Source: a virus
Length of the DNA: 64,000 nt
Direction: 5' to 3' (one strand)
IMG/VR virus record: IMGVR_UViG_3300038829_000127
Location: 4,975 to 68,974 of that record
A program made the translations under genes and the position numbers. Shown here one piece after another: positions 1 through 64,000 of the stretch. A model generated the notes under the pieces. The model was not told where the DNA came from and searched no databases. It saw only the letters and a list, made by a program, of their open reading frames with translations. The first letter of the stretch is position 1. Every line of letters starts with the position of its first letter.

Positions 1-11
1 ACGAGGGGGAA

Positions 12-209
12 GTGATGTCTGACCGACCCATGATCTACCTCTGCAACGCCTGTGACTGGGGTGGGCTTGCGGAGGAGACAAGCCACCCGAAGCACGCGCC
101 CGGCTTCCTGCTCTGCCCCATGTGCCACGAGACGCTGGAGCCCTTCACGATGGAGGAGGCCGTGGGCATGATGCATGAGCACTGCACGGAGTTCCCCGGT
201 GGGGATTAA
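12..209 (+). CDS. small hypothetical protein, two CxxC motifs
   Basis: ORF track; CNAC and CPMC; GGGGGA SD-like sequence upstream. Confidence 0.6.
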   Translation: MMSDRPMIYLCNACDWGGLAEETSHPKHAPGFLLCPMCHETLEPFTMEEAVGMMHEHCTEFPGGD

Positions 210-519
210 ACTTGAGCGCCTGGCCAACCACAATCCCAACAACTCGAGCACCACGTACCTCTTCCACTGTCCCGGCTGCCAGGCCCCGCACCCCTTTGAG
301 GTACCGCGGTGGATCTGGAACAGCAGCCTGACCGAACCGACGTTCATGCCGTCCCTGCTGGTCAACCGGCACGACCCACAGACGCGATGCCATTTGTTCA
401 TGGCCCGGGGGCAGATTCAGTTTCTCACGGACTGTCACCACAGCCTGGCCGGGCAGACGGTCCCCTGCCCGGATTGGCAGTCGTCTCTTCAGGCTGACAA
501 GCCGGAAGAGACGACCTAG
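175..519 (+). CDS. DUF6527-like Cys/His-rich protein
   Basis: FHCPGC..H...WIWN.S...PTF.PSLL...RCH.F...G.IQFL.DC.H.LAGQTV pattern recalled for this family; true start may be downstream. Confidence 0.7.
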   Translation: MSTARSSPVGIKLERLANHNPNNSSTTYLFHCPGCQAPHPFEVPRWIWNSSLTEPTFMPSLLVNRHDPQTRCHLFMARGQIQFLTDCHHSLAGQTVPCPDWQSSLQADKPEETT

Positions 520-695
520 TGCCCCGGTACCGTGTGCCGGTCCACTTCCACGGGGAATGCGCCTTCATTACTGTGGAAGCCATAGACAGACATGATGCCC
601 TGGAGAAAAGCCGGGAGCTTATCAAGGATGATCCAGGCATATGGATAGCTGAAGGGCTGGCCGTCACAGATGAGCCGCAGAATGGAGCAAAATGA
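519..695 (+). CDS. 58-aa hypothetical protein (below ORF-track cutoff)
   Basis: GTG overlaps previous TAG; TGA overlaps next ATG (ATGA); MPRYRVPVHFHGECAF... Confidence 0.55.
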   Translation: MPRYRVPVHFHGECAFITVEAIDRHDALEKSRELIKDDPGIWIAEGLAVTDEPQNGAK

Positions 696-1012
696 AAATC
701 AGAATCGTAAGTGACGGCACCTGTCCGGGCACGAAGATCACGAACGCCGAGACAGGCGAGGAGGTCGAGGGTGTGACGGTCATTGATTGGCACCTCCGTG
801 GCCCGGACTGGAATGCCGAGTGCACCCTGAAATTCTTTGGCCCCGATGTACCGGTGGACCTGCAGGCCGAGGTGCCGGATGAGCCGTTGGGGGCCAAGCA
901 GGTGGAGTTCAAGGCGCGGTATCACCACGACATTGAGTGCATGACGCAAGAACAGTTGAAGGCAGAGATCATCCGCCTTCGCACCTACCCCCGTAAGCCC
1001 GAGCCGGTGTAG
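692..1012 (+). CDS. hypothetical protein
   Basis: ORF track; translationally coupled to upstream ORF; stop codon lies inside the tRNA. Confidence 0.65.
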   Translation: MKIRIVSDGTCPGTKITNAETGEEVEGVTVIDWHLRGPDWNAECTLKFFGPDVPVDLQAEVPDEPLGAKQVEFKARYHHDIECMTQEQLKAEIIRLRTYPRKPEPV

Positions 1013-1079
1013 CTCAGTTGGTAGCAGCGCCGCGCCTGTAACGCGGAGGTCGGGGGTTCGATCCCTCCCACCGGCTCCA
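1003..1079 (+). tRNA. tRNA-Thr (anticodon UGU) with encoded CCA
   Basis: acceptor GCCGGTG/CACCGGC, D arm GCTCAGTTGGTAGCAGC, anticodon stem CCGCG-CCTGTAA-CGCGG, T arm GGGGG-TTCGATC-CCTCC, TCCA end. Confidence 0.92.
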
Positions 1080-1113
1080 TGTGTTACCATCCTCGCCGGG
1101 TGAGTACGCGGCG

Positions 1114-1158
1114 ATCCGGGTGTCCGGCCACAATCGCCGGGCACCCGGATTTTTTTTT
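1114..1158 (+). terminator. intrinsic terminator after tRNA
   Basis: ATCCGGGTGTCCGGC/GCCGGGCACCCGGAT stem followed by a T run. Confidence 0.85.
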
Positions 1159-1190
1159 GTTGACTCCAGCACTGAGTGCTGGAGTCAACA
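1158..1190. promoter_or_regulatory. perfect 16-bp inverted repeat, candidate operator/promoter
   Basis: TGTTGACTCCAGCACT-G-AGTGCTGGAGTCAACA upstream of the terminase operon. Confidence 0.55.
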
Positions 1191-1206
1191 CGCCCATGGG
1201 GGTGTT

Positions 1207-1623
1207 ATGAAGCCAGACGAGATGATCGGCCCCAATTTGTGCCACGAGTGCGGCGAGGGATACGGTCTGCACCATGACCGTTGCTCTATGGCTGGTGAAG
1301 TAGCCAACAGGCGGTATGCTGAAAAGCTGCGCGAGATGGCTGCGGAGATCGGGCAGAAGTTTCTTGACTTAGATATCCATGGTATGACCAGAGCCCGGCT
1401 CAAGGAGGAAATCCTTCGCCTGAGAGCCGCCATCCGCAAGCACCGTGACGCCACCGGCCACGACCTCTGCTGGTATCAGCCTGAGTTGTGGAGCCTGCTG
1501 CCTGAACCCCCGCCCGTCCACGCTGGCGCGGCACCCTCCTGGGCAGAGTTCATTTCCAGATGTGCACAGTACAGGGCATCTCTGGAAGCCATCGAGCGGC
1601 TGAAGCGCGTGGGCATCAAGTAA
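1207..1623 (+). CDS. conserved hypothetical protein
   Basis: IRKHRDATGHDLCWYQPELW motif; ATG 1207 chosen after GGGGG; TAATG coupling to terL. Confidence 0.7.
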   Translation: MKPDEMIGPNLCHECGEGYGLHHDRCSMAGEVANRRYAEKLREMAAEIGQKFLDLDIHGMTRARLKEEILRLRAAIRKHRDATGHDLCWYQPELWSLLPEPPPVHAGAAPSWAEFISRCAQYRASLEAIERLKRVGIK

Positions 1624-3101
1624 TGTCCTCCGACGCAAAAGTGATATGGCGCCCGCAACCAGGCTCACAGGTAGCGTATCTAACCTGCCCTGTTTTTGAA
1701 GTCCTATTATCTGGAAATCGTGGCGGCGGAAAAACCGACTCATTGATAATGGACTTCGCCCAGCACGTCGGCCAGGGCTGGGGTGCCGAGTGGCGCGGTG
1801 TGATCTTCAGGCGCACATTCCCAGAGCTTTCGGACATCATAGTCAAGACCAAGAAATGGTTCCCGCAGATTTGGCCCGGGGCCACGTACAACCACACCGA
1901 TCACTACTGGCGCTGGCCCACTGGTGAAACCCTCTTGTTTCGCCAGTTCCTAAGAGATGACGATTACTGGAGTTTCCACGGCTCCGCCTACACGTTCATC
2001 GGTTGGGAGGAGCTTTGCACATGGCCCTCCCTGGGCGGCTACAAGCGGATGATGTCCCTCTGCCGCAGCACCGCCCCGGGCATTCCGTTGAAATACCGTG
2101 CCACGGCCAACCCGTATGGCCCGGGTCATAACGTGGTCAAGCACAGGTTCCATCTCACGGGTGTCCCGCGGGCTGGGGCCGGACCCATCATCACGGAATC
2201 GGTGGATGACGAGGGGATCCCAATAGTACCGCCGCGTAATCGGGTGGCCATCAACTGCACTCTGTCCGAGAACCGGATTCTGCTCGATTCCAACCCCAAC
2301 TATGTGAACCTGCTGCGGCAGGCCGCGAGGAACCCTAGCGAGTTGAAAGCCTGGGTGGATGGCAACTGGGACGTAGTTTCCGGGGGCATGTTTGACGACC
2401 GGTGGTTACCCGACTTCCATGTGGTGGACGATTTCACCCTTCCAGAATCATGGAAGCTGGATCGCAGCTTCGACTGGGGCGTGTCCAAGCCCTTCTCGGT
2501 GGGCTGGTGGGCGAAGGCAGACGGATCTGATTATCGGGGTGCCGATGGCCGCACCCGGTCCACTATCCCCGGTGACTTGTTCCGCTTCCAGGAGTGGTAC
2601 GGCTGGAACGGTCAGCCCAATGAGGGGTTACGAATGCTGGCCACAGAGGTGGCCAAGGGAATTGTGGAACGGGAGCGGAACTGGGGGCTGCGGCACCGGA
2701 TGACGATGGGGCCGGCAGACACACAGATATTCAACGTGGATACGGGTCGGAGCCTGGCCGACGACATGGCCCAGCCGGTCCAGCTTGAGGACGGCAGCCG
2801 CCATCCCGGGATCTTCTGGGCTCGGGCCGACAAGTCCCAGGGCTCGAGGAAGATCGGATGGGAGCAGGTCAGGGACCGGCTTCAGGCCAGCATCCCCACC
2901 CTGGGCCTGGGCCGGGATAAGCCCGGGCTGTTCGTCTTCCGCAACTGCCAGCAGTTTCTGCGGACGTTCCCGGTGATACCCCGGGACTTGAAGAACCCGG
3001 ACGATGTGGATACGAACGCGGAAGATCACATCGCTGATGAGGTGCGCTACAGGGTCCGGTACGCATCACAATATGTGGGGGAGGCTGAGACGGCCTGGTG
3101 A
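1623..3101 (+). CDS. terL: terminase large subunit
   Basis: Walker A GNRGGGKT, Walker B IGWEE, ATANP coupling motif, nuclease SFDWG and EDHIADE. Confidence 0.93.
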   Translation: MSSDAKVIWRPQPGSQVAYLTCPVFEVLLSGNRGGGKTDSLIMDFAQHVGQGWGAEWRGVIFRRTFPELSDIIVKTKKWFPQIWPGATYNHTDHYWRWPTGETLLFRQFLRDDDYWSFHGSAYTFIGWEELCTWPSLGGYKRMMSLCRSTAPGIPLKYRATANPYGPGHNVVKHRFHLTGVPRAGAGPIITESVDDEGIPIVPPRNRVAINCTLSENRILLDSNPNYVNLLRQAARNPSELKAWVDGNWDVVSGGMFDDRWLPDFHVVDDFTLPESWKLDRSFDWGVSKPFSVGWWAKADGSDYRGADGRTRSTIPGDLFRFQEWYGWNGQPNEGLRMLATEVAKGIVERERNWGLRHRMTMGPADTQIFNVDTGRSLADDMAQPVQLEDGSRHPGIFWARADKSQGSRKIGWEQVRDRLQASIPTLGLGRDKPGLFVFRNCQQFLRTFPVIPRDLKNPDDVDTNAEDHIADEVRYRVRYASQYVGEAETAW

Positions 3102-3107
3102 CTCTGC

Positions 3108-3136
3108 TTGACAATCCGCCTGAAAAGGTTACTAAT
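3108..3136 (+). promoter_or_regulatory. possible sigma70-like promoter for head genes
   Basis: TTGACA, 16-17 nt, TACTAAT; second TTGACA at 3151. Confidence 0.35.
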
Positions 3137-3150
3137 CAACCGATTGCAGG

Positions 3151-4716
3151 TTGACAAAACTGGGGGTGCTGATGGCTGCCGCAAGGAAGAAAGACCCCGA
3201 GAGCCCCACAGGCTCCGCCAACATCTCCACACAGCACCCGCAGTATTCACAGCAGGCGGATGCCTGGGAAACGCTGCGCGACTGCTACGGCGGTGAGCGG
3301 GCGGTCAAGGCCGCAGGAACCCGCTACCTGCCGCTTACTCCAGGGCAGATGAAGTTCGGGGCGCCGGGCACCAACAGCAAGGGCATGAAAGCCTACGAGG
3401 CGTACAAGGTCCGTGCGGTCTTCCCGGGCCTCGTGCGCAAGGCCGTTGAATCTAACCTGGGCATCATGCACAGGAAGCCGGCCATAATTGAGGCTCCGCC
3501 CGCACTGGACGGTTTCATCGACCACTGCACCCAAGAGGGCGAGGACATTCAGGCCCTCCTCCGCAAGATCAACGAGCAGCAAATCCTACCCGGCAGGGTA
3601 GGATTTCTCCTCGACCTCCCCGCCGACACCAGCACCAAGCCCACCCCCTACATTGCCGTCTACGAAGCCGAGACGATCATCAACTGGGACACGGACATCG
3701 GCCCCGATGGCAAGCGGCGCCTGACGCTGGTGGTCCTGGCTGAGATGCGGCATGTGCGCACCGACCGGTTCAGTTGGGAGATCAAGCCTTTCTACCGGGT
3801 GCTGGAGATCAACTCAGACGGCAATTACCAGCAGACGCTGTATGACAACCAGACACAGGTCAATACGCTGGTCCCGCTGGTGCGGGGCGAACCGCTCAAG
3901 GAAATTCCCTTCTGCATCGCCAACACCAAAGACAACGCCCCGGACGTGGACACATCTCCGATTGAGGGGCTGGCAGCACTCTCACTGGCCATTTACCGTG
4001 GTGAGGCCGACCTGCGCCAGTCCCTCTTCATGTCCGGGCAGGACACGCTGGTGATCGAGGGTGGGGAACCGAACAAGGAGTACGGCACCGGGGCAGGCAC
4101 CATCCTCACACCATCCACGGGCAACAAGGTCTACTACGTGGGTGTCTCCACGGGCGGCCTGCAGGAGCAGCGGCACAATATCGAGGGTGACAAGCAGATT
4201 GCCCTGACTGAAAGTGCGCAGCTCTTTGACACGACCAGCCGGCAGAAAGAGTCCGGGGATGCGCTCCGCATCCGGGCTGCCGCCTCCACGGCCACGCTGC
4301 AGCAGATTGCACTGACCGGGGGTGCTTGCGTAACCCGTCTTCTCCGTATGGCAGCTATCTGGATGGGTGTTTCAGAAGACGAGTCACGCAAAATCCTCTG
4401 CAAGCCCAACCTGGACTTCACGGCTGAATCCGTCTCCGGCAAGGATCTGACCGACATGATGACGGCCAAGATGCTCGGTGCCCCGTTCTCGATGCAGGAG
4501 ATCCATGAGTACGGGCGCCGCGGCGGGGTGACGGACAAGACGTTTGAGGAGAGCAGCGACATGATCGAGATGGAGCCGCCGCTGCCTGGCCCTAGCCGTC
4601 TTCCGCCCAGCCAGGATGCAGGGCAGCCGAGCGGCGGGCCGCCGAAGAAGGCCCGCCAGTCGCCTTCGATCAAGAACGGTAGTGGCTTGAAGCCCAACAG
4701 GCCCGAGATGCAGTAA
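3151..4716 (+). CDS. portal protein (DUF4055-like)
   Basis: position after terL; HPQY...WETLRDCYGGERAVKAAGTRYLP and AY..Y..RAVF motifs. Confidence 0.88.
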   Translation: MTKLGVLMAAARKKDPESPTGSANISTQHPQYSQQADAWETLRDCYGGERAVKAAGTRYLPLTPGQMKFGAPGTNSKGMKAYEAYKVRAVFPGLVRKAVESNLGIMHRKPAIIEAPPALDGFIDHCTQEGEDIQALLRKINEQQILPGRVGFLLDLPADTSTKPTPYIAVYEAETIINWDTDIGPDGKRRLTLVVLAEMRHVRTDRFSWEIKPFYRVLEINSDGNYQQTLYDNQTQVNTLVPLVRGEPLKEIPFCIANTKDNAPDVDTSPIEGLAALSLAIYRGEADLRQSLFMSGQDTLVIEGGEPNKEYGTGAGTILTPSTGNKVYYVGVSTGGLQEQRHNIEGDKQIALTESAQLFDTTSRQKESGDALRIRAAASTATLQQIALTGGACVTRLLRMAAIWMGVSEDESRKILCKPNLDFTAESVSGKDLTDMMTAKMLGAPFSMQEIHEYGRRGGVTDKTFEESSDMIEMEPPLPGPSRLPPSQDAGQPSGGPPKKARQSPSIKNGSGLKPNRPEMQ

Positions 4717-5690
4717 TGGTTCAGTCCAACAAAACCCCGAACCAGCTTCTGCATGACGCGGTAGTGCGTCACCAAGTTTTCTTGCTGCGTTCCGCAGGAG
4801 TGCTGCAAAGAAAAGTTGTTGAGGCACTACAAGAGTCCGAAGCCAGGATCAAGCTCGCCATCGTCGAGCACCCACGTAGAAATCGCCTTGAGCTGATGGC
4901 CCTTTTGGCGGCAGTCACCACCCTGCGCCGACAGGCATGGCGCAAGGTGTCAAGGGAATGGTTGGCTTCTCTGGCGGAGTTAACCGCCAGGGAACCCATG
5001 TTCCTGACCGACACCCTCAACGAAGTCGCCCCGATCGTTATACAGATAACTCCGCTCAAGAATACGGATACTATCGTTACTCAGACCGCCGTCATGGGCA
5101 AGACAGCCCAGGAGTGGTTTGACGACGCCGAGGCGTCTGATATCGACCGGATCGAGACGAGTATCCGCTGGAGTGACGAGAAGGAAGACAGCGACCGTGT
5201 CCTGTTAGCCTTGCTCTTTGGCATGGGCGGGTTGGCTACGCAGACCGAGCGTGGTTTGAGCACCATTACCGCCACGGCCCTGATGGGTCTGACCTCCGCG
5301 GTGGCCATGGATTTCTTCGCGCTCAATACGCAGTTGGCTATGCGCTGGCTATTCGTAGCGGTGCTGGATAATCGGACGACACCACTGTGCCGTTCCCTGT
5401 CAGGCAAGACGTACTTGATTGGGAAAGGTCCTATTCCCCCACTTCACTGGTACTGCCGTTCCAGGGCGGTGCCTTTCGTGAACCTGAAGAACTGGGGCGG
5501 GGTGCCTCGGTCACCCAGCTATGCTGAATGGTTGGGGGGCCAGTCGGTCCAGTTCCAGGACGAGATCCTGGGCCCCACTCGTGGCAGGCTATTCCGATCG
5601 GGCGGAGTCACACTGGCCCGGTTCGTGGACTACAACACCGGGAAACAGTTCACGCTGGAAGAGTTGGCGAAGAGAGAGGGCCAGAGTTAG
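4716..5690 (+). CDS. head morphogenesis protein (SPP1 gp7/Mu gpF-like)
   Basis: AVLDNRTTPLCRSLSG...PPLHWYCRS motif. Confidence 0.88.
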   Translation: MVQSNKTPNQLLHDAVVRHQVFLLRSAGVLQRKVVEALQESEARIKLAIVEHPRRNRLELMALLAAVTTLRRQAWRKVSREWLASLAELTAREPMFLTDTLNEVAPIVIQITPLKNTDTIVTQTAVMGKTAQEWFDDAEASDIDRIETSIRWSDEKEDSDRVLLALLFGMGGLATQTERGLSTITATALMGLTSAVAMDFFALNTQLAMRWLFVAVLDNRTTPLCRSLSGKTYLIGKGPIPPLHWYCRSRAVPFVNLKNWGGVPRSPSYAEWLGGQSVQFQDEILGPTRGRLFRSGGVTLARFVDYNTGKQFTLEELAKREGQS

Positions 5691-5762
5691 GGCGCGCCAT
5701 GCGGCACGCATTAGCTTTGCCCACACAGTGCCGCCCCATGCGGGGTGTGCAGGAGAACAATA

Positions 5763-6578
5763 GTGGCAATCAAGCTGAGGTATGAAACTGAGGAAGAGGT
5801 TCCGGCCGGCTTCACCGAACTCTACGAAGAGAAGGAAGGTGCCTGGCTCCTGACCGGAGTCGAAGGTCTGAAGTCGGAAGACGACGTGAAGCGGCTGAAG
5901 GGTGCTTTGGACAAAGAGAAGTCCGACCACAAGCTGACCAAGGGGAAGCTGCACGCCTGGGGCGATCTGAAGCCCGAGGAGGTGCTGCCCAAACTGGACC
6001 AGTTTGATGAGATGGCTCTGGCGGCTGATGGGAAGATGGATGACACCAAGATTGACGCGCTGGTGGAGTCCCGGTTGAAGTCCAAACTGGCCCCGATCGA
6101 GCGGGAGCGGGACACCTGGAAAACGAAGACGGCCGAACTCGAAGCCACCGTGGGCAGCTTTCAGTCCCGCGAGCGGGACCGAAAGATTGAAGAGGCCGTC
6201 CGCAAAGCGGCCAAGGGGAAGTTGAACGAGAATGCCATCGAAGACGCCATGCTCTACGGCGCCCGGGTTCTCGAGGTGAACGAGGAAGGCAAGGTGGTAA
6301 CTCGTGACGGGGTGGGGGTTACCCCGGGCCTGGAGCCGGTGGACTGGTTGACGGACATCCTGCCCAACAAGCCGCACTGGGGGCTGCAGTCGGCGGGTGG
6401 CGGGGCAGCCGGGGCCAAGGGTGGAGGCTCCTTCAACGGGGACAACCCGTGGGCAGCCGACAACTGGAACATGACCCGGCAGGGCGAATTTCTCGAGAAG
6501 TACGGCGAGGAAAAGGCGGTCCTGGCGGCGAAGCAGGCAGGCACCACGCTGGGTGGGGCGAAGCCCGAAAAGAAATAG
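5763..6578 (+). CDS. capsid scaffolding protein
   Basis: charged coiled-coil protein before MCP; GGGA.G...NPW...WNMT.Q C-terminus. Confidence 0.8.
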   Translation: MAIKLRYETEEEVPAGFTELYEEKEGAWLLTGVEGLKSEDDVKRLKGALDKEKSDHKLTKGKLHAWGDLKPEEVLPKLDQFDEMALAADGKMDDTKIDALVESRLKSKLAPIERERDTWKTKTAELEATVGSFQSRERDRKIEEAVRKAAKGKLNENAIEDAMLYGARVLEVNEEGKVVTRDGVGVTPGLEPVDWLTDILPNKPHWGLQSAGGGAAGAKGGGSFNGDNPWAADNWNMTRQGEFLEKYGEEKAVLAAKQAGTTLGGAKPEKK

Positions 6579-6696
6579 GTACAAAGTCAACTGAAAAAAG
6601 CGTAGGCTGTTCATCGTGAGCCGGGCCATGGGGTTCTGACTCGTGACTTTCTCCTCGGAGGTGGTCCGGGGGGAGTAACCCTTTTGGGAGGATCCC

Positions 6697-7725
6697 ATGG
6701 CATCGGGCATTGTCAAGATCGCTGATATCATCAAGCCGTCGATCTTCGATCCGTACACCCGTCTTCTGACGGAGAAGAAATCTCGCCTGATCAAGTCAGG
6801 TGCGGTGGCGCGCTCGTCCTTTCTGGATCAGTTCCTTGCCGGAGGCGGCAAGACGACCAACCTGCCGAGCTGGAAGCCGCTGGACGACGATACGGCGAAC
6901 GTCTCTACGGACGATGAAACGATCGCCTCCACGCCGAACAAGATCGGCACGGTGAGTCAGATCGCTGTGCGCTGCAACCGGAATCAGAGTTGGGCGGCCA
7001 TGGATCTGACCGAGGCGCTGGCGGGTGATGACCCCCTGGCCGCGATTTCGGACCAGGTGGCCTCGTACTGGGACCGGCACTACCAGGCCACGCTGCTGGC
7101 GGAGATGACCGGTATCTTCGCCAACAACGCCACGGCCACCGATTCGTACCACGTTCAGAACGACATGTCCGTGGACATCTCGGGCTCCGCCTACGCCCTG
7201 GGCGTGACGACCTTCTCCGCCGAAGCCATGATCGACACCCAGACTCTGCTGGGTGACTCGAGCGAAGACTTCTCGATGATCATGGTTCACTCGATCGTCT
7301 ATGCCCGCATGAAGAAGAACAACCTGATCGACTTCATCCCCGATTCCCGCGGTGAGGTCGGCTTCGGAACCTTCCTCGGTCGCTCGATCATCATCGACGA
7401 TGGTATGCCGAACCCGTCTACCGGCATCTACCACTCCTACCTCTTCGGCGCCGGCGCGGTCCTGCTGGGCACCGCTCCTCCCAAGACTCCCTCCGCTGTC
7501 GAGCGCAGCGAGTCCAAGGGTACCGGTGGCGGCATGGAGACGCTGTTCAGCCGCATCCAGTTCGCCATGCACCCGCGTGGCTTCAAGTTCAACGACACCA
7601 GTGCTGACGGTGGTCCGTCGAACGCGGCTACCAGCACCAACTTCGGTGTCGCCGCTTCCTGGACGCGCAGTTTCCCCGAGCGCAAGATGGTCAAGATCGC
7701 CCGGCTCATCACCCGCGAGGCGTAA
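6697..7725 (+). CDS. major capsid protein
   Basis: 342 aa after scaffold, strong GGAGG SD, highly biased codons; KIADII.P.IF.PY start and RKMVKIARLITRE end. Confidence 0.88.
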   Translation: MASGIVKIADIIKPSIFDPYTRLLTEKKSRLIKSGAVARSSFLDQFLAGGGKTTNLPSWKPLDDDTANVSTDDETIASTPNKIGTVSQIAVRCNRNQSWAAMDLTEALAGDDPLAAISDQVASYWDRHYQATLLAEMTGIFANNATATDSYHVQNDMSVDISGSAYALGVTTFSAEAMIDTQTLLGDSSEDFSMIMVHSIVYARMKKNNLIDFIPDSRGEVGFGTFLGRSIIIDDGMPNPSTGIYHSYLFGAGAVLLGTAPPKTPSAVERSESKGTGGGMETLFSRIQFAMHPRGFKFNDTSADGGPSNAATSTNFGVAASWTRSFPERKMVKIARLITREA

Positions 7726-7726
7726 G

Positions 7727-8578
7727 ATGGCTGAGACGCCTACCTCTCGTCTGCGTCATGTGCGGCACTCGAGGCTCGCTCGATTGTCGCGCATGCGCAG
7801 GCTCAAGGGGTTTCTAACCCGTATGGTGACCAAGTTCACTGGCACGGGGGAGCAGTTTGCTGTGTCCTCTGTGGCGAAGGGGCTGGGGCTGAAGGCGGCT
7901 CGGGACTTAACCGTCACAACGGATCCGTCCGAAGGGGATACCGTCACAATCGACGGCAGGGTCTACACGTTCTGGACCAGTCTGACCGGTCATGCGGCGG
8001 ATGATGGGGCTGTGCTGATCGACACGGGTGCGTCGGCGGATAGTCTTTTGGCCGCTCTGACGCTGGACCCGGGGGGTTCGGGCACGCTCTACAGTGCAGG
8101 AACAACGGCCCATTCGACGGTGGATGCGACGGTCACAACGAACGTCATCACCATTCGTGCCAAGGCGTATGGGCGTGTGGGCAACAGCATCGCCATCGCC
8201 AAGAGTGGCACGAATCTGGCCTGGCAGGGTGGTGCCGAAACCCTTCTGGGGGGTGAAGATCCAGGCGTGATCTTCTCCGTGATCCCTGAGACGTTCGTCA
8301 CCGGTCTGGGCCCGTTTTCCCTGACTGGCACGGATGCGTCCTACGGCCTGGATCTGGATCTTCTCTACTACCTCCGGGTTGTGGACGCAGACAACATCAT
8401 GTTTGCCCTGTCTGCGGCTCAGGCCAGGGATGGGGATTGTCTGACGTACCCTGCCGAGGCGACCGGGGACTTCATCATCCAGCTTGGCGCAACGACAAAC
8501 GTAGCGATCTACGAGACGATGCGCAGAGGAATCGCCGCGGAACGTCTCGGGGTGGCCACCGATATCGACGCTCTCTAG
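7727..8578 (+). CDS. putative virion structural/decoration protein
   Basis: follows MCP; Thr/Gly-rich beta domain (GDTVTIDGRVYTF); Arg-rich N-terminus. Confidence 0.6.
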   Translation: MAETPTSRLRHVRHSRLARLSRMRRLKGFLTRMVTKFTGTGEQFAVSSVAKGLGLKAARDLTVTTDPSEGDTVTIDGRVYTFWTSLTGHAADDGAVLIDTGASADSLLAALTLDPGGSGTLYSAGTTAHSTVDATVTTNVITIRAKAYGRVGNSIAIAKSGTNLAWQGGAETLLGGEDPGVIFSVIPETFVTGLGPFSLTGTDASYGLDLDLLYYLRVVDADNIMFALSAAQARDGDCLTYPAEATGDFIIQLGATTNVAIYETMRRGIAAERLGVATDIDAL

Positions 8579-8590
8579 CAGGAGGACCAA

Positions 8591-9169
8591 GTGACCCCGA
8601 AGTCTTTGAAGGATGTACTTGAGGAACTGGACCAGAAGGACGATTCCAACTGGACGGCTGAAGGACTGCCGACCCTCGATGCGGTGTCCAAGAAAGTTGG
8701 CCGCACCGTGACGCGGAAGGAACTCAACGAAATCTCGCCCGGATTCGTCCGCAAGATGGATGCGAAGGGGGAGAAGTTCGAGCGTAAGGTGGCCGCGGCG
8801 CCGGCTGCCGTGAACGCCACTCCCGTTGATGAGCCCGTGCCGCCGACTCATCAGGATTCAGGGGAGACGGATCGGGATGCCGAAGCGGGTTCCACGGAGC
8901 AGATCATCGCGGGGCATGATGCAGGCATTGCTGAGGCGCAGAAGCTGGTGGACGACGCCAATGCGACCCTGGCTGAGCGAGTGGCGGCCCGGGACCGTGC
9001 CGTTCTGGCCAACGAGACGGCTCTCGCGGGGAAGCCAAAGCATGTGCAGCAGATGGAGAGCACTCTGGCGTTCATCGAGGCGGGTAAGCGTGACCGTGGT
9101 GCGACTTCGGCCAGGCTGGCTCCGGTGGACGAGGCCATGGCTCGTGTGGGTTCACGACCGACGCGCTAG
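8591..9169 (+). CDS. hypothetical protein of head operon
   Basis: GGAGG SD; LD..DD.NWT.EGLP.LDAV...VTRK motif. Confidence 0.7.
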   Translation: MTPKSLKDVLEELDQKDDSNWTAEGLPTLDAVSKKVGRTVTRKELNEISPGFVRKMDAKGEKFERKVAAAPAAVNATPVDEPVPPTHQDSGETDRDAEAGSTEQIIAGHDAGIAEAQKLVDDANATLAERVAARDRAVLANETALAGKPKHVQQMESTLAFIEAGKRDRGATSARLAPVDEAMARVGSRPTR

Positions 9170-9183
9170 GGCAGGAGAGATAA

Positions 9184-9696
9184 ATGGCGATCACGGTAGA
9201 GGATGGCACCGGGCTGGCTAACGCCAACACCTATGCGACATGGGCAGAACTGGGGACGTATTTCACGGCGCGTGGAATCGTCACTACCGGTAAAACCCAG
9301 TCTCAGTGGGAGGGCTATCTGGTCCAGGCCACCGACTACATAGACCGCCACTGGCAGTTTCAGGGCATACGGCTTACGGCAACACAGGCCCTGTTGTGGC
9401 CCAGGAGTTACATCTACGACGATCGGGGTACGGCAATCACCGGGCTCCCGCTCCCGGTCAAAAATGCGGCGATCGAGTACGCCTACCAGCTGTCGCTGGG
9501 GAACACGCTGTTTTTGAATCCGACCGTGGATGCGTCCGGGGCACGGGTCATTTCTGAGCGCAAGGTGGTGGGCCCGATTGAGAAGTCCGTGACGTTCGCT
9601 TCGTCGGGCTCACTCTCCACCTACCGGGAGTTCCCGGCTGGTGACAGTCTTCTCTGGCCTTTCTCGATTGGCGGGGCCTCTGCGGTTCGCGCATGA
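9184..9696 (+). CDS. head-tail adaptor (DnaT-like domain family)
   Basis: MAITVEDGTGLANANTY...L..ATDYID...G......QAL.WPR. Confidence 0.85.
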   Translation: MAITVEDGTGLANANTYATWAELGTYFTARGIVTTGKTQSQWEGYLVQATDYIDRHWQFQGIRLTATQALLWPRSYIYDDRGTAITGLPLPVKNAAIEYAYQLSLGNTLFLNPTVDASGARVISERKVVGPIEKSVTFASSGSLSTYREFPAGDSLLWPFSIGGASAVRA

Positions 9697-10109
9697 GCAC
9701 GCTCGCAGAGGACTACCCCGAACTCCGCGACATGGCCGTGGAGTTGATCAACGAAGCCGGTCGTGATGTCACGATCGAGCGTATGGCGAAGACGCCGGCA
9801 GATGCCGCCAAGCCCTGGAGGGCGACGACGGAGGCACTACTGTACGGCGCCGGGTCCACAGCGTGGACCTGCAAAGGTGTCTTTATTGAACTGGCCTCGG
9901 CGCAGAAGCTGGGGATAATGACCATCACGCAGAACATGACCAAGCGTAGCAGCCGCTGCCTGCTTGTGGCGGCAGGGGCTGGTTGCCCGGATCTGACATT
10001 GTTTGAGGAAGTCGTGGACGGTGTGGTCCACAATCGAATTTTGAGCGTGCAGGCATTGAAGCCCGGTTTAGTGCCCCTCCTTTATTTTCTTGAGGTCGAT
10101 GGACCGTGA
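9693..10109 (+). CDS. head-tail joining/closure protein
   Basis: position and size; overlapping start/stop codons. Confidence 0.65.
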   Translation: MSTLAEDYPELRDMAVELINEAGRDVTIERMAKTPADAAKPWRATTEALLYGAGSTAWTCKGVFIELASAQKLGIMTITQNMTKRSSRCLLVAAGAGCPDLTLFEEVVDGVVHNRILSVQALKPGLVPLLYFLEVDGP

Positions 10110-10546
10110 GCAGTCTCACTGTGGATCAGGCGATAGATGAGATTTACGGGCTGCTCTTTACCGCGTGGCGGGCATCTTTCCCTACAGCCGTCATACTGTT
10201 CCCCGATGTGGATGGCGAGCCTCCAGCGAGCGGTGTTTGGTCCCGCGTGGTGGTGCAGCACACGAATGGTGGCCAGGCGGCGCTTGCAGGTGGTCTGGGC
10301 CTCCAGATGTGGGACCGCAGCGGGGTCGTCGGTGTTCAGGTCTTCTCGGATGCGGGCCGCGGGATGACGGGCCCGTCCGGGCATGGAGTTCTCTGGGCTG
10401 CATCCGTGATGCGGGATGCACTCGAGGGCGCCGCAACGACAGGCAATGTGTGGTTCACAAATGTTAAACTGGTCGAGGTGGGACGGGACGGCAACTGGCA
10501 GCAGGTAAACGTCACGGCGAGTTTTGAGTATCAGCAGCTCAAGTAG
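10106..10546 (+). CDS. tail terminator (DUF4128-like)
   Basis: W.RV.V.H..G.QA.L...R.G.V.VQVF...G.G pattern; precedes tail tube gene. Confidence 0.75.
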   Translation: MSSLTVDQAIDEIYGLLFTAWRASFPTAVILFPDVDGEPPASGVWSRVVVQHTNGGQAALAGGLGLQMWDRSGVVGVQVFSDAGRGMTGPSGHGVLWAASVMRDALEGAATTGNVWFTNVKLVEVGRDGNWQQVNVTASFEYQQLK

Positions 10547-10560
10547 AGGGAGAGGGACTG

Positions 10561-12126
10561 ATGGCAACTCCGAACAAGATTTCGAGCAACGTAACCGGGC
10601 TCAGCTACGCCGAAGAGAAGGGCGGCATCGGTGTTCTTGGCTCGAGTACGTGGTACGGATTGGAGCCAAACTCCTACTCGGATTTTGGCGGTAAGCTGAC
10701 GCTGCTCTCTCGCAACCCGATCACGGCTGGACGGCAGCGCAAGAAGGGCGTGATCACGGATCTGGAAGCCTCTGGCGGGTTCAACACTGATTTGACTCAG
10801 GACAACCTGCAGGACCTTCTTCAGGGCTTCTTCTTCGCGGACCTGCGGAAAGCCTACGAGTCTACCTGCACGGCGGTGGATGATACCCCCACGACGTTTG
10901 CGGTGCCATCACTGACTGGCGTGGTGGTTGGGGACATGATCAAGACGACCGGTTTTACGAACGCTGCCAACAACAGTGCCAATTTCGCCAACAAGGTGTT
11001 CTACGTCTCGGCTGTTGGCACGGGGCTCATCACCACAAATGACTCAGTGACTCTCGTTGCTGAAACGCCTCCGGTGACGGCGAAGGTTGAGGTCGTGGGG
11101 CACAAGTTCGGTGCGGGCGTGCTGGATGTGGTTATCGACGGGGCAGGCTGGCCGACGCTCACGTCCTCGGCCGCGGACTTCGTAACCCTGGGGTTCAAGG
11201 TAGGCCAGTGGATCTACGTCGGCGGAGACTCGGCGCAGGTTTCGTTCCTGGATTCGGCCAACAACGGGTTCAAGCGTATCAAAGCCGTGGCGGCCGGGGT
11301 TCTGACGCTGGACAAGTCTGATTCCCCCATGACCGGAGAACTCTCTACCTCCGAGACGATCGTGATATGGTACGGACGCATGCTCAACAACCGTACCGGC
11401 ACGAGCATCGTCAGGCGCTCGTACCAGCTCGAGCGGAACATGGGCTCCTCGGACACGGCGGACGCCACGAAGCTGCAGTATGAGTACATTGTTGGTGCGG
11501 TGCCCAACAAGTTTGCCATGGCGATTGCCCCCAGCACGAAGATCACCTGCGACCTCGACTTTGTAGCGAAGGACTTCGAGCAGTACGAGGGCGTCACGGC
11601 AAACGCCGCCATGAAGGCTGGTACCAGCTATCGTTCCGTTACCACTCAGGCCGACGCCTTCAACACCAGTTCTGATTTCAGCCGAATCCACCTCGCGCTC
11701 ATTACGTCTGGCACAGAGGCTCCCGCATCACTGTACGCATTCGTGACCGATTTGAGCATCAGCATCGACAATGGCATCACGCCTGACAAGGCGGTCGGTG
11801 TGCTGGGCGCGTTTGACATGTCTGAGGGTGACTTCGTGGTCACCGGTAGCATGACGGCCTACTTCTCGGACATGGCTGCCGTGGCGGCTGTGCGCAACAA
11901 TTCCAATGTGACCTTGGATTTTGCGGTGGCCAAGAACAACGCCGGCATCGTGGTGGATATCCCGCTGCTGGCGCTGGGTGATGGACGGCTGAACGTGGAG
12001 AAGGACAAGGCGGTTACCATACCGCTCTCCTTCGAGGCTGCCACGGCTTCCGCCATCGACGCAGCGACCGATTACACCCTGTGCATGTGTTTCTTCAATT
12101 TTCTGCCCAGCGCGGCAGAAGCCTAG
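10561..12126 (+). CDS. major tail tube protein
   Basis: LEPNSYSDFGG...SRNPITAGRQRKKG.ITDLEASGGF; 521 aa with inserted beta-rich region. Confidence 0.85.
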   Translation: MATPNKISSNVTGLSYAEEKGGIGVLGSSTWYGLEPNSYSDFGGKLTLLSRNPITAGRQRKKGVITDLEASGGFNTDLTQDNLQDLLQGFFFADLRKAYESTCTAVDDTPTTFAVPSLTGVVVGDMIKTTGFTNAANNSANFANKVFYVSAVGTGLITTNDSVTLVAETPPVTAKVEVVGHKFGAGVLDVVIDGAGWPTLTSSAADFVTLGFKVGQWIYVGGDSAQVSFLDSANNGFKRIKAVAAGVLTLDKSDSPMTGELSTSETIVIWYGRMLNNRTGTSIVRRSYQLERNMGSSDTADATKLQYEYIVGAVPNKFAMAIAPSTKITCDLDFVAKDFEQYEGVTANAAMKAGTSYRSVTTQADAFNTSSDFSRIHLALITSGTEAPASLYAFVTDLSISIDNGITPDKAVGVLGAFDMSEGDFVVTGSMTAYFSDMAAVAAVRNNSNVTLDFAVAKNNAGIVVDIPLLALGDGRLNVEKDKAVTIPLSFEAATASAIDAATDYTLCMCFFNFLPSAAEA

Positions 12127-12161
12127 TCAAACGCCCCATGGAGGGCAGAGGGAGTACCCGG

Positions 12162-12608
12162 ATGTCCGGTAGCATGTACGACCAGTACAAAACCGACGAG
12201 GCTTTCGAACAGAACGGTGTCCACACGCAGTTTGGCAACGCTCGTATCCGGCTGGCCCGGGCGGGTGGATCCAACAAGCGTTTTGCGAAGGTCTTTGAGC
12301 GCGAGACGCGCCCCATGCGACGGGCGCTCGAGAACGGTGCCGCGGATAACGACCAGTCACGGGCGGCCATGCAGCGGATCTACGCTGAGGCGGTGGTTCT
12401 GGGCTGGGAGACGAACATGGGCAATGGCACCGAGGACTGGCAGCCGGGGATCGAGGGCCCGGATGGCGAGTTGCTGCCGTTCACACGGGAGAACGTCATT
12501 GCCACGTTCCAGGCGCTCCCTGACCTCTTCACCGACGTGATCCAGGAAGCCAGCCGGATCAACAACTACCGGGCGCAGTTGATGGAGGACGACCAAAAAA
12601 ACTCGTAG
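12162..12608 (+). CDS. tail assembly chaperone (gpG-like)
   Basis: MYDQYKTD..E..GV...G..RIRLARAGG.N; between tube and TMP genes. Confidence 0.85.
   Translation: MSGSMYDQYKTDEAFEQNGVHTQFGNARIRLARAGGSNKRFAKVFERETRPMRRALENGAADNDQSRAAMQRIYAEAVVLGWETNMGNGTEDWQPGIEGPDGELLPFTRENVIATFQALPDLFTDVIQEASRINNYRAQLMEDDQKNS
12596..12602 (+). other. programmed -1 frameshift slippery site A AAA AAC
   Basis: a -1 slip reads CTC GTA GCG GTC CTG CTC TAC GCG ATG, in frame with ORF 12626-12934. Confidence 0.8.
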
Positions 12609-12625
12609 CGGTCCTGCTCTACGCG

Positions 12626-12934
12626 ATGGAGTACGGACCAGACGAGCAGAAGATCGTCCTGCAGTGCCTGCGTGAGCACATGCCGTTCCCTGATTTTATC
12701 AAGAATGCACCAGAGTTGGGGGTTGGCCTTCAACTCTTCTTCACGGCGTTTACGGATCTCTCCACGACCCGCAACATGGGCATGGACGAGGGCCCGATCT
12801 CCTGGGCAGCGATCCAGGAGTACATACGCTGGGCTCAGCTTGATGATGATCAAGCTGAGGCCCTGCACTTTCATGTCAGAGGGATGGACGTTGCGTACCT
12901 GAAGTTCCGGGGGAGGAAGCATGAAGGACATTAG
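12626..12934 (+). CDS. tail assembly chaperone C-terminal part (gpGT-like)
   Basis: APEL..GL......F.DLST.R..GM..GPI.W; reached through the frameshift. Confidence 0.8.
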   Translation: MEYGPDEQKIVLQCLREHMPFPDFIKNAPELGVGLQLFFTAFTDLSTTRNMGMDEGPISWAAIQEYIRWAQLDDDQAEALHFHVRGMDVAYLKFRGRKHEGH

Positions 12935-13355
12935 CGCACTCCCCGGGGACATTCTGGCCACATCGCTTCAGATGGAGCGGGGTGCGCGTCGGATCCTGCG
13001 TGATGTGTCGCGCTCCATTCATTTAGCGGCTGTTTATTCAACCCCGGTGGACACGGGCCGTGCCCGCAGTAACTGGCAAGTGTCCACCGGGGCCCCCATA
13101 AACCACAGCATTTTTCCCTATCACCCCGGGAAATATCTGTGGATTACCGAGACGGCCAACGCCGAAGCGGCGATCTCCCAGGGCCGGCAGGCGACGGAAG
13201 ACCTCCAGAAAGCCAACGAGGTCTTCATTGTCAATAACGTACTGTACGTCTGGGACCTGAATCACGGCTCGTCCACGCAGAGTGCCGGGCTGTTTGTTGA
13301 GCGTGCCTTGAACGATGGCCACATGACTGCTGCGAAGATGCGGGTGTTTGAATGA
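12921..13355 (+). CDS. HK97 gp10-like neck/tail completion protein
   Basis: TPVDTGRARSNWQVS...NNV.Y...LN.GSS.Q. Confidence 0.85.
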   Translation: MKDISALPGDILATSLQMERGARRILRDVSRSIHLAAVYSTPVDTGRARSNWQVSTGAPINHSIFPYHPGKYLWITETANAEAAISQGRQATEDLQKANEVFIVNNVLYVWDLNHGSSTQSAGLFVERALNDGHMTAAKMRVFE

Positions 13356-16300
13356 GCCCCCAGGAAACCTACCGGATCGTTGTCGTCGTTGACACGGATG
13401 CGGCCAAGAAGAAGTTTTCTGAGCTGGCGCAATCGGCCAATCAGTTGGCCAATCCCTCGGTGCAACTCAAGAAAGCAGGCGTGAGCGCGGGCGGGGCTGG
13501 AGGCGGGCTGCCGTCTGCCCTGAACTCGGATCGTATTCGGTACATCAAGGCAGAAACTAATGCCTATGCTACTGAATACGGTAACCAAAAGCAGCTACGG
13601 ATCAAGGCCAACAAGGACGCCGAGTATTTTCAAAATCTCAACTTCAGCGGTGAGCGGCAGGCGCAGTACAGGTCTATCCGCAATGCTGAAGACATGAACA
13701 TGAAGAACCTCAACGGTGAGCGTCAGTTTCAGCGACAGAGTATCCGCAATGCGGAACAGTATCGCATGAAGAACCTCACCGGTGAGCGTCAGTTTCAGCT
13801 ACAAAGTATCCGCAATGCCGAAGCCATGAACATGAAGAACCTCAACGGTGAGCGGCAGGCGCAACTCAGGTCCATAGCTGCCGCCAGGCAGGCATCTCGC
13901 CAGAGGTCAATGGCCGTGGTGCACCAGGGCCAGTTTCTAAAAGGCAAGGGAGAGGATACCAGCCTGACTGATGTGGGCTCTCAGGCGTACTTCCTGAAGC
14001 GTGCCCTGGCCACCCTGGGCGTTTTTGTGGTATCCCAGCAGTTGATCGAGATGGCTGATGCCGCTAAAGCCTCGCAGAACCGCCTGCGCAACCTGACCAG
14101 CAGTGCCGAGGAACTGGCCACGGTTACAGCCAGACTGCGCGGCATTTCACAGGAAACCCGCACCAGCTTCGAGGGAACCTCGGAAATCTACTCGAGAATG
14201 GCTTTTGCCACGCAGGGCCTTGGCTACTCTCAGGCCCAGTTGCTGGGCGTCACAAGGAGTCTGAACCAGGCCGTCCTTGTCTCCGGCGCCCGTAGTCAAG
14301 AAGCGACCTCGGCGCTCATCCAGTTCAGCCAGGCGCTGGGCTCCAACAAGCTGGGCGGCGATGAGTTCCGCTCGGTATCCGAGCAGTTGCCCTACGTGAT
14401 GAAGATCATCGCGGACAGCCTGGGTGTGCCCATCGGGCGTCTGAAGGCGCTGGCACAGGAAGGCAAGCTGACCACCAAGGTGCTGATTGACGCTTTCGTG
14501 AACGCCTCCGACAAGATTGATGCCGCGGCCAAGAACGTGCAGCCCACGATTGAGCAGGCGTTCACCACGTTCAAAAACGGTGTGCTGTTCTTCGTGGCCG
14601 ATATGGATTCGGCTACGGGGGCCAGTGCCGGTTTTTCCAAGGCAATCATGGATCTGGCCAAGCACATCGACACCCTGGGGCGTGTGTTTGCCACGCTGCT
14701 GTTGACCGGGGCTGTTGGTCTGGCCTTCAGCCAATTGAGCCGATTGTTCGTTTTCCTGGCCGGTCAGCTTGCATTACTGGTTAACCTGATGCGCGGTGTG
14801 ACAGCCGGAGCCATCGGGATGCGTGTGGTGATGACCGCCTTCGGTGGGCCCATTGCGGCCTTGTTGCTGATAGCGGCCAGTGCGCTGGCGGTTTTCAGTG
14901 ACAAGATCATCGTGAGCAAGAAAAACGGCACGACACTGCGGGACACGGTGGTTGCTTTTGCAGGTGTGGCCAAGGACAGCTTTGCCGAGGCGGCACGCAG
15001 CGTGGGTGACTACGTTAAGAGTTTGCAGACGGCAAAAACTGAAGGCGACGTGCTGGCTTACGAAATGGGCAAGCAGTCCTCATCCAGTGGGCCAACAAGC
15101 GGCATCATGGGTCGTCTGCACAAAGGCATTTCTCCCGGGCTACCTCCTGGCACGGAGGGGCCGTTGCTGCCCGGTCAGACTAGGACGGGATTCAGTGACC
15201 TTGAGCAGTATGTCATTAAACTTGCTGCAACCTTCGATCTGGTTGGCAAGGCAGTGATCGGTGTGGTCAGCATTGTGTCCACAGCCTTCGCCGCCATTGC
15301 TACCGGGCTGAGTGCGCTGATTTCAGAGATGCTGGTGATTCTACAAAAGGGTGTGTTTCAACTGGCGCATATCGCCGGTGAAAAGGGCGCGGCAGTTTTT
15401 GACCCCATGCTGAACGCCATTAACGACGCCATTTTGGCCACGGACAAGGCGGCGGATAATGGTGCGGCTAACATCGAGCAGTTGTGGAAGAGTCTTGGCG
15501 AGGGTTTCAATAAGCAGGGTCCGCTCGAGAAGGCCACGGCAACAGCAATAGACAATTCTCACCTTTTGGCCATGGCAAGGCGTAACGCGGCGCTCAAGGA
15601 AACTGACTTGACCACGCATGGCGCCGCGAATCCCGTGGTTACCCCCACCGACGACAAACTCAGCAAGTGGGACAAGTACATCGAGAAGCTGCAGGACGCG
15701 CTGGCGCTTCTGCGCCTTGTGGGCAGCGAGCGGGACAAGGCCATCTTGAGGGAAGAGTTTGAAGCCCGCCGTGTGCTGGGCCTCAAGAACACGGATGTTC
15801 CGAACGCTACACAGCAGGGTCAGCTCAACGAGGCTCGTGATCTGGCCGCGCAGACCTTCGATGCGACATCTTTGCTCCAGATCAAGGAGCAGATGCTGAA
15901 GGTGTCTCAGGAAAATTCGCAGTTGCTGATTCTGGATAATAGCCAGCGCGAGATTGCAAAGGCTCTGGACGACCTGGCTCTGCAAGCCAAGCGGGATCTG
16001 CTGGAGCCTGAGAAGGAATACGCCACGTTGCAGTTACGGAATAACCAGTACCTGCAACGCCGTCTCACGCTCTACGAGGAGCTAATCAAGCCGCTTGAGG
16101 ATCTGAAGCAGCGCGAGCAGGATCTGGGGCAGATGTTCAAAGATAAGGTGCTCAATGCTCAACAGTATGCAATGGCGATTCGTGATGTGCGTGCAGACAT
16201 TACGGCGCTGGATAATACTGTCGGGTTCAGGCTTACAGCCTCTACCGAAAAAGCACGCAGCCGGTTCGCCAAACTTGGGGAGGATTTTACTAAGGGTGGG

Positions 16301-16906
16301 GGGTTTGTCGCTGATTTTGGAAGTGCCGCCATCGCAGTGTTTCGTGCGCTGGGCGATATTATTGGGAGCGTGTCCATCAAGTTGTCAGGCGGCATTGCCA
16401 ATGGTTTAGCAGTGATGAGGCAAAGGGCAAATGAACTGGGGCGTACAGTCTCAAATATCCTTGTCAGTGCCTTCGACGGAGTAACCGACGCCATCGTGAA
16501 GTTTGCAGATACCGGTAAGATTGGCATCCGTGACCTGATGGACCTGATTCATCAGCTCTCACTTGAGCTTATCAGGCTGGCCGCCAACCAGCTCTGGGCG
16601 CAGTTGCTTGGAGCGGGGGCCCAGACTCTGCTGCCTGGTGGCGGTGGCGGTGGCACGGGCGGCACCAGCCTCCCGATCGGTGGTGGCACGCTGGATACTC
16701 AGGGCACCCGCCGCCAGCCGGCGCTTAGATCGCAGTCCAGCCAGCAGGCCCCGGTCGTCGTGCCGCCGCCCGTGGTCAATGTCTACAACATCCTGGACCC
16801 AAAGGACATCCCGGCTGCGCTCGAGTCTCCTGCGGGCCGCAGGGCGATTCTGAATGTGATATCGAGGAATCCAGGCGTGCTGGGCCGATTGGCCGGGGCC
16901 AGCTAG
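13352..16906 (+). CDS. tape measure protein
   Basis: 1184 aa helical; tape-measure domain (ALIQFSQALGS..L.GDEFRSV.EQ). Confidence 0.92.
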   Translation: MSPQETYRIVVVVDTDAAKKKFSELAQSANQLANPSVQLKKAGVSAGGAGGGLPSALNSDRIRYIKAETNAYATEYGNQKQLRIKANKDAEYFQNLNFSGERQAQYRSIRNAEDMNMKNLNGERQFQRQSIRNAEQYRMKNLTGERQFQLQSIRNAEAMNMKNLNGERQAQLRSIAAARQASRQRSMAVVHQGQFLKGKGEDTSLTDVGSQAYFLKRALATLGVFVVSQQLIEMADAAKASQNRLRNLTSSAEELATVTARLRGISQETRTSFEGTSEIYSRMAFATQGLGYSQAQLLGVTRSLNQAVLVSGARSQEATSALIQFSQALGSNKLGGDEFRSVSEQLPYVMKIIADSLGVPIGRLKALAQEGKLTTKVLIDAFVNASDKIDAAAKNVQPTIEQAFTTFKNGVLFFVADMDSATGASAGFSKAIMDLAKHIDTLGRVFATLLLTGAVGLAFSQLSRLFVFLAGQLALLVNLMRGVTAGAIGMRVVMTAFGGPIAALLLIAASALAVFSDKIIVSKKNGTTLRDTVVAFAGVAKDSFAEAARSVGDYVKSLQTAKTEGDVLAYEMGKQSSSSGPTSGIMGRLHKGISPGLPPGTEGPLLPGQTRTGFSDLEQYVIKLAATFDLVGKAVIGVVSIVSTAFAAIATGLSALISEMLVILQKGVFQLAHIAGEKGAAVFDPMLNAINDAILATDKAADNGAANIEQLWKSLGEGFNKQGPLEKATATAIDNSHLLAMARRNAALKETDLTTHGAANPVVTPTDDKLSKWDKYIEKLQDALALLRLVGSERDKAILREEFEARRVLGLKNTDVPNATQQGQLNEARDLAAQTFDATSLLQIKEQMLKVSQENSQLLILDNSQREIAKALDDLALQAKRDLLEPEKEYATLQLRNNQYLQRRLTLYEELIKPLEDLKQREQDLGQMFKDKVLNAQQYAMAIRDVRADITALDNTVGFRLTASTEKARSRFAKLGEDFTKGGGFVADFGSAAIAVFRALGDIIGSVSIKLSGGIANGLAVMRQRANELGRTVSNILVSAFDGVTDAIVKFADTGKIGIRDLMDLIHQLSLELIRLAANQLWAQLLGAGAQTLLPGGGGGGTGGTSLPIGGGTLDTQGTRRQPALRSQSSQQAPVVVPPPVVNVYNILDPKDIPAALESPAGRRAILNVISRNPGVLGRLAGAS
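13630..13876 (+). repeat. about 4 copies of a 66-nt (22-aa) repeat in TMP
   Basis: MKNL(N/T)GERQ(F/A)Q..SIRNAE repeats. Confidence 0.8.
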
Positions 16907-18093
16907 TGCCTGTCCTGATTTTCTCCCCTGAGACGGCGGGGCTGGTGGAGACGCTGGAGTTTAAGTCGGAGGTATTCACCGACACGAATGGCGGTGAACA
17001 GCGCAGCCGCATCCGCACGGCTCCCAGAAGCCTTGTAGAACTGACTGTTTCAATGGAGGATGGGGATCGCGCCCTGCTGAACTCGCTGCTCTACTCCGCC
17101 CATACGTCGGCCCTGCAGTCTCCGTCGTGGTGGGAAGCTGCCAATCTGTCGGAAAATCTTGCGGCGGGCACACGCAATGTGTCGTGTGCCCCCGCCTACC
17201 GTGATTTTCAGGTCGGTGGCTACGGCCTGCTCTGGTCCAGCCCTACGGTCTACGAAGTCTTCCAGGTAGGTGCACTGGCCTCCAACCACATTCAGATGCC
17301 CCCGGGTGGACCGGCGTTGCAGAGCACATGGCTTCAGAGGGATACATGGGCCGTGCCGCTCAAGTCCATACTGCTGGGCAGTGAGCAAGGGCAGACGCAC
17401 TATTTGATGGGGTTGACTGAGGGAAAGCTGAAGTACACCGTTCTGGATAACACGGATTTACGCGGGGCGGCTCCGTCAGCATTCCCAACCTACCTGGGCA
17501 AGCCGCTCTTTAATCGGGTGAACTCGGCCGAGCGCACGATGAGCATGGGCTGGGTGAGCAGCCCGGAGGTCTTCGATCCGGGCAATCTGCTGACCCAAAC
17601 GGTTACGTGGACCCGGCCCAAAATCACACAGGCGCTGCGCATCGTGTGCAAAACCCAGCAGGCAATTTACGAAACGCGAGTGTTCTTTCATCTGCTGGGG
17701 GGTCGGCAGAAGTCGTTTTGGCTGGGCACTGGCAAGAATGACATGCCACCGTTGGCGGGCATTGGTTTGCTACAGGGCTATCTGTCCACGGCGAATCAAG
17801 GCTTCGTGGCGAATTATGGAGCCGCCCCCGTTGCTCCTCGAGGGCATCTCCAGTTGGTCAGGACAGATGGCGCCAGATCGCAGCATGCTATTCCAAGTGC
17901 TGCAGTCATCTCCTCCAGCCGCGAGGACATTGGCATCTCCCCGGGCAGCCCGATGGATCTCTCAGACATCACGCGCATTGCTCGTGTGGAGTTTTTGACC
18001 CTGTGCCGTTTGCGTGAGGACACAGTAAAGATCACGCATTTGGGCAGAGGCCAGGCGGTATTTGAGGCTGACGTGGTGGGGGTGTCCGCATGA
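16906..18093 (+). CDS. distal tail/tail hub-like protein
   Basis: first gene after TMP; ETLEF.SEV.....GGEQR..IR.APR. Confidence 0.7.
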   Translation: MPVLIFSPETAGLVETLEFKSEVFTDTNGGEQRSRIRTAPRSLVELTVSMEDGDRALLNSLLYSAHTSALQSPSWWEAANLSENLAAGTRNVSCAPAYRDFQVGGYGLLWSSPTVYEVFQVGALASNHIQMPPGGPALQSTWLQRDTWAVPLKSILLGSEQGQTHYLMGLTEGKLKYTVLDNTDLRGAAPSAFPTYLGKPLFNRVNSAERTMSMGWVSSPEVFDPGNLLTQTVTWTRPKITQALRIVCKTQQAIYETRVFFHLLGGRQKSFWLGTGKNDMPPLAGIGLLQGYLSTANQGFVANYGAAPVAPRGHLQLVRTDGARSQHAIPSAAVISSSREDIGISPGSPMDLSDITRIARVEFLTLCRLREDTVKITHLGRGQAVFEADVVGVSA

Positions 18094-18917
18094 GTCCTGT
18101 GCTTGATGATGTTGAGATCGGCGTAGAGGATGCCGAGCCACTGGACTTTTACCGGGTCACGATCGGTAACCGTCTTTTCTTGATGACAAATGCGAAAGAT
18201 GCCACTACCTTTCAGGGGCAGGTGTTCCAGCCCACGGCCATCGAGCGCACCTCTGCCAAAGTGTCCAGCGAGGAATCTGACGCGGCGGTAGAGTTTACGA
18301 TTCCGCAGGACCACGCCCTGGCGCAACTCTTCTATGGCATTCTGCCCGGTCAGAAGGGCCTTGTGGACATCCGCAGAACGCACAAGAGCATCGTCACAGG
18401 AACGAGCTACGAGTTTGCTTTCCGGGGGTATCTCTCCAATGTGCGGTACGAGGGAAACTCCAGGGCGACTTTCCGTTGCGACCAGCCCACGGCATTCTTG
18501 AACCGGAACGGCCCGCGCTTCATGTACACCAGCCTTTGCAACAATGTCCTGTATGATGCGCGGTGTACGCTGAACCCGGAACTGTTCAAACTGAGCGGCA
18601 CAGTGACGGCGCTGCCGCAGGAAGACACCATCACCGTGCCCGGAGCCAGCTCCATGGGCGCGGATTACTTTGATGGCGGGTACGTCTACTACCTGTCTCC
18701 GGGTGGGGATGATTACCGCGTGATCCTGAAACAGACTGGAAATGACATTCGGATTTTGATCCCGTTCATGGACAATGTGCTGGGCCAGTCGGTATCCCTC
18801 TATGCTGGCTGCAGGCACACGGTGGCCATCTGTGATTCGAAGTTTGCCAACAAGGCAAACTTCGGTGGATTCCCCTTTGTGCCCTTCAAGAATCCCTTCC
18901 AGACGAGGATCCTCTAG
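18090..18917 (+). CDS. baseplate hub protein (DUF2163/BR0599-like)
   Basis: CNNVLYDARC and AGCRHT...C..KFAN..NFGGFPFVP motifs. Confidence 0.9.
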   Translation: MSPVLDDVEIGVEDAEPLDFYRVTIGNRLFLMTNAKDATTFQGQVFQPTAIERTSAKVSSEESDAAVEFTIPQDHALAQLFYGILPGQKGLVDIRRTHKSIVTGTSYEFAFRGYLSNVRYEGNSRATFRCDQPTAFLNRNGPRFMYTSLCNNVLYDARCTLNPELFKLSGTVTALPQEDTITVPGASSMGADYFDGGYVYYLSPGGDDYRVILKQTGNDIRILIPFMDNVLGQSVSLYAGCRHTVAICDSKFANKANFGGFPFVPFKNPFQTRIL

Positions 18918-21562
18918 TGGCTATCTGGGCAGCTTTGGGCATGCTGGTTTTGAACATTATCATATCCAGGCTTACGGCACGCCCGCCAAAGCTCGAGCAC
19001 GAGAAACCCAAGGGCCTGGGTGATTTCAACATCACGACGGCTACTGAGGGCCGGCCTGTCCCGGTGATCTTCGGACGGGTGCGTCTGAATGGCCCCAATG
19101 TTCTATGGTACGGGGATCTCGCGTTCTCTCCCTACACATGGCGGAGTGTCACCCAGGGGTATCACTACAATCTGGGCCTTCAGTGGGGCCTTTGCCGTGG
19201 GCCCGTGAATGCCCTGCTGAACATCTGGGTCGGGGACAAGCTGGCGTGGACTGGAACACATGTCACCGGGGATCCAGACATTGACATCCTGGACCTGAAT
19301 TTCTTTGGTGGAGACTCACAGGGCTCCAACCAGCGTGGGGGATTGAGTGGGCTGGTTGGGTTGGCTTTTGGCACTACGTCGCAGGCCATAGACAGCTATC
19401 TGAACACGAAGCAGGATCCGGCAATTCCGTACCACGGCACCTGCTATGCGGTTGCCAGAAACCATTCCTTGAATGGCGGCTTCTACATTGGCAACGATAC
19501 CAGTTTGGATGAGTGGAACTTTGAGGTGGAGCGGTACCCCAACACACTGGCTGTGTCGGGCGGTAAAGAGCGCATCGGCAACGGGGCTAACCCGATGTGC
19601 GTGCTGTACGAGTTGTTGAACAGCACTGAGTACGGTATTGGTGAGCCCAGGACTAGCATAGACGTGGCCACTCTGACGGCTTTGGCTGACATCTTGTACT
19701 CCGAGAACAACAGCTTCCGCTACATCTGGGATTCAGAAACAACCATTGGCTCTCTCATCAAGGAGCTTGAGCACCAGGTGGATGGGATGCTGTTCTTCGA
19801 CCATGCCACAGGAAAGCATACCTTCAAGCTATTTCGTCAGGACTACAGCATACCTGCCATCCCTGTCATAGACGAGAGCATGATCACCTCTCTCGAGGAT
19901 AAGACTGAAGCCTCATGGGAAGAAACATTCAACGCGGTGCGTGTCGAGTATTCTGAGCCGTTCAAGGACTACCAGCAGTCTTTTGCTTTGGCGCAGGACG
20001 GGGCCAACCAGGCGATTGTGGGTCGGACGAATGTGACAACAATCGCCTACCCGGGGTGTAAGTCAGCCACGTTGGCCAACGTGCTTGCGTGGCGAGATCT
20101 ACGGCAGGAGTCCTACCCGCTGGCGAAATTCAGGTTTATTGGTAACCGAAAGCTGTATGGTCTGCAGTTCGGTGATGTGGTTCAGATTGATTACAGAAAT
20201 TTCAGCATGAGGGCTCGAGTCTTTGCCGTGGATTACGGCGATATCAACGATGGCAAAGTTGGTTTCACGGTGTTGCGTGAGACGTTTCACAACGAGCCGG
20301 GAACCTTTGCCCCGCCTGACCTGACACGTTGGGGCGAAAGCAACACGATACCCATCCCCTTTAACGCTGCGGACCAGGTTGCGCTAGAGGCGCCGTTCGC
20401 CATTATAGACAGGCATGACACGCGGTTTACGTGGCCACAGTTAATGACCATGGCGCGTCGGCAGGCAACGTCAAACCTGTATGCCTCTTTCTACAGAGCG
20501 TACACTCGGCAGGGGCTTACTTCGGGTGGGGAAGAGGCCACGTACTCATCGATAGAGGATGTGGTATCTGGGCCGGAGGGCTTTGGCTTCGCCATAGTGA
20601 TGACGCTGCGTAGCTCATTGCTCGGGCTAACCAGTGCTTTTCCGGCTGATGGGACTGTGGACATACAGCTTGATCCACTGGCTGATGACGGCTATGGCTA
20701 TGCGGCTGATTTGGATATTGTTATTCCGGATGAGCTGATAAACACACAGGGCATCGGTATTGTGGTCATTGAGCCCAATACAGCAAACGAAGAGTGGGTT
20801 ATTTGCCGTGAGGTGTACAAGTGGTCGGCGGTGTACCCAATTTCCTATGGCATCCGTAACTGTTACCGGGGTGCTTTGGATTCTGCCGTCAAGCCGCATG
20901 CAGCGGGATCAAGGGTATGGTTCACATTTGTGGGCGCGCAGCCTATGAATGGGGTTGGATTGTTGCTGGATCCTTCTTTGCGTACCTATGAAACCAGATA
21001 TTACAAGCTGAAGTTGCAACCGGCCAATCCGTCAATTGCGGCGCCTATTGCGGACTGTGGCGAAATACCCGAGGTTGTCGTCAGCTCGTTTCGGTATGTT
21101 AAGCCAACCCTGCCCAGAGAGTTGTATATCAACGATGTGAGGTACCCGGCCACTGTGGATTCGAACTTCAACACAGGGGGCGGAGTAGCTGGGTTCAAGT
21201 TTAAGTTTTTGAGAACACAGTGGAGGAACAGCAGGGCACTGGCTCATGTTCGTGGTTTTGACGCTGACGGAATCACTCCGTTCACGGACCCTACTTTGGA
21301 TACCCTGTACTACTCGTATCATTTCTACAACATGGCCACAGGATCGCCTGTCAGTCTTTTCACTGCAAATGGCTCATCAGGCGTTGGCAACGATGTGGTT
21401 GTTATTCTACGCAGCATAGTGGTGTCGTATACTGGCGGGACGATGCCAGCACGTTTGCGAGTAGAGATTCAGGCGCGGCACACTCCCTCAGAGTACCCAA
21501 CGGGGGGCTACAGCAACATCGCGTCCCGTGATATTCTGACCTTTGATTTCGACGTGACGTAG
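18917..21562 (+). CDS. tail tip/central tail fibre protein (GTA-like)
   Basis: TATEGRPVPVIFG.V...GPNVLWYGD; ANP.CVLYELL; GALDS....H.AG.RVW. Confidence 0.85.
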   Translation: MAIWAALGMLVLNIIISRLTARPPKLEHEKPKGLGDFNITTATEGRPVPVIFGRVRLNGPNVLWYGDLAFSPYTWRSVTQGYHYNLGLQWGLCRGPVNALLNIWVGDKLAWTGTHVTGDPDIDILDLNFFGGDSQGSNQRGGLSGLVGLAFGTTSQAIDSYLNTKQDPAIPYHGTCYAVARNHSLNGGFYIGNDTSLDEWNFEVERYPNTLAVSGGKERIGNGANPMCVLYELLNSTEYGIGEPRTSIDVATLTALADILYSENNSFRYIWDSETTIGSLIKELEHQVDGMLFFDHATGKHTFKLFRQDYSIPAIPVIDESMITSLEDKTEASWEETFNAVRVEYSEPFKDYQQSFALAQDGANQAIVGRTNVTTIAYPGCKSATLANVLAWRDLRQESYPLAKFRFIGNRKLYGLQFGDVVQIDYRNFSMRARVFAVDYGDINDGKVGFTVLRETFHNEPGTFAPPDLTRWGESNTIPIPFNAADQVALEAPFAIIDRHDTRFTWPQLMTMARRQATSNLYASFYRAYTRQGLTSGGEEATYSSIEDVVSGPEGFGFAIVMTLRSSLLGLTSAFPADGTVDIQLDPLADDGYGYAADLDIVIPDELINTQGIGIVVIEPNTANEEWVICREVYKWSAVYPISYGIRNCYRGALDSAVKPHAAGSRVWFTFVGAQPMNGVGLLLDPSLRTYETRYYKLKLQPANPSIAAPIADCGEIPEVVVSSFRYVKPTLPRELYINDVRYPATVDSNFNTGGGVAGFKFKFLRTQWRNSRALAHVRGFDADGITPFTDPTLDTLYYSYHFYNMATGSPVSLFTANGSSGVGNDVVVILRSIVVSYTGGTMPARLRVEIQARHTPSEYPTGGYSNIASRDILTFDFDVT

Positions 21563-21589
21563 CAAGTACCTGCCAACAGGGGGAGAACA

Positions 21590-22513
21590 ATGAGGAAACT
21601 GCTTGTGGCCCTTGGGATGCTGCTGATCCCCATGGCCGCTAATGCTGGTCCGGAGGTCGTGTACTCCGGCATAGACACGATGCGGTTCCAAAACGGTCGC
21701 TACCCGACTAGCGACTACGCCGGCATCACAGACGCCTACATCAAGGCGAACGACGACAGCATGAATTTCGGGGGGTCGCCGTGGCTGCGGGCAGCGGGGC
21801 TGTCCGCCACAGCCGGTGCTGTCTCTACGGTTGTAGCCGTTGATGTGTCTGCGTTTCCCAACAACGGACTGGTCTATCGCGCCAGATTCAAGGTGTACCA
21901 GCGATCGTTGGTGACAAGCGCGAATGACCCGCAGTTGACCCTGTACCGTTTGTACAGGCCCTTTACCGAAGGGAGCGGTGATTCAACGACATCCACAACT
22001 AGCGTAACGTGGGTGACTCGCATGTCTGGCTCAAGCTGGGTGTCAGCGGGGGCCACCAGCCGGGCGTCACAAAGCATAGGCGGGTCGTGGCAAAGCGCCA
22101 GTGCAATTGCAGACACTGCATGGTACACCACGAACTATGTTGGTGCGGACTCGCTGGACACAGGCTCAACGACTGACACACCTACCGATCCAGTTGTCAC
22201 TCGAAGCACCAAGGCTGGATCAGTGGGGGGTGACCAGGTTGCCAAGCAGACCGGCATGGTTACATTCGACGTGACAACCCTGGTGCGACAGGCGATGAAC
22301 CAGTCGATGGTCACAAATAGTGACCAGATTGTTCGATTTGTGATCGTGGCAGACGAGGGCGAGTTTGGGTTGACGGGGGATCTGTACTGGCGATCGTCCG
22401 AGTGGGTAGATCCGAGCTATCGGCCTGCGCTGGAGGTGGAGTTCCTGGATCCTGCTGCCACATCAAGCACCATGGCCGGGCGCCGTGTGCTGGGGCCGTA
22501 CATTGTCAATTAA
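21590..22513 (+). CDS. signal-peptide protein with DNRLRE-like beta domain
   Basis: MRKLLVALGMLLIPMAANA signal; DAYI.....NFG...L, FDVT.LV, SSE...YRP.LEVE motifs. Confidence 0.7.
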   Translation: MRKLLVALGMLLIPMAANAGPEVVYSGIDTMRFQNGRYPTSDYAGITDAYIKANDDSMNFGGSPWLRAAGLSATAGAVSTVVAVDVSAFPNNGLVYRARFKVYQRSLVTSANDPQLTLYRLYRPFTEGSGDSTTSTTSVTWVTRMSGSSWVSAGATSRASQSIGGSWQSASAIADTAWYTTNYVGADSLDTGSTTDTPTDPVVTRSTKAGSVGGDQVAKQTGMVTFDVTTLVRQAMNQSMVTNSDQIVRFVIVADEGEFGLTGDLYWRSSEWVDPSYRPALEVEFLDPAATSSTMAGRRVLGPYIVN

Positions 22514-23708
22514 GCGCCGCGTCCAGTCGGTCTTTTTGGCCGTAGCATTGTGCCTGATTCCGTTGTGTGCCCACGCGGTTGACGGGATCCACTACCCGTG
22601 GAAGTTTGGCGTTCTTTCTGACACCCACGCCGCGTGGGGGTTCGGGCTGTGCGGGGGTGTGTCGAACACGTTGCCGCTTCGTGCCTGTGTGGACACACTC
22701 AACAGCATGGGTGTTGACTTCTGCATTCTCAACGGGGACTGGGGCGGAGGACAGGTCTGGCTACTCCACCAGAAGCAGATTGACAGCTTGTATGCAGCCC
22801 TCATTACGAGAGCGCAGTTCCCCATCTGGCCTGTCCTGGGCAACCACGAAGCCCATAAGGACGACACGCTTGCTGTGGTTAACCCCTACGCGCAGGCCAT
22901 TGCGCGTTTCCCCGGTTACTTCCAGGGTAAGAACTACTACTACAAGGACTGGAAGAATCTCCGATTCATCGCGTTGAACACTAACGTGAACTATGATGTT
23001 CACGATCCAGGTGATTACCTGGTCAACAATCCGTTTGGCTATTCAGCCATCGGTGGTGTTCCAGCACTAGACTACGATGGTCTTCATTCGGCAACTGGAA
23101 CGCAGCGTGTCTGGCTGGCCAACACGCTGGCTACCCGCAACAAAAACCACTGGCTGCTGGTTGGCGGACACAGGGGGGTTTACGGATCCAGCGCCAACAA
23201 CCCGTATCGCTACAACTACAATGCCGGGAGGGCTGGCAGGTACGTGAAACAGATGGAGGACTCGCTGCTCACCGGAGAACGTGGTGCAATGATTTTCGGT
23301 GATGAGCATCTTCCGCACTGGCTGACCTACGCCATCAGGGATTCCGCGTTGGCCGGTCCTACGGAAAAGGGTTTCTTCCATTTCACCGTAGCCTCCGGGT
23401 CCGGTGCCCGAGAGGGCGATTCCACGGAAGTCTTCGGTGGTGCCGGGCTGCAGTCGTTCGTCTACTACGACACGGCGACGGTCAGCAATCAGGGGCGCAC
23501 TCGTGGTGGGTGGCTCGAGAACATGACACTGGCGGACGATCTGGGCCTGCCCTGTCAGTTCACGTTTGCTGTCGGAACTGTTACGGGGGACCACATGTTT
23601 CTCGAGTTTTTCCGCACCTGGACAGAGGCGGATTCAGGTGCGGTAGGCTATAATGGAGCCGGACATCACAGCCTGATCACCTGGGCTACACTTTCACGGG
23701 ATAATTAG
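22485..23708 (+). CDS. metallophosphoesterase (calcineurin-like/purple acid phosphatase fold), probably exported
   Basis: DTH, NGD, GNHE, GH and GDEH motifs; hydrophobic N-terminus ending AHA; start uncertain. Confidence 0.78.
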   Translation: MCWGRTLSIKRRVQSVFLAVALCLIPLCAHAVDGIHYPWKFGVLSDTHAAWGFGLCGGVSNTLPLRACVDTLNSMGVDFCILNGDWGGGQVWLLHQKQIDSLYAALITRAQFPIWPVLGNHEAHKDDTLAVVNPYAQAIARFPGYFQGKNYYYKDWKNLRFIALNTNVNYDVHDPGDYLVNNPFGYSAIGGVPALDYDGLHSATGTQRVWLANTLATRNKNHWLLVGGHRGVYGSSANNPYRYNYNAGRAGRYVKQMEDSLLTGERGAMIFGDEHLPHWLTYAIRDSALAGPTEKGFFHFTVASGSGAREGDSTEVFGGAGLQSFVYYDTATVSNQGRTRGGWLENMTLADDLGLPCQFTFAVGTVTGDHMFLEFFRTWTEADSGAVGYNGAGHHSLITWATLSRDN

Positions 23709-23716
23709 GGGGAGCC

Positions 23717-24181
23717 ATGAATAAACTGATCGGTCTTGTCCTCTGCCTGCTGGTTCTTCCTGTGGGGGTGGCGGCCTACGATCTCACGACGGCCCCAATC
23801 GACAAGACCAACCGCCCTTTCCACCGGGATATCAAGTGGACAGCCACCGGTGGTCTGGACACGTTGGAGACAGGTGCCACATTCAACAGCATTGTGGGCT
23901 GGCTTACCGCAGGCTCGACCGCAACATTCGAGGCCAGGCTGATCCCGTATGCTGTCAACGACCTCATACAGTTGGGCACGGCCCCGCCCGACTCGTTGCA
24001 GTCACAAACGAACTACGGTGGCACTCTGAACGAAACGTCTTTCCACACCTACAGCGTGATCGACGTTCTCAACTTCGGGCACACGGCTCAAATGTGGGAG
24101 GGTGTGATCCTCCAGGCGGAGGCCGGCACCATCATCAACATTTCATTTGACAGGATGCTGCCCAATGCGCCGATTCGCTAG
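23717..24181 (+). CDS. signal-peptide hypothetical protein
   Basis: GGGGGAG SD; MNKLIGLVLCLLVLPVGVAA. Confidence 0.7.
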   Translation: MNKLIGLVLCLLVLPVGVAAYDLTTAPIDKTNRPFHRDIKWTATGGLDTLETGATFNSIVGWLTAGSTATFEARLIPYAVNDLIQLGTAPPDSLQSQTNYGGTLNETSFHTYSVIDVLNFGHTAQMWEGVILQAEAGTIINISFDRMLPNAPIR

Positions 24182-27100
24182 CCTCGCGTTCTTCGTCATA
24201 CTTCTCGTCTGCGCCTCGGCGTTCGGGCCGCAGCACCGGCGTGGCCGCGGTGGCGGGCACCCACATAACACAGATACTACGGCTCCGGCCACGTCCACGC
24301 TGTCCTACGTCAGTACGACCATGACCAGCATCACGCTGACGTGGACCGCCCCGGGCGACAACGCCAACACGGGCCGGGCTGCCCGGTACGACGTGCGTTA
24401 CGTGGCAGGCAGCTCTCTGGGCGCATGGGCCTCGGCCACACGAGCCACAGGGGAGCCCTACCCGTCGCACGCTGGCACCACAGAAGTGTTCACCGTCACG
24501 AGGCTGGCGCCCGGTACCACGTACACGTTCGCCATGAAAACGGCGGACGAGGTGCCAAATACCAGCGGCCAGTCCAACTCGGTGACCCACGCCACAGCAT
24601 CGGTGCCGGATAACATCCCACCGGTGGCTATCGCAGACCTGGCCGTGGGCAATCCCACACAGACCACCATGCAACTCACATGGACCGCGCCCGGTGATGA
24701 CGGTAGCACGGGCACGGCCACAGCCTACGAGGTCCGCTACTCGACCGCACCCATAACTCTGGGCAATTTCCCGGTGTCCACGCTCGTTGCACAGACGATG
24801 ACACCGCAGGTGGCGGCCAGCGCGGAAACGCTGGCTGTTTCTGGCCTGACTGCCAGCACCCTCTACTATTTTGCGGTGAAGACAAGCGATGATCTGGGCA
24901 ACATGTCTGGCCTGTCCAACGTGGTTTCGGATACGACAGCGGCAGTGCCGCAGATCGTGGACCAGACGGCCCCCGCTGCAGTTGAAAACCTGTCTGTCGC
25001 GGTCAACGGGAGCACCGGGGTGCTTCTCGCATGGGTCACGACCGGTGACGATGGCAACACCGGCCTGGCTACGAGTTACGACTTGCGGCGCAGCACAGCC
25101 AACATCACATCGGGCAATTTTGCCGTAGCCACGCAGATCACGGGGGAGCCGGCGCCCAGCATTGCCGGCACGACTGACTCATATTACGTCACGGGGCTTT
25201 CCACCGGCACGGTCTACTATTTTGCCATAAAGGTCATTGACGATGTGGGTAACACGTCTGCGATCTCCAACATCGCCACGGTCACCACACAAAGCTCAGC
25301 GGATGTCACCGCACCGACCGCCGTCAGTGACCTTGCCCTGGGCACGCTCACGGCCAACAGCATCACGGCCACATGGACCGCCCCGGGGGATGACGCTGAA
25401 TCCGGCACGGCTGTCAGTTACAATTTGCGGTACTCAACAGCCGCCATAACCAGTGGCAATTTTTCAAGCGCCACAAGCGTCTCGCTTATGCCCGCGCCCG
25501 ACACGGCTGGCACAGTCCAGACCAAGCGTGTGCCCAACCTGGCTCCCAGTACGCTGTACTACTTTGCCCTGAAGACCACGGATGAGGCATCCAACACGTC
25601 GGCCATATCGAACGTGCCCTCTGCGTCCACCACTGCCGTTGCTGATGTTGCGGCCCCGGATCCGGTGTCCACGCTCAGTATTGCGTCACTTACACCGACC
25701 AGTGTTACGCTCGCATGGACGGCAACCGGGGATGATGCCAGCACAGGAACAGCCTCGACATACGATCTGCGCTATTCGACGAGCCTGATCACAGCGTTCA
25801 ACTTTGCTGCGGCCACCGCTGCAACCGGAGAGTCCTTCCCGTTAGCGGCTGGCAGTGCAGAAAGCTACACAGTCACGGGCCTCTCAACTGGCGTGCTGTA
25901 CTACTTCGCGCTCGTCGTCTACGACGAGGCCGCGAACAGTTCCGGGCTTTCAAACGTGCCATCTGCAACTACCTCGCAGCCTGTGGACGTGGTAGCCCCT
26001 GCGGTTGTGGCCAACCTCTATGTTCAGTCGGTTACCAGCACAAGTGCAGTACTGACATGGACCGCTCCCGGCGATGATGGCGCAGTAGGTCTTGCCTCCA
26101 CCTACGACATACGTTCTGGCGCATCGTCTGCCACAGTTAGCGGTTGGACGGCTGCTTTCAGGGCTGCGGGAGAACCCACACCCTTTGCGGCAGGCGCAAC
26201 GCAGACGTTTACGTTCAGCGACCTGAGTCCTTCCAGCACATTTTACGTGGGCCTGAAGTCGCAGGATGAAGTTCCCAATACATCGGGGCTGTCCAACATC
26301 ATTCTCGTAGAGACGTTGCCAGAGAATGTCGCTCCGGCTGCCATCACGGATCTGGTTGCAACAGCCAGCACCAGCAACTCGATCACGCTCTCCTGGACGG
26401 AGGTCGGCAACGATAGCCTGACAGGTACTGCGTCAAGCCATACGATTCTCTACGCGCAGGCCCCGACGCCTGTCACGGGCATGGTGCCTGTAGTGGCGAA
26501 CGGTGGCACATGGTCCCCGTCGAACTCGCCCTATACCGTAGGCAACTTCACGCAGGCGGTTGGGTCCGGTGCAAATGCCTACAACCCCGCTGCCGCGGCA
26601 GCCAAGTTGCTCGGGCAGGCGCACCCGATGCTGCACACGATTGCCGGTGGGTCGTGGCCCGTTACCGCGGGCTATGCAGAGTGCCTGTCCGCCATCCTGG
26701 GTGCGTGCTACCAGCACCATGCTGTCAATGAAGCGTGGACAATTGCAACTCTCGCCACGGACGGGGCAATCCCCCTGGGCGGATTTGGCGCGCCCCTTTC
26801 CCCCGGGACAATTGTTGGCAACCTGGCTTCTCGAGGTTTCGAGGGGGCAACGGTGTACGTCAATCTGAGTACATCGTCCAACACGAATAACCCCCCGTTT
26901 GGCCTGCTGCCACCCTCTGGTTTCTACGTGTCGTGGAACGGTTCTCCCATGAGCAATGCCTACGGGAGATTCCCCAAGTACGGTGGAATCTTCTGGGGCA
27001 ACCTGACCGCTAGCACGATCGACATCATCAAGGACTGGTCGGACATCGCACTCAGCGAGTCAAATGCGAACGGTCCCACCGATGGGGACACTCAGATTGC

Positions 27101-30071
27101 AACGGCGCCGCGTGACCGTATCGACGCGATCCGGCGTGCTGCTCCGTGGCCCATCCAGATTTCAACGCAACTGAACGGGTTCAGTATTTTTGTCAGCGAT
27201 TCCACGCCCAGGGTTCCGTCCGCCTACTATCCGATGCAGGTGCGGATGTTCCACAAGGCGAACGCGCTTTCTGCGTGGGTAATGAACAGTGCAGGCACGG
27301 CTCCGCTTGAGTTCCATCTGGGGGCGCAGACAACCAACGATCCATGGGCGCGGTACTTCAACATTACGAACGCGGCATTCCGCACATGGCTGGCGGCCGA
27401 TGTGGATTCGGTGCTGGAGGCGGATGGGCTGGACTACCTGTTCATGGACCAACTCGAGTCCTCGCTGGCCTCGGAGCGCGTTATCGCACCGAGTACCAAC
27501 TGGCCCACCGACGCGGCCTGGGAAGCTGCCTGGCAGGACTTCTTTGCCCGGCTGCAGACAGGAACGTCCGCTCCCACAACGGTCGCTGGGCCGGTGCCTG
27601 TGGCAGCCGGCCAGGCTGTGGCCCACGGTGTGGGTGGCCTGACCGCGCACAAGCGGTACTTCTTCGCCGTGACAACCTCGGACGAGGCACCCAATCTTTC
27701 CGGGCTGTCCAACCTGGCATCAGACACGACGACGGCGGCCACGGTAGATGTGACGGCTCCTTCAGCCATTTCGACGCTGGCCGTATCCAGCCCGACGATT
27801 ACCGGGATGCGGTTGATCTGGACGGCTACAGGTGATGACGCGGGCACCGGGACAGCTTCGTCCTACGACATTCGGTATTCGACGGCTGTCATCAACTCGG
27901 GAAACTTCGACGCTGCCCCTGCGGTCACGCAGAGCCTCGCCCCCCGGGCATCTGGAGCCGCGGACACCTGCCTGTTCACGCAGGGTTCTCCCAACACGCT
28001 GTACTACTTCGCCATCAAGGCGATGGATGAGGTCTTCAATGCGTCGGCCATCTCCAACGTGGTTTCGGACACAACCAGCACAGACACGACTCCGCCCAGC
28101 GCGGTGGGTGATCTGGCAGCGGCGGGCATCACGAGCAGCACGATCCAGGTAACGTGGCACACGCCGGCCGATGATTGGGCGGTGCAAAACTTCGACCTGC
28201 GGTACTCGACGACGGCCATCACATCGGGCAATTTCGCCTCGGCCACGCAGGTAACCGGCGAGCCTTCACCGGGTGTCACGAACACGGCGCAGACGATGAA
28301 CGTGGCAGGACTGACGAACGGGCAAACGTACTACTTTGCCGTCAAGTCCGTGGACCAGTATGCAAATACGTCGGCTATCTCAAACGTAGTCTCGAGCTTC
28401 ACTGCGGTGCAGCTTACAGGTAACATGGTTGGCGACGGGCCCTACTACATGACGCAGCCGGGCACGACATATGTTCTTCAGGGCAACGTCATCACATCCG
28501 GTACGGCTATCGTCTTCGCGGCGCAGAACGTGACGTTGGATTTGAATGGCTACACTGTCACCTATGGGACTGGATCAGCGTCGTATCGCTACGGAGTGCC
28601 CGCCCCGCCACCGTATGCGCACACCAACCCACGCTGGTCCAGTTCCGACATCACCGTGTGGAACTCATGCACAGGGGCCATTCTCAAGAACGGCTCCATC
28701 GTGCAGGGCGGCACCGGGCTCTACAACTGGTGCTTCCGCACAACGGACCAGAACAACATCACTCTGGATGGAGTCACGATGTCCTGCGTCGGCAACGACT
28801 CGGGCATGATCTACTTCGAGGGTGGCGGCACGCAAACGGTCAGGAACTGTGTGCTGAATGACAACACCGGAACAACTTCAATCTCCAACCGGCACCAGGG
28901 CCGTGCGGCTATCGACTTCGAATCACAGAACGGCTCAACTCCGTTGCTGATCTACGGGAATACGATCACAGGTGCCCGGCAGTGGGGTATCCGCATCAGC
29001 CGCCCGGGTGGGGCCGTCGCTGGCCAGGTTTATAGCAACACGATCGGGCTGAGCACGATCGTCACGAACGGTTATGGCATCGCCCTGCAGGGACCGAATC
29101 TCAAGGCGCACGACAACGTGATCGTCGCCGCGAACGGTCGTGGCATTCTTCTCTCCAGCGAGGGAGCCAACATCTCAGACGGTTGCGAGGTGTACAACAA
29201 CACCGTGACCGTGCAGGAGCTGCCGAACCACGTTGAGTATGATTATCTGGTGGTCCATGGCATCAAGTTGGACTACCCGATCAACGCGGACATCCACGAC
29301 AATACGGTGACGGCGATTGCGAGCGTGCCCGAGGCAAACAACGTCGGGGCGGCTGCCGCGTTGAGTATCAGCCTGCACTCGAACTCAGGCTGTTCGGTCC
29401 ACGACAACACGTTCGTGGCGCAGCACGCTGGCGGGGCAGCCTACGACCCGGACAACGACCGGCACTACGCCACCTGTATCAACATCGTGCAGCAGTACGC
29501 CAGTTCGGATAGCACGGGGCTTTCAATCACGAATAACACCTGCAGCACGCAGGACCAGTTCATTTCTGTTACGGAGACGGCACCCTACACGACCCCACAG
29601 GATCTCGGGATGACGATCTCGGGCAACACATGGACCCGGGCCACGCCGCCGCAGACGACCTCGCAGAAGGAACTGTTCGTCTTCGGGTCGTCCGTGGCTA
29701 ACCTGGACATCCTGGACCCCCTGGGTGCGGACAACTTCCGCACCTACCGGGCCACCTGGCCCTACGGCACAAACTCATGGGCCACGAAGTTCACCGGGCT
29801 GGTACGAACGGTAGGCTCAGGTGGCTCAGTCACATCAGGTGTGACCGTGGAGGCCCGCAATGCAGCCGGGACGCTGGTTGCGACCGTTGTTTCCGGAGCC
29901 ACAGGAGCCGTGTTCGTTCTGCCTGAGTTTACCGGCGCAACGGCTGGTGGATCGGGTACAATCACCGAGAAGAACCCATACACATTTACGGTGTTGTTCG
30001 GCAGCGGAAACCAAACTGGCGTCAAGACGGTAGACGCGAAGGACTGGATACTTACCGTGACAGAACCATAG
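24165..30071 (+). CDS. giant modular protein: signal peptide, 9 Fn3-like repeats, inserted glycoside-hydrolase-like domain, C-terminal right-handed beta helix
   Basis: repeated LTWTAPGDD.G.A..YD.RYS...YYFA.K..DE..N.S.SN units; N/I/V-rich beta-helix coils after about 28400. Confidence 0.85.
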   Translation: MRRFASLAFFVILLVCASAFGPQHRRGRGGGHPHNTDTTAPATSTLSYVSTTMTSITLTWTAPGDNANTGRAARYDVRYVAGSSLGAWASATRATGEPYPSHAGTTEVFTVTRLAPGTTYTFAMKTADEVPNTSGQSNSVTHATASVPDNIPPVAIADLAVGNPTQTTMQLTWTAPGDDGSTGTATAYEVRYSTAPITLGNFPVSTLVAQTMTPQVAASAETLAVSGLTASTLYYFAVKTSDDLGNMSGLSNVVSDTTAAVPQIVDQTAPAAVENLSVAVNGSTGVLLAWVTTGDDGNTGLATSYDLRRSTANITSGNFAVATQITGEPAPSIAGTTDSYYVTGLSTGTVYYFAIKVIDDVGNTSAISNIATVTTQSSADVTAPTAVSDLALGTLTANSITATWTAPGDDAESGTAVSYNLRYSTAAITSGNFSSATSVSLMPAPDTAGTVQTKRVPNLAPSTLYYFALKTTDEASNTSAISNVPSASTTAVADVAAPDPVSTLSIASLTPTSVTLAWTATGDDASTGTASTYDLRYSTSLITAFNFAAATAATGESFPLAAGSAESYTVTGLSTGVLYYFALVVYDEAANSSGLSNVPSATTSQPVDVVAPAVVANLYVQSVTSTSAVLTWTAPGDDGAVGLASTYDIRSGASSATVSGWTAAFRAAGEPTPFAAGATQTFTFSDLSPSSTFYVGLKSQDEVPNTSGLSNIILVETLPENVAPAAITDLVATASTSNSITLSWTEVGNDSLTGTASSHTILYAQAPTPVTGMVPVVANGGTWSPSNSPYTVGNFTQAVGSGANAYNPAAAAAKLLGQAHPMLHTIAGGSWPVTAGYAECLSAILGACYQHHAVNEAWTIATLATDGAIPLGGFGAPLSPGTIVGNLASRGFEGATVYVNLSTSSNTNNPPFGLLPPSGFYVSWNGSPMSNAYGRFPKYGGIFWGNLTASTIDIIKDWSDIALSESNANGPTDGDTQIATAPRDRIDAIRRAAPWPIQISTQLNGFSIFVSDSTPRVPSAYYPMQVRMFHKANALSAWVMNSAGTAPLEFHLGAQTTNDPWARYFNITNAAFRTWLAADVDSVLEADGLDYLFMDQLESSLASERVIAPSTNWPTDAAWEAAWQDFFARLQTGTSAPTTVAGPVPVAAGQAVAHGVGGLTAHKRYFFAVTTSDEAPNLSGLSNLASDTTTAATVDVTAPSAISTLAVSSPTITGMRLIWTATGDDAGTGTASSYDIRYSTAVINSGNFDAAPAVTQSLAPRASGAADTCLFTQGSPNTLYYFAIKAMDEVFNASAISNVVSDTTSTDTTPPSAVGDLAAAGITSSTIQVTWHTPADDWAVQNFDLRYSTTAITSGNFASATQVTGEPSPGVTNTAQTMNVAGLTNGQTYYFAVKSVDQYANTSAISNVVSSFTAVQLTGNMVGDGPYYMTQPGTTYVLQGNVITSGTAIVFAAQNVTLDLNGYTVTYGTGSASYRYGVPAPPPYAHTNPRWSSSDITVWNSCTGAILKNGSIVQGGTGLYNWCFRTTDQNNITLDGVTMSCVGNDSGMIYFEGGGTQTVRNCVLNDNTGTTSISNRHQGRAAIDFESQNGSTPLLIYGNTITGARQWGIRISRPGGAVAGQVYSNTIGLSTIVTNGYGIALQGPNLKAHDNVIVAANGRGILLSSEGANISDGCEVYNNTVTVQELPNHVEYDYLVVHGIKLDYPINADIHDNTVTAIASVPEANNVGAAAALSISLHSNSGCSVHDNTFVAQHAGGAAYDPDNDRHYATCINIVQQYASSDSTGLSITNNTCSTQDQFISVTETAPYTTPQDLGMTISGNTWTRATPPQTTSQKELFVFGSSVANLDILDPLGADNFRTYRATWPYGTNSWATKFTGLVRTVGSGGSVTSGVTVEARNAAGTLVATVVSGATGAVFVLPEFTGATAGGSGTITEKNPYTFTVLFGSGNQTGVKTVDAKDWILTVTEP

Positions 30072-30119
30072 GCTGTTGGAAGTTGTGCAATCGCTATACG
30101 CGAAGACCCAGGAGCCTGT

Positions 30120-30737
30120 GTGTTGATAAGTGTGGAAGCGGTGGTACTGGCGGCGGCGGTGCTCACGGCAGTTGTGGCGGTCTTCACGAACATGCGGAAG
30201 ATTTGGGATGGAGGCGTAATGACACTTCGCTGGGTTACAGACCGGATTGGACTTCCGTCCAAGGTACTGCGGCTACTGGAATCCCAGGGTGGTGCTATCA
30301 GGGAAATCCAGGCGGAGCTGAAGCCCAACGGGGGCACCTCGTTGCGGGATGCTGTGAACGAGATCCGCCACATGGCTTCCGTGGCGGATGTTCGTTCGCA
30401 TCTGTCCCGTGAAGTCTGCCCTTACGCCATGTACGAATGCGCCCCGGACGGAAAGTGCATCTGGGTCAACGAAGCTCTCTGCCAGCTTTTCGGCCTGGAC
30501 GCGGAGGATGCTCTGGGCTACGGGTGGCTACAAAGTGTGTCCGACGCTGAACGCTCCACGACGATGTTCTTGTGGCAGGAGGCCGTTGTGAAGGACATCC
30601 CGTGGTCTACCGTCTTCACGATCGTCAACCAGCGTACCGGGGCTCAGGTAAGGTGCCGCACGCGGGCCACATCCTACAAGATGGGGGGCGTCATCATTCT
30701 GTACTCAGGCACGGTGATACCGGAGAAGCAGCCGTGA
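30120..30737 (+). CDS. N-terminal TM helix + coiled coil + PAS domain protein
   Basis: ELKPNGGTSLRDAV; AMYECAPDGKCIWVNEALCQLFG...ALGYGWLQSV...ER is a PAS signature. Confidence 0.78.
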   Translation: MLISVEAVVLAAAVLTAVVAVFTNMRKIWDGGVMTLRWVTDRIGLPSKVLRLLESQGGAIREIQAELKPNGGTSLRDAVNEIRHMASVADVRSHLSREVCPYAMYECAPDGKCIWVNEALCQLFGLDAEDALGYGWLQSVSDAERSTTMFLWQEAVVKDIPWSTVFTIVNQRTGAQVRCRTRATSYKMGGVIILYSGTVIPEKQP

Positions 30738-30841
30738 TGGTGTTCATCTACTGGTTGTTCTGGCAAGTTCGCCCGACGTTCCCTTACGAAGAGGACCCGA
30801 TTGGGCCTCCCGGGGTGGCGTCTGTTTGAGAGGATTCATGC

Positions 30842-31147
30842 ATGGCAAAGAAATCTCTTGGAGCGATCAAGTCCCTCTTTTACCACTACCTCTGGGGGGA
30901 GGGATGGTTGCCCGCGGGCACGACGGCAAAGAACTGGGGTCAGGTCCGGGTCCCCGAACTCGGACTTGACCAGCCTCCGCTGACTCACGCACCTGATCTC
31001 CAGAAAGACCGGATGGGGCTGGACCTTGTAGCCCTTGTCTGGGCGCTCGGGGCGGCCATCCCGTCGCCCACAGCCCTCCTGGGCAACGACACGCTGACAC
31101 TCGCGGAAGTCGCTAAGGGCATCTATGAGTCACAGGAGGCGGTGTGA
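30842..31147 (+). CDS. hypothetical protein
   Basis: ORF track; GAGGA SD. Confidence 0.55.
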   Translation: MAKKSLGAIKSLFYHYLWGEGWLPAGTTAKNWGQVRVPELGLDQPPLTHAPDLQKDRMGLDLVALVWALGAAIPSPTALLGNDTLTLAEVAKGIYESQEAV

Positions 31148-32076
31148 TGCGGCGGTTGATGCTGTTTCTGGTGGTAGAGCTGGGGATGGTCGTCGCCCCG
31201 CTGGCTACCGCCAACGGTGCGACGACGAACCTGACGTACAACCTCGGCTTTCGGCAAGCGGCGACGGACACGCTTATGCCTGCGGTTGAGTTCTCACTGC
31301 GCTATGAACTCCAGCGCACGTCCACCGATCCCCGCTGGCACCACTTCAACTGGGCCCTCTTCACACAAGGCTACCAGACGTTCAACTCGCACATCACGGA
31401 CGTAGACCACATGGAAGTCGGCCTGGCGATGGCCGGCAGGTACTACCGGACAGCCCTGACCCCGCTGGCCCCGGAACTGCAGGACTACTACACCGACCTG
31501 CTCGAGCGATCCGAGGCGGGCGGTGGCCCGGGGATCACTGAGGCCCAGGAAGCGGAACTCGGGGGTCTGGTGGCCCGGGTCAGGGGGCACCGTGCCCATA
31601 TCGGGTATACCGCCTATAGCCGATTTGTTACCGACCAGCAAGTAGACAATAGGCTGCTCAATTTCGGGCTGGGGGCTCAGGCAGAGGTGCCATGGCTCGG
31701 GGGGTGGTTGGACACCCCATTCAGGGTGACCCGCAGTACAGGCCCCTTCGTTTCGCAGCCTCTACGGGCCTCCCTGTCAGCCGAGTATGTCCAGGGGATG
31801 GGGAACCGGGAAGACGCCTACCCCCGGGCCTTCCTGGAGTGCCTGTGGTCCACCCGGGCTTTCGACCGGATGTACCCACGGATCCGCTGGCAGGCGGAAT
31901 ACTCGACGGAGAATCCGGTGAGTATTACTAGCTTCAATCACTTCCTGGACGCCGGGATTGCCCTGCCCGTCTCCCCGGGCACGTCCGTGGTTTTCAAGTA
32001 CTTGTACGGTCGTACCGCGCCAAACTACGAGCTGGTGAATGCCGCTGTGCTCGGGTTTGATGTGGTTGGCTGGTAG
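31147..32076 (+). CDS. signal-peptide, outer-membrane beta-barrel-like protein
   Basis: signal ending ATA; alternating amphipathic beta strands; terminal aromatic residue (GFDVVGW). Confidence 0.5.
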   Translation: MRRLMLFLVVELGMVVAPLATANGATTNLTYNLGFRQAATDTLMPAVEFSLRYELQRTSTDPRWHHFNWALFTQGYQTFNSHITDVDHMEVGLAMAGRYYRTALTPLAPELQDYYTDLLERSEAGGGPGITEAQEAELGGLVARVRGHRAHIGYTAYSRFVTDQQVDNRLLNFGLGAQAEVPWLGGWLDTPFRVTRSTGPFVSQPLRASLSAEYVQGMGNREDAYPRAFLECLWSTRAFDRMYPRIRWQAEYSTENPVSITSFNHFLDAGIALPVSPGTSVVFKYLYGRTAPNYELVNAAVLGFDVVGW

Positions 32077-32084
32077 GGGGCTTC

Positions 32085-32354
32085 ATGGATCCAACCACCG
32101 GCGCACTCCAAACACTGGGCACGGCCGGTCTAGTCATCACTGCCGTGGCCATTTTGAACAACTATCTGTCACTGACCAGGGGTGGCAAGCTGTTGTCTGG
32201 GGCCATCACGGCGGTGGGCATCACCCTGATCTGGTCCTACGCCAATCAGCCCATCAACTGGCCCTCGGTGCCGCTTGTCGCTCTGACCTCGTGGCTTTCC
32301 GCCATGGGCGGTGCTTCAGGTGGAAAGACGGTCAAAGAGATCTCAAAATCGTGA
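32085..32354 (+). CDS. putative holin
   Basis: 89 aa, three hydrophobic segments, basic C-terminus. Confidence 0.55.
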   Translation: MDPTTGALQTLGTAGLVITAVAILNNYLSLTRGGKLLSGAITAVGITLIWSYANQPINWPSVPLVALTSWLSAMGGASGGKTVKEISKS

Positions 32355-32497
32355 TCCCTGCCCTGCTCTTACTCGGGATGTTCGTGGCCCTGGCCGCTGT
32401 TGCTTACTGGTTCTCTCGGGACAAGACCGCGGGGAAGGCAGAACTGAAGCAGGTGTCCACCCGGTCCAAGCAGTCGGATCCAGGTGGGCCCAAATGA
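32351..32497 (+). CDS. small single-TM protein
   Basis: GTG overlaps holin stop; hydrophobic N-terminus, basic tail. Confidence 0.45.
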   Translation: MIPALLLLGMFVALAAVAYWFSRDKTAGKAELKQVSTRSKQSDPGGPK

Positions 32498-32570
32498 ATG
32501 CTGGCGGCACGGGGACAGCCTCGCCCTGCGGCCAAACTTGAATTGCGAGGCTACCGCAAAGGAGTAGCAC

Positions 32571-32912
32571 ATGCCCGGAACTGTTCTTGTAGAGATCCCG
32601 TTTGATCAGGAAGCCGGTTTCGTCGTCAACACCGTCACCGCAGACGGTGAACCTGGTGAGGATTCGAACGTCAACACGTTCGAGCTGGACAACACCGCGT
32701 ACTACCAGACGGCCCCGGACGGCACGGAGGAGCCCCCGGTCGAAGTCTGGGTCGGCTGCACCGTGGCGGACGCCCAGGCCATCCTGACCGCTACGGTCAC
32801 GCAGCCTGATGGCACGAAGCTGGTGGACTCGTTGCAGTTGCACAGCAAGCCCGCCCAGACCGTGGGCGCTGTGCTCAGTCAGGTGATCTTCCGCAAGAAG
32901 CCCACGCCGTAA
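32571..32912 (+). CDS. hypothetical acidic beta-rich protein
   Basis: AAGGAG SD; biased codons. Confidence 0.7.
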   Translation: MPGTVLVEIPFDQEAGFVVNTVTADGEPGEDSNVNTFELDNTAYYQTAPDGTEEPPVEVWVGCTVADAQAILTATVTQPDGTKLVDSLQLHSKPAQTVGAVLSQVIFRKKPTP

Positions 32913-32976
32913 AGCAATGTAGTGACTGCCCGGCTCCCCGGAGGGGCCGGGCAGGCACCACAAAGGAGATCCACAC

Positions 32977-33660
32977 ATGTCCCTGGGCACTTTCGTCAAC
33001 ACAGACATTACCACTGCGATAGATGCCGCTGGTGTAGAGGATCTGATCCTCACGCTGGTATCACAGCAGTTTGGCATAGACATCATGGCGGTATTCGACA
33101 AGTTTGACACCGCCCTGATCGCCTTTGGTGAGGCTGCTAGAACAGATATCCTTACAGACCGCGTGACGTTCTCGGCAGGCAGCAAGGCGGTCATAGACCG
33201 TGTGCGCAATGCGAGCCCCACGGACTGGACTCCTTACGCCCCCTTCATCCGCAACGCGCAGGCGTTGCTGGATGGTCTAATTGCCACTGTGGATGGGGCC
33301 TCAGCGGGTGTTTTCGCGCCCCTGACTGCGGTCACACAAACGGCTCCGGACTCAACCACTCTGGGGACCAACATCGTCTCCCAGTCGAATCAGGTCACCA
33401 CAGGCAACCTGGTGATTCTGCGTCAGGCGTTTGCTGACGCGCTGGAAGCCTTTGATCCATTGTGCGTCCCGGCCCGGGCCGCTGATCTGTGGACCTTCGG
33501 CACCGTCCCCAAGGCTGTGATGACCTGCATGTCCAGTGCCACGCCAACCGTAGGGTACCCGACAGCGATCTTCCAGCGCCGGTACGACGCGCTCCTGGCC
33601 GCCTTCAATGCGGGTGTGTTGCCGGGGGTGGCGGTGACGCCCGACGTAGCGGTGATCTAG
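32977..33660 (+). CDS. hypothetical protein, last + strand gene
   Basis: AAGGAG SD; converges on the - strand block at 33663. Confidence 0.7.
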   Translation: MSLGTFVNTDITTAIDAAGVEDLILTLVSQQFGIDIMAVFDKFDTALIAFGEAARTDILTDRVTFSAGSKAVIDRVRNASPTDWTPYAPFIRNAQALLDGLIATVDGASAGVFAPLTAVTQTAPDSTTLGTNIVSQSNQVTTGNLVILRQAFADALEAFDPLCVPARAADLWTFGTVPKAVMTCMSSATPTVGYPTAIFQRRYDALLAAFNAGVLPGVAVTPDVAVI

Positions 33661-33662
33661 GG

Positions 33663-33902
33663 CTACTTCGTCGGCACTGACAGCGCGATCCTCACCACCG
33701 TCCCGTCCTTCCGTTTGACCAGCAGCCGCCCACCGGGCCCGGCTTCGGCCAGGATCTGGGCCATGGTGTGGATGCAGAAGCGAACGGTTTCCGCGTGGGT
33801 CTTGGCAGCTATACCCACCTCAACCTCCTGCAGCGTGGCCAGGGTGCGTGGCGTCATATCCAGATGGAGACGGCTCCAGTTGTGGCTCATATCGCCGGCC
33901 AT
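33663..33902 (-). CDS. possible ribbon-helix-helix DNA-binding protein
   Basis: RLHLDMTPRTLATL...AETVR pattern. Confidence 0.4.
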   Translation of the reverse strand: MAGDMSHNWSRLHLDMTPRTLATLQEVEVGIAAKTHAETVRFCIHTMAQILAEAGPGGRLLVKRKDGTVVRIALSVPTK

Positions 33903-34294
33903 GTCCGGATCGGGATGCCCGCCTGGGCGGCCAGCTTCATCGTGGCCAACGTTCCGCCACCCTCCCGGCCATCCCAGCAGGCAATCACCAGATCCGCCCC
34001 CATGTCCACCATGCGCTTGTTCCGCATGATCGGCGCCCGCTTGGGGCCGTACTGTGCGTATTCCTCATCGGTGACAGGATTACGCTCGGGCTGAGGGACC
34101 AGGTTGTATCCGTAGGCCCAACCATCCACCTGACGGTCGAAGCCGATGGCGCAACCGTGGACCCACAGGGCACCCTTGAACTCTCTGGCAAGGGCTGTGA
34201 ATAGCTCAGGATCCACTCGACGATTCCGGTGACCAGTAAAGAGGATTCTCAATGTCTCGCCTCCCGCTTTCGCGTCGGGCGAGACATTCGCCAC
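33887..34294 (-). CDS. SLOG family protein (DUF2493/YspA-like)
   Basis: ILFTGHR, VHGCAIGFD, RNKRMVD, WDG...GGT..T; likely start near 34252. Confidence 0.8.
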   Translation of the reverse strand: MANVSPDAKAGGETLRILFTGHRNRRVDPELFTALAREFKGALWVHGCAIGFDRQVDGWAYGYNLVPQPERNPVTDEEYAQYGPKRAPIMRNKRMVDMGADLVIACWDGREGGGTLATMKLAAQAGIPIRTWPAI

Positions 34295-34360
34295 ATCGCC
34301 CGCACAAACCCCTCAACCAGCGCCCCGGCTCCGATGGCTATACAGGCACCGGCTATGATG

Positions 34361-34546
34361 TCAGTCATCGTCGTCCTCAAACTCTTCTTCCTGCAAGACC
34401 TCCTCACAGTCGAAGCACAGGGTTCCCCGCCCGGCGTTGCAACAGTTGTCCGACGATATCACCCCGCACTCCCGACATTCAAACAGCGCAGACTTTTCTG
34501 GATCGTACATCTCCCCACACTTTGGGCATGCTTCCTTAGTTGCCAC
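34361..34546 (-). CDS. small Cys-rich acidic protein
   Basis: CPKC, CREC, CC, CFDC; GTG overlaps lysozyme end. Confidence 0.55.
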   Translation of the reverse strand: MATKEACPKCGEMYDPEKSALFECRECGVISSDNCCNAGRGTLCFDCEEVLQEEEFEDDDD

Positions 34547-35171
34547 TGTCGCCTCCCCACAGGGCCCGAAGCTCCGCCTCGGTCCCGTTGAACTTGTTCC
34601 GGTCGCACCGCCCGATGCCCGGCACCTGATGGGGCTGGGGGCCCATGCTGCCGTCCGTGTACTGCCAGAGCGTGAAGGTGGCAAAGCCCACGGGCACCTC
34701 GGGCATCCGCTGGCTGTACCTGGCGATCCAGAGCGGCGACAGGAACAGGTTGGAATCCGGGCGGCGCCTGAGCTGGTCCTTCAGGAACGATTGCCCGGAG
34801 TAAAGCCAGGGCCGTCGCCCAGTGTTGGCAACAACATGGGCCATGAACTCCTCAGCCTCTGACACGGACATCGTGCCCTCCCGTGGGTTGGGCTCGAAGT
34901 CCAGCACCATCAAATCCCCCGGATCCGCCGTCTCCAGAAAGTGATCGGCCTGCTCCCGTGGGTTGCCCTTCACGCCGAAGTGGTAGGCCCCGTAGAGGAG
35001 CCCGGCAGCAACAGCCCGGTGCCTTCGATCCCGGTACTTGGCATCTACAAACGAGGTGCCCTCGGTGGCCTTGTGGATCACACCCATGATGCCGCTGTCG
35101 AAGGCGTCCTTGAAGCTGGTGGTGGTGTTGTGGTGGCTGATGTCGATGACGACGTTCAGGAGTGGGGTCAT
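34536..35171 (-). CDS. GH25 lysozyme (endolysin)
   Basis: IDISHHN, HKATEG, GAYHF, LDFE, LWIARY, WQYTD. Confidence 0.93.
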   Translation of the reverse strand: MTPLLNVVIDISHHNTTTSFKDAFDSGIMGVIHKATEGTSFVDAKYRDRRHRAVAAGLLYGAYHFGVKGNPREQADHFLETADPGDLMVLDFEPNPREGTMSVSEAEEFMAHVVANTGRRPWLYSGQSFLKDQLRRRPDSNLFLSPLWIARYSQRMPEVPVGFATFTLWQYTDGSMGPQPHQVPGIGRCDRNKFNGTEAELRALWGGDSGN

Positions 35172-35863
35172 TTGGAAGTCTCCTCGAAAAGTTGCATCGT
35201 TCGCGGGAACTTGTCGCGCAGCAAACCGGACAGCGCCTGGGCGTAGACCCGGATCTCGTACTGAGCGTGAGGATCCAGCCGCAGGGTGAGGAATCCAAGC
35301 CAGTTCCGCAAATTTGCGCTGGCCCTCATCCGTGAATAGCGCCCTACGGGGATAACAAGACGGGCCAGTTCCTTGGGCACGCCGGCTTTCAGACCCTCCT
35401 GGTAGAGAGTTTCCGCGTCAAGGTAGTGTTGGCACAGACCCTCCAGCCATCGGGCCGCCGCATCACCTGTGAGTTGGGCAGCGTCTGGCACTGTACCCGC
35501 CTGCTTGTTTGATCCAGACGCATTCTGCATCAAGCGATCCATCGAGGGCAGGTAGTTCCTGTCGGGCATCGGAGTGTAGCGCGCTGAAAGCTCATTGTAG
35601 CTTTGCGTTCTGTGCCTGTGCCATTCTCGAAACACGATGAGCGGGGCTTGAACCTCAAACGTGGCACCCGCCATCTCAAACGGCGTGGCGTGCTTGTGCT
35701 CCCACAAATAGCACAGCAACTTCTCGTCTCCAGGCGTATCCTTGGTGCCCCAACCCTGAAAGCCTTTGTTGGTGCTCATGCGGGCGCTTTCCACGATCCG
35801 CTCGTCAGAACCCCACGATTCAATCAGCTCGATGTAGCCGTTGTCCAGAAGGTCGATCCTCAT
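35168..35863 (-). CDS. thyX: flavin-dependent thymidylate synthase
   Basis: HATPFE; RHRTQSYNELSARY (RHRx7SxR); AQYEIR. Confidence 0.95.
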   Translation of the reverse strand: MRIDLLDNGYIELIESWGSDERIVESARMSTNKGFQGWGTKDTPGDEKLLCYLWEHKHATPFEMAGATFEVQAPLIVFREWHRHRTQSYNELSARYTPMPDRNYLPSMDRLMQNASGSNKQAGTVPDAAQLTGDAAARWLEGLCQHYLDAETLYQEGLKAGVPKELARLVIPVGRYSRMRASANLRNWLGFLTLRLDPHAQYEIRVYAQALSGLLRDKFPRTMQLFEETSK

Positions 35864-36108
35864 ATGTCCAGCTCCGCGTTGCATTCTTCCTCGTGCTCAA
35901 TCAGCTTGTCCAGGTAGTGGGCACATTTTTTCAGATCCTCCACGCCACCCTTGTCATCGCACCGGGCAATGTAACGAATCACATTGCCGCGGAGGAACCC
36001 CTTGAACTGCTCAGGGCTCATCCAGGCTTTCATGGCGTCCCAGGGCTGAATGGCCTTGTCCTTGTAGTGCGAGCCGCCAACCTGACGGTCGTCTGCTGTG
36101 GCTTCCAT
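35860..36108 (-). CDS. DUF3310 (SaV-like) protein
   Basis: QVGGSHY...IQPWD...GFLRGNVIRY..R...KGG.EDL.K. Confidence 0.88.
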   Translation of the reverse strand: MEATADDRQVGGSHYKDKAIQPWDAMKAWMSPEQFKGFLRGNVIRYIARCDDKGGVEDLKKCAHYLDKLIEHEEECNAELDI

Positions 36109-36365
36109 CAGTACAACGGCACTCTGAAAAGAGAAGCCCGCTTCGTCAGCATCCGACACAGGAGCGCGTCGATGGTGCCACCGGGCAGATTGGACTCGAG
36201 GAGGTCGGCTATCACCTCGGCGTCGGCCTGGTAGAGTTCAGCATACTTTTTCCGCCAATCAGGGGAATGGTCCTCTTTGGGCATGGGGGTGTTGATGTGC
36301 AACTCGGCCATCTTGCGGGGATCACTGCCCATTGGGTCTGCGGCGTGGACGGTGATGCTGGTCAT
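36108..36365 (-). CDS. hypothetical protein
   Basis: ORF track; coupled start/stop codons. Confidence 0.6.
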   Translation of the reverse strand: MTSITVHAADPMGSDPRKMAELHINTPMPKEDHSPDWRKKYAELYQADAEVIADLLESNLPGGTIDALLCRMLTKRASLFRVPLY

Positions 36366-38821
36366 AGTGCCTCCGTTTCTAAGGGCTGTTGAGTGTCTGC
36401 CGCAATCTCGATTGCGTCAGACGGCCAAGTCATCTTTCCGAACTTCTTCTCCCACCCTCTGCGGGCCTCGGCCAGACTGCCGACATTCCACATATTGATG
36501 TAGTCCGTGCTGGCCCCATTCCCATTGCCGTTCTCCCCGGGCCAGGCGTGGGCGTCCTTCGACTTGTAGCTCTTGATATGCGGCAACGCCGATGACAAAA
36601 ACCGGCCCAGGGCTGTTGCATTGCCTCTCCGCGAATGGTGCCACCGCTCCGTGTACTTCACGTAGTCGTCCACCAACTCATCCTTCACGATCTGGGCGTC
36701 CCACTGGCTTGAGGTACGATACACCCGTCCGTTGACCAGTTTCTCGTACCACCAGTTGCCTTCAGCATCCAGACTCTGCAGCTTCTGGTCCTGCAGGGCT
36801 TCAGTAAACGGCACCTCGCGCACGTTGAACTTGGAGAGGTCCATCTCGAGAAGCATCTTGAGAAGGGCGGGACGGCCGCCTTTTTCGAGCTGCTTTTCAA
36901 TACGCTCGAAATAGGCGCCCTTCTGCTTGGCGTCGTGGTCCGGTATTGCAAACACCACAAACCGCCGCTCATCCTCGCCTGCAGGCACGATGTGCTCGGC
37001 ATTCGAAGCCAGCAGCATGTGCACGCAGTTGCCCGCCTGGTGCGTCACCCGCCCCTTGGGCTCCACGGACATCTGCCGTTCCGTGATCAGGGCCTTCATC
37101 ACCGAGACGTGCCGGGTGTCCCTGGGCGCGTAGGCTTCGTCGGCAAACACGAATACCGCCGTCTCCATGTGCTCGTTGAACTTGCCTACCAACTGCTCGG
37201 GCTGTGACAGGTGGATGAAGTGGCTCCCGAACAGCCGGCCGAACCCCTGGGCGGCCACGCCCTTGCCAACACCCTGACCGCCCTTGAAGACCAGCGCGGT
37301 GTGCCCGGGGGAGCCGGGGAACTGGACGCAGTTGGCCATCCACTTCAAGAGGTAGTCGTACAGCACGTCGTTGTTGTCGCAGATGTTGGCGCGGAGATGC
37401 TGCAGGTACAGGCTGCAATCCCCATCCTTGGGTTCGACTGTGAATCCTCGCCACAGGTTGTAGGCGCCCGGAATCTCTTTGCCTGGGGCGAACACCATGT
37501 AGTCGTAGTAACGGCGGAGAGTGTGGTTGAGCCACCACTTGCCCAGGGGCATGGTCTTCCCGTTGCCTACATCCACTTTCTGGTTGCAGTAGCGGTTTGC
37601 AAAGTCTTCAAAGGATGAGGTGGTCATGTAGGTGCGATCGAGGAGTGGATCAAAGATTTCCTCGATCACCCGGCACCTCCCGTCGATGCTCCCAATCACA
37701 CAGAACTGATCGTTCAGCCGCCGCAGCGCAGGCTCCTCAATCTCATCCCCAGCCCGGGCGATCTGGCGCAGGGCGTACCGCTCCGCGGTGCTGCGCTTCT
37801 CGAGGACCGATTCACTGATGCCGAAAGTGGGGTCGGTGATGATCGCGTAGATCGTGGCCTTGGGCACACGGCGGCGCAGGAGCTGGCAGCAGACGTGAAA
37901 GAGCCAGGCGCTACGGCTGTTGTCGCCCACAGATTCACCGGGGACGCTTCCCTGGGCGATAGCGATCTTGATGTTGTCCGGTACGCCCCACTCGTCCAAT
38001 TCATCCACCGTGACGATGGCTGCGGCCTTCGTAAGCGGTACTTGATCATCTTTGCCGATGGTGCCTGTCGTGCCTGAAGGCGGGCACGACACCTTCTTGA
38101 AGTCCTCGATGGGGTAGACCAGCTCGGGGCTGAAAGACACGAGCTGGGCTAAAGCCCTTGTTCTCCCTTTCTTGATCTTCTTTGCATCGGGGATGTTAAT
38201 GGTACCGGGGATGCGCATGATCCGATCAATGTTGTGACAGTGATCGGCGCCGAAGGCCAGTTCCAGGAACTGATTGTAGCCCTTAGCCTCTTCAGCAGCG
38301 GCCAGATCCCCGTTGATGGGGATGGGCAGGCTGAGCTTCCAGAAGCCCTGATAGCCGCCACCCGAGAAGACGACCACAGTGGGCGGTGGAACGTGCTCAG
38401 GCAGACTGGTGGTGAGAAGGGCGAGCGCACGAGCCTGTTCTTCCAGAACATTCTCGCCCGCTCTGGGGTCGATATCGACGTGAAGCCACGCGACCTCGCG
38501 CACGTCCTGGCGTTCAGCCTTCTTCTCTACCTTGTGCAGCAACGGGTTGACGTGGAAGTACAGATTCATCTTCCCGTTGTGCTTCCCAATGAAGTCCCGG
38601 GCGCCGTCCAGCGTCTCGAAAGTACCGCCGAGAATCTTCTTCTTATCAGGCTGAATGGCTGTCAGGGCCCACGGCCCCTCGGGTGCCCACTGGGCTAGAA
38701 AATCGCAGGCCGCGCCAGTGTCGCCTTCCAGTAGCGGATCAGTTTCTTGCACGACACTGGCTCCATTTTCCCGGTCATCCGAGACAGTCTCTTTTCCCCT
38801 CTCTCCATCATCACGACCCAT
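36362..38821 (-). CDS. primase-helicase (RepB/AEP-like primase + D5/DUF5906 SF3 ATPase)
   Basis: LHVDID, FSGGGYQGFW, RIMRIPGTIN; Walker A GGQGVGKG, Walker B FADE; start uncertain. Confidence 0.88.
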   Translation of the reverse strand: MGRDDGERGKETVSDDRENGASVVQETDPLLEGDTGAACDFLAQWAPEGPWALTAIQPDKKKILGGTFETLDGARDFIGKHNGKMNLYFHVNPLLHKVEKKAERQDVREVAWLHVDIDPRAGENVLEEQARALALLTTSLPEHVPPPTVVVFSGGGYQGFWKLSLPIPINGDLAAAEEAKGYNQFLELAFGADHCHNIDRIMRIPGTINIPDAKKIKKGRTRALAQLVSFSPELVYPIEDFKKVSCPPSGTTGTIGKDDQVPLTKAAAIVTVDELDEWGVPDNIKIAIAQGSVPGESVGDNSRSAWLFHVCCQLLRRRVPKATIYAIITDPTFGISESVLEKRSTAERYALRQIARAGDEIEEPALRRLNDQFCVIGSIDGRCRVIEEIFDPLLDRTYMTTSSFEDFANRYCNQKVDVGNGKTMPLGKWWLNHTLRRYYDYMVFAPGKEIPGAYNLWRGFTVEPKDGDCSLYLQHLRANICDNNDVLYDYLLKWMANCVQFPGSPGHTALVFKGGQGVGKGVAAQGFGRLFGSHFIHLSQPEQLVGKFNEHMETAVFVFADEAYAPRDTRHVSVMKALITERQMSVEPKGRVTHQAGNCVHMLLASNAEHIVPAGEDERRFVVFAIPDHDAKQKGAYFERIEKQLEKGGRPALLKMLLEMDLSKFNVREVPFTEALQDQKLQSLDAEGNWWYEKLVNGRVYRTSSQWDAQIVKDELVDDYVKYTERWHHSRRGNATALGRFLSSALPHIKSYKSKDAHAWPGENGNGNGASTDYINMWNVGSLAEARRGWEKKFGKMTWPSDAIEIAADTQQPLETEAL

Positions 38822-39126
38822 TGCCGTGTGACCCCGATCTCCCGGGCCAGCCGGGATTGTGTCCAGTGTGCCCGTCTACGGGCGAGAATGCAGTATTCTC
38901 GCTCGGAGACGGTACATCCGCCGCCTTTCACCACGACCCTGCCGTGGTGTGGCGTATCAGGATAATCCCCGTACTCAAACCGTTGGAGCTTGCTGCGTTG
39001 CACTTTCAGCTTCCCGGCCATCCGGGGCTGCTTCCAGCCCAGCCGCAATCGTTTCAGGAAGAGGCGTTCTGCCCAGGAGATTTTGAAAGACAGCTTCTCA
39101 GGGATGCGTCGTTCAGTGGCCGCCAT
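38695..39126 (-). CDS. double XRE-type HTH protein
   Basis: two HTH-like units (WKQPRMAGKL; WTQSRLAREIGVTRQWV..MERG). Confidence 0.7.
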   Translation of the reverse strand: MAATERRIPEKLSFKISWAERLFLKRLRLGWKQPRMAGKLKVQRSKLQRFEYGDYPDTPHHGRVVVKGGGCTVSEREYCILARRRAHWTQSRLAREIGVTRQWVVMMERGEKRLSRMTGKMEPVSCKKLIRYWKATLARPAIF

Positions 39127-39473
39127 GTCATCGTCGCCTCTCGGTACAGAACTGCTTTCGTGGACCGGCCCACGAACTCGGCTGCTTGTTCACCGTTGAA
39201 CAGGAGCCAGTCCTTGGCCACTTGCAACAGCAGGTAGGCACGACCGCCCATCCGCCAGCGGCGGCGGAGCGTGGTGCGCTGCTGCTGGGTGAAGTGGGGA
39301 ATTAGGACGGGGCTGGTCGGCTTCACCGGCCATGCACGTACCCACTTGTTTTCGAGTAAGCCGTCAATGTAGCTCATATCAGGGAAGCCCGGGTGTGCGG
39401 TGTTCTCGACCCGTAAGGGGTCGAAGGGCTTGAGTGCCTTGCTCACTCGGGTGGACATGGTGGACTCGCTCAC
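39054..39473 (-). CDS. PD-(D/E)XK nuclease / Holliday junction resolvase-like
   Basis: RVEN...PGFPD......ENK...F...Q......GG. Confidence 0.7.
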   Translation of the reverse strand: MSESTMSTRVSKALKPFDPLRVENTAHPGFPDMSYIDGLLENKWVRAWPVKPTSPVLIPHFTQQQRTTLRRRWRMGGRAYLLLQVAKDWLLFNGEQAAEFVGRSTKAVLYREATMTWRPLNDASLRSCLSKSPGQNASS

Positions 39474-39778
39474 AGTTGTCTCCGGGGCGCGTCTAGCGAA
39501 TCGGAGACAACATCCATATTGCAACGCTTCCACCACCACACGCTATGCCGTCCCGCTTCGATTTCAGGCACATGCGCCACGAGCCAATCGCCACGTTCCT
39601 TGCTGATCGTAGCGATGCGCCGAAAGCCATTGGCTCTGAAAAGTTTCCCATCTGCATCCGCCACCAGGTACCTGTCACGGAACCTGCCATGGTAAAAACC
39701 GACCGCGAATTGGTCCCCAGGATCCCCGTCCCTGTACTTTGTGGCCAGCACGTAGTCTCCGGGCTCGAGCGGTTTCAT
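39470..39778 (-). CDS. conserved hypothetical protein
   Basis: GDYVLATKY.DGDPGD...VGF motif. Confidence 0.65.
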   Translation of the reverse strand: MKPLEPGDYVLATKYRDGDPGDQFAVGFYHGRFRDRYLVADADGKLFRANGFRRIATISKERGDWLVAHVPEIEAGRHSVWWWKRCNMDVVSDSLDAPRRQL

Positions 39779-40155
39779 ATTTGTTCCTCTGTGAAGTCTT
39801 CGGCGGTTAGCCCGGCCACATCCCGATTGGCCGACTGCTCCACCGGAGTGGCCCAGCGCAGGTTCCATACTACGTTGTTCTGGCGGCAGCGGTCGATGTG
39901 ATCGACGGTGCAGCCCTCAAACGGAGGCTCCCCTAAGAAGGCCAGTGCGACTGCCCGATGGACGTAGAACTTACGTCGACGACTGTTTCCCACCCGGTAG
40001 TAGAAGGCCATGTACCCCTTGGGCTGCTCCTGGGGGATCAGGGGCACCTGTCTGGTCCTGTGTCGCACTTCCCCGTCGTCACTTACTTCGTAATTGATGA
40101 TGCCCGGGATGGGGCGCCAACCGGCCAGGAGGGCGTATTGAGTGGTCACTTGCAC
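39775..40155 (-). CDS. NUMOD4-like/HNH homing endonuclease
   Basis: WRPIPG..NYEVSD.G.VR; YVHRAVA.AF; VDHIDR.R.NN...NLRW. Confidence 0.9.
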   Translation of the reverse strand: MQVTTQYALLAGWRPIPGIINYEVSDDGEVRHRTRQVPLIPQEQPKGYMAFYYRVGNSRRRKFYVHRAVALAFLGEPPFEGCTVDHIDRCRQNNVVWNLRWATPVEQSANRDVAGLTAEDFTEEQI

Positions 40156-40358
40156 TTGGCCTTCCTCGCGCCCCTCTCGTGGAAGGCCAACGTCATGTGC
40201 AGAACCGTATTTCCAACACCGATTTGACCCGAGGCCCGGATCGCACAGCCACCAGTGCTAATGTCCATTTTCTCCCAGCGACGGAGCCAGGCTCGATCAG
40301 CATCGTTCTCAGGGATCAGCGTCAGGCTGTCGCCATAGCTTCCGACCTCGGCTCTCAC
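40146..40358 (-). CDS. hypothetical protein
   Basis: ORF track; overlap coupling. Confidence 0.5.
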   Translation of the reverse strand: MRAEVGSYGDSLTLIPENDADRAWLRRWEKMDISTGGCAIRASGQIGVGNTVLHMTLAFHERGARKAKCK

Positions 40359-40807
40359 TTGCCCACCAGCGCCTTCCCGAGAGCCGTGATTCGACAGCGA
40401 GTATGCAGCCCATCTTCAGTCTGCCCCACTTCAACCAGCAAGCCCAGCCGTCGCAACCGTACTGTGCAGGAGTACCGTACATTGTCGTGGTACTCGCCGC
40501 TGTTGCCTTCCAGATGATCCGCGCTGGACAACAGGCTCAGGATGGATAGCTCATCCTCGTTCAAGCCCAGGTCGCGGACCAGGCGTTCCCGCTGGGCTAT
40601 CAGTTCTATGGCGGCCAGATGCGGATTGGCTTCCTTCCAAGGCGGGAGTTCCAGCATGGGGGTTGCTGGCCTGTGGCTCGGATCGTTGAACTCGACTTTG
40701 CCAACCTGGCATGGTGCGTTGTGCATGGGACGGGTGTCCTCACAGTAATGCGCATCGCCCACGGTGAAGTTTCCGCCGCACTTCAGGCAGGTTGCTTCGG
40801 TGCTCAC
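40355..40807 (-). CDS. hypothetical protein, possible C-terminal winged helix
   Basis: ORF track; GTGA coupling. Confidence 0.55.
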   Translation of the reverse strand: MSTEATCLKCGGNFTVGDAHYCEDTRPMHNAPCQVGKVEFNDPSHRPATPMLELPPWKEANPHLAAIELIAQRERLVRDLGLNEDELSILSLLSSADHLEGNSGEYHDNVRYSCTVRLRRLGLLVEVGQTEDGLHTRCRITALGKALVGK

Positions 40808-41040
40808 TTTACCTTCTCCTTGGCTGCCAGGCACTCATCCACGATGCGCTCAATGTACGCCACAAAACTGTGGTCGAAAGCAAGAGCATCGGGTGCCGCT
40901 GCCCGTAGACCTACCTGCGTTAATAGCTGACGTTGGGCGCGAAGCATGGTTATGGCGCATCGAATTGCATCGGTGGGTGGGTTGGCCGACAAGAAAGCGA
41001 CATGATGCTCTAGTGCGTCTGCGACCTCTTCCGGGCTCAT
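40804..41040 (-). CDS. hypothetical protein
   Basis: ORF track; ATGA coupling. Confidence 0.55.
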   Translation of the reverse strand: MSPEEVADALEHHVAFLSANPPTDAIRCAITMLRAQRQLLTQVGLRAAAPDALAFDHSFVAYIERIVDECLAAKEKVK

Positions 41041-41567
41041 GGCTGCGGCTCCATCCACGTAGCTACTTCGCCCACCAGCCACCGCTGTTCAGGCGTCAGG
41101 TGCTTCCCCTTGCTCTCCAGGTTCATCTGCACTGATTCGGTCCATGTCCACGGAGAATCGTCGTAGCCCTTCCGGGCGCCCCACCAGTCGCAGACCATTT
41201 CGATGATGTCCAAGAATGACATGCCGGTGATACCAAGATCGTAGGCCACGACCTCGGAGCCCACGAGGTTCATGCCGTGGTGCTCCGCATGGTGCGTATT
41301 CCGCGAGTAGTGCAGGTCGATCGTGGCCCGCTCCTGCTGCATGGACTCTTTGTACTCCGGGCTCCCGAACTTGTTCACCCGGGCAATCGCGTTGATCCGG
41401 GCGAAGCCGGCAAACTCATCGTCCAGCATCTTGCTGGCGTCGTGCTCGAGGGACCGGCGCTCCAGTTCGTGGATGACGCGGAGCAGGGCCAGGCGCACGT
41501 AGTCGCGGTGGCGGCTGTAGGAGCGGAGGAGGCCGAAGGCGTCGTTGGGTGTGTAGTCGTCGGTCAT
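41037..41567 (-). CDS. DUF5662-like HD-type protein
   Basis: HRDYV, HDASK, HYSRNTHHAEH, DIIEMVCDW. Confidence 0.75.
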   Translation of the reverse strand: MTDDYTPNDAFGLLRSYSRHRDYVRLALLRVIHELERRSLEHDASKMLDDEFAGFARINAIARVNKFGSPEYKESMQQERATIDLHYSRNTHHAEHHGMNLVGSEVVAYDLGITGMSFLDIIEMVCDWWGARKGYDDSPWTWTESVQMNLESKGKHLTPEQRWLVGEVATWMEPQP

Positions 41568-43555
41568 TTCGCTTCCCCCCATGAGGGACCGGTTTCCACA
41601 TCCACCCGGAACGGGAGTTCAGCTTTCATGCAGCCTGCCATGATCTCGGCGGCTTTGTGGGCAATCTCTACAGTTTCCACGGAAGAATCCACCTCGTCAT
41701 GGACCTGCAGTTGTAGCGGGAACTCGTCCCGCATCTCCCGGTCTAAGTCCACCATGGCCTGCTTCACCTGATCGGCGCCGGATCCCTGGATGAGCCGGTT
41801 GAGGGCCTTGTAGGTCCACTCGAAGTTTCCGTCTGCCCCCTGTGGGAAATGCAGTTTACGCCCGCCCGCGGTGGTGATGTAGCCTCTTTCCTGGGCCTTG
41901 TCCGATGCTTTGTAGGCCAGGGCCCGGACGTAGGGCACCCGGGCGTTGAACTGATCCAGAATGGCCTGCCCTTCCTCGCCGGCCGCCTCCCACACCTTCT
42001 TACGGGTAAATTTCAGGGATGCCTTCTTGGCCTCGGCCTCGGTGGCGAAGAACTCCACCCGGTAACCAGGGGTACCCCGGGCTCCGGTGCCCAGCGCCCA
42101 GCGGGTCGGCAGCTTCAGGGTGTGGCAGACCTTGGCCCCACCCTCCCCGTAGCAGATGCCCAGGTAGAGCCCCTTGGCCAGCTTGCGCTTCAGCCCGGTC
42201 AAATCGGCCATGAACTGGTGGTCATCCAGGGTCGGATCTGTGCGGTATTTCTCGATCACCTCTCGAGCCTTAGGCAAATTGAGCAGACCGGCGAAATGCG
42301 TCGTCCAACGGGGCTCTTGAGCCTTAAAATCGCAACTGGCCCATACCTTCCCATTGTCGGGGCGGTAGATCGACCTCCAGCGGGCTGCAAAATCGTCGCG
42401 TGACGGCTGCTGTTGAAGATTTGGGAAGGCGCAACTCATTCTGCCGTAACGAACTCCATGGATCCCCTTGCCCACTCCCTCGTTCTCCCGGGCAATCTGG
42501 CGAAACGACGGGTGGATGCGGCCATTGATCATGTGTTTCCGTACCGACTCCACGAACGTCGTCCGCAGCTTGTTTAGCTTCCGGGCTCGCATGATGGCCT
42601 CGGCCACCGGATGCCCGGAGGCGGCCTCATCCGGGGAGGTGCGGTAGGACTTCAGGAACTCCTGATCCACAGATACATTGTCCTCGGCCGTGAAGTTGGG
42701 CTCGATCCCAACGGCGCGGAGGGCGCGGGCCAGTTCATCGGCTTTCCAGATAGACTCAACTCCCAGCCGTACTCCGGTCAGGGCGTGAAGCTCATCCAAC
42801 TTCCCCAGTTCTTCCTTCCGCGCCCAAACCTCAATCTCATCCAGTCTCTGGGTGTCAACGGCCACGCCTCTGCGCTGCATTCTCACGAGGACCGGGATCA
42901 ACTTCGACTCGAGCGCGTAAATCTTCTCCAGCCCCTGATCCTCAATAGCCGACTCCTGCCTCCGCAAAAGCGCCAGCGGGAGTCGGACATCTTGTTCGGC
43001 GTAGGCCCCCACATAAGTAGCTGGCATCTGCCACAGCCCACCCTTGGGGTTGACCCGGAACTCTCGTGCCGCGGCCAGCAGGAGCGTTTCGTCCTTGCCT
43101 GGCAGGCCGTGGCGCTTGGCGACGGCATCCAGGGCGTATGACTCCTGCAGCTCGTCCAGCAGGACTTCGGTGACGAGTACATCGCGGAACATGCGCGGGG
43201 CGAAGTCGATGCCCTCGTTGAGCAGGAACTCCAGGTCGTACTGCAGGTTGGCACCGACGAGATCTCCGCGAAAGGCGCCAGCCTGTTCGCGGAGATATCG
43301 TAGGACCCCATCTTCATCCATGTTCCCCCCGCCCAGGTGTCGAATGGGCAGGTAGTGCGCCGGGCCGTCCTCGATGGCGAAGGATACCCCGACGAGATAG
43401 GCCCCTCGTCGGGGGCCGGGGCCCAGGGTCTTGAGCGTGGGATCTCTCGTCTCAACGTCAATGGCCACCCTCCGTGCGTTGGCCCATGAGGGCAGGGACG
43501 TGATGGACGGTGGGGCCCAGGTGGAGTCAGGGGCGAGCAAGGAAAACTGCATCAC
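41564..43555 (-). CDS. polA: family A DNA polymerase with 3'-5' exonuclease
   Basis: ExoI DVET, ExoII NLQYD, ExoIII YAEQD; motif A DFKAQEPR, motif B RKLAKGLYLGICYG, motif C VHDE. Confidence 0.95.
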   Translation of the reverse strand: MMQFSLLAPDSTWAPPSITSLPSWANARRVAIDVETRDPTLKTLGPGPRRGAYLVGVSFAIEDGPAHYLPIRHLGGGNMDEDGVLRYLREQAGAFRGDLVGANLQYDLEFLLNEGIDFAPRMFRDVLVTEVLLDELQESYALDAVAKRHGLPGKDETLLLAAAREFRVNPKGGLWQMPATYVGAYAEQDVRLPLALLRRQESAIEDQGLEKIYALESKLIPVLVRMQRRGVAVDTQRLDEIEVWARKEELGKLDELHALTGVRLGVESIWKADELARALRAVGIEPNFTAEDNVSVDQEFLKSYRTSPDEAASGHPVAEAIMRARKLNKLRTTFVESVRKHMINGRIHPSFRQIARENEGVGKGIHGVRYGRMSCAFPNLQQQPSRDDFAARWRSIYRPDNGKVWASCDFKAQEPRWTTHFAGLLNLPKAREVIEKYRTDPTLDDHQFMADLTGLKRKLAKGLYLGICYGEGGAKVCHTLKLPTRWALGTGARGTPGYRVEFFATEAEAKKASLKFTRKKVWEAAGEEGQAILDQFNARVPYVRALAYKASDKAQERGYITTAGGRKLHFPQGADGNFEWTYKALNRLIQGSGADQVKQAMVDLDREMRDEFPLQLQVHDEVDSSVETVEIAHKAAEIMAGCMKAELPFRVDVETGPSWGEAK

Positions 43556-43845
43556 TTCTCCGACAATCGTTGCAAGGTTTTAGCCAGCTCGCCACAAGCC
43601 TTCCTGGCCATGTTGATCGCCGCCGCCGTCTCATCCCCAGGGGCAATGACAGCCTGTATTGCCGCGTCCTCATCCCCCGCGCCGTAGTCACCGGACCAGA
43701 CCCATTCGAGGTCGTGGAGGGCTGTTTCCACCTTCCGCAGATGGGCGGCGAAGGCTTTGTGCAGGGGGCGGTCACCGCGGTGCGCGATTTCTGCTGCGGC
43801 ATCGCCTACTTTGAAGCAGAGGTAGTCCATGCTGCCGCCGCTCAC
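43552..43845 (-). CDS. conserved hypothetical protein
   Basis: MSGGSMDYL...LHDLEWV.SGD motif. Confidence 0.65.
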   Translation of the reverse strand: MSGGSMDYLCFKVGDAAAEIAHRGDRPLHKAFAAHLRKVETALHDLEWVWSGDYGAGDEDAAIQAVIAPGDETAAAINMARKACGELAKTLQRLSEK

Positions 43846-44744
43846 TGTGCCTCCATGTGGTTAGTCTCAGAAACTGACAACTCGGTGGCCCGAGTTATCA
43901 GTGGCCGAAACCACCGTGCCGGGGTCAACCGCCGATCCCCGCGGGCCCACTTGGCCGCGTACATCGTGTAGTCATGGTAAAGGGCGAGGGCGCGTTCAGC
44001 GTCCTCGGCCTTTACAAAGGACATCTCCCTGCGGTCAGCCTCAACCATCAGCGAGTGCAATGCGGGAATGAATCTCCGCTGCATGGTGATGCCGTTGTGT
44101 GGGCTAAAGCCCAGCACCTCGGCAATCGGCACAGAGACATTCGCCCAGGTCATCCGGTCGATTGCCGTTTCCCCGACCACATCCAGCGCCATCTCGTAGC
44201 CCAACGGACAACAGCGTGCCCGATGTATCCCTGTGGCCATGCGCTTCTGCACGGCAGCATGGGCTGTCTCGACATAGCTCGTGTTCAGCACGTCCGGTTC
44301 ATTGTCGAAGATCCAGCAAGCAGCCAGCAGGCCGTCTATTGGGGCGGCATGCTCAGATACCCGGGTGCTGGCCGTTGGGCTGAACAGGCGGTTGGCCTTC
44401 CCACACATACGGAGCACCCGGGCCACGTACCTTGCCCACTTGTCGAAGTGGTACGGCTCAAGCAGCACGGGGCGCAGGTGGGTTAGGAGGCTGAGACGGT
44501 TCACCAGGCGGCAGAGGGTCACCGCACGGGCCATGTGTCGTCTCCCCCGAAGAGGGGAGACGACTTGCTCTCGGATCCACTTCGTTGTGGGATCCAGTTC
44601 CCTGCGGGTGTTCGGGAAGTGGAGGTGGTTGAGCACCGGATCCTTCGACCAGGGCCACTCCTGCCCGGCTATTCGCCGGTCACGAATGGCCTGACGCTCG
44701 GCAACGAGCCAGAACAATTTGTCCAGGTCAATCCCGATAGCCAT
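43842..44744 (-). CDS. diverged 5-hmdU DNA kinase (aGPT-Pplase1) family protein
   Basis: FWLVAERQAI..RR.AG..WPWS.DPVL...HF.NTRRELD.TT.W N-terminus; GYEMALD and WAN C-terminal remnants. Confidence 0.75.
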   Translation of the reverse strand: MAIGIDLDKLFWLVAERQAIRDRRIAGQEWPWSKDPVLNHLHFPNTRRELDPTTKWIREQVVSPLRGRRHMARAVTLCRLVNRLSLLTHLRPVLLEPYHFDKWARYVARVLRMCGKANRLFSPTASTRVSEHAAPIDGLLAACWIFDNEPDVLNTSYVETAHAAVQKRMATGIHRARCCPLGYEMALDVVGETAIDRMTWANVSVPIAEVLGFSPHNGITMQRRFIPALHSLMVEADRREMSFVKAEDAERALALYHDYTMYAAKWARGDRRLTPARWFRPLITRATELSVSETNHMEAQ

Positions 44745-44922
44745 CAGGTTCTCCGTTAATCGCTTCTCTGACAGCCTCCCGAATCTGGTACTCGGTTATC
44801 TCACTGGCTGGCTGTCCGCACCTGGGGCAATGCGGCTCAGTTTCGGCCATGCGGGAGTCCAACTCCTCGGGCCAGCCTACCCAGTCGCATTCGTCGCAGG
44901 TGTACATGTAGTGGCTGGCCAC
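44728..44922 (-). CDS. small zinc-ribbon protein
   Basis: CDEC and CPRC. Confidence 0.55.
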   Translation of the reverse strand: MASHYMYTCDECDWVGWPEELDSRMAETEPHCPRCGQPASEITEYQIREAVREAINGEPDGYRD

Positions 44923-45116
44923 TAGAACCCCAGCTCCGCCAGCACCTCTTCCACCATCGTCACCTGCTTCTCCGAAAGCGAGAAGCCCCTCACCGTCACG
45001 AGGCGGTAGATGTCCTCCAGCAACGTGTACTGCCGCTCGACCACGTTCGTTTCTTCGTTCTCCTCGTAGTCCTCGATCGCGGCGTGGACTCGGGCCATCA
45101 GGGCGTCGTGGTTCAT
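44922..45116 (-). CDS. hypothetical protein
   Basis: GGAGG SD before ATG 45116. Confidence 0.55.
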   Translation of the reverse strand: MNHDALMARVHAAIEDYEENEETNVVERQYTLLEDIYRLVTVRGFSLSEKQVTMVEEVLAELGF

Positions 45117-45325
45117 TGGAGCCTCCGTTGAGCCTCGTATTGTTCCTTGCTGATCGGTTCGATTTGCAACGTCACCCGATCCACATCCCACCGAAACTTG
45201 TGGGCAGCCCACGCCTCGGCCCGGGAGCGGATCGAAGTGTCGCTTGCGCCCCAATCCACTGTTTCAGCCTGAGCAACACCACCAAGCCGCGCCGTAATCT
45301 TCACGTAGGGCATACCTTCCCCCAC
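45113..45325 (-). CDS. hypothetical protein
   Basis: ORF track. Confidence 0.5.
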   Translation of the reverse strand: MGEGMPYVKITARLGGVAQAETVDWGASDTSIRSRAEAWAAHKFRWDVDRVTLQIEPISKEQYEAQRRLQ

Positions 45326-46059
45326 TCCTGCATGTACGTTTCATGCAGGAACGCATTGATGGCGGCAAGATCCGGCTCATCACGCAGGTTGCTTGTTCCC
45401 ATGGCCCGCTGCAGCGCCTGCTCCTGAGCCTCGATCATCTGCACCACGCGATCAAAGGTGATCTCACCTCGGCGTACCTGCATGAGCACTTCACGTTCAG
45501 CCGGCCGCATGGGCAGGCTCATCCGCCCTTCACCCACGATCTCAAGCCCCTGGTAGCCCAGACGGAGCGCGTGCATGGCGTACTTAGTATCGTAGCCATA
45601 CTGCTCGACCAGCTCGGGCCGCTTCACGCGCTTCTGCCCACGAACGCCCAGCAGCCGTTGCTTCTGGGCCAGCAGATAGCCCAGGAAGGCGTTGCCCGCT
45701 TTCTTTGAAACGATGGCCTTTCGCATCTGACGGAGTGCGTTTCCCCGGGCTGTCAGCACTGAGCAGTCCTGTGGCGGGACAAACAGCGGCATGAGGATTG
45801 TAGGATTGCCACCAGCCGCCAACCGCATCCATTTGCGCAGACCGTAGATCGTCAGGTCCAGATCCCCCGGGCCAGAGCGCACTCCCTCGGGCTGTGTCCG
45901 CTCCACGATGTGCTCACGGTACTGGAGCCCGGTCACAGCTTCTTTGGGCTCGATCATAATGCCCATTTCGTCCCGGTCGTCGGTGCCTTCAAGGGCCAGA
46001 CCGTGTACGGTGGAACCCACCGTGCAGCGGATGATCAGTTTGGCATCATCAGACTTCAT
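45301..46059 (-). CDS. Pol-beta superfamily nucleotidyltransferase (RlaP/YcgL-like)
   Basis: GSTVHGL....DDRDEMG (GS..DxD); GNPTIL..LF; YDTKYAMHALRL. Confidence 0.85.
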   Translation of the reverse strand: MKSDDAKLIIRCTVGSTVHGLALEGTDDRDEMGIMIEPKEAVTGLQYREHIVERTQPEGVRSGPGDLDLTIYGLRKWMRLAAGGNPTILMPLFVPPQDCSVLTARGNALRQMRKAIVSKKAGNAFLGYLLAQKQRLLGVRGQKRVKRPELVEQYGYDTKYAMHALRLGYQGLEIVGEGRMSLPMRPAEREVLMQVRRGEITFDRVVQMIEAQEQALQRAMGTSNLRDEPDLAAINAFLHETYMQEWGKVCPT

Positions 46060-46075
46060 TTACCGCTCTCCATTT

Positions 46076-47317
46076 CTATACGCCTCGGCGTACAACAGTG
46101 ACTCTTTCAACCGCTCTGGTAATCCCCGTATACAACCACCGCCGCGCATCGGCCCGGAAGCAAGCGGACTCGTCGAAGAGGACTACGGAATTGAACTGAC
46201 TTCCTTGTGCCTTATGGCAGGTGAGCGCGTATCCGTAGTCGAACTCCTCTGCGTCCTTGCGCTCGAACCACGGCAGGTCCAGTTCTCTGCCCTGGAAGTG
46301 GTGTGCGTGGGCGGTCACATTCAAGGTGGCCCCGTCCTCTCCGATCACATCCATCTCCACCCGATCGTCGTCTACACTGCCCACACGGTCCACCGTCCAC
46401 AGGCCGCCGTTCAGAAGGCCCAGTTCGTGGTTGTTCCGGAGGCAGACAACTTTATCCCCGCGTACAGGATAGATGTGCTCCACCTGTGGCATTGTGGCAT
46501 GAATGTCGTAGGATTTCCCCAGCAACTGCCGCATCCTTCGATTGCTTGCTCGCCGCGTGGCGTTTCGCCCCACGATGACCTGATCGCAAGCCAGCACTTC
46601 CTCCGGGCTGATGTCGTCCGTCACACAGGACTCGCCCGAGAACCAGCCGGTGTGGATGGACTCGCCCATGCGCACTCGTGTTGCGAGTGCGAGCACAGGA
46701 GAGTCCAGGGCATGGCGGTGGATCTCCGTCAGCATCACATCTGGCTTGGCATCGGTGAAGTAGCCACCGCCGTAGACCGGGGGGAGCTGGAACGGGTCAC
46801 CCAGCACAAGGACTTTTTTACCGAAGGACAGCACATCCCGCCCCAGCGGCTCATTGACCTGGCTCGCTTCGTCCAGCCCGATCAGGGCGGCGTTGGCCGC
46901 ATCGCTGCACGGGTTCAGCTTGAATGATGGCTGGCCCAGGCGTTTACGCTCCTCCGCGATCTCATCCTTCAGCCGGGCTACCTTGTGCCCGGTGCCGATG
47001 GCCGGGGAGCCTTCAATGTTGAAGAGTTGCCCCTCGAGTTCCAACAGCCGCAGCCGGGATTTCTCCTGCGACGTGTAGATCATAGAGTGAATCGTGCTGG
47101 CCCCCGTACAGCCCTTCTGGCGCAAGACGAGGGCCGCCTTGCCCGTGAACGCGCCGAACAGCACCAGGCCATCCACACCTTCGGCCAGATGCCGCATAAG
47201 GGTCGTCTTCCCAGTGCCCGCAAAGCCGAACAACCGAAACACCTGCGGCCCCGACTTATCCGCGATCCACGCCGCCACGGCTTTTAGCGCGGCTTCTTGC
47301 TGCGGGCTCCAGTTCAC
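46076..47317 (-). CDS. RecD/Dda-like SF1B DNA helicase
   Basis: GFAGTGKTT, DEASQV, GDPFQLPPV, YALTCHKAQGSQF, YTGITRA. Confidence 0.92.
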   Translation of the reverse strand: MNWSPQQEAALKAVAAWIADKSGPQVFRLFGFAGTGKTTLMRHLAEGVDGLVLFGAFTGKAALVLRQKGCTGASTIHSMIYTSQEKSRLRLLELEGQLFNIEGSPAIGTGHKVARLKDEIAEERKRLGQPSFKLNPCSDAANAALIGLDEASQVNEPLGRDVLSFGKKVLVLGDPFQLPPVYGGGYFTDAKPDVMLTEIHRHALDSPVLALATRVRMGESIHTGWFSGESCVTDDISPEEVLACDQVIVGRNATRRASNRRMRQLLGKSYDIHATMPQVEHIYPVRGDKVVCLRNNHELGLLNGGLWTVDRVGSVDDDRVEMDVIGEDGATLNVTAHAHHFQGRELDLPWFERKDAEEFDYGYALTCHKAQGSQFNSVVLFDESACFRADARRWLYTGITRAVERVTVVRRGV

Positions 47318-47550
47318 TCCCCATCCTCCACAGTAAGCACTCCAAACGCCACAGCCACCGCAATGATCTCCTCGCGCAACGTACCCTCGGCCACGAAGTG
47401 CCCCTCATCTGTGTTCACATCCACATCGCCATCGGACATGAACAAGATGCCATGCACGGCAATGCGTCGGCCCTTGTGGTTGGCCACCGTTGTCTCTATG
47501 CACTCTTGGAGATCCTTGGGCCAGGGGCGGTTGAGGTAGAAGCCGGTCAT
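47314..47550 (-). CDS. hypothetical protein
   Basis: ORF track; ATGA coupling. Confidence 0.55.
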   Translation of the reverse strand: MTGFYLNRPWPKDLQECIETTVANHKGRRIAVHGILFMSDGDVDVNTDEGHFVAEGTLREEIIAVAVAFGVLTVEDGE

Positions 47551-47753
47551 CGGCCCATCACCGCTTTTGCCAACAAGAAAAGGAACACCAGCGGAAATGC
47601 GACCAGCGCCAGCGCAACCCCACCCCAGAACGGCGACAGCACCCACCACCAGGACCAGTTGATGACGTGGGCCAGTTTCAGGCCGATGAAGAGGAGGCCG
47701 AGGAGGCTTAGGAAGCCTACTCCGTTGCTGGTTTGCCCGCTTTTGGTGGACAT
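47547..47753 (-). CDS. small membrane protein
   Basis: LFIGLKL.HVI.WSWWWVLSPFW, a motif common in phage membrane proteins. Confidence 0.75.
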   Translation of the reverse strand: MSTKSGQTSNGVGFLSLLGLLFIGLKLAHVINWSWWWVLSPFWGGVALALVAFPLVFLFLLAKAVMGR

Positions 47754-47775
47754 TAGAACTCCGTTCCTAAACCGA

Positions 47776-48262
47776 ACCCACCGCAGGATCCCAACCCCGC
47801 CCTGGAGCCTTGGCTGAGTCCTGCGTGTGGGTCAGTAGTGTCCGCTGCGACCGCAGGGAGTAGTGGACACTACCCCTTTCAGTCGCCCAAGTAGAGCAGA
47901 ACACCCCTCCCCCACCCCCGTACCGGCTGCGTCGTGTCCCGGTACGGGGGCACGGTAGGGTCGGGGTGTTCATTGTTTCAACCGGCCCAGCGGGGACGGT
48001 TGAAACAATCCTTGTCAAACGCTCCAGAGCCACCGAAGGCGGGCCGCGCTACCCCGGGCAGGGGGCATCACCCGTTATGCTTTGTGGCCCTGGAGCCTGT
48101 TGTCTCCGCAGGCCCAAAGGGACGGCGGAGACAACACAAGAACGAATGTTGGCCCGCGGCGATTCATGCCCACCGGATGGAATCGAACCATCTAGGGGAG
48201 CTACCCCAACCGCATCCACCGGCCGGCGAATAGGCACAAAGTTCGTCCGCCGCGGGCCAAAC
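47776..48262 (-). ncRNA. non-coding island of seven consecutive hairpins (candidate structured RNA or DNA cruciform array)
   Basis: stems at 47776-47832, 47835-47873, 47899-47971, 47972-48009, 48021-48096, 48098-48136, 48148-48262; no credible ORF. Confidence 0.6.
48148..48262 (-). ncRNA. tRNA-like cloverleaf enclosed in a 13-bp stem
   Basis: T arm GATGG-TTCGATT-CCATC, GGGG-TAGCT-CCCC arm, CCG-GTGGATG-CGG arm, closing TTGGCCCGCGGCG/CGCCGCGGGCCAA. Confidence 0.55.
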
Positions 48263-48270
48263 GTCTGACT

Positions 48271-49185
48271 TTAGAAAGGCGCCTCTTCCTCGGGCAGATC
48301 ACCCGACGCACCACCCGCCCCACCCGAGTCACCCTGCCCCGCCCCCGACAGATCCACCTTCACCAGCCCGCCCTTGATCTGGGCGATGAAATCCTTGGCC
48401 TGGGCCAGCAGCCCAGCTTCGGTGGCCGGAGAAATCAGCGAGGCCGCCCAGTTCTCCTTGAACGGCTGGATCAGCCAATTCTTAGAGATCTGGCCAACCT
48501 TGTTCTTGTGGTCGGTGGTCTTCAGCCGGGCCCGGTTGGCGAAGATCGGGGGACGGCCCTTCAGCAGCTCCATGGACGTGTTCCACTGGCGCCACGGGCC
48601 GATGCCTGTACTCTTGAAGGCAATCATGGCGGGACCAGCGATCTCGTTGCCCTCGTCGTTCAGGATGAAGGCGTAGAGGTACACGGTTTCCACCACTTCG
48701 ACTTCGACTTCGCCCTTGGCGTTCTTGACCAGGGGGAGGGCGCCTTTGGGCCGTCCACCGACCGCTTCCAGCAGCCGCAGGACGACTGGGTTATCACTCT
48801 CCATCGGCGGGTGATCCTCGGGGAACCCGCCGCCCTTGGCCCGGGGGATCCAGGGCACCCAGAGACGGTGCTTCATCACCGGCTGGATCACCACGCCCTT
48901 GTCGGCGGGCCACAGTTCGCCCGTGACCGTGTTGTAGAGCATCCCGATCTCGGCGCCCGGAACCTTCGTCTCACCCTTCACCTGCGGGGACAGATCCTGC
49001 AGGATGGTGAGGAACGGGATCATCTTGTCCCGGGTGTCGTTCGACTCGAAACCGGCGCCGCTGTCCTCGCCATAATCGTTGACCGCCGCAAGAGCGGTCG
49101 TGTTCGTTGTGGCCGGCAACTGCTCCTGTGCCACCTCTTCAGTCACAGGCTTCGCGCCCGGTGCGACTCGTGCCCTGCTCGCCAT
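48271..49185 (-). CDS. probable single-stranded DNA-binding protein
   Basis: GFE...D..IPFL.ILQ.LSPQV; Gly/acidic tail ending EEEAPF. Confidence 0.7.
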   Translation of the reverse strand: MASRARVAPGAKPVTEEVAQEQLPATTNTTALAAVNDYGEDSGAGFESNDTRDKMIPFLTILQDLSPQVKGETKVPGAEIGMLYNTVTGELWPADKGVVIQPVMKHRLWVPWIPRAKGGGFPEDHPPMESDNPVVLRLLEAVGGRPKGALPLVKNAKGEVEVEVVETVYLYAFILNDEGNEIAGPAMIAFKSTGIGPWRQWNTSMELLKGRPPIFANRARLKTTDHKNKVGQISKNWLIQPFKENWAASLISPATEAGLLAQAKDFIAQIKGGLVKVDLSGAGQGDSGGAGGASGDLPEEEAPF

Positions 49186-49249
49186 TGTCCATTCCTCCGT
49201 CGTTGTTATTTGCCGCGGGCTGTTTAACGTCCCCCGGGGCTGTGGACGG

Positions 49250-49286
49250 TGTTGACTCCGGCGCCTGAAAGGTGGCGGAGTCAACA
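49250..49286. promoter_or_regulatory. inverted repeat with the same arms as 1158-1190
   Basis: TGTTGACTCC-N17-GGAGTCAACA upstream of the SSB gene. Confidence 0.5.
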
Positions 49287-49308
49287 AATAGCGCAGGGTG
49301 CCAGTGCG

Positions 49309-49524
49309 TTACGCTGGCGGCTCAGGTGCGACCTGATCGGTTCCTCTCCCGCAACCCTGCAAGATATAACTGTACCCTCTCGGATACATGACTTTCTGCA
49401 GTCGGTAGATGACATCCCCAGCAGCAGACGCCACTAGCTCCAACTCGGCTATTTCCAGATACCGGAAGGCTTCTTCGTCCGTATCCACCGTGATCGTCCC
49501 GTCAACCTTTACGTGGATGGCCAT
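49309..49524 (-). CDS. hypothetical protein
   Basis: ORF track. Confidence 0.45.
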   Translation of the reverse strand: MAIHVKVDGTITVDTDEEAFRYLEIAELELVASAAGDVIYRLQKVMYPRGYSYILQGCGRGTDQVAPEPPA

Positions 49525-49672
49525 TTGGCCCTGTAAGCCCGGAACACGGGCGGTACTACCCGATCGTGTTTCCGGTGCCAGAGGTAGCATCTCAGATCAC
49601 GCCAGGCAAGGATGCCCGCGTTGACGAGAGATATGCACAGGGCAGCACTGCCCAAGATCAGGGGCAGCAGTG

Positions 49673-49906
49673 TCATTCGTCCTCCGCCGTCCGCTCCCGC
49701 CAGTAAGCCATCACGGTCAGCAGAAAGGTATCCTGGTAGCGTGATAACCGCTTGCAGGTTTCATCGGCACAAGCCCTCAGTGCCTGATGGCCCAGCACAA
49801 CGGTGACGACAGCCAGTGGTATCCAGAACCACGTATGCCCCTGGATCTCCATGCCCACCAGGACAGCCCCAAAATACTGCAGGGACACCCATTGCCAGGC
49901 TTTCAT
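49673..49906 (-). CDS. small membrane protein
   Basis: two hydrophobic segments; ATGA coupling. Confidence 0.5.
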   Translation of the reverse strand: MKAWQWVSLQYFGAVLVGMEIQGHTWFWIPLAVVTVVLGHQALRACADETCKRLSRYQDTFLLTVMAYWRERTAEDE

Positions 49907-50023
49907 GCTTGGCCTCTCCGCCTCCGGAGCATGGGCTCCAGCCAGAAGTACCACGTTGCATTGCCACCGAGGGCGCCCAGAAAGGCGCATATTGCGTAGG
50001 ACCAGGCGGTGTGCTCAGACACG

Positions 50024-50593
50024 CTAGTCCTTCCTCTTCACTTCCGCGTACCTCTGCCTGAAAGCCCCGAACAGATCCAGCGGCACATCCACCCCGTCCT
50101 TGAGCGCCCCCTTGATGAACGCCGAGAGGGTCATGGGCTCTACGAAATCGCGCCGCTTGCAATCGACGGGGCGCACCCGCTGGGCCAGATCGCGCTGGAA
50201 CTTCTTGGCCCAGGCGTCATCTTCCTTGCCGAACAGGATCTTAAACTCGTGCTTGATGATCCGAGAATTGCCCGTCTGGTCCAGCCACGCAAAAGCCTTG
50301 GGCTTGGCGGCTTCGGGGATGCTGGCCCGGATCTTCTCCTCCACTGTGACCCTGAAGCCATCGGCGGTGACGATGGAGTCCTGCCGGGCCTCGGCCATGG
50401 CGGTTGGGATCAGTACCTCCCTGTACTGCCGCAGGCGCTCCTGCGCCTTTGACAGTTCCTCTTCAGCCTTGGCCAGATCCAACTCGGCCTCCCGCTGCTC
50501 CTGGGCAAGTCGGCTGATCTTCTGCAAGAGGTCGGTGTCAGTGGCGGGCTCGGCGTATTCAGAATAGTCGGCGGTGCCGGGGGCGGTGGTCAT
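50024..50593 (-). CDS. conserved phage protein (coiled coil + AFAWL...G...IIK domain)
   Basis: LIPTAM.E; ASI....AFAWL; VEP.TL.AFIK; typical neighbour of SSB/helicase genes. Confidence 0.75.
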   Translation of the reverse strand: MTTAPGTADYSEYAEPATDTDLLQKISRLAQEQREAELDLAKAEEELSKAQERLRQYREVLIPTAMAEARQDSIVTADGFRVTVEEKIRASIPEAAKPKAFAWLDQTGNSRIIKHEFKILFGKEDDAWAKKFQRDLAQRVRPVDCKRRDFVEPMTLSAFIKGALKDGVDVPLDLFGAFRQRYAEVKRKD

Positions 50594-50811
50594 TTGGCCT
50601 CCAAAGCTGCCAGCAAGCGGTTTGTGAGTATCACTGTGGCCGCCACTACTTGATCATCATTTTCGAAAATAGATACATTCCCGGTGCCGATGATGGCCTT
50701 CAAAACTTCAAGGGCCATATGCTCCCGAATCGTAACACCGCACTCAGCAACTGTTCGCTCGCCTGGGATCCAGTTGACCGGCCGCAGTGGGCAATCGCCA
50801 CGACTAGTCAC
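50590..50811 (-). CDS. hypothetical protein
   Basis: GGAGG SD; G.TIRE..A motif. Confidence 0.5.
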   Translation of the reverse strand: MTSRGDCPLRPVNWIPGERTVAECGVTIREHMALEVLKAIIGTGNVSIFENDDQVVAATVILTNRLLAALEAK

Positions 50812-50993
50812 GCCACCACCTCCGTGATGGACAGCCGCACCAGGCGGCAATCGGAATGGCAGTCCTTTCGGTAGGCTTCTATGTCCTTCTTGCTGATCAC
50901 AGCCCCGTCGTCCGCTACTCCGAAGTCAATGATCTTGCCTCGGGGTGTCACGATGCCCCATGTCTGAACGGGCTTTGCCTTCTTCATGGTCAT
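50808..50993 (-). CDS. hypothetical protein
   Basis: GGAGG SD. Confidence 0.55.
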   Translation of the reverse strand: MTMKKAKPVQTWGIVTPRGKIIDFGVADDGAVISKKDIEAYRKDCHSDCRLVRLSITEVVA

Positions 50994-51358
50994 TGCGGTA
51001 CGTCCTCCGTTTCCAGTGCATCTGAGAAAATATCTACCGTGACCGGCGCGTACTCCGCATCACGCCCGTTCCAGTTTAGAAACGTCACGGTGCCTGCTGC
51101 ATCGGCGGCAAAGGCTGCGGCCACCCCGCAGAGAATCATGTTGCCCAGGAGGAGCAGGTAGTCGTCGGCGGTGAAGTCCCGCATCTTCTCGGCCAGCTCG
51201 TCGTAGACGGATTGGTCGAAGGGCTTGGCATTTGGCGTGAGGAGAATTACCGTCTCCCCGAACCGCTTTGCGGCCCGGAGGCTGGCTACGGGCTTTAGTT
51301 TCCCGGTGGCCCTGTCGAGCTTGTGCGGGAGCTGGACTACGAAGACGCGGCTAGCCAT
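50990..51358 (-). CDS. conserved hypothetical protein
   Basis: SRVFVVQ...A..FGE..LL...F..DDYLLL.G. Confidence 0.7.
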   Translation of the reverse strand: MASRVFVVQLPHKLDRATGKLKPVASLRAAKRFGETVILLTPNAKPFDQSVYDELAEKMRDFTADDYLLLLGNMILCGVAAAFAADAAGTVTFLNWNGRDAEYAPVTVDIFSDALETEDVPQ

Positions 51359-51638
51359 CGTACTGCTCCACTCTGGGTACGGCGCCCTGTGACTTCAGCC
51401 ATGGGATCAGCTTCTCATCAAAGCACTTTCCACAGATATCCACGGTTGTCGTTTCTATGCTGCTGTATTCCGGGTAACAATCGCCGTATCTCCGCTCGAT
51501 GGTCGTTTCATCTTGTTCAAAGCGTTCCTTTGACCAGCCCAGGCAACCTTCCCGCGCCCCGCATAGGTCGCACTTATGGCCGACAACTTCCTCGCGATCA
51601 CTGGCCGGGATAACCCGGGTTTCTTTGATCTCGCTCAT
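51351..51638 (-). CDS. zinc-finger hypothetical protein
   Basis: CDLC and ICGKC. Confidence 0.65.
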   Translation of the reverse strand: MSEIKETRVIPASDREEVVGHKCDLCGAREGCLGWSKERFEQDETTIERRYGDCYPEYSSIETTTVDICGKCFDEKLIPWLKSQGAVPRVEQYDG

Positions 51639-51639
51639 G

Positions 51640-53130
51640 CTATATCCATTCCTTCAGTGTATCCCCCGTAATCGCGGCGGATACATCGCGCTTGTCTCTC
51701 AGATCCTGCACAATTCCCTCGTCCACCGTATCCCTCCCGATCAAATCGACGTAGTTGCAATGGTGCTTCTGTCCGGGCTCCTTGATGCGCTCGGCGGCCT
51801 GGCTGCGCTGAACGGCTTTCTGTGTGTGGCTGAAGAAGACCAGGTTGCGTGCCGTGGCCAGGTTGTTGCCCTCGGAACCCTTGGCGTAGGTCGTGACGAA
51901 GTAGCGGGCCTCGCCAGCCCGGAAGGCGGCGATGTTGGCAGCACCCTCTTCGGCGGTCATCTTGCCGCCGATGAAGGACACAGCCGCCTTGCCCAGCAAG
52001 GCCATCACCCGGGCGATGTCCAGGCGGTACTGGCAGAAGATCACCACCTGCTCGCCGGCCATGTCTTCCAGCGTCTCAAGCAGCAGGGCCAGCCGCGGGT
52101 CTGTTCTGTCCGGTTCAATGGTCGAGCGCGGCTCCCCCGAGTCATCGGGGATATAGCCCGAAGCAATCTGCTGCAGCCGCCCGTGGCGAACGATCGAGAG
52201 GGCAGCCGAGATGAAAACCCCGGACTCAATCTCGATCTCGTACTCGGTCTTCAACTGGTTGTAGAGCCGCGCCTGCTTGGGCGTCATCTCAAAGAACCGG
52301 GTCTGGTACAGGGCTGGCGGCAGATGCAGCACCTCGTCCTGCGTCACCCGGTGGCTGATCGTGGCCAGGAGCTGCTTCAGCTCGGGGATGTTCCGGTAGT
52401 CGTGGAACACCGGGTAGTTGGGCACGTAGCCCATGGTCTGGATGCACTGCTCCTGCGTCAGAAAGATCCCGAAGTGTGTCTTGAAGGCGGAGAAGCTGTG
52501 CATGTGGTGCCGCTTCCAAAAGCCTGGATCCAGAAACTTGATCTGGGAGTAGACATCGAACGGGCCCTCGGAAACCGGCGTGCCGGTCAGGATGCGGCGG
52601 TAGGGGGCGTACTTGCCGCTGGCTATGATGGAGATGGTGCGCTTGGCTCCGGGTGTCTTGATGTGGTGGGCTTCGTCCACCGCATAAAGACACGTTCTCT
52701 TTTTGAGGAACGCCCAGGCATCGGCCTTTCCCTGGCCCGACATGAAGGACTGAAAAGACATCGCCATGACCGAGAAACCGGCGTGGTTGACCAGCTCTTT
52801 GATCAGTGGGCGATACCGCTTGTTGCCCGACTGGGCCGTGCTGTACGCGAGAGTGCGGGCCGGGATGGAAAGCCACTTGGGGATCTGCTCGAGGATCCAG
52901 GTGTGCTGGACCCCAGGTGGGGTAACCAAGAGTAGGGCGTCGATACTGCCGCGCTGGTAAAGATGCGCGGCAGTATCGAGCACTACTCTTGACTTCCCGC
53001 ACCGCTGCTCCCAGAAGATGCCGTAGGCTTCTTTGTCCCGGGTCGCTTCGAAGCCGGCGCGTTGGTGGTCGAAGGGCGCGGGGGCACCTTGCTTGTACTG
53101 GTAGTCGGCTGCGATGGGGAGGGTGGTCAC
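51640..53130 (-). CDS. SNF2-family helicase
   Basis: EQRCGKS, DEAH, LTGTP, QIASG, GSEGNNL, RSQAAER. Confidence 0.9.
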   Translation of the reverse strand: MTTLPIAADYQYKQGAPAPFDHQRAGFEATRDKEAYGIFWEQRCGKSRVVLDTAAHLYQRGSIDALLLVTPPGVQHTWILEQIPKWLSIPARTLAYSTAQSGNKRYRPLIKELVNHAGFSVMAMSFQSFMSGQGKADAWAFLKKRTCLYAVDEAHHIKTPGAKRTISIIASGKYAPYRRILTGTPVSEGPFDVYSQIKFLDPGFWKRHHMHSFSAFKTHFGIFLTQEQCIQTMGYVPNYPVFHDYRNIPELKQLLATISHRVTQDEVLHLPPALYQTRFFEMTPKQARLYNQLKTEYEIEIESGVFISAALSIVRHGRLQQIASGYIPDDSGEPRSTIEPDRTDPRLALLLETLEDMAGEQVVIFCQYRLDIARVMALLGKAAVSFIGGKMTAEEGAANIAAFRAGEARYFVTTYAKGSEGNNLATARNLVFFSHTQKAVQRSQAAERIKEPGQKHHCNYVDLIGRDTVDEGIVQDLRDKRDVSAAITGDTLKEWI

Positions 53131-53133
53131 GGC

Positions 53134-54360
53134 TCAGTCCTTGTACGGATCTTCCACATCGTCACCCGCCATCGCAACTCCGATCGGCGTCAACGTATGC
53201 AGAACCTTGATGGTGTCACCGTGGGCCTCGAGCACTTCCGGCAGCCGCTTGTAGCAGTGCGGCGACTCATCCACACCGGCTCCGCGCAGCTCCACATTCA
53301 TGGGCCGGATCCAGTTGTCCATCATCTCACGGGTCACGGCGCCACCGGTCTGCGACACAACGACTCGGCGGCCCTCGGCATTGCGCCCGAACTTCCGCTT
53401 CCCGGCCGCCTTGGTGCGGCTCATTACCCGACCGGCCCCGTGAACCGTAGAGTAGAAGGCTGTCTGGGAGTCGATGGACTCCACGCCCTCAATGATGACG
53501 GACACGTCGCCCATGGATCCGCCCACGAACCCACGCTGCCCGGGAAAGGCAGGTGTGGCGCCCTTGCGGACGACCCAGACCATCTCCCCCAGATGCTCCT
53601 CCAGCCAGGCGAAGTTGTGGTGGTTGTGCACCCGATCCAAGACGGGAGCCCCGATCAGGCTGGCCACGCGGTCGCATACCCAATCACGACCGGCGTAGGC
53701 GTACTGACCGGCCAGGTCCATGCAAGTCAGGTAGTTCTGGCCCAGTTCACTGTTCACAGGCAAGAGCACCGGGTCCACGTCGATACCATCCTTGCCGCCA
53801 CCCGCCTCGATAAAGTAGGTAGCGATCTTGTGGCCCAGGCCACGGCTGCCGAAGTGGACGCCGCACCAGACACGTTCCTGCTCGTCCACGAACAGGTCCA
53901 CGTAATGGTTGCCGGAGCCAATGGTCCCGAGCTGGTTCTGCGCCATGCGCTTCAACGGGGCCGCAGCCCGCAGCTTCCAGGCCGGATGACCGTCAGCCTC
54001 AAAGAGCGGGTGCTCAACCGACTCGTTGTTGTTCAGGCCGACACCGAACGAAAGCGTCTTCCAGATATCGTCCATGATCGTCTTGATATTGGCCCGGACC
54101 TCGGCAGCCGAAACATCCAGCAGCACCGCACAATTGCCACAGGCGATGTCGAAGCCAACGCCGTTCGGGCTGATCTTGTCCTTGTAGACCAGCACGCCAC
54201 CCACCGGGGCGGCGTACCCCTGATGGTTGTCGGCCATCAGGGCACAAGCATCCGCCGTCTCGAAGCAGTGGAGGATCTGGCGTTCGGCACCTTCGTCGGG
54301 CACACCGAAGACCGGGATGCTGTCTATTCCGTCCTTCTGGAGCCAGGTGAGGCGGCTCAT
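53134..54360 (-). CDS. rtcB: RtcB RNA ligase
   Basis: MADNHQGY, GFDIACG, GSGNHY, HFGSRG, HNHHN, RKGAT, HGAGRVMSR, DESPHCYK. Confidence 0.96.
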   Translation of the reverse strand: MSRLTWLQKDGIDSIPVFGVPDEGAERQILHCFETADACALMADNHQGYAAPVGGVLVYKDKISPNGVGFDIACGNCAVLLDVSAAEVRANIKTIMDDIWKTLSFGVGLNNNESVEHPLFEADGHPAWKLRAAAPLKRMAQNQLGTIGSGNHYVDLFVDEQERVWCGVHFGSRGLGHKIATYFIEAGGGKDGIDVDPVLLPVNSELGQNYLTCMDLAGQYAYAGRDWVCDRVASLIGAPVLDRVHNHHNFAWLEEHLGEMVWVVRKGATPAFPGQRGFVGGSMGDVSVIIEGVESIDSQTAFYSTVHGAGRVMSRTKAAGKRKFGRNAEGRRVVVSQTGGAVTREMMDNWIRPMNVELRGAGVDESPHCYKRLPEVLEAHGDTIKVLHTLTPIGVAMAGDDVEDPYKD

Positions 54361-55757
54361 CGAGCCGCCTCACTCTCATTCTCTTCCAGCGCAATCCACT
54401 CCACCAACCGCTCCGACCAGCCTGAGATGCGCGACCAACCGTTGCTCAGTTCCAGCGCGGGCTTGTAGCCGGCGACGTTGACGATATAGCCCTTGGCCTG
54501 CCGCACCTTGATGCCCGAGTCGGCCGCCTGTTCGTCAGTGACCACAATCGTCCGAGCGGGCTCGGGCAGGGTTTCTGCCATCTTGGCCAGCGCCTGCCCC
54601 AGATAGGTGCCGCCGTTCGGCTGCGAGTTCCACAGCGCCTCGATCAGCGGCAGCCCACGGTAGGCCGGAGCCTCCACCAGCTTCGTGGAGAACGTGAAGA
54701 TCCGGCAGTCCTCGCAGATTTCCCGCAGGAGGATGGCCAGGGCACCAGCCGCCTGGTAGCGGCGGAGCGTGCTCTTGGCCGACAGCGCATCGGACATGGA
54801 GCCCGACACGTCCACCAGCAGGTACGTCATGCCCGGGAGCCTGGGCGCCTCCTCGACGGCCAACAGCATGGCCTGCGAGAGAGCATCGACCATGGACGGG
54901 GCGGCCAGCGCGGCGGAGACGAATCGGAAGGGGAGGGCTTTGGACTTCCGGGCACCGGCCAACAGGGCAGCGTTGATCAGCGCCCGATCCACACCCGCCC
55001 CCTCCATGTTCCGCAGATTCATCAGAAGGGCCATGTACCCGAGCTTGTTTTCCGTGAGCAGCCGGGTGAAGGCTTCCTTCTTGTCAGCGCCGCCCGACAG
55101 GGCCACTTCCCATGTGTCCGGGGTGGCCAGGGTGCCGTTGACGATCTTCTCGTAAAGCAGTTCCCGCTCGGTCGGCTCGTACGGCCGGACAGGGCTTTTC
55201 TTCCGATCGGCCCGCACCCAATCAAAGTTGGCCGGCTTGGCATGGCACACGAAGAGAGCGTCACGCAGCTTGACCGCACCGTCCCGGTTCCACTTGGCCA
55301 ACTCGTGCTCACTGAACTTGGCGAATGCCAAGCTCAGGCCCTTCTTCACCTGGGCAGACACCGGGCACTTGCCGTCCTTCCAGTAGATGGACAGGAACTC
55401 GGCCAGTTCATCGGCACGCTGGATCGTCTCGCGCAAAGTGCGGGAGACGATGCCCGGGTCAGCGGTGCGGCCCGGATGCCGGGCCAGTTGCCGCACCAGG
55501 AACAGCGAGACGTGCCGCAGTTTCATGGCAGTGCGTGTGCTCACAGCCAACTCCGCCAACTGCTGCGGAGTTACCTGCAAGCACAGTTCCTCGATCCGCG
55601 CTGCGATCTCGGAGCCCGATTCGTAGAACGTGTTCTCGAACAGCATGCAGGTGGACACGGCCCGGGTCAGTTCCTGGAGGGGCGTCTGGTGCCGATCGGC
55701 CCGGCCCCCTTCATGGGTGACAACGGGCGGGAGCTTGGTGCAGGTGTTGGTCTTCAT
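54357..55757 (-). CDS. rsr: Ro60 autoantigen homologue (TROVE + vWA)
   Basis: FENTFYES, RADELAEFL, LAKW, LRDAL...H.KP, ALLMNLRNM, LPFRF, VDVSGSM, GGT, VTDEQ; ATGA overlap with rtcB. Confidence 0.95.
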   Translation of the reverse strand: MKTNTCTKLPPVVTHEGGRADRHQTPLQELTRAVSTCMLFENTFYESGSEIAARIEELCLQVTPQQLAELAVSTRTAMKLRHVSLFLVRQLARHPGRTADPGIVSRTLRETIQRADELAEFLSIYWKDGKCPVSAQVKKGLSLAFAKFSEHELAKWNRDGAVKLRDALFVCHAKPANFDWVRADRKKSPVRPYEPTERELLYEKIVNGTLATPDTWEVALSGGADKKEAFTRLLTENKLGYMALLMNLRNMEGAGVDRALINAALLAGARKSKALPFRFVSAALAAPSMVDALSQAMLLAVEEAPRLPGMTYLLVDVSGSMSDALSAKSTLRRYQAAGALAILLREICEDCRIFTFSTKLVEAPAYRGLPLIEALWNSQPNGGTYLGQALAKMAETLPEPARTIVVTDEQAADSGIKVRQAKGYIVNVAGYKPALELSNGWSRISGWSERLVEWIALEENESEAAR

Positions 55758-55776
55758 GGGGTTCTCCGTTTCTAGG

Positions 55777-55814
55777 TTCACTCATTCGACTGCACCAGCA
55801 GGCGAATGAGTGAA
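55777..55814 (-). promoter_or_regulatory. leader hairpin before the rsr ribosome-binding site
   Basis: TTCACTCATTCG-CCTGCTGGTGCAGT-CGAATGAGTGAA. Confidence 0.6.
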
Positions 55815-55847
55815 AGCCCTTGTTGGCCTGCAGTGAAAAACAGCACC

Positions 55848-55903
55848 CGGATCAGTCAACCACAGGGGTCATCTGCTAGAGGAAGTACCTGTAGTCTACG
55901 CCA
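55848..55903 (-). ncRNA. Y-RNA-like unit E (minimal)
   Basis: TGGCGTAGAC-TACAGG-TACTTC...CCTGTG-GTTGACTGATCCG. Confidence 0.75.
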
Positions 55904-55920
55904 GGGCGCAAAACAGTGAG

Positions 55921-55975
55921 CGGATCAAACAGCTACGGGAGCACTTACGATGAGAAGTACCCGCAGCCTACGCCA
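55921..55975 (-). ncRNA. Y-RNA-like unit D (minimal)
   Basis: TGGCGTAGGC-TGCGGG-TACTTC...CCCGTA-GCTGTTTGATCCG. Confidence 0.75.
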
Positions 55976-55993
55976 GCCCACAAAGAGCGTACT

Positions 55994-56115
55994 CGGATCA
56001 GACGGTAAGGGAACAGACCGCCGCCTCTGCCAGTTGGGCTACCCTGCCGTCTATTGGCAGGAGCTGGACTCGAACCAGCACATGAACGGTTCCGAAGTAA
56101 CCCTAGCCTACGCCA
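55994..56115 (-). ncRNA. yrlA: YrlA-type Y RNA (permuted tRNA mimic), unit C
   Basis: shared scaffold plus T arm GCTGG-TTCGAGT-CCAGC, closed acceptor hairpin TCCTGCC-AATAGAC-GGCAGGG, D arm TAGCCCAACTGGCAGAGGC, in T-AS-D order; next to rsr. Confidence 0.85.
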
Positions 56116-56133
56116 GAGTACAAAGAGAACGGC

Positions 56134-56191
56134 CGGATCAAACAACCACGGGATATTTTCTACCCAAGAGAAGTACCCGTAGTCTACGCCA
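56134..56191 (-). ncRNA. Y-RNA-like unit B (minimal)
   Basis: TGGCGTAGAC-TACGGG-TACTTC...CCCGTG-GTTGTTTGATCCG. Confidence 0.75.
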
Positions 56192-56213
56192 GGCCGTAAA
56201 ACAAGAGCGGAAT

Positions 56214-56308
56214 CGGATCAGACGGCTGAGGAGCAGTCCGGATTGACCCGGACACCCAACCGGCTTGCGCCAGTGAGTCTTAACCGAAGTAGCCCCAACC
56301 TGGCGCCA
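56214..56308 (-). ncRNA. Y-RNA-like unit A with two-hairpin cargo
   Basis: TGGCGCCAGG-TTGGGG-CTACTTC...CCTCAG-CCGTCTGATCCG; internal GCAA-capped hairpin and GTCCGG/CCGGAC hairpin. Confidence 0.7.
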
Positions 56309-56378
56309 GATTCCAAGGGATCACGGAGAAGGGTGGTCGTTCAGTTCCTCTCCGTTTCTAGTTTCTTCAACGAGGGGA

Positions 56379-56407
56379 AGTATACCACCCCGCTCGGGGC
56401 GGGTCAA
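56379..56407 (-). promoter_or_regulatory. sigma70-type promoter for the Y RNA-rsr-rtcB operon
   Basis: TTGACC-17 nt-TATACT on the - strand. Confidence 0.8.
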
Positions 56408-56682
56408 CCTTTTTCGTGCACAACCAGCCCTTCTGTCTGCAGCCAGTTCGCACACCGATGTGCCCAGAAGGAATCGTTCCGCGCCTTGAGCAGCGCCTTC
56501 CCCTCCCGGGCATTCAGCACCGGCTCAACCTGCATCCACGTTTTCCCTGACTGCAGAAACCGTGTGACCAGGACGAACCCCTCTGGCTGCCGGATCATCC
56601 ACTGCTCGCACTGGACGTTATCGCCGGCCGTCCAGTCGAAGGGGAGCTGGCTGTAGATCCAGTCTTCGACGTTAGTAGGCAT
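56404..56682 (-). CDS. hypothetical protein
   Basis: ORF track; GGGGAG SD. Confidence 0.6.
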   Translation of the reverse strand: MPTNVEDWIYSQLPFDWTAGDNVQCEQWMIRQPEGFVLVTRFLQSGKTWMQVEPVLNAREGKALLKARNDSFWAHRCANWLQTEGLVVHEKG

Positions 56683-56945
56683 CAGTTCATCTCCCCTTCC
56701 TCAATCACCTGCACCTTCTCCCCGGCCACAGCATCCGCCACACCCTGCACCATGGCGCTGAGAAAAGCCCTCAGAGCATCCTTGCCCGCGGCCCTCACGA
56801 ACTGGGCCTTGATCCGGCCGATCTCGTAGGGCTCGGTGCCCTGCTGCTTGCTGTCCAGGCGCAGGACGATGTAGCCGTCTTCCTCACGGCTGGTGATCAA
56901 GAAGAGGGCCTGGGGTGGGTTGGTGGGACGGAGTTTGTTGCTCAC
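56682..56945 (-). CDS. hypothetical protein
   Basis: GGAGG SD; GTGA coupling. Confidence 0.6.
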   Translation of the reverse strand: MSNKLRPTNPPQALFLITSREEDGYIVLRLDSKQQGTEPYEIGRIKAQFVRAAGKDALRAFLSAMVQGVADAVAGEKVQVIEEGEMN

Positions 56946-57163
56946 TCTTCCTCCGCATACTCATCCGGATCCTCACCCACATACTCCGCATGCCCCCGCC
57001 CGCACTTCGGGCAGGTCCACGTCTCCGTGCTGTTCCACACCTCGATCGCTACCAGCCCGACGAAGCCGCAATCCTCATCTGAGCAGGCCCGGTTCTCTTC
57101 CATTTCGCGCTCCGCTCCGGCGATTTCGTACTCGGCGCCGGTTACTCCTGCGGGGTAGCTCAT
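56942..57163 (-). CDS. small acidic zinc-ribbon protein
   Basis: CSDEDC and CPKC. Confidence 0.65.
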   Translation of the reverse strand: MSYPAGVTGAEYEIAGAEREMEENRACSDEDCGFVGLVAIEVWNSTETWTCPKCGRGHAEYVGEDPDEYAEEE

Positions 57164-58296
57164 CCTTTCAGCACCTCCACGATAAGCTGCCGCAGGGTCA
57201 CATCGTTACCTGCAGCGGCAGAGTCCTTATCGGCTGTCATGGTAATCGCCAGCGTGCCGGTGGTGTCAACGGTGGGCAACCCTCCCGCCAGACTACCGCT
57301 CTGTGTGTCCAGGCTGCCACTTGCACCAATGGCTAGAACAAGCAGATCAGCCTGAATCGTAATCCATGCCGACTCGCCGGCAGAATCGGTTGTGCCGGCC
57401 AGCACACAAACCTGTCCACCGCACTTGAGGGCCAGCATACAGTTCACTCCGTCCATGGCATATGTGATATGTGCCGTGACCCGGATCACGTCGCCCACGG
57501 CAAGGCTGTTTGCCGGGATCGTGTAGGATGACGAAAACGTCGTTTCATCTACCGTGTTGCCCACCGTGTTGCCACCAGGGACGCTCGTGTTGCTGTAGGC
57601 TTTTGGGCGAGTGACCCACCCATCCAGCTTTGCGCTGGCATCCGCAACAGGTATCTTGCTGGCCGTTGGTGTAGCCGTGGCGTTGGCCGGGTCCTGCACG
57701 ACCTTGGAGCTGCCGTCCAAACTGGCGTAGCCCGAGGCGGCGGCCTTGTTCGCCGTCTTCTCGAGCGCGGCATCGTTCGTCAGGTCTGTTGAGGCTAGCA
57801 CCCCGGTCAGTGGCGTCTGCGGATCGGCCAGGAGCCCGGACAGACCGGCCACGCTGATCTCATCCACGGAACCGTTCTGGTGGGTAACTGCGTGGGCCGT
57901 AGGCGCACGGGAATCTATAAACCTGGCGTCGTCCCCCTCTGCCACCGTTCGGGCCGTTACCCCAAACTGCACCAGAAACCGTGCCGGGTCGATCCCGGTC
58001 GTAGTTGCTCCGTCCAGAATGGCAAAATCGAAGACGGCTCCGTCCGTGTTACAGGCGGCCAGGTTGACGTTGGTCAGATCGGCATGGGTCAGGTTGGCGT
58101 TTGAGAAATCCGTGTTGCCCGTGCTGGCGTCCGTCAGGTCCGCGCCAGTCAGGTCCGCGCCACGGAACGATGTGTTGGTCAGGGTGGTGCCGGCAAGAAT
58201 GGCCCCGGACAGGTCGGCCCCGGTGTAGTTGTTAAATGACAAATCGGCCGCCGTGAAGTCTAGCCCGGACAGGTTTTCATCCACATGCTCTGACAT
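57160..58296 (-). CDS. pentapeptide-repeat domain fused to tail-fibre-like sequence
   Basis: about 18 A(D/N)Lxx repeats, then D.R.PTAHA..H..G..D and EKTANK.AA.GYASLDGS.KV motifs. Confidence 0.75.
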   Translation of the reverse strand: MSEHVDENLSGLDFTAADLSFNNYTGADLSGAILAGTTLTNTSFRGADLTGADLTDASTGNTDFSNANLTHADLTNVNLAACNTDGAVFDFAILDGATTTGIDPARFLVQFGVTARTVAEGDDARFIDSRAPTAHAVTHQNGSVDEISVAGLSGLLADPQTPLTGVLASTDLTNDAALEKTANKAAASGYASLDGSSKVVQDPANATATPTASKIPVADASAKLDGWVTRPKAYSNTSVPGGNTVGNTVDETTFSSSYTIPANSLAVGDVIRVTAHITYAMDGVNCMLALKCGGQVCVLAGTTDSAGESAWITIQADLLVLAIGASGSLDTQSGSLAGGLPTVDTTGTLAITMTADKDSAAAGNDVTLRQLIVEVLKG

Positions 58297-58456
58297 CTAC
58301 GGGTTCCTCTCCCACGGGTGTTTCCCTTCGTCCTGGATGAACTTCCAGAGCGACCACTGTATCAGGAACATACGGAACCAGGTCATCATAAAGCACCTCC
58401 TGTTGGATGTGTACTGGCTGCCGCCCCGCAGAACGGGCACGGCTTCAGGTCGTTGC

Positions 58457-58666
58457 TCATTCGATCCCCTCCTCGCGGGCGATGATGTCCGAGTCCCATC
58501 CGTTTTTGTGGCGCATCCCGTGTGTCCGCTCGCGGTAGCGTTCGAGATTCGCTACGCGGTCGTAGAGCGCGTAGAGGGTGGCGACGATCAGCGGATGCAG
58601 CGTGATCCAGCCTTCAAGGTGCTGTAGTTCCTCCCTCGTCAGCGGCTTCGGCGCGGTCATATCCAC
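58457..58666 (-). CDS. hypothetical protein
   Basis: ORF track. Confidence 0.5.
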   Translation of the reverse strand: MDMTAPKPLTREELQHLEGWITLHPLIVATLYALYDRVANLERYRERTHGMRHKNGWDSDIIAREEGIE

Positions 58667-58851
58667 TCCGCGAGATAGCGCACCAGTGCGCGAGCATCAC
58701 GCTCCAGGGTTTTAGCATCGTCGGTGTGGGGCTTCAGGTAGCCTCCGGCCATGGCGCGCAGTTTGCTGGCGAACTTATCCAGATTGTCAGCTTGACGGTG
58801 CAGGGTGGCCTGCTCGTCTTTTCGCGTTTCTGAATCGCACAGGTTACACAC
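58657..58851 (-). CDS. hypothetical protein
   Basis: ORF track. Confidence 0.55.
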   Translation of the reverse strand: MCNLCDSETRKDEQATLHRQADNLDKFASKLRAMAGGYLKPHTDDAKTLERDARALVRYLAEWI

Positions 58852-60328
58852 CGGCCCCTCCCGTGCGGGCGCGGATGGCGGCCATCTCTGATTCTATTGA
58901 CCAGTGGCCATTGGCAAGAGCTTCGATTGAGTCGTTAAGACAGAACAGCGCAGCGTCGGCAGCCTGTAGATCATTGAAGTTGCCTCCGTAGCGAACCTTA
59001 GACAGAATTGCCGCCTGCCATCCAACGTGATAGGCAAGCGCTCTGCCGCTGTCCTGCGCCTTCTTCTCCGCCGTCTCGTAGAACTCCCGCAGACTGTGTA
59101 TCTCATGGTTCATTTTCTCGATGAGTGAGTCACGCTGCGCCACTCGACCCTCCGCCGTCTCGACGCGGGCGAGGGCGGCTTTCTCGCGCATAAACGCATC
59201 GCTGTGCAAGCTGGCCAGCTTTGCCTTTTCATCAAGCAGCCGTTCCGCCCTCTCCTTCTCCGCAGCGAGGGCGGAGCGGGCTTCGTCGCGCAGGCCCTTC
59301 TCACGTTTGTACGAATCCAACCAGTGAGCAACCATGTTGGTTTGGTACTTGTACCCACGCTCGAACCCGTTCCTCTCCTCCCGCAGAGTGCGGAGGCGGG
59401 CGAGCAAGCGGTCAATGATGTTTCGCGGACCAGCGGCTGCGACAAGACCAGCGGCTGCCAGCACGAAATATTCCGCATCTTGAATCAACTTCTCGTCCTC
59501 GTCCGCAGCGGGCGGGGGCTGATCCTTACGCGCCTGCACCAGCGACCCCCCTAGCGCCTCGACTATCTCCGCTTCGGTGCAGAAGACGTGATCCACCATC
59601 TTCACCATCAGCTCGGGCTCGCCCTCAGCCAAGAGGATCACCGTTTCCTTGCCCGCGCCCACGGCCCAGCCGAGTTCCAGGTGGGCGCTGCGGCCACATG
59701 GCTGCACCATGACGAACGTGTCGGCCCACTTCATGGCGTCGAAGTCGGACGCGAATCCGGCCACGGCAATGCGATGAGACAGGGCCGCCCGGTACTGGAC
59801 GGGCGTCCAGTTCTGCCAGTCCGCATCAATGTCGGACCAGCGGAAGCCGGTATTGCCCGGGGCCGGATTGCGGAAGTCGTAGACATCGTGGCCTTCCGCG
59901 CGAAGCATCTGCACCACGGCGGGCTGGCGTTCGTTTCGCCACGACGAGGCCACGTAGATTCTTCGGCTCGTAGCGGTTGGCAAGGTCACTCCACCATTCG
60001 CGGCGATGAGTCGCGTACCGCTAGCGGGCGCTTCCGGCTGGGCGGCGCGGAGGGCCAGCGCCAGCGCGGCCGCGATTGCAAGCCCGACGTTCCCGTGCGT
60101 GGGCCACGTATCGGGGTCGTATTTGAGCAGTTCCGCACAGGCGCGGCGGAGTTCTTCTTTCTCTTGCCGAAGCCGACCGGCAGTATTCTGGTCTTTCTGC
60201 CACCCATCACCGTATTCCTTGAGGCGAGCGGCTAGTGCGGCGGTGTGATGCTCGCACGATTGGCACAACGACCCCTCCTCGCTTAGTGGGACATCATCTC
60301 TGCCGCAGCACTGGCATACGGGGTTCAT
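58844..60328 (-). CDS. multidomain protein with a central nucleoside 2-deoxyribosyltransferase-like domain and coiled coils
   Basis: IYVASSWRN, GHDVYDF, DFDAM.WAD..V...PCGRSAHLELGWA.G. Confidence 0.8.
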   Translation of the reverse strand: MNPVCQCCGRDDVPLSEEGSLCQSCEHHTAALAARLKEYGDGWQKDQNTAGRLRQEKEELRRACAELLKYDPDTWPTHGNVGLAIAAALALALRAAQPEAPASGTRLIAANGGVTLPTATSRRIYVASSWRNERQPAVVQMLRAEGHDVYDFRNPAPGNTGFRWSDIDADWQNWTPVQYRAALSHRIAVAGFASDFDAMKWADTFVMVQPCGRSAHLELGWAVGAGKETVILLAEGEPELMVKMVDHVFCTEAEIVEALGGSLVQARKDQPPPAADEDEKLIQDAEYFVLAAAGLVAAAGPRNIIDRLLARLRTLREERNGFERGYKYQTNMVAHWLDSYKREKGLRDEARSALAAEKERAERLLDEKAKLASLHSDAFMREKAALARVETAEGRVAQRDSLIEKMNHEIHSLREFYETAEKKAQDSGRALAYHVGWQAAILSKVRYGGNFNDLQAADAALFCLNDSIEALANGHWSIESEMAAIRARTGGAGV

Positions 60329-60711
60329 CGCGCTGCCTCCCTTTCCGATAGCATAGCAATCAGATCCTCGTTCTCAGCCCTCAGCCGCGCCGCTTCCGGA
60401 TTGGCGGCCCAGACGATATTGCGCGCGTCCTCTGCCTTCCACTCGAAGCCTTCACGTCGCCAGAACGTGCCGTCCCTCGCGTGATACAGCAGGTCGCCGG
60501 GTTCATCGCAGACGGTGGCGACGAAGGCCCGCAGCCGCGCCGCAGCGGTGGACTCGCGGCGGAGGAGACGGCGGAGTTCGTTGCCTGCATTAAGCGCGGC
60601 AATCGTCTGTTGGGCCGTGTAGCCCGAGGGGCTCGTCATGTAGTGCGGGCCGTCGAAGCGCCAGCGTTCCAGCGCAGCCGCAACGTCGGGCGGGAGGATG
60701 GGGTTAGTCAT
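60325..60711 (-). CDS. hypothetical protein
   Basis: GGGAGG SD; ATGA coupling. Confidence 0.55.
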   Translation of the reverse strand: MTNPILPPDVAAALERWRFDGPHYMTSPSGYTAQQTIAALNAGNELRRLLRRESTAAARLRAFVATVCDEPGDLLYHARDGTFWRREGFEWKAEDARNIVWAANPEAARLRAENEDLIAMLSEREAAR

Positions 60712-60881
60712 CGTTTCTGCTCCTGCTGCGATTCGCGGATTGCATCGCGGACGATGGCCTTGCGGTACTGGTAGTCGGCCCAGTAGCCGGCTACTACCAA
60801 ACCGATCAAGATGGATGCGGCCACGAAGATAAACAGCGTCTTCGCCATCATATTGCCTGTGCGCTTGCTTACGTCCGTCAT
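60708..60881 (-). CDS. small single-TM protein
   Basis: TLFIFVAASILIGLVVAGYW. Confidence 0.55.
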   Translation of the reverse strand: MTDVSKRTGNMMAKTLFIFVAASILIGLVVAGYWADYQYRKAIVRDAIRESQQEQKR

Positions 60882-61114
60882 CTCCCCTCCTCCGGCCACT
60901 CGGCGGTGGCCCACTTCAGGAACGTATTAATCACGTCACCGTCGAAGTCCTCGCGCATGTGCATATCCCTGAGCGCCCGCACCGGGGCGGGCATGGGGGC
61001 GCGGGTACGCGACTCGATCACTTCGGCGGCAAGGCTACGCATCACGGAATTATTCCATCCGGGGTTCTTCAGGCATTCCGCAACCTGCTCATCGGTCAGC
61101 CGGTACTCGCTCAC
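60878..61114 (-). CDS. hypothetical protein
   Basis: ORF track; coupling. Confidence 0.55.
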   Translation of the reverse strand: MSEYRLTDEQVAECLKNPGWNNSVMRSLAAEVIESRTRAPMPAPVRALRDMHMREDFDGDVINTFLKWATAEWPEEGR

Positions 61115-61392
61115 GCTCCCTCCGTCGTCGCGGGGTGAGACGCGGCGCGGGTGGAGAGGTATTCAGTAACAATAAGCTCGGCTACGTTTTGAACAACTCG
61201 CGATTCTTTGTCTACATCCACGGCAAAGTAGGCCAGCGATCTCTTGGCCACCTCCACCAGTGCCTCGCGTCCCGCCCCCGCCTCCGGGCACGGGCGGCGC
61301 AGGGCGGCGATGGCGAGCTTGACGGCTTCCCGCAAGCACGGATCGGCTACCGCTGTTACCTCAAGCGTGATAGCCGCTTCCTCGTTCGTCAT
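61111..61392 (-). CDS. hypothetical protein
   Basis: ORF track; coupling. Confidence 0.55.
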   Translation of the reverse strand: MTNEEAAITLEVTAVADPCLREAVKLAIAALRRPCPEAGAGREALVEVAKRSLAYFAVDVDKESRVVQNVAELIVTEYLSTRAASHPATTEGA

Positions 61393-62420
61393 CGTGTCGC
61401 CCCCTTCTCATTGCCAGCGCGGAACGGGGCGAGGGCGAGAAGCATCTCCTCAAGTTTGACGTTTTGCGCGGCCATCGCGGCGTCCCTCGCGGCGTCCCTC
61501 GCGGCGTCCCACGCGGCGGCCCTCGCGGCGGCCATCGCGGCGGCCATCGCGGCGGCCATCGCGGCGTCCCTCGCAGCGTCCATCGCGGCGGCCATCGCGG
61601 CGGCCCTCGCGGCGGCCCTCGCAGCGTCCATCGCGGCGTCCCTCGCGGCGGCCCACGCGGCGGCCCACGCGGCGGCCATCGCAGCGTCCATCGCGGCGTC
61701 CCTCGCGGCGGCCCACGCGGCGGCCCTCGCGGCGGCCCGTATTGACTCGTCCCCGGTCTCCAGGTATTGCCTGACCACGGGCGGCGCGCCCCACTTGTCG
61801 ATGACGGACATCGCGCACCAGCGGGCTAACGCTCGCAGCGTGTCGGTGGCGTCGGCCTGCCAGAGACACTTGCGCTCACGGCAAACCAGCTTGTCAGTGT
61901 GCGTGCCGGGATCGCCGATGTCGCTGCACTCGACCCGCTGAATGATCGGTCCGGGCGCGTATTGCAGCGCGTCGATGGCTCGCACGCTGGCGTGAAATCC
62001 CAAATCGCAGATGACGAGATCGCCCTTGTGTTTTAGCGTGCGGCCGGGGATCACCTTCCGTTTGTCATCGTTCGTCAACCTGCCCATCGCTGGCAGCCAG
62101 TGCCATGCGAGGACGGTGTCGGTGCTACGGGATTCGCTCATAGCGGTCTCCTGTTGGGGTTTGCGGAACGGGGCGATGGCTTCGCGGAGGGCCTTAGCCC
62201 GTGCGCTGTGCCGCATCATCTGGCTATGAAAATTCTCCTGTTCCTGCGGGTAGTACGGCTCACTGGCCCACGCCTCCGCCGCCCGCGCTACCGCGAGGAG
62301 ATGGGGGAGGGCGTTGAGTGCGTCGAATGCAATCGCGCTGCGCCGGTTGTATGTCACACCGTTCGTTGTCGCCTCCCGGTGCAGCCGCTCCAGGTCGTCG
62401 AGGTTGATGCGGTCGGTCAT
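61389..62420 (-). CDS. Ala-rich repeat protein (DUF7666-like domain) with an in-frame upstream domain; internal start at 62141
   Basis: C..GFHAS...IDALQYAPG, DKLV...R, LRALARWCA..V..KW.AP.VVRQYLETGDES, then Ala repeats. Confidence 0.7.
   Translation of the reverse strand: MTDRINLDDLERLHREATTNGVTYNRRSAIAFDALNALPHLLAVARAAEAWASEPYYPQEQENFHSQMMRHSARAKALREAIAPFRKPQQETAMSESRSTDTVLAWHWLPAMGRLTNDDKRKVIPGRTLKHKGDLVICDLGFHASVRAIDALQYAPGPIIQRVECSDIGDPGTHTDKLVCRERKCLWQADATDTLRALARWCAMSVIDKWGAPPVVRQYLETGDESIRAAARAAAWAAARDAAMDAAMAAAWAAAWAAARDAAMDAARAAARAAAMAAAMDAARDAAMAAAMAAAMAAARAAAWDAARDAARDAAMAAQNVKLEEMLLALAPFRAGNEKGATR
61473..61736 (-). repeat. 22 tandem 12-nt units encoding (A/D)AA(R/M/W)
   Basis: counted from the translation. 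Confidence 0.9.
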
Positions 62421-62758
62421 GGTCTGCCTCCCCGAACGGTGAACCCAATGATAAACCTGCCGGGCACAGGTGGCTGAATGTCCCGGTCGCATCTGGCGAA
62501 ACACGCAACACTCGTGACAGGGAAATCGGGCCGTGAGAATCGCGGCGCCACCAGTACTGAGTGGTGGTACGAGAAATTGCCAACAAGCAAACCGGACGTT
62601 GGCTCGGGAAGATCCACCTGTATCACTTTGCCGCAGCAGGCTATCTCTGCAACCAGCGAATCAGAAATGGCCAGCACGAGCCGGTCATCGTCCCACACCT
62701 CGATCGCCGGGCTGGGCTTGCAGCCGACCAGCATGATGCACAGCACTAACCACATCAT
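62417..62758 (-). CDS. putative lipoprotein
   Basis: short hydrophobic N-terminus with lipobox-like LVGC. Confidence 0.55.
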   Translation of the reverse strand: MMWLVLCIMLVGCKPSPAIEVWDDDRLVLAISDSLVAEIACCGKVIQVDLPEPTSGLLVGNFSYHHSVLVAPRFSRPDFPVTSVACFARCDRDIQPPVPGRFIIGFTVRGGRP

Positions 62759-63153
62759 ACTTTAGCCGCCGCGATCTCCTGGTTGAGGCGATACGCCTCC
62801 ATTATCCCGGGGTGTGCCAGCACGTCCACGGCCCGCACGAACTCCATGCGATAGCCGTCAGGGTAGTGTGCCCGGAACGTCTCGTGCCGATCCGGGCGCG
62901 AACCTTCCAGGACACCCAGGTCATGCGGCATGTACGCCTCGGAGCTACAGATGTGGCTGCCCAGGCCGTGGCCGTCCTCGGCCAGCAATTCGGCGCTGTA
63001 CCAGCTATCCGACCCACCGTTGTTGAACCCGTAGATAACGGGCAAATCCTGTACGGGCTTGCCGTGCGGGTTGAAGACGGCCCAGCCCTTGCCCTCGTGC
63101 TCGTAGACGTGCTGCGCTTCGTAGAGCGCAGCGGCTGCTTTGGTTGTCATCAT
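62755..63153 (-). CDS. conserved hypothetical protein
   Basis: LPVIYGFNNGG....AEDG..LG.H.CS.E.YM..DLG motif. Confidence 0.7.
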   Translation of the reverse strand: MMTTKAAAALYEAQHVYEHEGKGWAVFNPHGKPVQDLPVIYGFNNGGSDSWYSAELLAEDGHGLGSHICSSEAYMPHDLGVLEGSRPDRHETFRAHYPDGYRMEFVRAVDVLAHPGIMEAYRLNQEIAAAKV

Positions 63154-63998
63154 TCCGCCTTTTCCCACTTGTCCCTGTACGTGGGCCCAGAGGAAGCATA
63201 CTTGACTGGCAGTGGCATCTTAATAACCCCGCTGGCCATGACTGGCTTCACTCGTTGAATGGCCTCCGACCAATCCTCGAGATCCACCTTCCGTGGAATC
63301 TGGTGGATGGGCTTTCCGTCCAGCTCGTAGCCCACACAAACCGGGCGGCTGGGCGCATCGAAATGAGTCACGGCTAGCACGTCAACACCGCCACACGCCT
63401 GAATCGCGTAGTTCAGAAGCATCAGGTCCAGCGGGCCCTGGCGGAAGGCGCCCTGGCTGCCGTCTGGGCCGTTGTGGGGTTCGGCTACGGTCGATCCCCC
63501 TTCCGTGGGGAAGGGGCCTCGACCGTGCCGGGTATGGTACGTCCGTGTGACACCGATCGTCTCCACCGTGCCGGTCCATCCCCACTCTTTGAGCAGCGTC
63601 CGAGCATTGTGCGGCGTCGTCGTGCTCCAGGTCGTGTGCGGGTGGAACCCGTGGAACTCGTCCAGCAGAACTCCCTGGGCTCCCTCGAAGACCAGATCGC
63701 CGGTCGGACAGCCCTCGGGCACAACGGCAAGCTGCTGGGCAATCTCATGCAGTTCCATGGCCACGGCAACCTCGTGCGGCCAGTCGGAGCAGTCAACCTC
63801 GTGCGGCCAGTCGGAGCAGTCAAACTCCTTCTCGTAGTAATCACGGATCCTGGTCAGCCGGTTCCGCAGGCTGTGGATGTCGTACAACTCGCCCATGCGC
63901 AGGTCGATGCCCTCGATAGTAGACAGCATCTGCGTTTCACCGATGCCCATGCCGCAGGTACCATGAGCCGCAGCCCCCCGCCGCCTCTCCCTGAGTAC
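63150..63998 (-). CDS. divergent adenylosuccinate synthetase (PurA-fold) homologue, N-terminus cut by the window edge
   Basis: HGTCGMGIGET, FEGAQGVLLD, TRTYHTRHG.GPFPTE, FRQGPLD, VTHFD, SSGP; frame stays open to the window edge. Confidence 0.88.
   Translation of the reverse strand, partial: VLRERRRGAAAHGTCGMGIGETQMLSTIEGIDLRMGELYDIHSLRNRLTRIRDYYEKEFDCSDWPHEVDCSDWPHEVAVAMELHEIAQQLAVVPEGCPTGDLVFEGAQGVLLDEFHGFHPHTTWSTTTPHNARTLLKEWGWTGTVETIGVTRTYHTRHGRGPFPTEGGSTVAEPHNGPDGSQGAFRQGPLDLMLLNYAIQACGGVDVLAVTHFDAPSRPVCVGYELDGKPIHQIPRKVDLEDWSEAIQRVKPVMASGVIKMPLPVKYASSGPTYRDKWEKAE
63767..63820 (-). repeat. exact 27-bp tandem duplication (DCSDWPHEV x2)
   Basis: CAACCTCGTGCGGCCAGTCGGAGCAGT twice. Confidence 0.95.
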
Positions 63999-64000
63999 GT

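What the first reader, a model, noticed from the sequence alone, without database searches (positions are those of the whole stretch)
55848..56372. Tandem array of 5-6 Y-RNA-like units: constant scaffold, interchangeable cargo
On the - strand each unit reads TGGCG(T/C)(A/C)...-inner stem-TACTTC-[cargo]-inner stem'-(GT)YTGATCC(G). The inner stem covaries across copies: TACGGG/CCCGTG, TAGGG/CCTTA, TGCGGG/CCCGTA, TACAGG/CCTGTG, TTGGGG/CCTCAG. This is direct evidence of selection on RNA structure. Cargo ranges from 14-17-nt loops to a tRNA mimic. Units are joined by 17-22-nt linkers with a shared pyrimidine-rich core (CTCTTTGT, CTCTTGTTTT, CACTGTTTTG), possibly processing sites. A sixth degenerate hairpin (ACGGAGA/TCTCCGT followed by GATCC) lies at about 56317-56372. 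GGCGUAG resembles the GNCGAA(N)G motif I recall for bacterial Ro-binding stems. I know of no description of such a modular cassette, in which each Ro60 ring could be loaded with a different adaptor or decoy RNA.
Basis: partly seen in the sequence, partly recalled or inferred. Interest (0 to 1): 0.88.

Follow-up and report, generated by a model that had tools for sequence, protein, structure and literature searches.

The report
Five-gene Y RNA array beside phage Ro60
A 70-kb groundwater phage carries five head-to-tail small-RNA genes just upstream of its Ro60 and RtcB genes. All five share one conserved docking stem but have different tops. This is an expanded, database-invisible version of the known Ro60/Y RNA partnership, not a new kind of system.

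Summary
On the minus strand, five units lie between a near-consensus sigma-70 promoter and a Ro60 (TROVE+vWA) gene that overlaps rtcB.

Each unit has the same layout:
- a 6-bp closing stem, different in every unit (30/30 positions paired);
- UGGCG;
- a covarying inner stem;
- an invariant UACUUC;
- a variable head;
- UGAUCC.

Three heads are short loops (YrlB-like), one is a permuted tRNA mimic (YrlA-like) and one carries a T-arm-like hairpin.

The same scaffold recurs upstream of Ro60 in 14 related phage loci. These include the cultured Xanthomonas, Caulobacter and Brevundimonas phages. A model built from 18 units found 161 further copies in 80 other viral loci and 149 in 80 bacterial loci, all on the Ro60 strand. 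Covariation was strong: about 92% of positions paired against about 61% in shuffles.

Rfam's YrlA model reaches only 25 bits on one unit, against a threshold of 69. It misses the rest.

The "sixth unit" is a leader hairpin, not a unit. The "linkers" are closing-stem strands plus a 6-11-nt U-rich spacer.

Multiple modular Y RNAs next to Ro60 are already published (Chen 2014; phage phiLo 2025). This scan has also met such arrays in other phages, so I rate it a new variant of a known kind. Expression and Ro60 binding remain untested.

The parts
56379..56407 (-). Sigma-70-type promoter: TTGACC, 17 nt, TG-TATACT. The predicted start is near 56372.
   Evidence: 10 of 12 consensus matches with an extended -10 TG. 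It is the only strong site in 5.5 kb. Function is inferred.
56323..56355 (-). The arms are ACGGAGAGG and CCUUCUCCGU, followed by GAUCC. It is not a family unit.
   Evidence: Searches show the hairpin; no R1 match with filters off. It lacks UGGCG and UACUUC. Its 5' arm lies in a 17-nt copy (16/17) of the Ro60 ribosome-binding region (D6).
56208..56315 (-). U1. Closing stem GGAAUC/GAUUCC, UGGCGCC, inner stem GGUUGGGG/CCUCAGCC, CUACUUC. The head is a GCAA-tetraloop hairpin plus a T-arm-like hairpin (UCCGG-GUCAAU-CCGGA).
   Evidence: R1 27.0 bits, full length; the minimum-energy fold prefers an alternative pairing of an internal palindrome, so the head structure is uncertain.
56128..56198 (-). U2. 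A short hairpin-type (YrlB-like) Y RNA with closing stem ACGGCC/GGCCGU, a 9-bp inner stem, and a loop of UACUUC plus 17 nt.
   Evidence: R1 70.2 bits; the fold equals the model, z -2.5.
55988..56122 (-). U3. A YrlA-like unit whose head is a permuted tRNA mimic: T arm, 7-bp 'acceptor' stem-loop and D arm.
   Evidence: Rfam YrlA 25.2 bits, E 0.0086, threshold 69; it aligns with 20 units from other loci, and 23 of 27 consensus pairs show compensatory change.
55915..55982 (-). U4. A short hairpin-type Y RNA with closing stem GUGGGC/GCUCAC.
   Evidence: R1 61.0 bits; z -3.4.
55842..55910 (-). U5. A short hairpin-type Y RNA with closing stem GCGCCC/GGGUGC.
   Evidence: R1 64.3 bits; z -2.1.
55777..55814 (-). 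A 17-bp hairpin between the array and the Ro60 ribosome-binding site, with no U tract. It may be a processing site or stabiliser.
   Evidence: z -3.97, with 0 of 200 shuffles folding as well. I1. Role is inferred.
55755..55779 (-). Ro60 translation start region: GGAG at 55767-55764 and ATG at 55757-55755. It contains the second copy of CUAGAAACGGAGA.
54357..55757 (-). Ro60/Rsr gene (466 aa): a TROVE ring plus a vWA domain with the DxSxS MIDAS motif.
   Evidence: TROVE, VWA. (9KOP/9L5Y, E 3e-22). (D316, S318 and S320 invariant). (phrog_850). (top 13 PDB folds are all Ro60, TM 0.60-0.67).
53134..54360 (-). RtcB RNA ligase gene. Its start overlaps the Ro60 stop by 4 nt.
   Evidence: for coordinates. 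Pfam RtcB 3.5e-64; phrog_1075.

Best explanation
The stretch is a polycistronic array of five Y RNA genes belonging to the phage's own Ro60 protein.

Proposed mechanism:
1. One sigma-70-type promoter drives a transcript that runs through a leader hairpin, the five units and, with no terminator in between, into Ro60, rtcB and a SNF2-type helicase gene.
2. Each unit folds by itself into a rod. The rod has a unit-specific 6-bp closing stem and a conserved asymmetric internal loop (UGGCG(UA)G facing UUGAUCC), which is the Ro60 docking site. Above that come a covarying 8-9-bp stem, an invariant UACUUC at the stem-head junction, and a head.
3. Host endonucleases cut in the short U-rich spacers and release the five RNAs.
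4. Each RNA then occupies one Ro60 ring and presents a different head. Three are pyrimidine-rich loops of the YrlB type, one is a tRNA mimic of the YrlA type and one is a T-arm-like hairpin. These heads recruit different partners, such as host PNPase or tRNA-handling enzymes, during infection.

Shown here: the anatomy, the selection on structure, the strict strand- and Ro60-linkage, the homology of the long units to YrlA, and the identity of the protein.

Inferred: transcription, processing, Ro60 binding and partner recruitment.
For: Anatomy and pairing:
-, with 30/30 closing-stem positions paired.
- Alignment of 18 short units from 8 loci: 15 consensus pairs, 13 with compensatory changes.
- In that alignment 92.2% of cells are paired against 62.6% in shuffles. 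The covariation score is 0.79 against 0.20 (0 of 500 shuffles reach it). Sliding the partner by 1-3 columns drops pairing to 36-51%.
- The model found non-seed units in every related locus tested, all upstream of Ro60 and on its strand.
- It found 161 hits in 80 further viral loci and 149 in 80 bacterial loci, with none on the opposite strand. On 128 distinct new sequences, 92.9% of cells were paired against 61.1%.
- The 5' motif alone occurs 166 times on the plus strand and 6 times on the minus strand upstream of viral Ro60 genes. In bacterial loci the counts are 276 and 17.

Homology to YrlA:
- Long-head units, including U3, share closing stem, inner stem, T arm, acceptor-like stem and D arm. 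23 of 27 pairs show compensatory change.
- They hit Rfam YrlA at E 1e-10 to 1e-3.

The protein and its linkage:
- The protein is Ro60.
- The array follows Ro60, not RtcB. RtcB lies beside Ro60 in only 1 of 94 viral and 7 of 80 bacterial loci.

Other:
- Spacers after units are U-rich, about 50% U against a 24% background.

Published precedent:
- Y RNAs are encoded 5' of rsr and cut from one precursor. One is a tRNA mimic and one is a hairpin with a pyrimidine-rich loop (PMC4201824).
- Phage phiLo Ro60 binds two upstream phage-encoded Y RNA-like RNAs and, together with a Y RNA-like RNA, forms a complex with host PNPase (PMC12135203).
Against: - No RNA data exist. Only DNA runs from groundwater hold the sequence, and no RNA run was listed.
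- Ro60 binding cannot be tested with these tools.
- The published 5' motif GNCGAAN0-1G is matched at only 6 of 7 positions. Relatives often have UGGUG, which breaks the GNCG core.
- Rfam YrlA stays far below its threshold (25.2 against 69 bits).
- U1's minimum-energy fold differs from the family scaffold.
- U3's inner stem has two mismatches.
- Seed units were picked by a script that required some pairing. Alignments A4 and A5 are fitted to the model. Percent-paired figures therefore lean upward, although the slide controls and the number of pair types do not depend on this.
Confidence: 0.85

Rival explanations
1. The repeats are a cis-acting leader of the Ro60-rtcB mRNA. On this reading they form a series of stem plus U-tract attenuators or stability elements that set how much transcript reaches Ro60, and they are not free-standing RNAs.
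For: - Each unit ends in a stem followed by a U-rich tract, and one scores as terminator-like.
- No terminator separates the array from Ro60 in this window.
- The leader holds a copy of the Ro60 ribosome-binding sequence, whose hairpin partner could also pair with the real site.
Against: - Invariant single-stranded motifs (UGGYG, UACUUC, UUGUUCC) are kept across Ro60 proteins only about 45% identical.
- Heads include complete tRNA-like domains homologous to YrlA.
- In some relatives the array lies downstream of Ro60, and in L006 an intrinsic-terminator-like hairpin with a U tract separates it from Ro60 (read from the sequence).
- Homologous RNAs are known to accumulate as Ro60-bound small RNAs (PMC4201824).
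Confidence: 0.05
2. The units are stand-alone tRNA-like decoys or substrates for another protein, such as RtcB, host tRNA enzymes or host anticodon nucleases. The conserved scaffold would then be recognised by something other than Ro60.
For: - rtcB overlaps the Ro60 gene here.
- Arrays in relatives are interleaved with real tRNA and tmRNA genes.
- Known YrlA is modified by tRNA enzymes and cut by RNase P (PMC4201824).
Against: - RtcB is next to Ro60 in only 1 of 94 viral and 7 of 80 bacterial loci that carry the scaffold. Every locus was fetched through Ro60, and hits lie on its strand.
- Three of the five units have no tRNA-like part at all.
- The rod with a conserved internal loop is the Y RNA design that Ro60 binds in Xenopus, Deinococcus and phage phiLo.
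Confidence: 0.08
3. The stretch is a non-functional repeat: REP- or MITE-like palindromes, a CRISPR-like repeat-spacer array, or decayed tRNA genes.
For: The regular spacing and a constant part plus a variable part look superficially like repeat-spacer arrays. Gene callers annotate a 68-nt 'tRNA' inside the arrays of two cultured phages.
Against: - The constant part is split into 5' and 3' halves that pair around the variable part.
- Closing and inner stems covary unit by unit.
- Hits are strictly on one strand and only beside Ro60.
- ARAGORN finds no tRNA in the array.
- No cas or transposase genes are nearby.
- Antisense ORFs over the array match no Pfam family.
Confidence: 0.02

Closest known systems
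YrlA (Rfam RF02553; Salmonella Typhimurium, Mycobacterium smegmatis, mycobacteriophages, CcrColossus; Chen et al. 2014, PMC4201824; crystal structure preprint 10.1101/312249)
   Same: - It is encoded within a few hundred bases 5' of Ro60 on the same strand.
- A long stem is formed by the two ends, with a G-N-C-G-type motif on the 5' strand.
- A conserved YUAY sits at the stem-head junction; here it is UUAC or GUAC within UACUUC.
- The head is a permuted tRNA mimic in the order T arm, acceptor-like stem-loop, D arm. U3 and 20 relatives show all of this.
- U3's acceptor-like stem is 7 bp, as in M. smegmatis YrlA. [quoted passage not shown]
   Different: - U3 scores 25.2 bits against a threshold of 69. 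Relatives score 30-56 bits.
- Both strands of the docking loop are conserved here. In published YrlA only the 5' strand is.
- The motif is GGCGUAG, not GNCGAA(N)G.
- Only one of the five units is of this type.
YrlB of S. Typhimurium and M. smegmatis, and Yrn2 of Deinococcus radiodurans (PMC4201824)
   Same: [quoted passage not shown] U2, U4 and U5 fit this description.
   Different: There are three such units here instead of one. They carry the same UACUUC junction as the tRNA-like unit. No Rfam model exists for this type. I had no YrlB sequence to compare directly.
Thermus phage phiLo Ro60 with Yrl1 and Yrl2 (PMC12135203; PDB 9KOP, 9L5Y)
   Same: This is a phage-encoded Ro60 with Y RNA-like genes directly upstream. 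Binding was shown by gel shift and cryo-EM, and a complex with host PNPase was observed. It is the closest solved relative of this window's Ro60 (E 3e-22; TM 0.67).
   Different: It has two RNAs rather than five. They were found through a CGAA motif, and no tRNA mimic is reported in what I read. The proteins are 24% identical.
The Deinococcus radiodurans rsr locus (Yrn1, Yrn2, RNAs a, b, d and tRNA-Asp)
   Same: Several small RNAs lie upstream of rsr, partly from one precursor together with a tRNA. Both strands of the Ro60-binding helix are conserved.
   Different: The Deinococcus RNAs do not share one uniform scaffold, and three of them bind Rsr weakly (PMC4201824).
Metazoan Y RNAs (Rfam RF00019)
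   Same: They have a terminal stem with a conserved Ro60 site, a variable effector loop, a U-rich 3' tail, and two to four paralogues per genome. These points rest on established knowledge and PMC4201824.
   Different: Each metazoan Y RNA is a separate pol III gene, none has a tRNA-like head, and there was no Rfam Y_RNA hit here.

Membership tests
Bacterial/phage Y RNA (YrlA/YrlB type) | Encoded within about 4 kb of a Ro60 orthologue, on the same strand | tested here: met
   The array ends 85 nt before the Ro60 ATG on the same strand. All 357 model hits in 174 related loci are on the Ro60 strand.
Bacterial/phage Y RNA (YrlA/YrlB type) | Long stem formed by pairing of the 5' and 3' ends | tested here: met
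   Each of the five units has a 6-bp closing stem plus a GG/CC pair. Covariation supports it.
Bacterial/phage Y RNA (YrlA/YrlB type) | GNCGAAN0-1G motif near the 5' end (proposed Ro60 contact) | tested here: inconclusive
   Four units have GGCGUAG (6 of 7 positions) and U1 has GGCGCCAGG. Relatives have UGG(C/U)G followed by variable bases.
Bacterial/phage Y RNA (YrlA/YrlB type) | At least one RNA of the locus carries a tRNA-like domain (T arm, acceptor-like stem, D arm) | tested here: met
   U3.
Bacterial/phage Y RNA (YrlA/YrlB type) | Accumulates as a discrete small RNA bound to Ro60 | not testable with these tools
   No RNA run was listed, and there is no RNA-protein prediction tool.
Rfam RF02553 (YrlA) | Score at or above the gathering threshold of 69 bits | tested here: not met
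   U3 scores 25.2 bits and the other four units get no hit. The best relative scores 55.9 bits. No unit in 14 loci passes the threshold.
Ro60/Rsr protein | TROVE HEAT-repeat ring followed by a vWA domain with a MIDAS motif | tested here: met
   Pfam TROVE and VWA. DxSxS is invariant. Full-length match to phage Ro60. In the predicted fold, the 13 best PDB matches are all Ro60.
Transfer RNA | Cloverleaf with anticodon arm and 3' acceptor end | tested here: not met
   ARAGORN and Rfam tRNA find nothing in the array. U3 has its T arm before its D arm and a closed acceptor-like stem.

The most novel reading that the evidence does not exclude
Ro60-linked arrays may be natural libraries of exchangeable heads on one docking handle, used by phages, and by Acidobacteriota where four to seven units are common. 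Each head would aim the same Ro60 ring at a different host RNA or enzyme. The invariant UACUUC junction, present even on units with no tRNA-like part, would then be a second, undescribed recognition element. In this phage the fusion with rtcB would make the particle part of a counter-defence against host tRNA-cutting nucleases.
Probability: 0.25. Interest if true: 0.7.

Novelty: new variant of a known kind. Interest (0 to 1): 0.45.

Why it matters
Y RNAs are well known in animals, but their functions are best characterised in Deinococcus radiodurans, with some further work in two other bacteria and one Thermus phage.

This locus belongs to a large family that Rfam does not detect. In this family one docking handle carries many different heads: 310 further copies in 160 loci here, found in phages and in Acidobacteriota.

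That gives three practical gains:
- a covariance model that finds the short, non-tRNA-like Y RNAs that current searches miss;
- a correction for likely false 'tRNA' annotations in cultured phages;
- a compact natural test bed, with five heads, one protein and one promoter in 0.6 kb, for asking what the heads recruit and why phages carry Ro60.

It does not change the concept of what a Y RNA is.

Tried and rejected
- **DNA similarity.** blastn of the array against 50,697 phage records found nothing. The array is too diverged for DNA search.
- **Exact pattern.** TGGCG...TGATCC found no array in related loci, because relatives use UUGUUCC. A looser 5' motif search did find them.
- **First unit parser.** My first script misplaced several 3' ends. 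I replaced it, but a few units stayed misparsed (L008 2791, L020 2042) and were left out of the alignments.
- **Rfam.** At gathering thresholds nothing was found in the array.
- **Sixth unit.** Rejected.
- **Second Ro60 site in U1.** U1's internal TGGCGCAAG looked like one, but it is better read as a 5-bp hairpin with a GCAA tetraloop.
- **Pairing in the docking loop.** I looked for pairing between the Y of UGGYG and the G of UUGUUCC. Relatives with UGGCG and AAUCC break it, so I treat the internal loop as conserved sequence, not helix.
- **Antisense ORFs.** Those over the array have no Pfam match.
- **Expression.** Two run searches listed only DNA runs, from groundwater and peat.
- **Literature.** The supplementary tables of Chen 2014, the 2020 Annual Review and the 2019 Crit Rev paper are not held. 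I therefore could not check how many Y RNAs per phage were already tabulated.
- **Complex prediction.** Not used, because it handles proteins only.

Full report
**What is there.** The window is bases 4975-68974 of a 70,303-bp IMG/VR virus record rated complete. Its DNA is held by groundwater metagenome runs.

Read on the minus strand, the stretch begins with a near-consensus promoter at 56407-56379: TTGACC, 17 nt, TG-TATACT, with 10 of 12 matches. It ends at the start codon of a 466-aa gene at 55757.

That gene is Ro60:
- Pfam TROVE and vWA;
- PHROG 850;
- a full-length match to the Ro60 of Thermus phage phiLo, PDB 9KOP/9L5Y, E 3e-22;
- an invariant DxSxS MIDAS motif;
- a predicted fold (pLDDT 76) whose 13 best PDB matches are all Ro60 proteins, TM 0.60-0.67.

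Its stop overlaps the start of rtcB by 4 nt, and a SNF2-type helicase gene follows 3 nt later.

**Anatomy of the units.** Five units are present: U1 56208-56315, U2 56128-56198, U3 55988-56122, U4 55915-55982 and U5 55842-55910.

From the outside in, each has:
- a 6-bp closing stem;
- U, then GG (pairing with the CC of the 3' motif), then CG(UA)G;
- an 8-9-bp inner stem;
- (G/U/C)UACUUC;
- a head;
- the return strand of the inner stem;
- 2-4 nt, then UGAUCC;
- the return strand of the closing stem.

These are different in every unit and complementary at 30 of 30 positions, which by my arithmetic has a chance of about 2e-13.

With the closing stems included, the minimum-energy folds of U2, U4 and U5 are exactly this rod (z -2.1 to -3.4). 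U1 prefers an alternative fold through an internal palindrome. U3's inner stem has two mismatches.

The heads are as follows:
- U2, U4 and U5: loops of 14-17 nt after UACUUC.
- U1: a GCAA-tetraloop hairpin plus a T-arm-like hairpin.
- U3: a T arm, a 7-bp closed acceptor-like stem and a D arm.

**Is it more than chance, and is structure selected?** A Ro60 protein search of viral contigs gave 11 loci with about 45% identical proteins. Nearly all carry several copies of UGG(C/U)G, then 9-12 nt, then UUACUUC upstream of Ro60. So do the cultured Xanthomonas phage 10KY502B, Caulobacter phage CcrColossus and a Brevundimonas phage.

Eighteen short units from eight loci were aligned, with these results:
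- The consensus has 15 pairs, 13 with compensatory changes.
- 92.2% of cells are paired against 62.6% in shuffles.
- The covariation score is 0.79 against 0.20, reached by 0 of 500 shuffles.
- Sliding the partners by 1-3 columns drops pairing to 36-51%.

A covariance model from this alignment (R1) recovered non-seed units in all the other loci. A profile search with nine Ro60 proteins found 465 viral contigs. In the best 80, R1 found 161 units at E of 1e-3 or better, all on the Ro60 strand. On 128 distinct sequences, 92.9% of cells paired against 61.1% in shuffles.

The same search of one genome per prokaryotic species found at least 568 relatives, mostly Acidobacteriota. The best 80 loci gave 149 units, again all on the Ro60 strand.

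The simple 5' motif alone shows the same bias:
- 166 plus-strand against 6 minus-strand occurrences upstream of viral Ro60;
- 276 against 17 in bacterial loci.

Two caveats apply. The seed units were chosen by a script that demanded some pairing. Alignments A4 and A5 are fitted to the model. The slide controls and the number of pair types do not depend on this.

**Relation to known Y RNAs.** Twenty-one long-head units, including U3, align well. They share closing stem, inner stem, T arm, acceptor-like stem and D arm, with 23 of 27 pairs compensated.

Rfam YrlA hits them at E 1e-10 to 1e-3, but at 30-56 bits against a threshold of 69. U3 gets 25.2 bits. No unit in 14 loci passes the threshold.

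It is not met: one unit in five is weakly recognised and the short units are not recognised at all.

The junction UUAC corresponds to the conserved YUAY of YrlA, whose UA makes a kink in the crystal structure (PMC4201824; 10.1101/312249). Here the longer UACUUC is invariant even in units with no tRNA-like part, which I did not find discussed.

**What is already published.** Chen et al. 2014 (PMC4201824) report the following:
- YrlA-like RNAs lie within 4 kb of Ro60 in 254 bacteria and 22 phages.
- Each of the three species studied has at least two Y RNAs.
- In M. smegmatis both Y RNAs are cut from one precursor. In Deinococcus, Yrn2 is made as a polycistronic precursor with tRNA-Asp and Yrn1.
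- Four small RNAs (a to d) plus Yrn2 lie upstream of Deinococcus rsr.

A 2025 paper (PMC12135203) shows that phage phiLo Ro60 binds two upstream phage RNAs. It also shows that the protein, a Y RNA-like RNA and host PNPase form a complex together. The modular idea and phage Y RNAs are therefore known.

What I did not find described is arrays of five or more units on one uniform scaffold, or any model for the short units.

Earlier follow-ups in this scan reached the same reading on other phages, with six-, nine- and ten-unit arrays. Array size in this family is usually 2-3 in viral loci, with 5 or more in 2 of 71 loci that have at least 2 kb of upstream sequence. It reaches 9 or more in L008 and 8 in CcrColossus. 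In 24 of 80 bacterial loci it is 5 or more. The window's five units are large for a phage but not exceptional for the family.

**Mechanism.** I commit to a polycistronic Y RNA array at 0.85. Transcription starts near 56372. Each unit folds independently. Cleavage occurs in the U-rich spacers, which are about 50% U against a 24% background across the family. Each RNA then docks on Ro60 through the conserved internal loop, and the heads recruit different partners.

The linkage is with Ro60, not RtcB. RtcB neighbours Ro60 in 1 of 94 viral and 7 of 80 bacterial loci. The Ro60-rtcB fusion operon here is therefore a minority arrangement that parallels the Salmonella rsr-yrlBA-rtcBA operon.

All steps after the folding are inferred. 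No RNA data are available.

**Rivals.** I considered three: a cis-acting leader or attenuator series (0.05), Ro60-independent tRNA-like decoys (0.08) and non-functional repeats (0.02). The reasons are given in the rival section.

**Verdict.** This is a new variant of a known kind, of moderate interest.

Noticed in passing
window 56349-56365 and 55763-55779 (minus strand): A 17-nt direct repeat (16/17, core CUAGAAACGGAGA 13/13) flanks the array. One copy is the 5' arm of the leader hairpin and the other is the Ro60 ribosome-binding region. The hairpin's 3' arm (CCUUCUCCGU) could also pair with the real site 590 nt downstream. This might couple Ro60 translation to processing of the array, or it may be a scar of how the array was inserted.
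   Followed up: partly
L020 2331-2398 (Xanthomonas phage 10KY502B, OQ622092.1) and L021 2128-2195 (Caulobacter phage CcrColossus, NC_019406.1): The GenBank records annotate 68-nt 'tRNA-Thr' and 'tRNA-Gln' genes that coincide with the 5' half (handle plus V arm plus T arm) of YrlA-like units. They are probably false tRNA calls. The rest of both arrays (5 and 8 units) is unannotated. The V arm of several units looks like an anticodon stem-loop, for example a CUUGUAA loop.
   Followed up: partly
L007 1404-1694 (IMGVR_UViG_3300031564_000194); L022 6781-7036 (Brevundimonas phage Papperlapapp): A permuted tmRNA gene (RF04321) lies inside the Y RNA array of L007, between two units, scoring 130 bits. 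Another lies just downstream of Ro60 in the Brevundimonas phage, scoring 60 bits. L001 and L010 interleave true tRNA genes with units.
   Followed up: no
L103-L182 (bacterial genomes, mostly Acidobacteriota/Terriglobia MAGs): The same handle family is abundant next to Ro60 in Acidobacteriota. 24 of 80 loci have five to seven 5' motifs within about 6 kb, so multi-unit arrays are common there. I did not check whether these loci are chromosomal or prophage.
   Followed up: partly
window 53134-54360 versus loci L001-L182: RtcB directly coupled to Ro60 (4-nt overlap) is rare in this Ro60 lineage: 1 of 94 viral and 7 of 80 bacterial loci have RtcB within the fetched flanks.
   Followed up: yes
window 55777-55814 (minus strand); L006 about 2910-2950: A 17-bp hairpin with no U tract (z -3.97) sits between the last unit and the Ro60 ribosome-binding site. 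In L006 the same position holds a stem-loop followed by a U tract that reads as an intrinsic terminator. Coupling of array and Ro60 transcription therefore seems to differ between relatives.
   Followed up: no
L004 about 2570-2760; L008 about 1530-1740; L011 about 2650-2820: Stretches of 150-250 nt of GC-rich, apparently structured non-coding sequence lie between Y RNA units in several relatives. They match no Rfam family at threshold.
   Followed up: no
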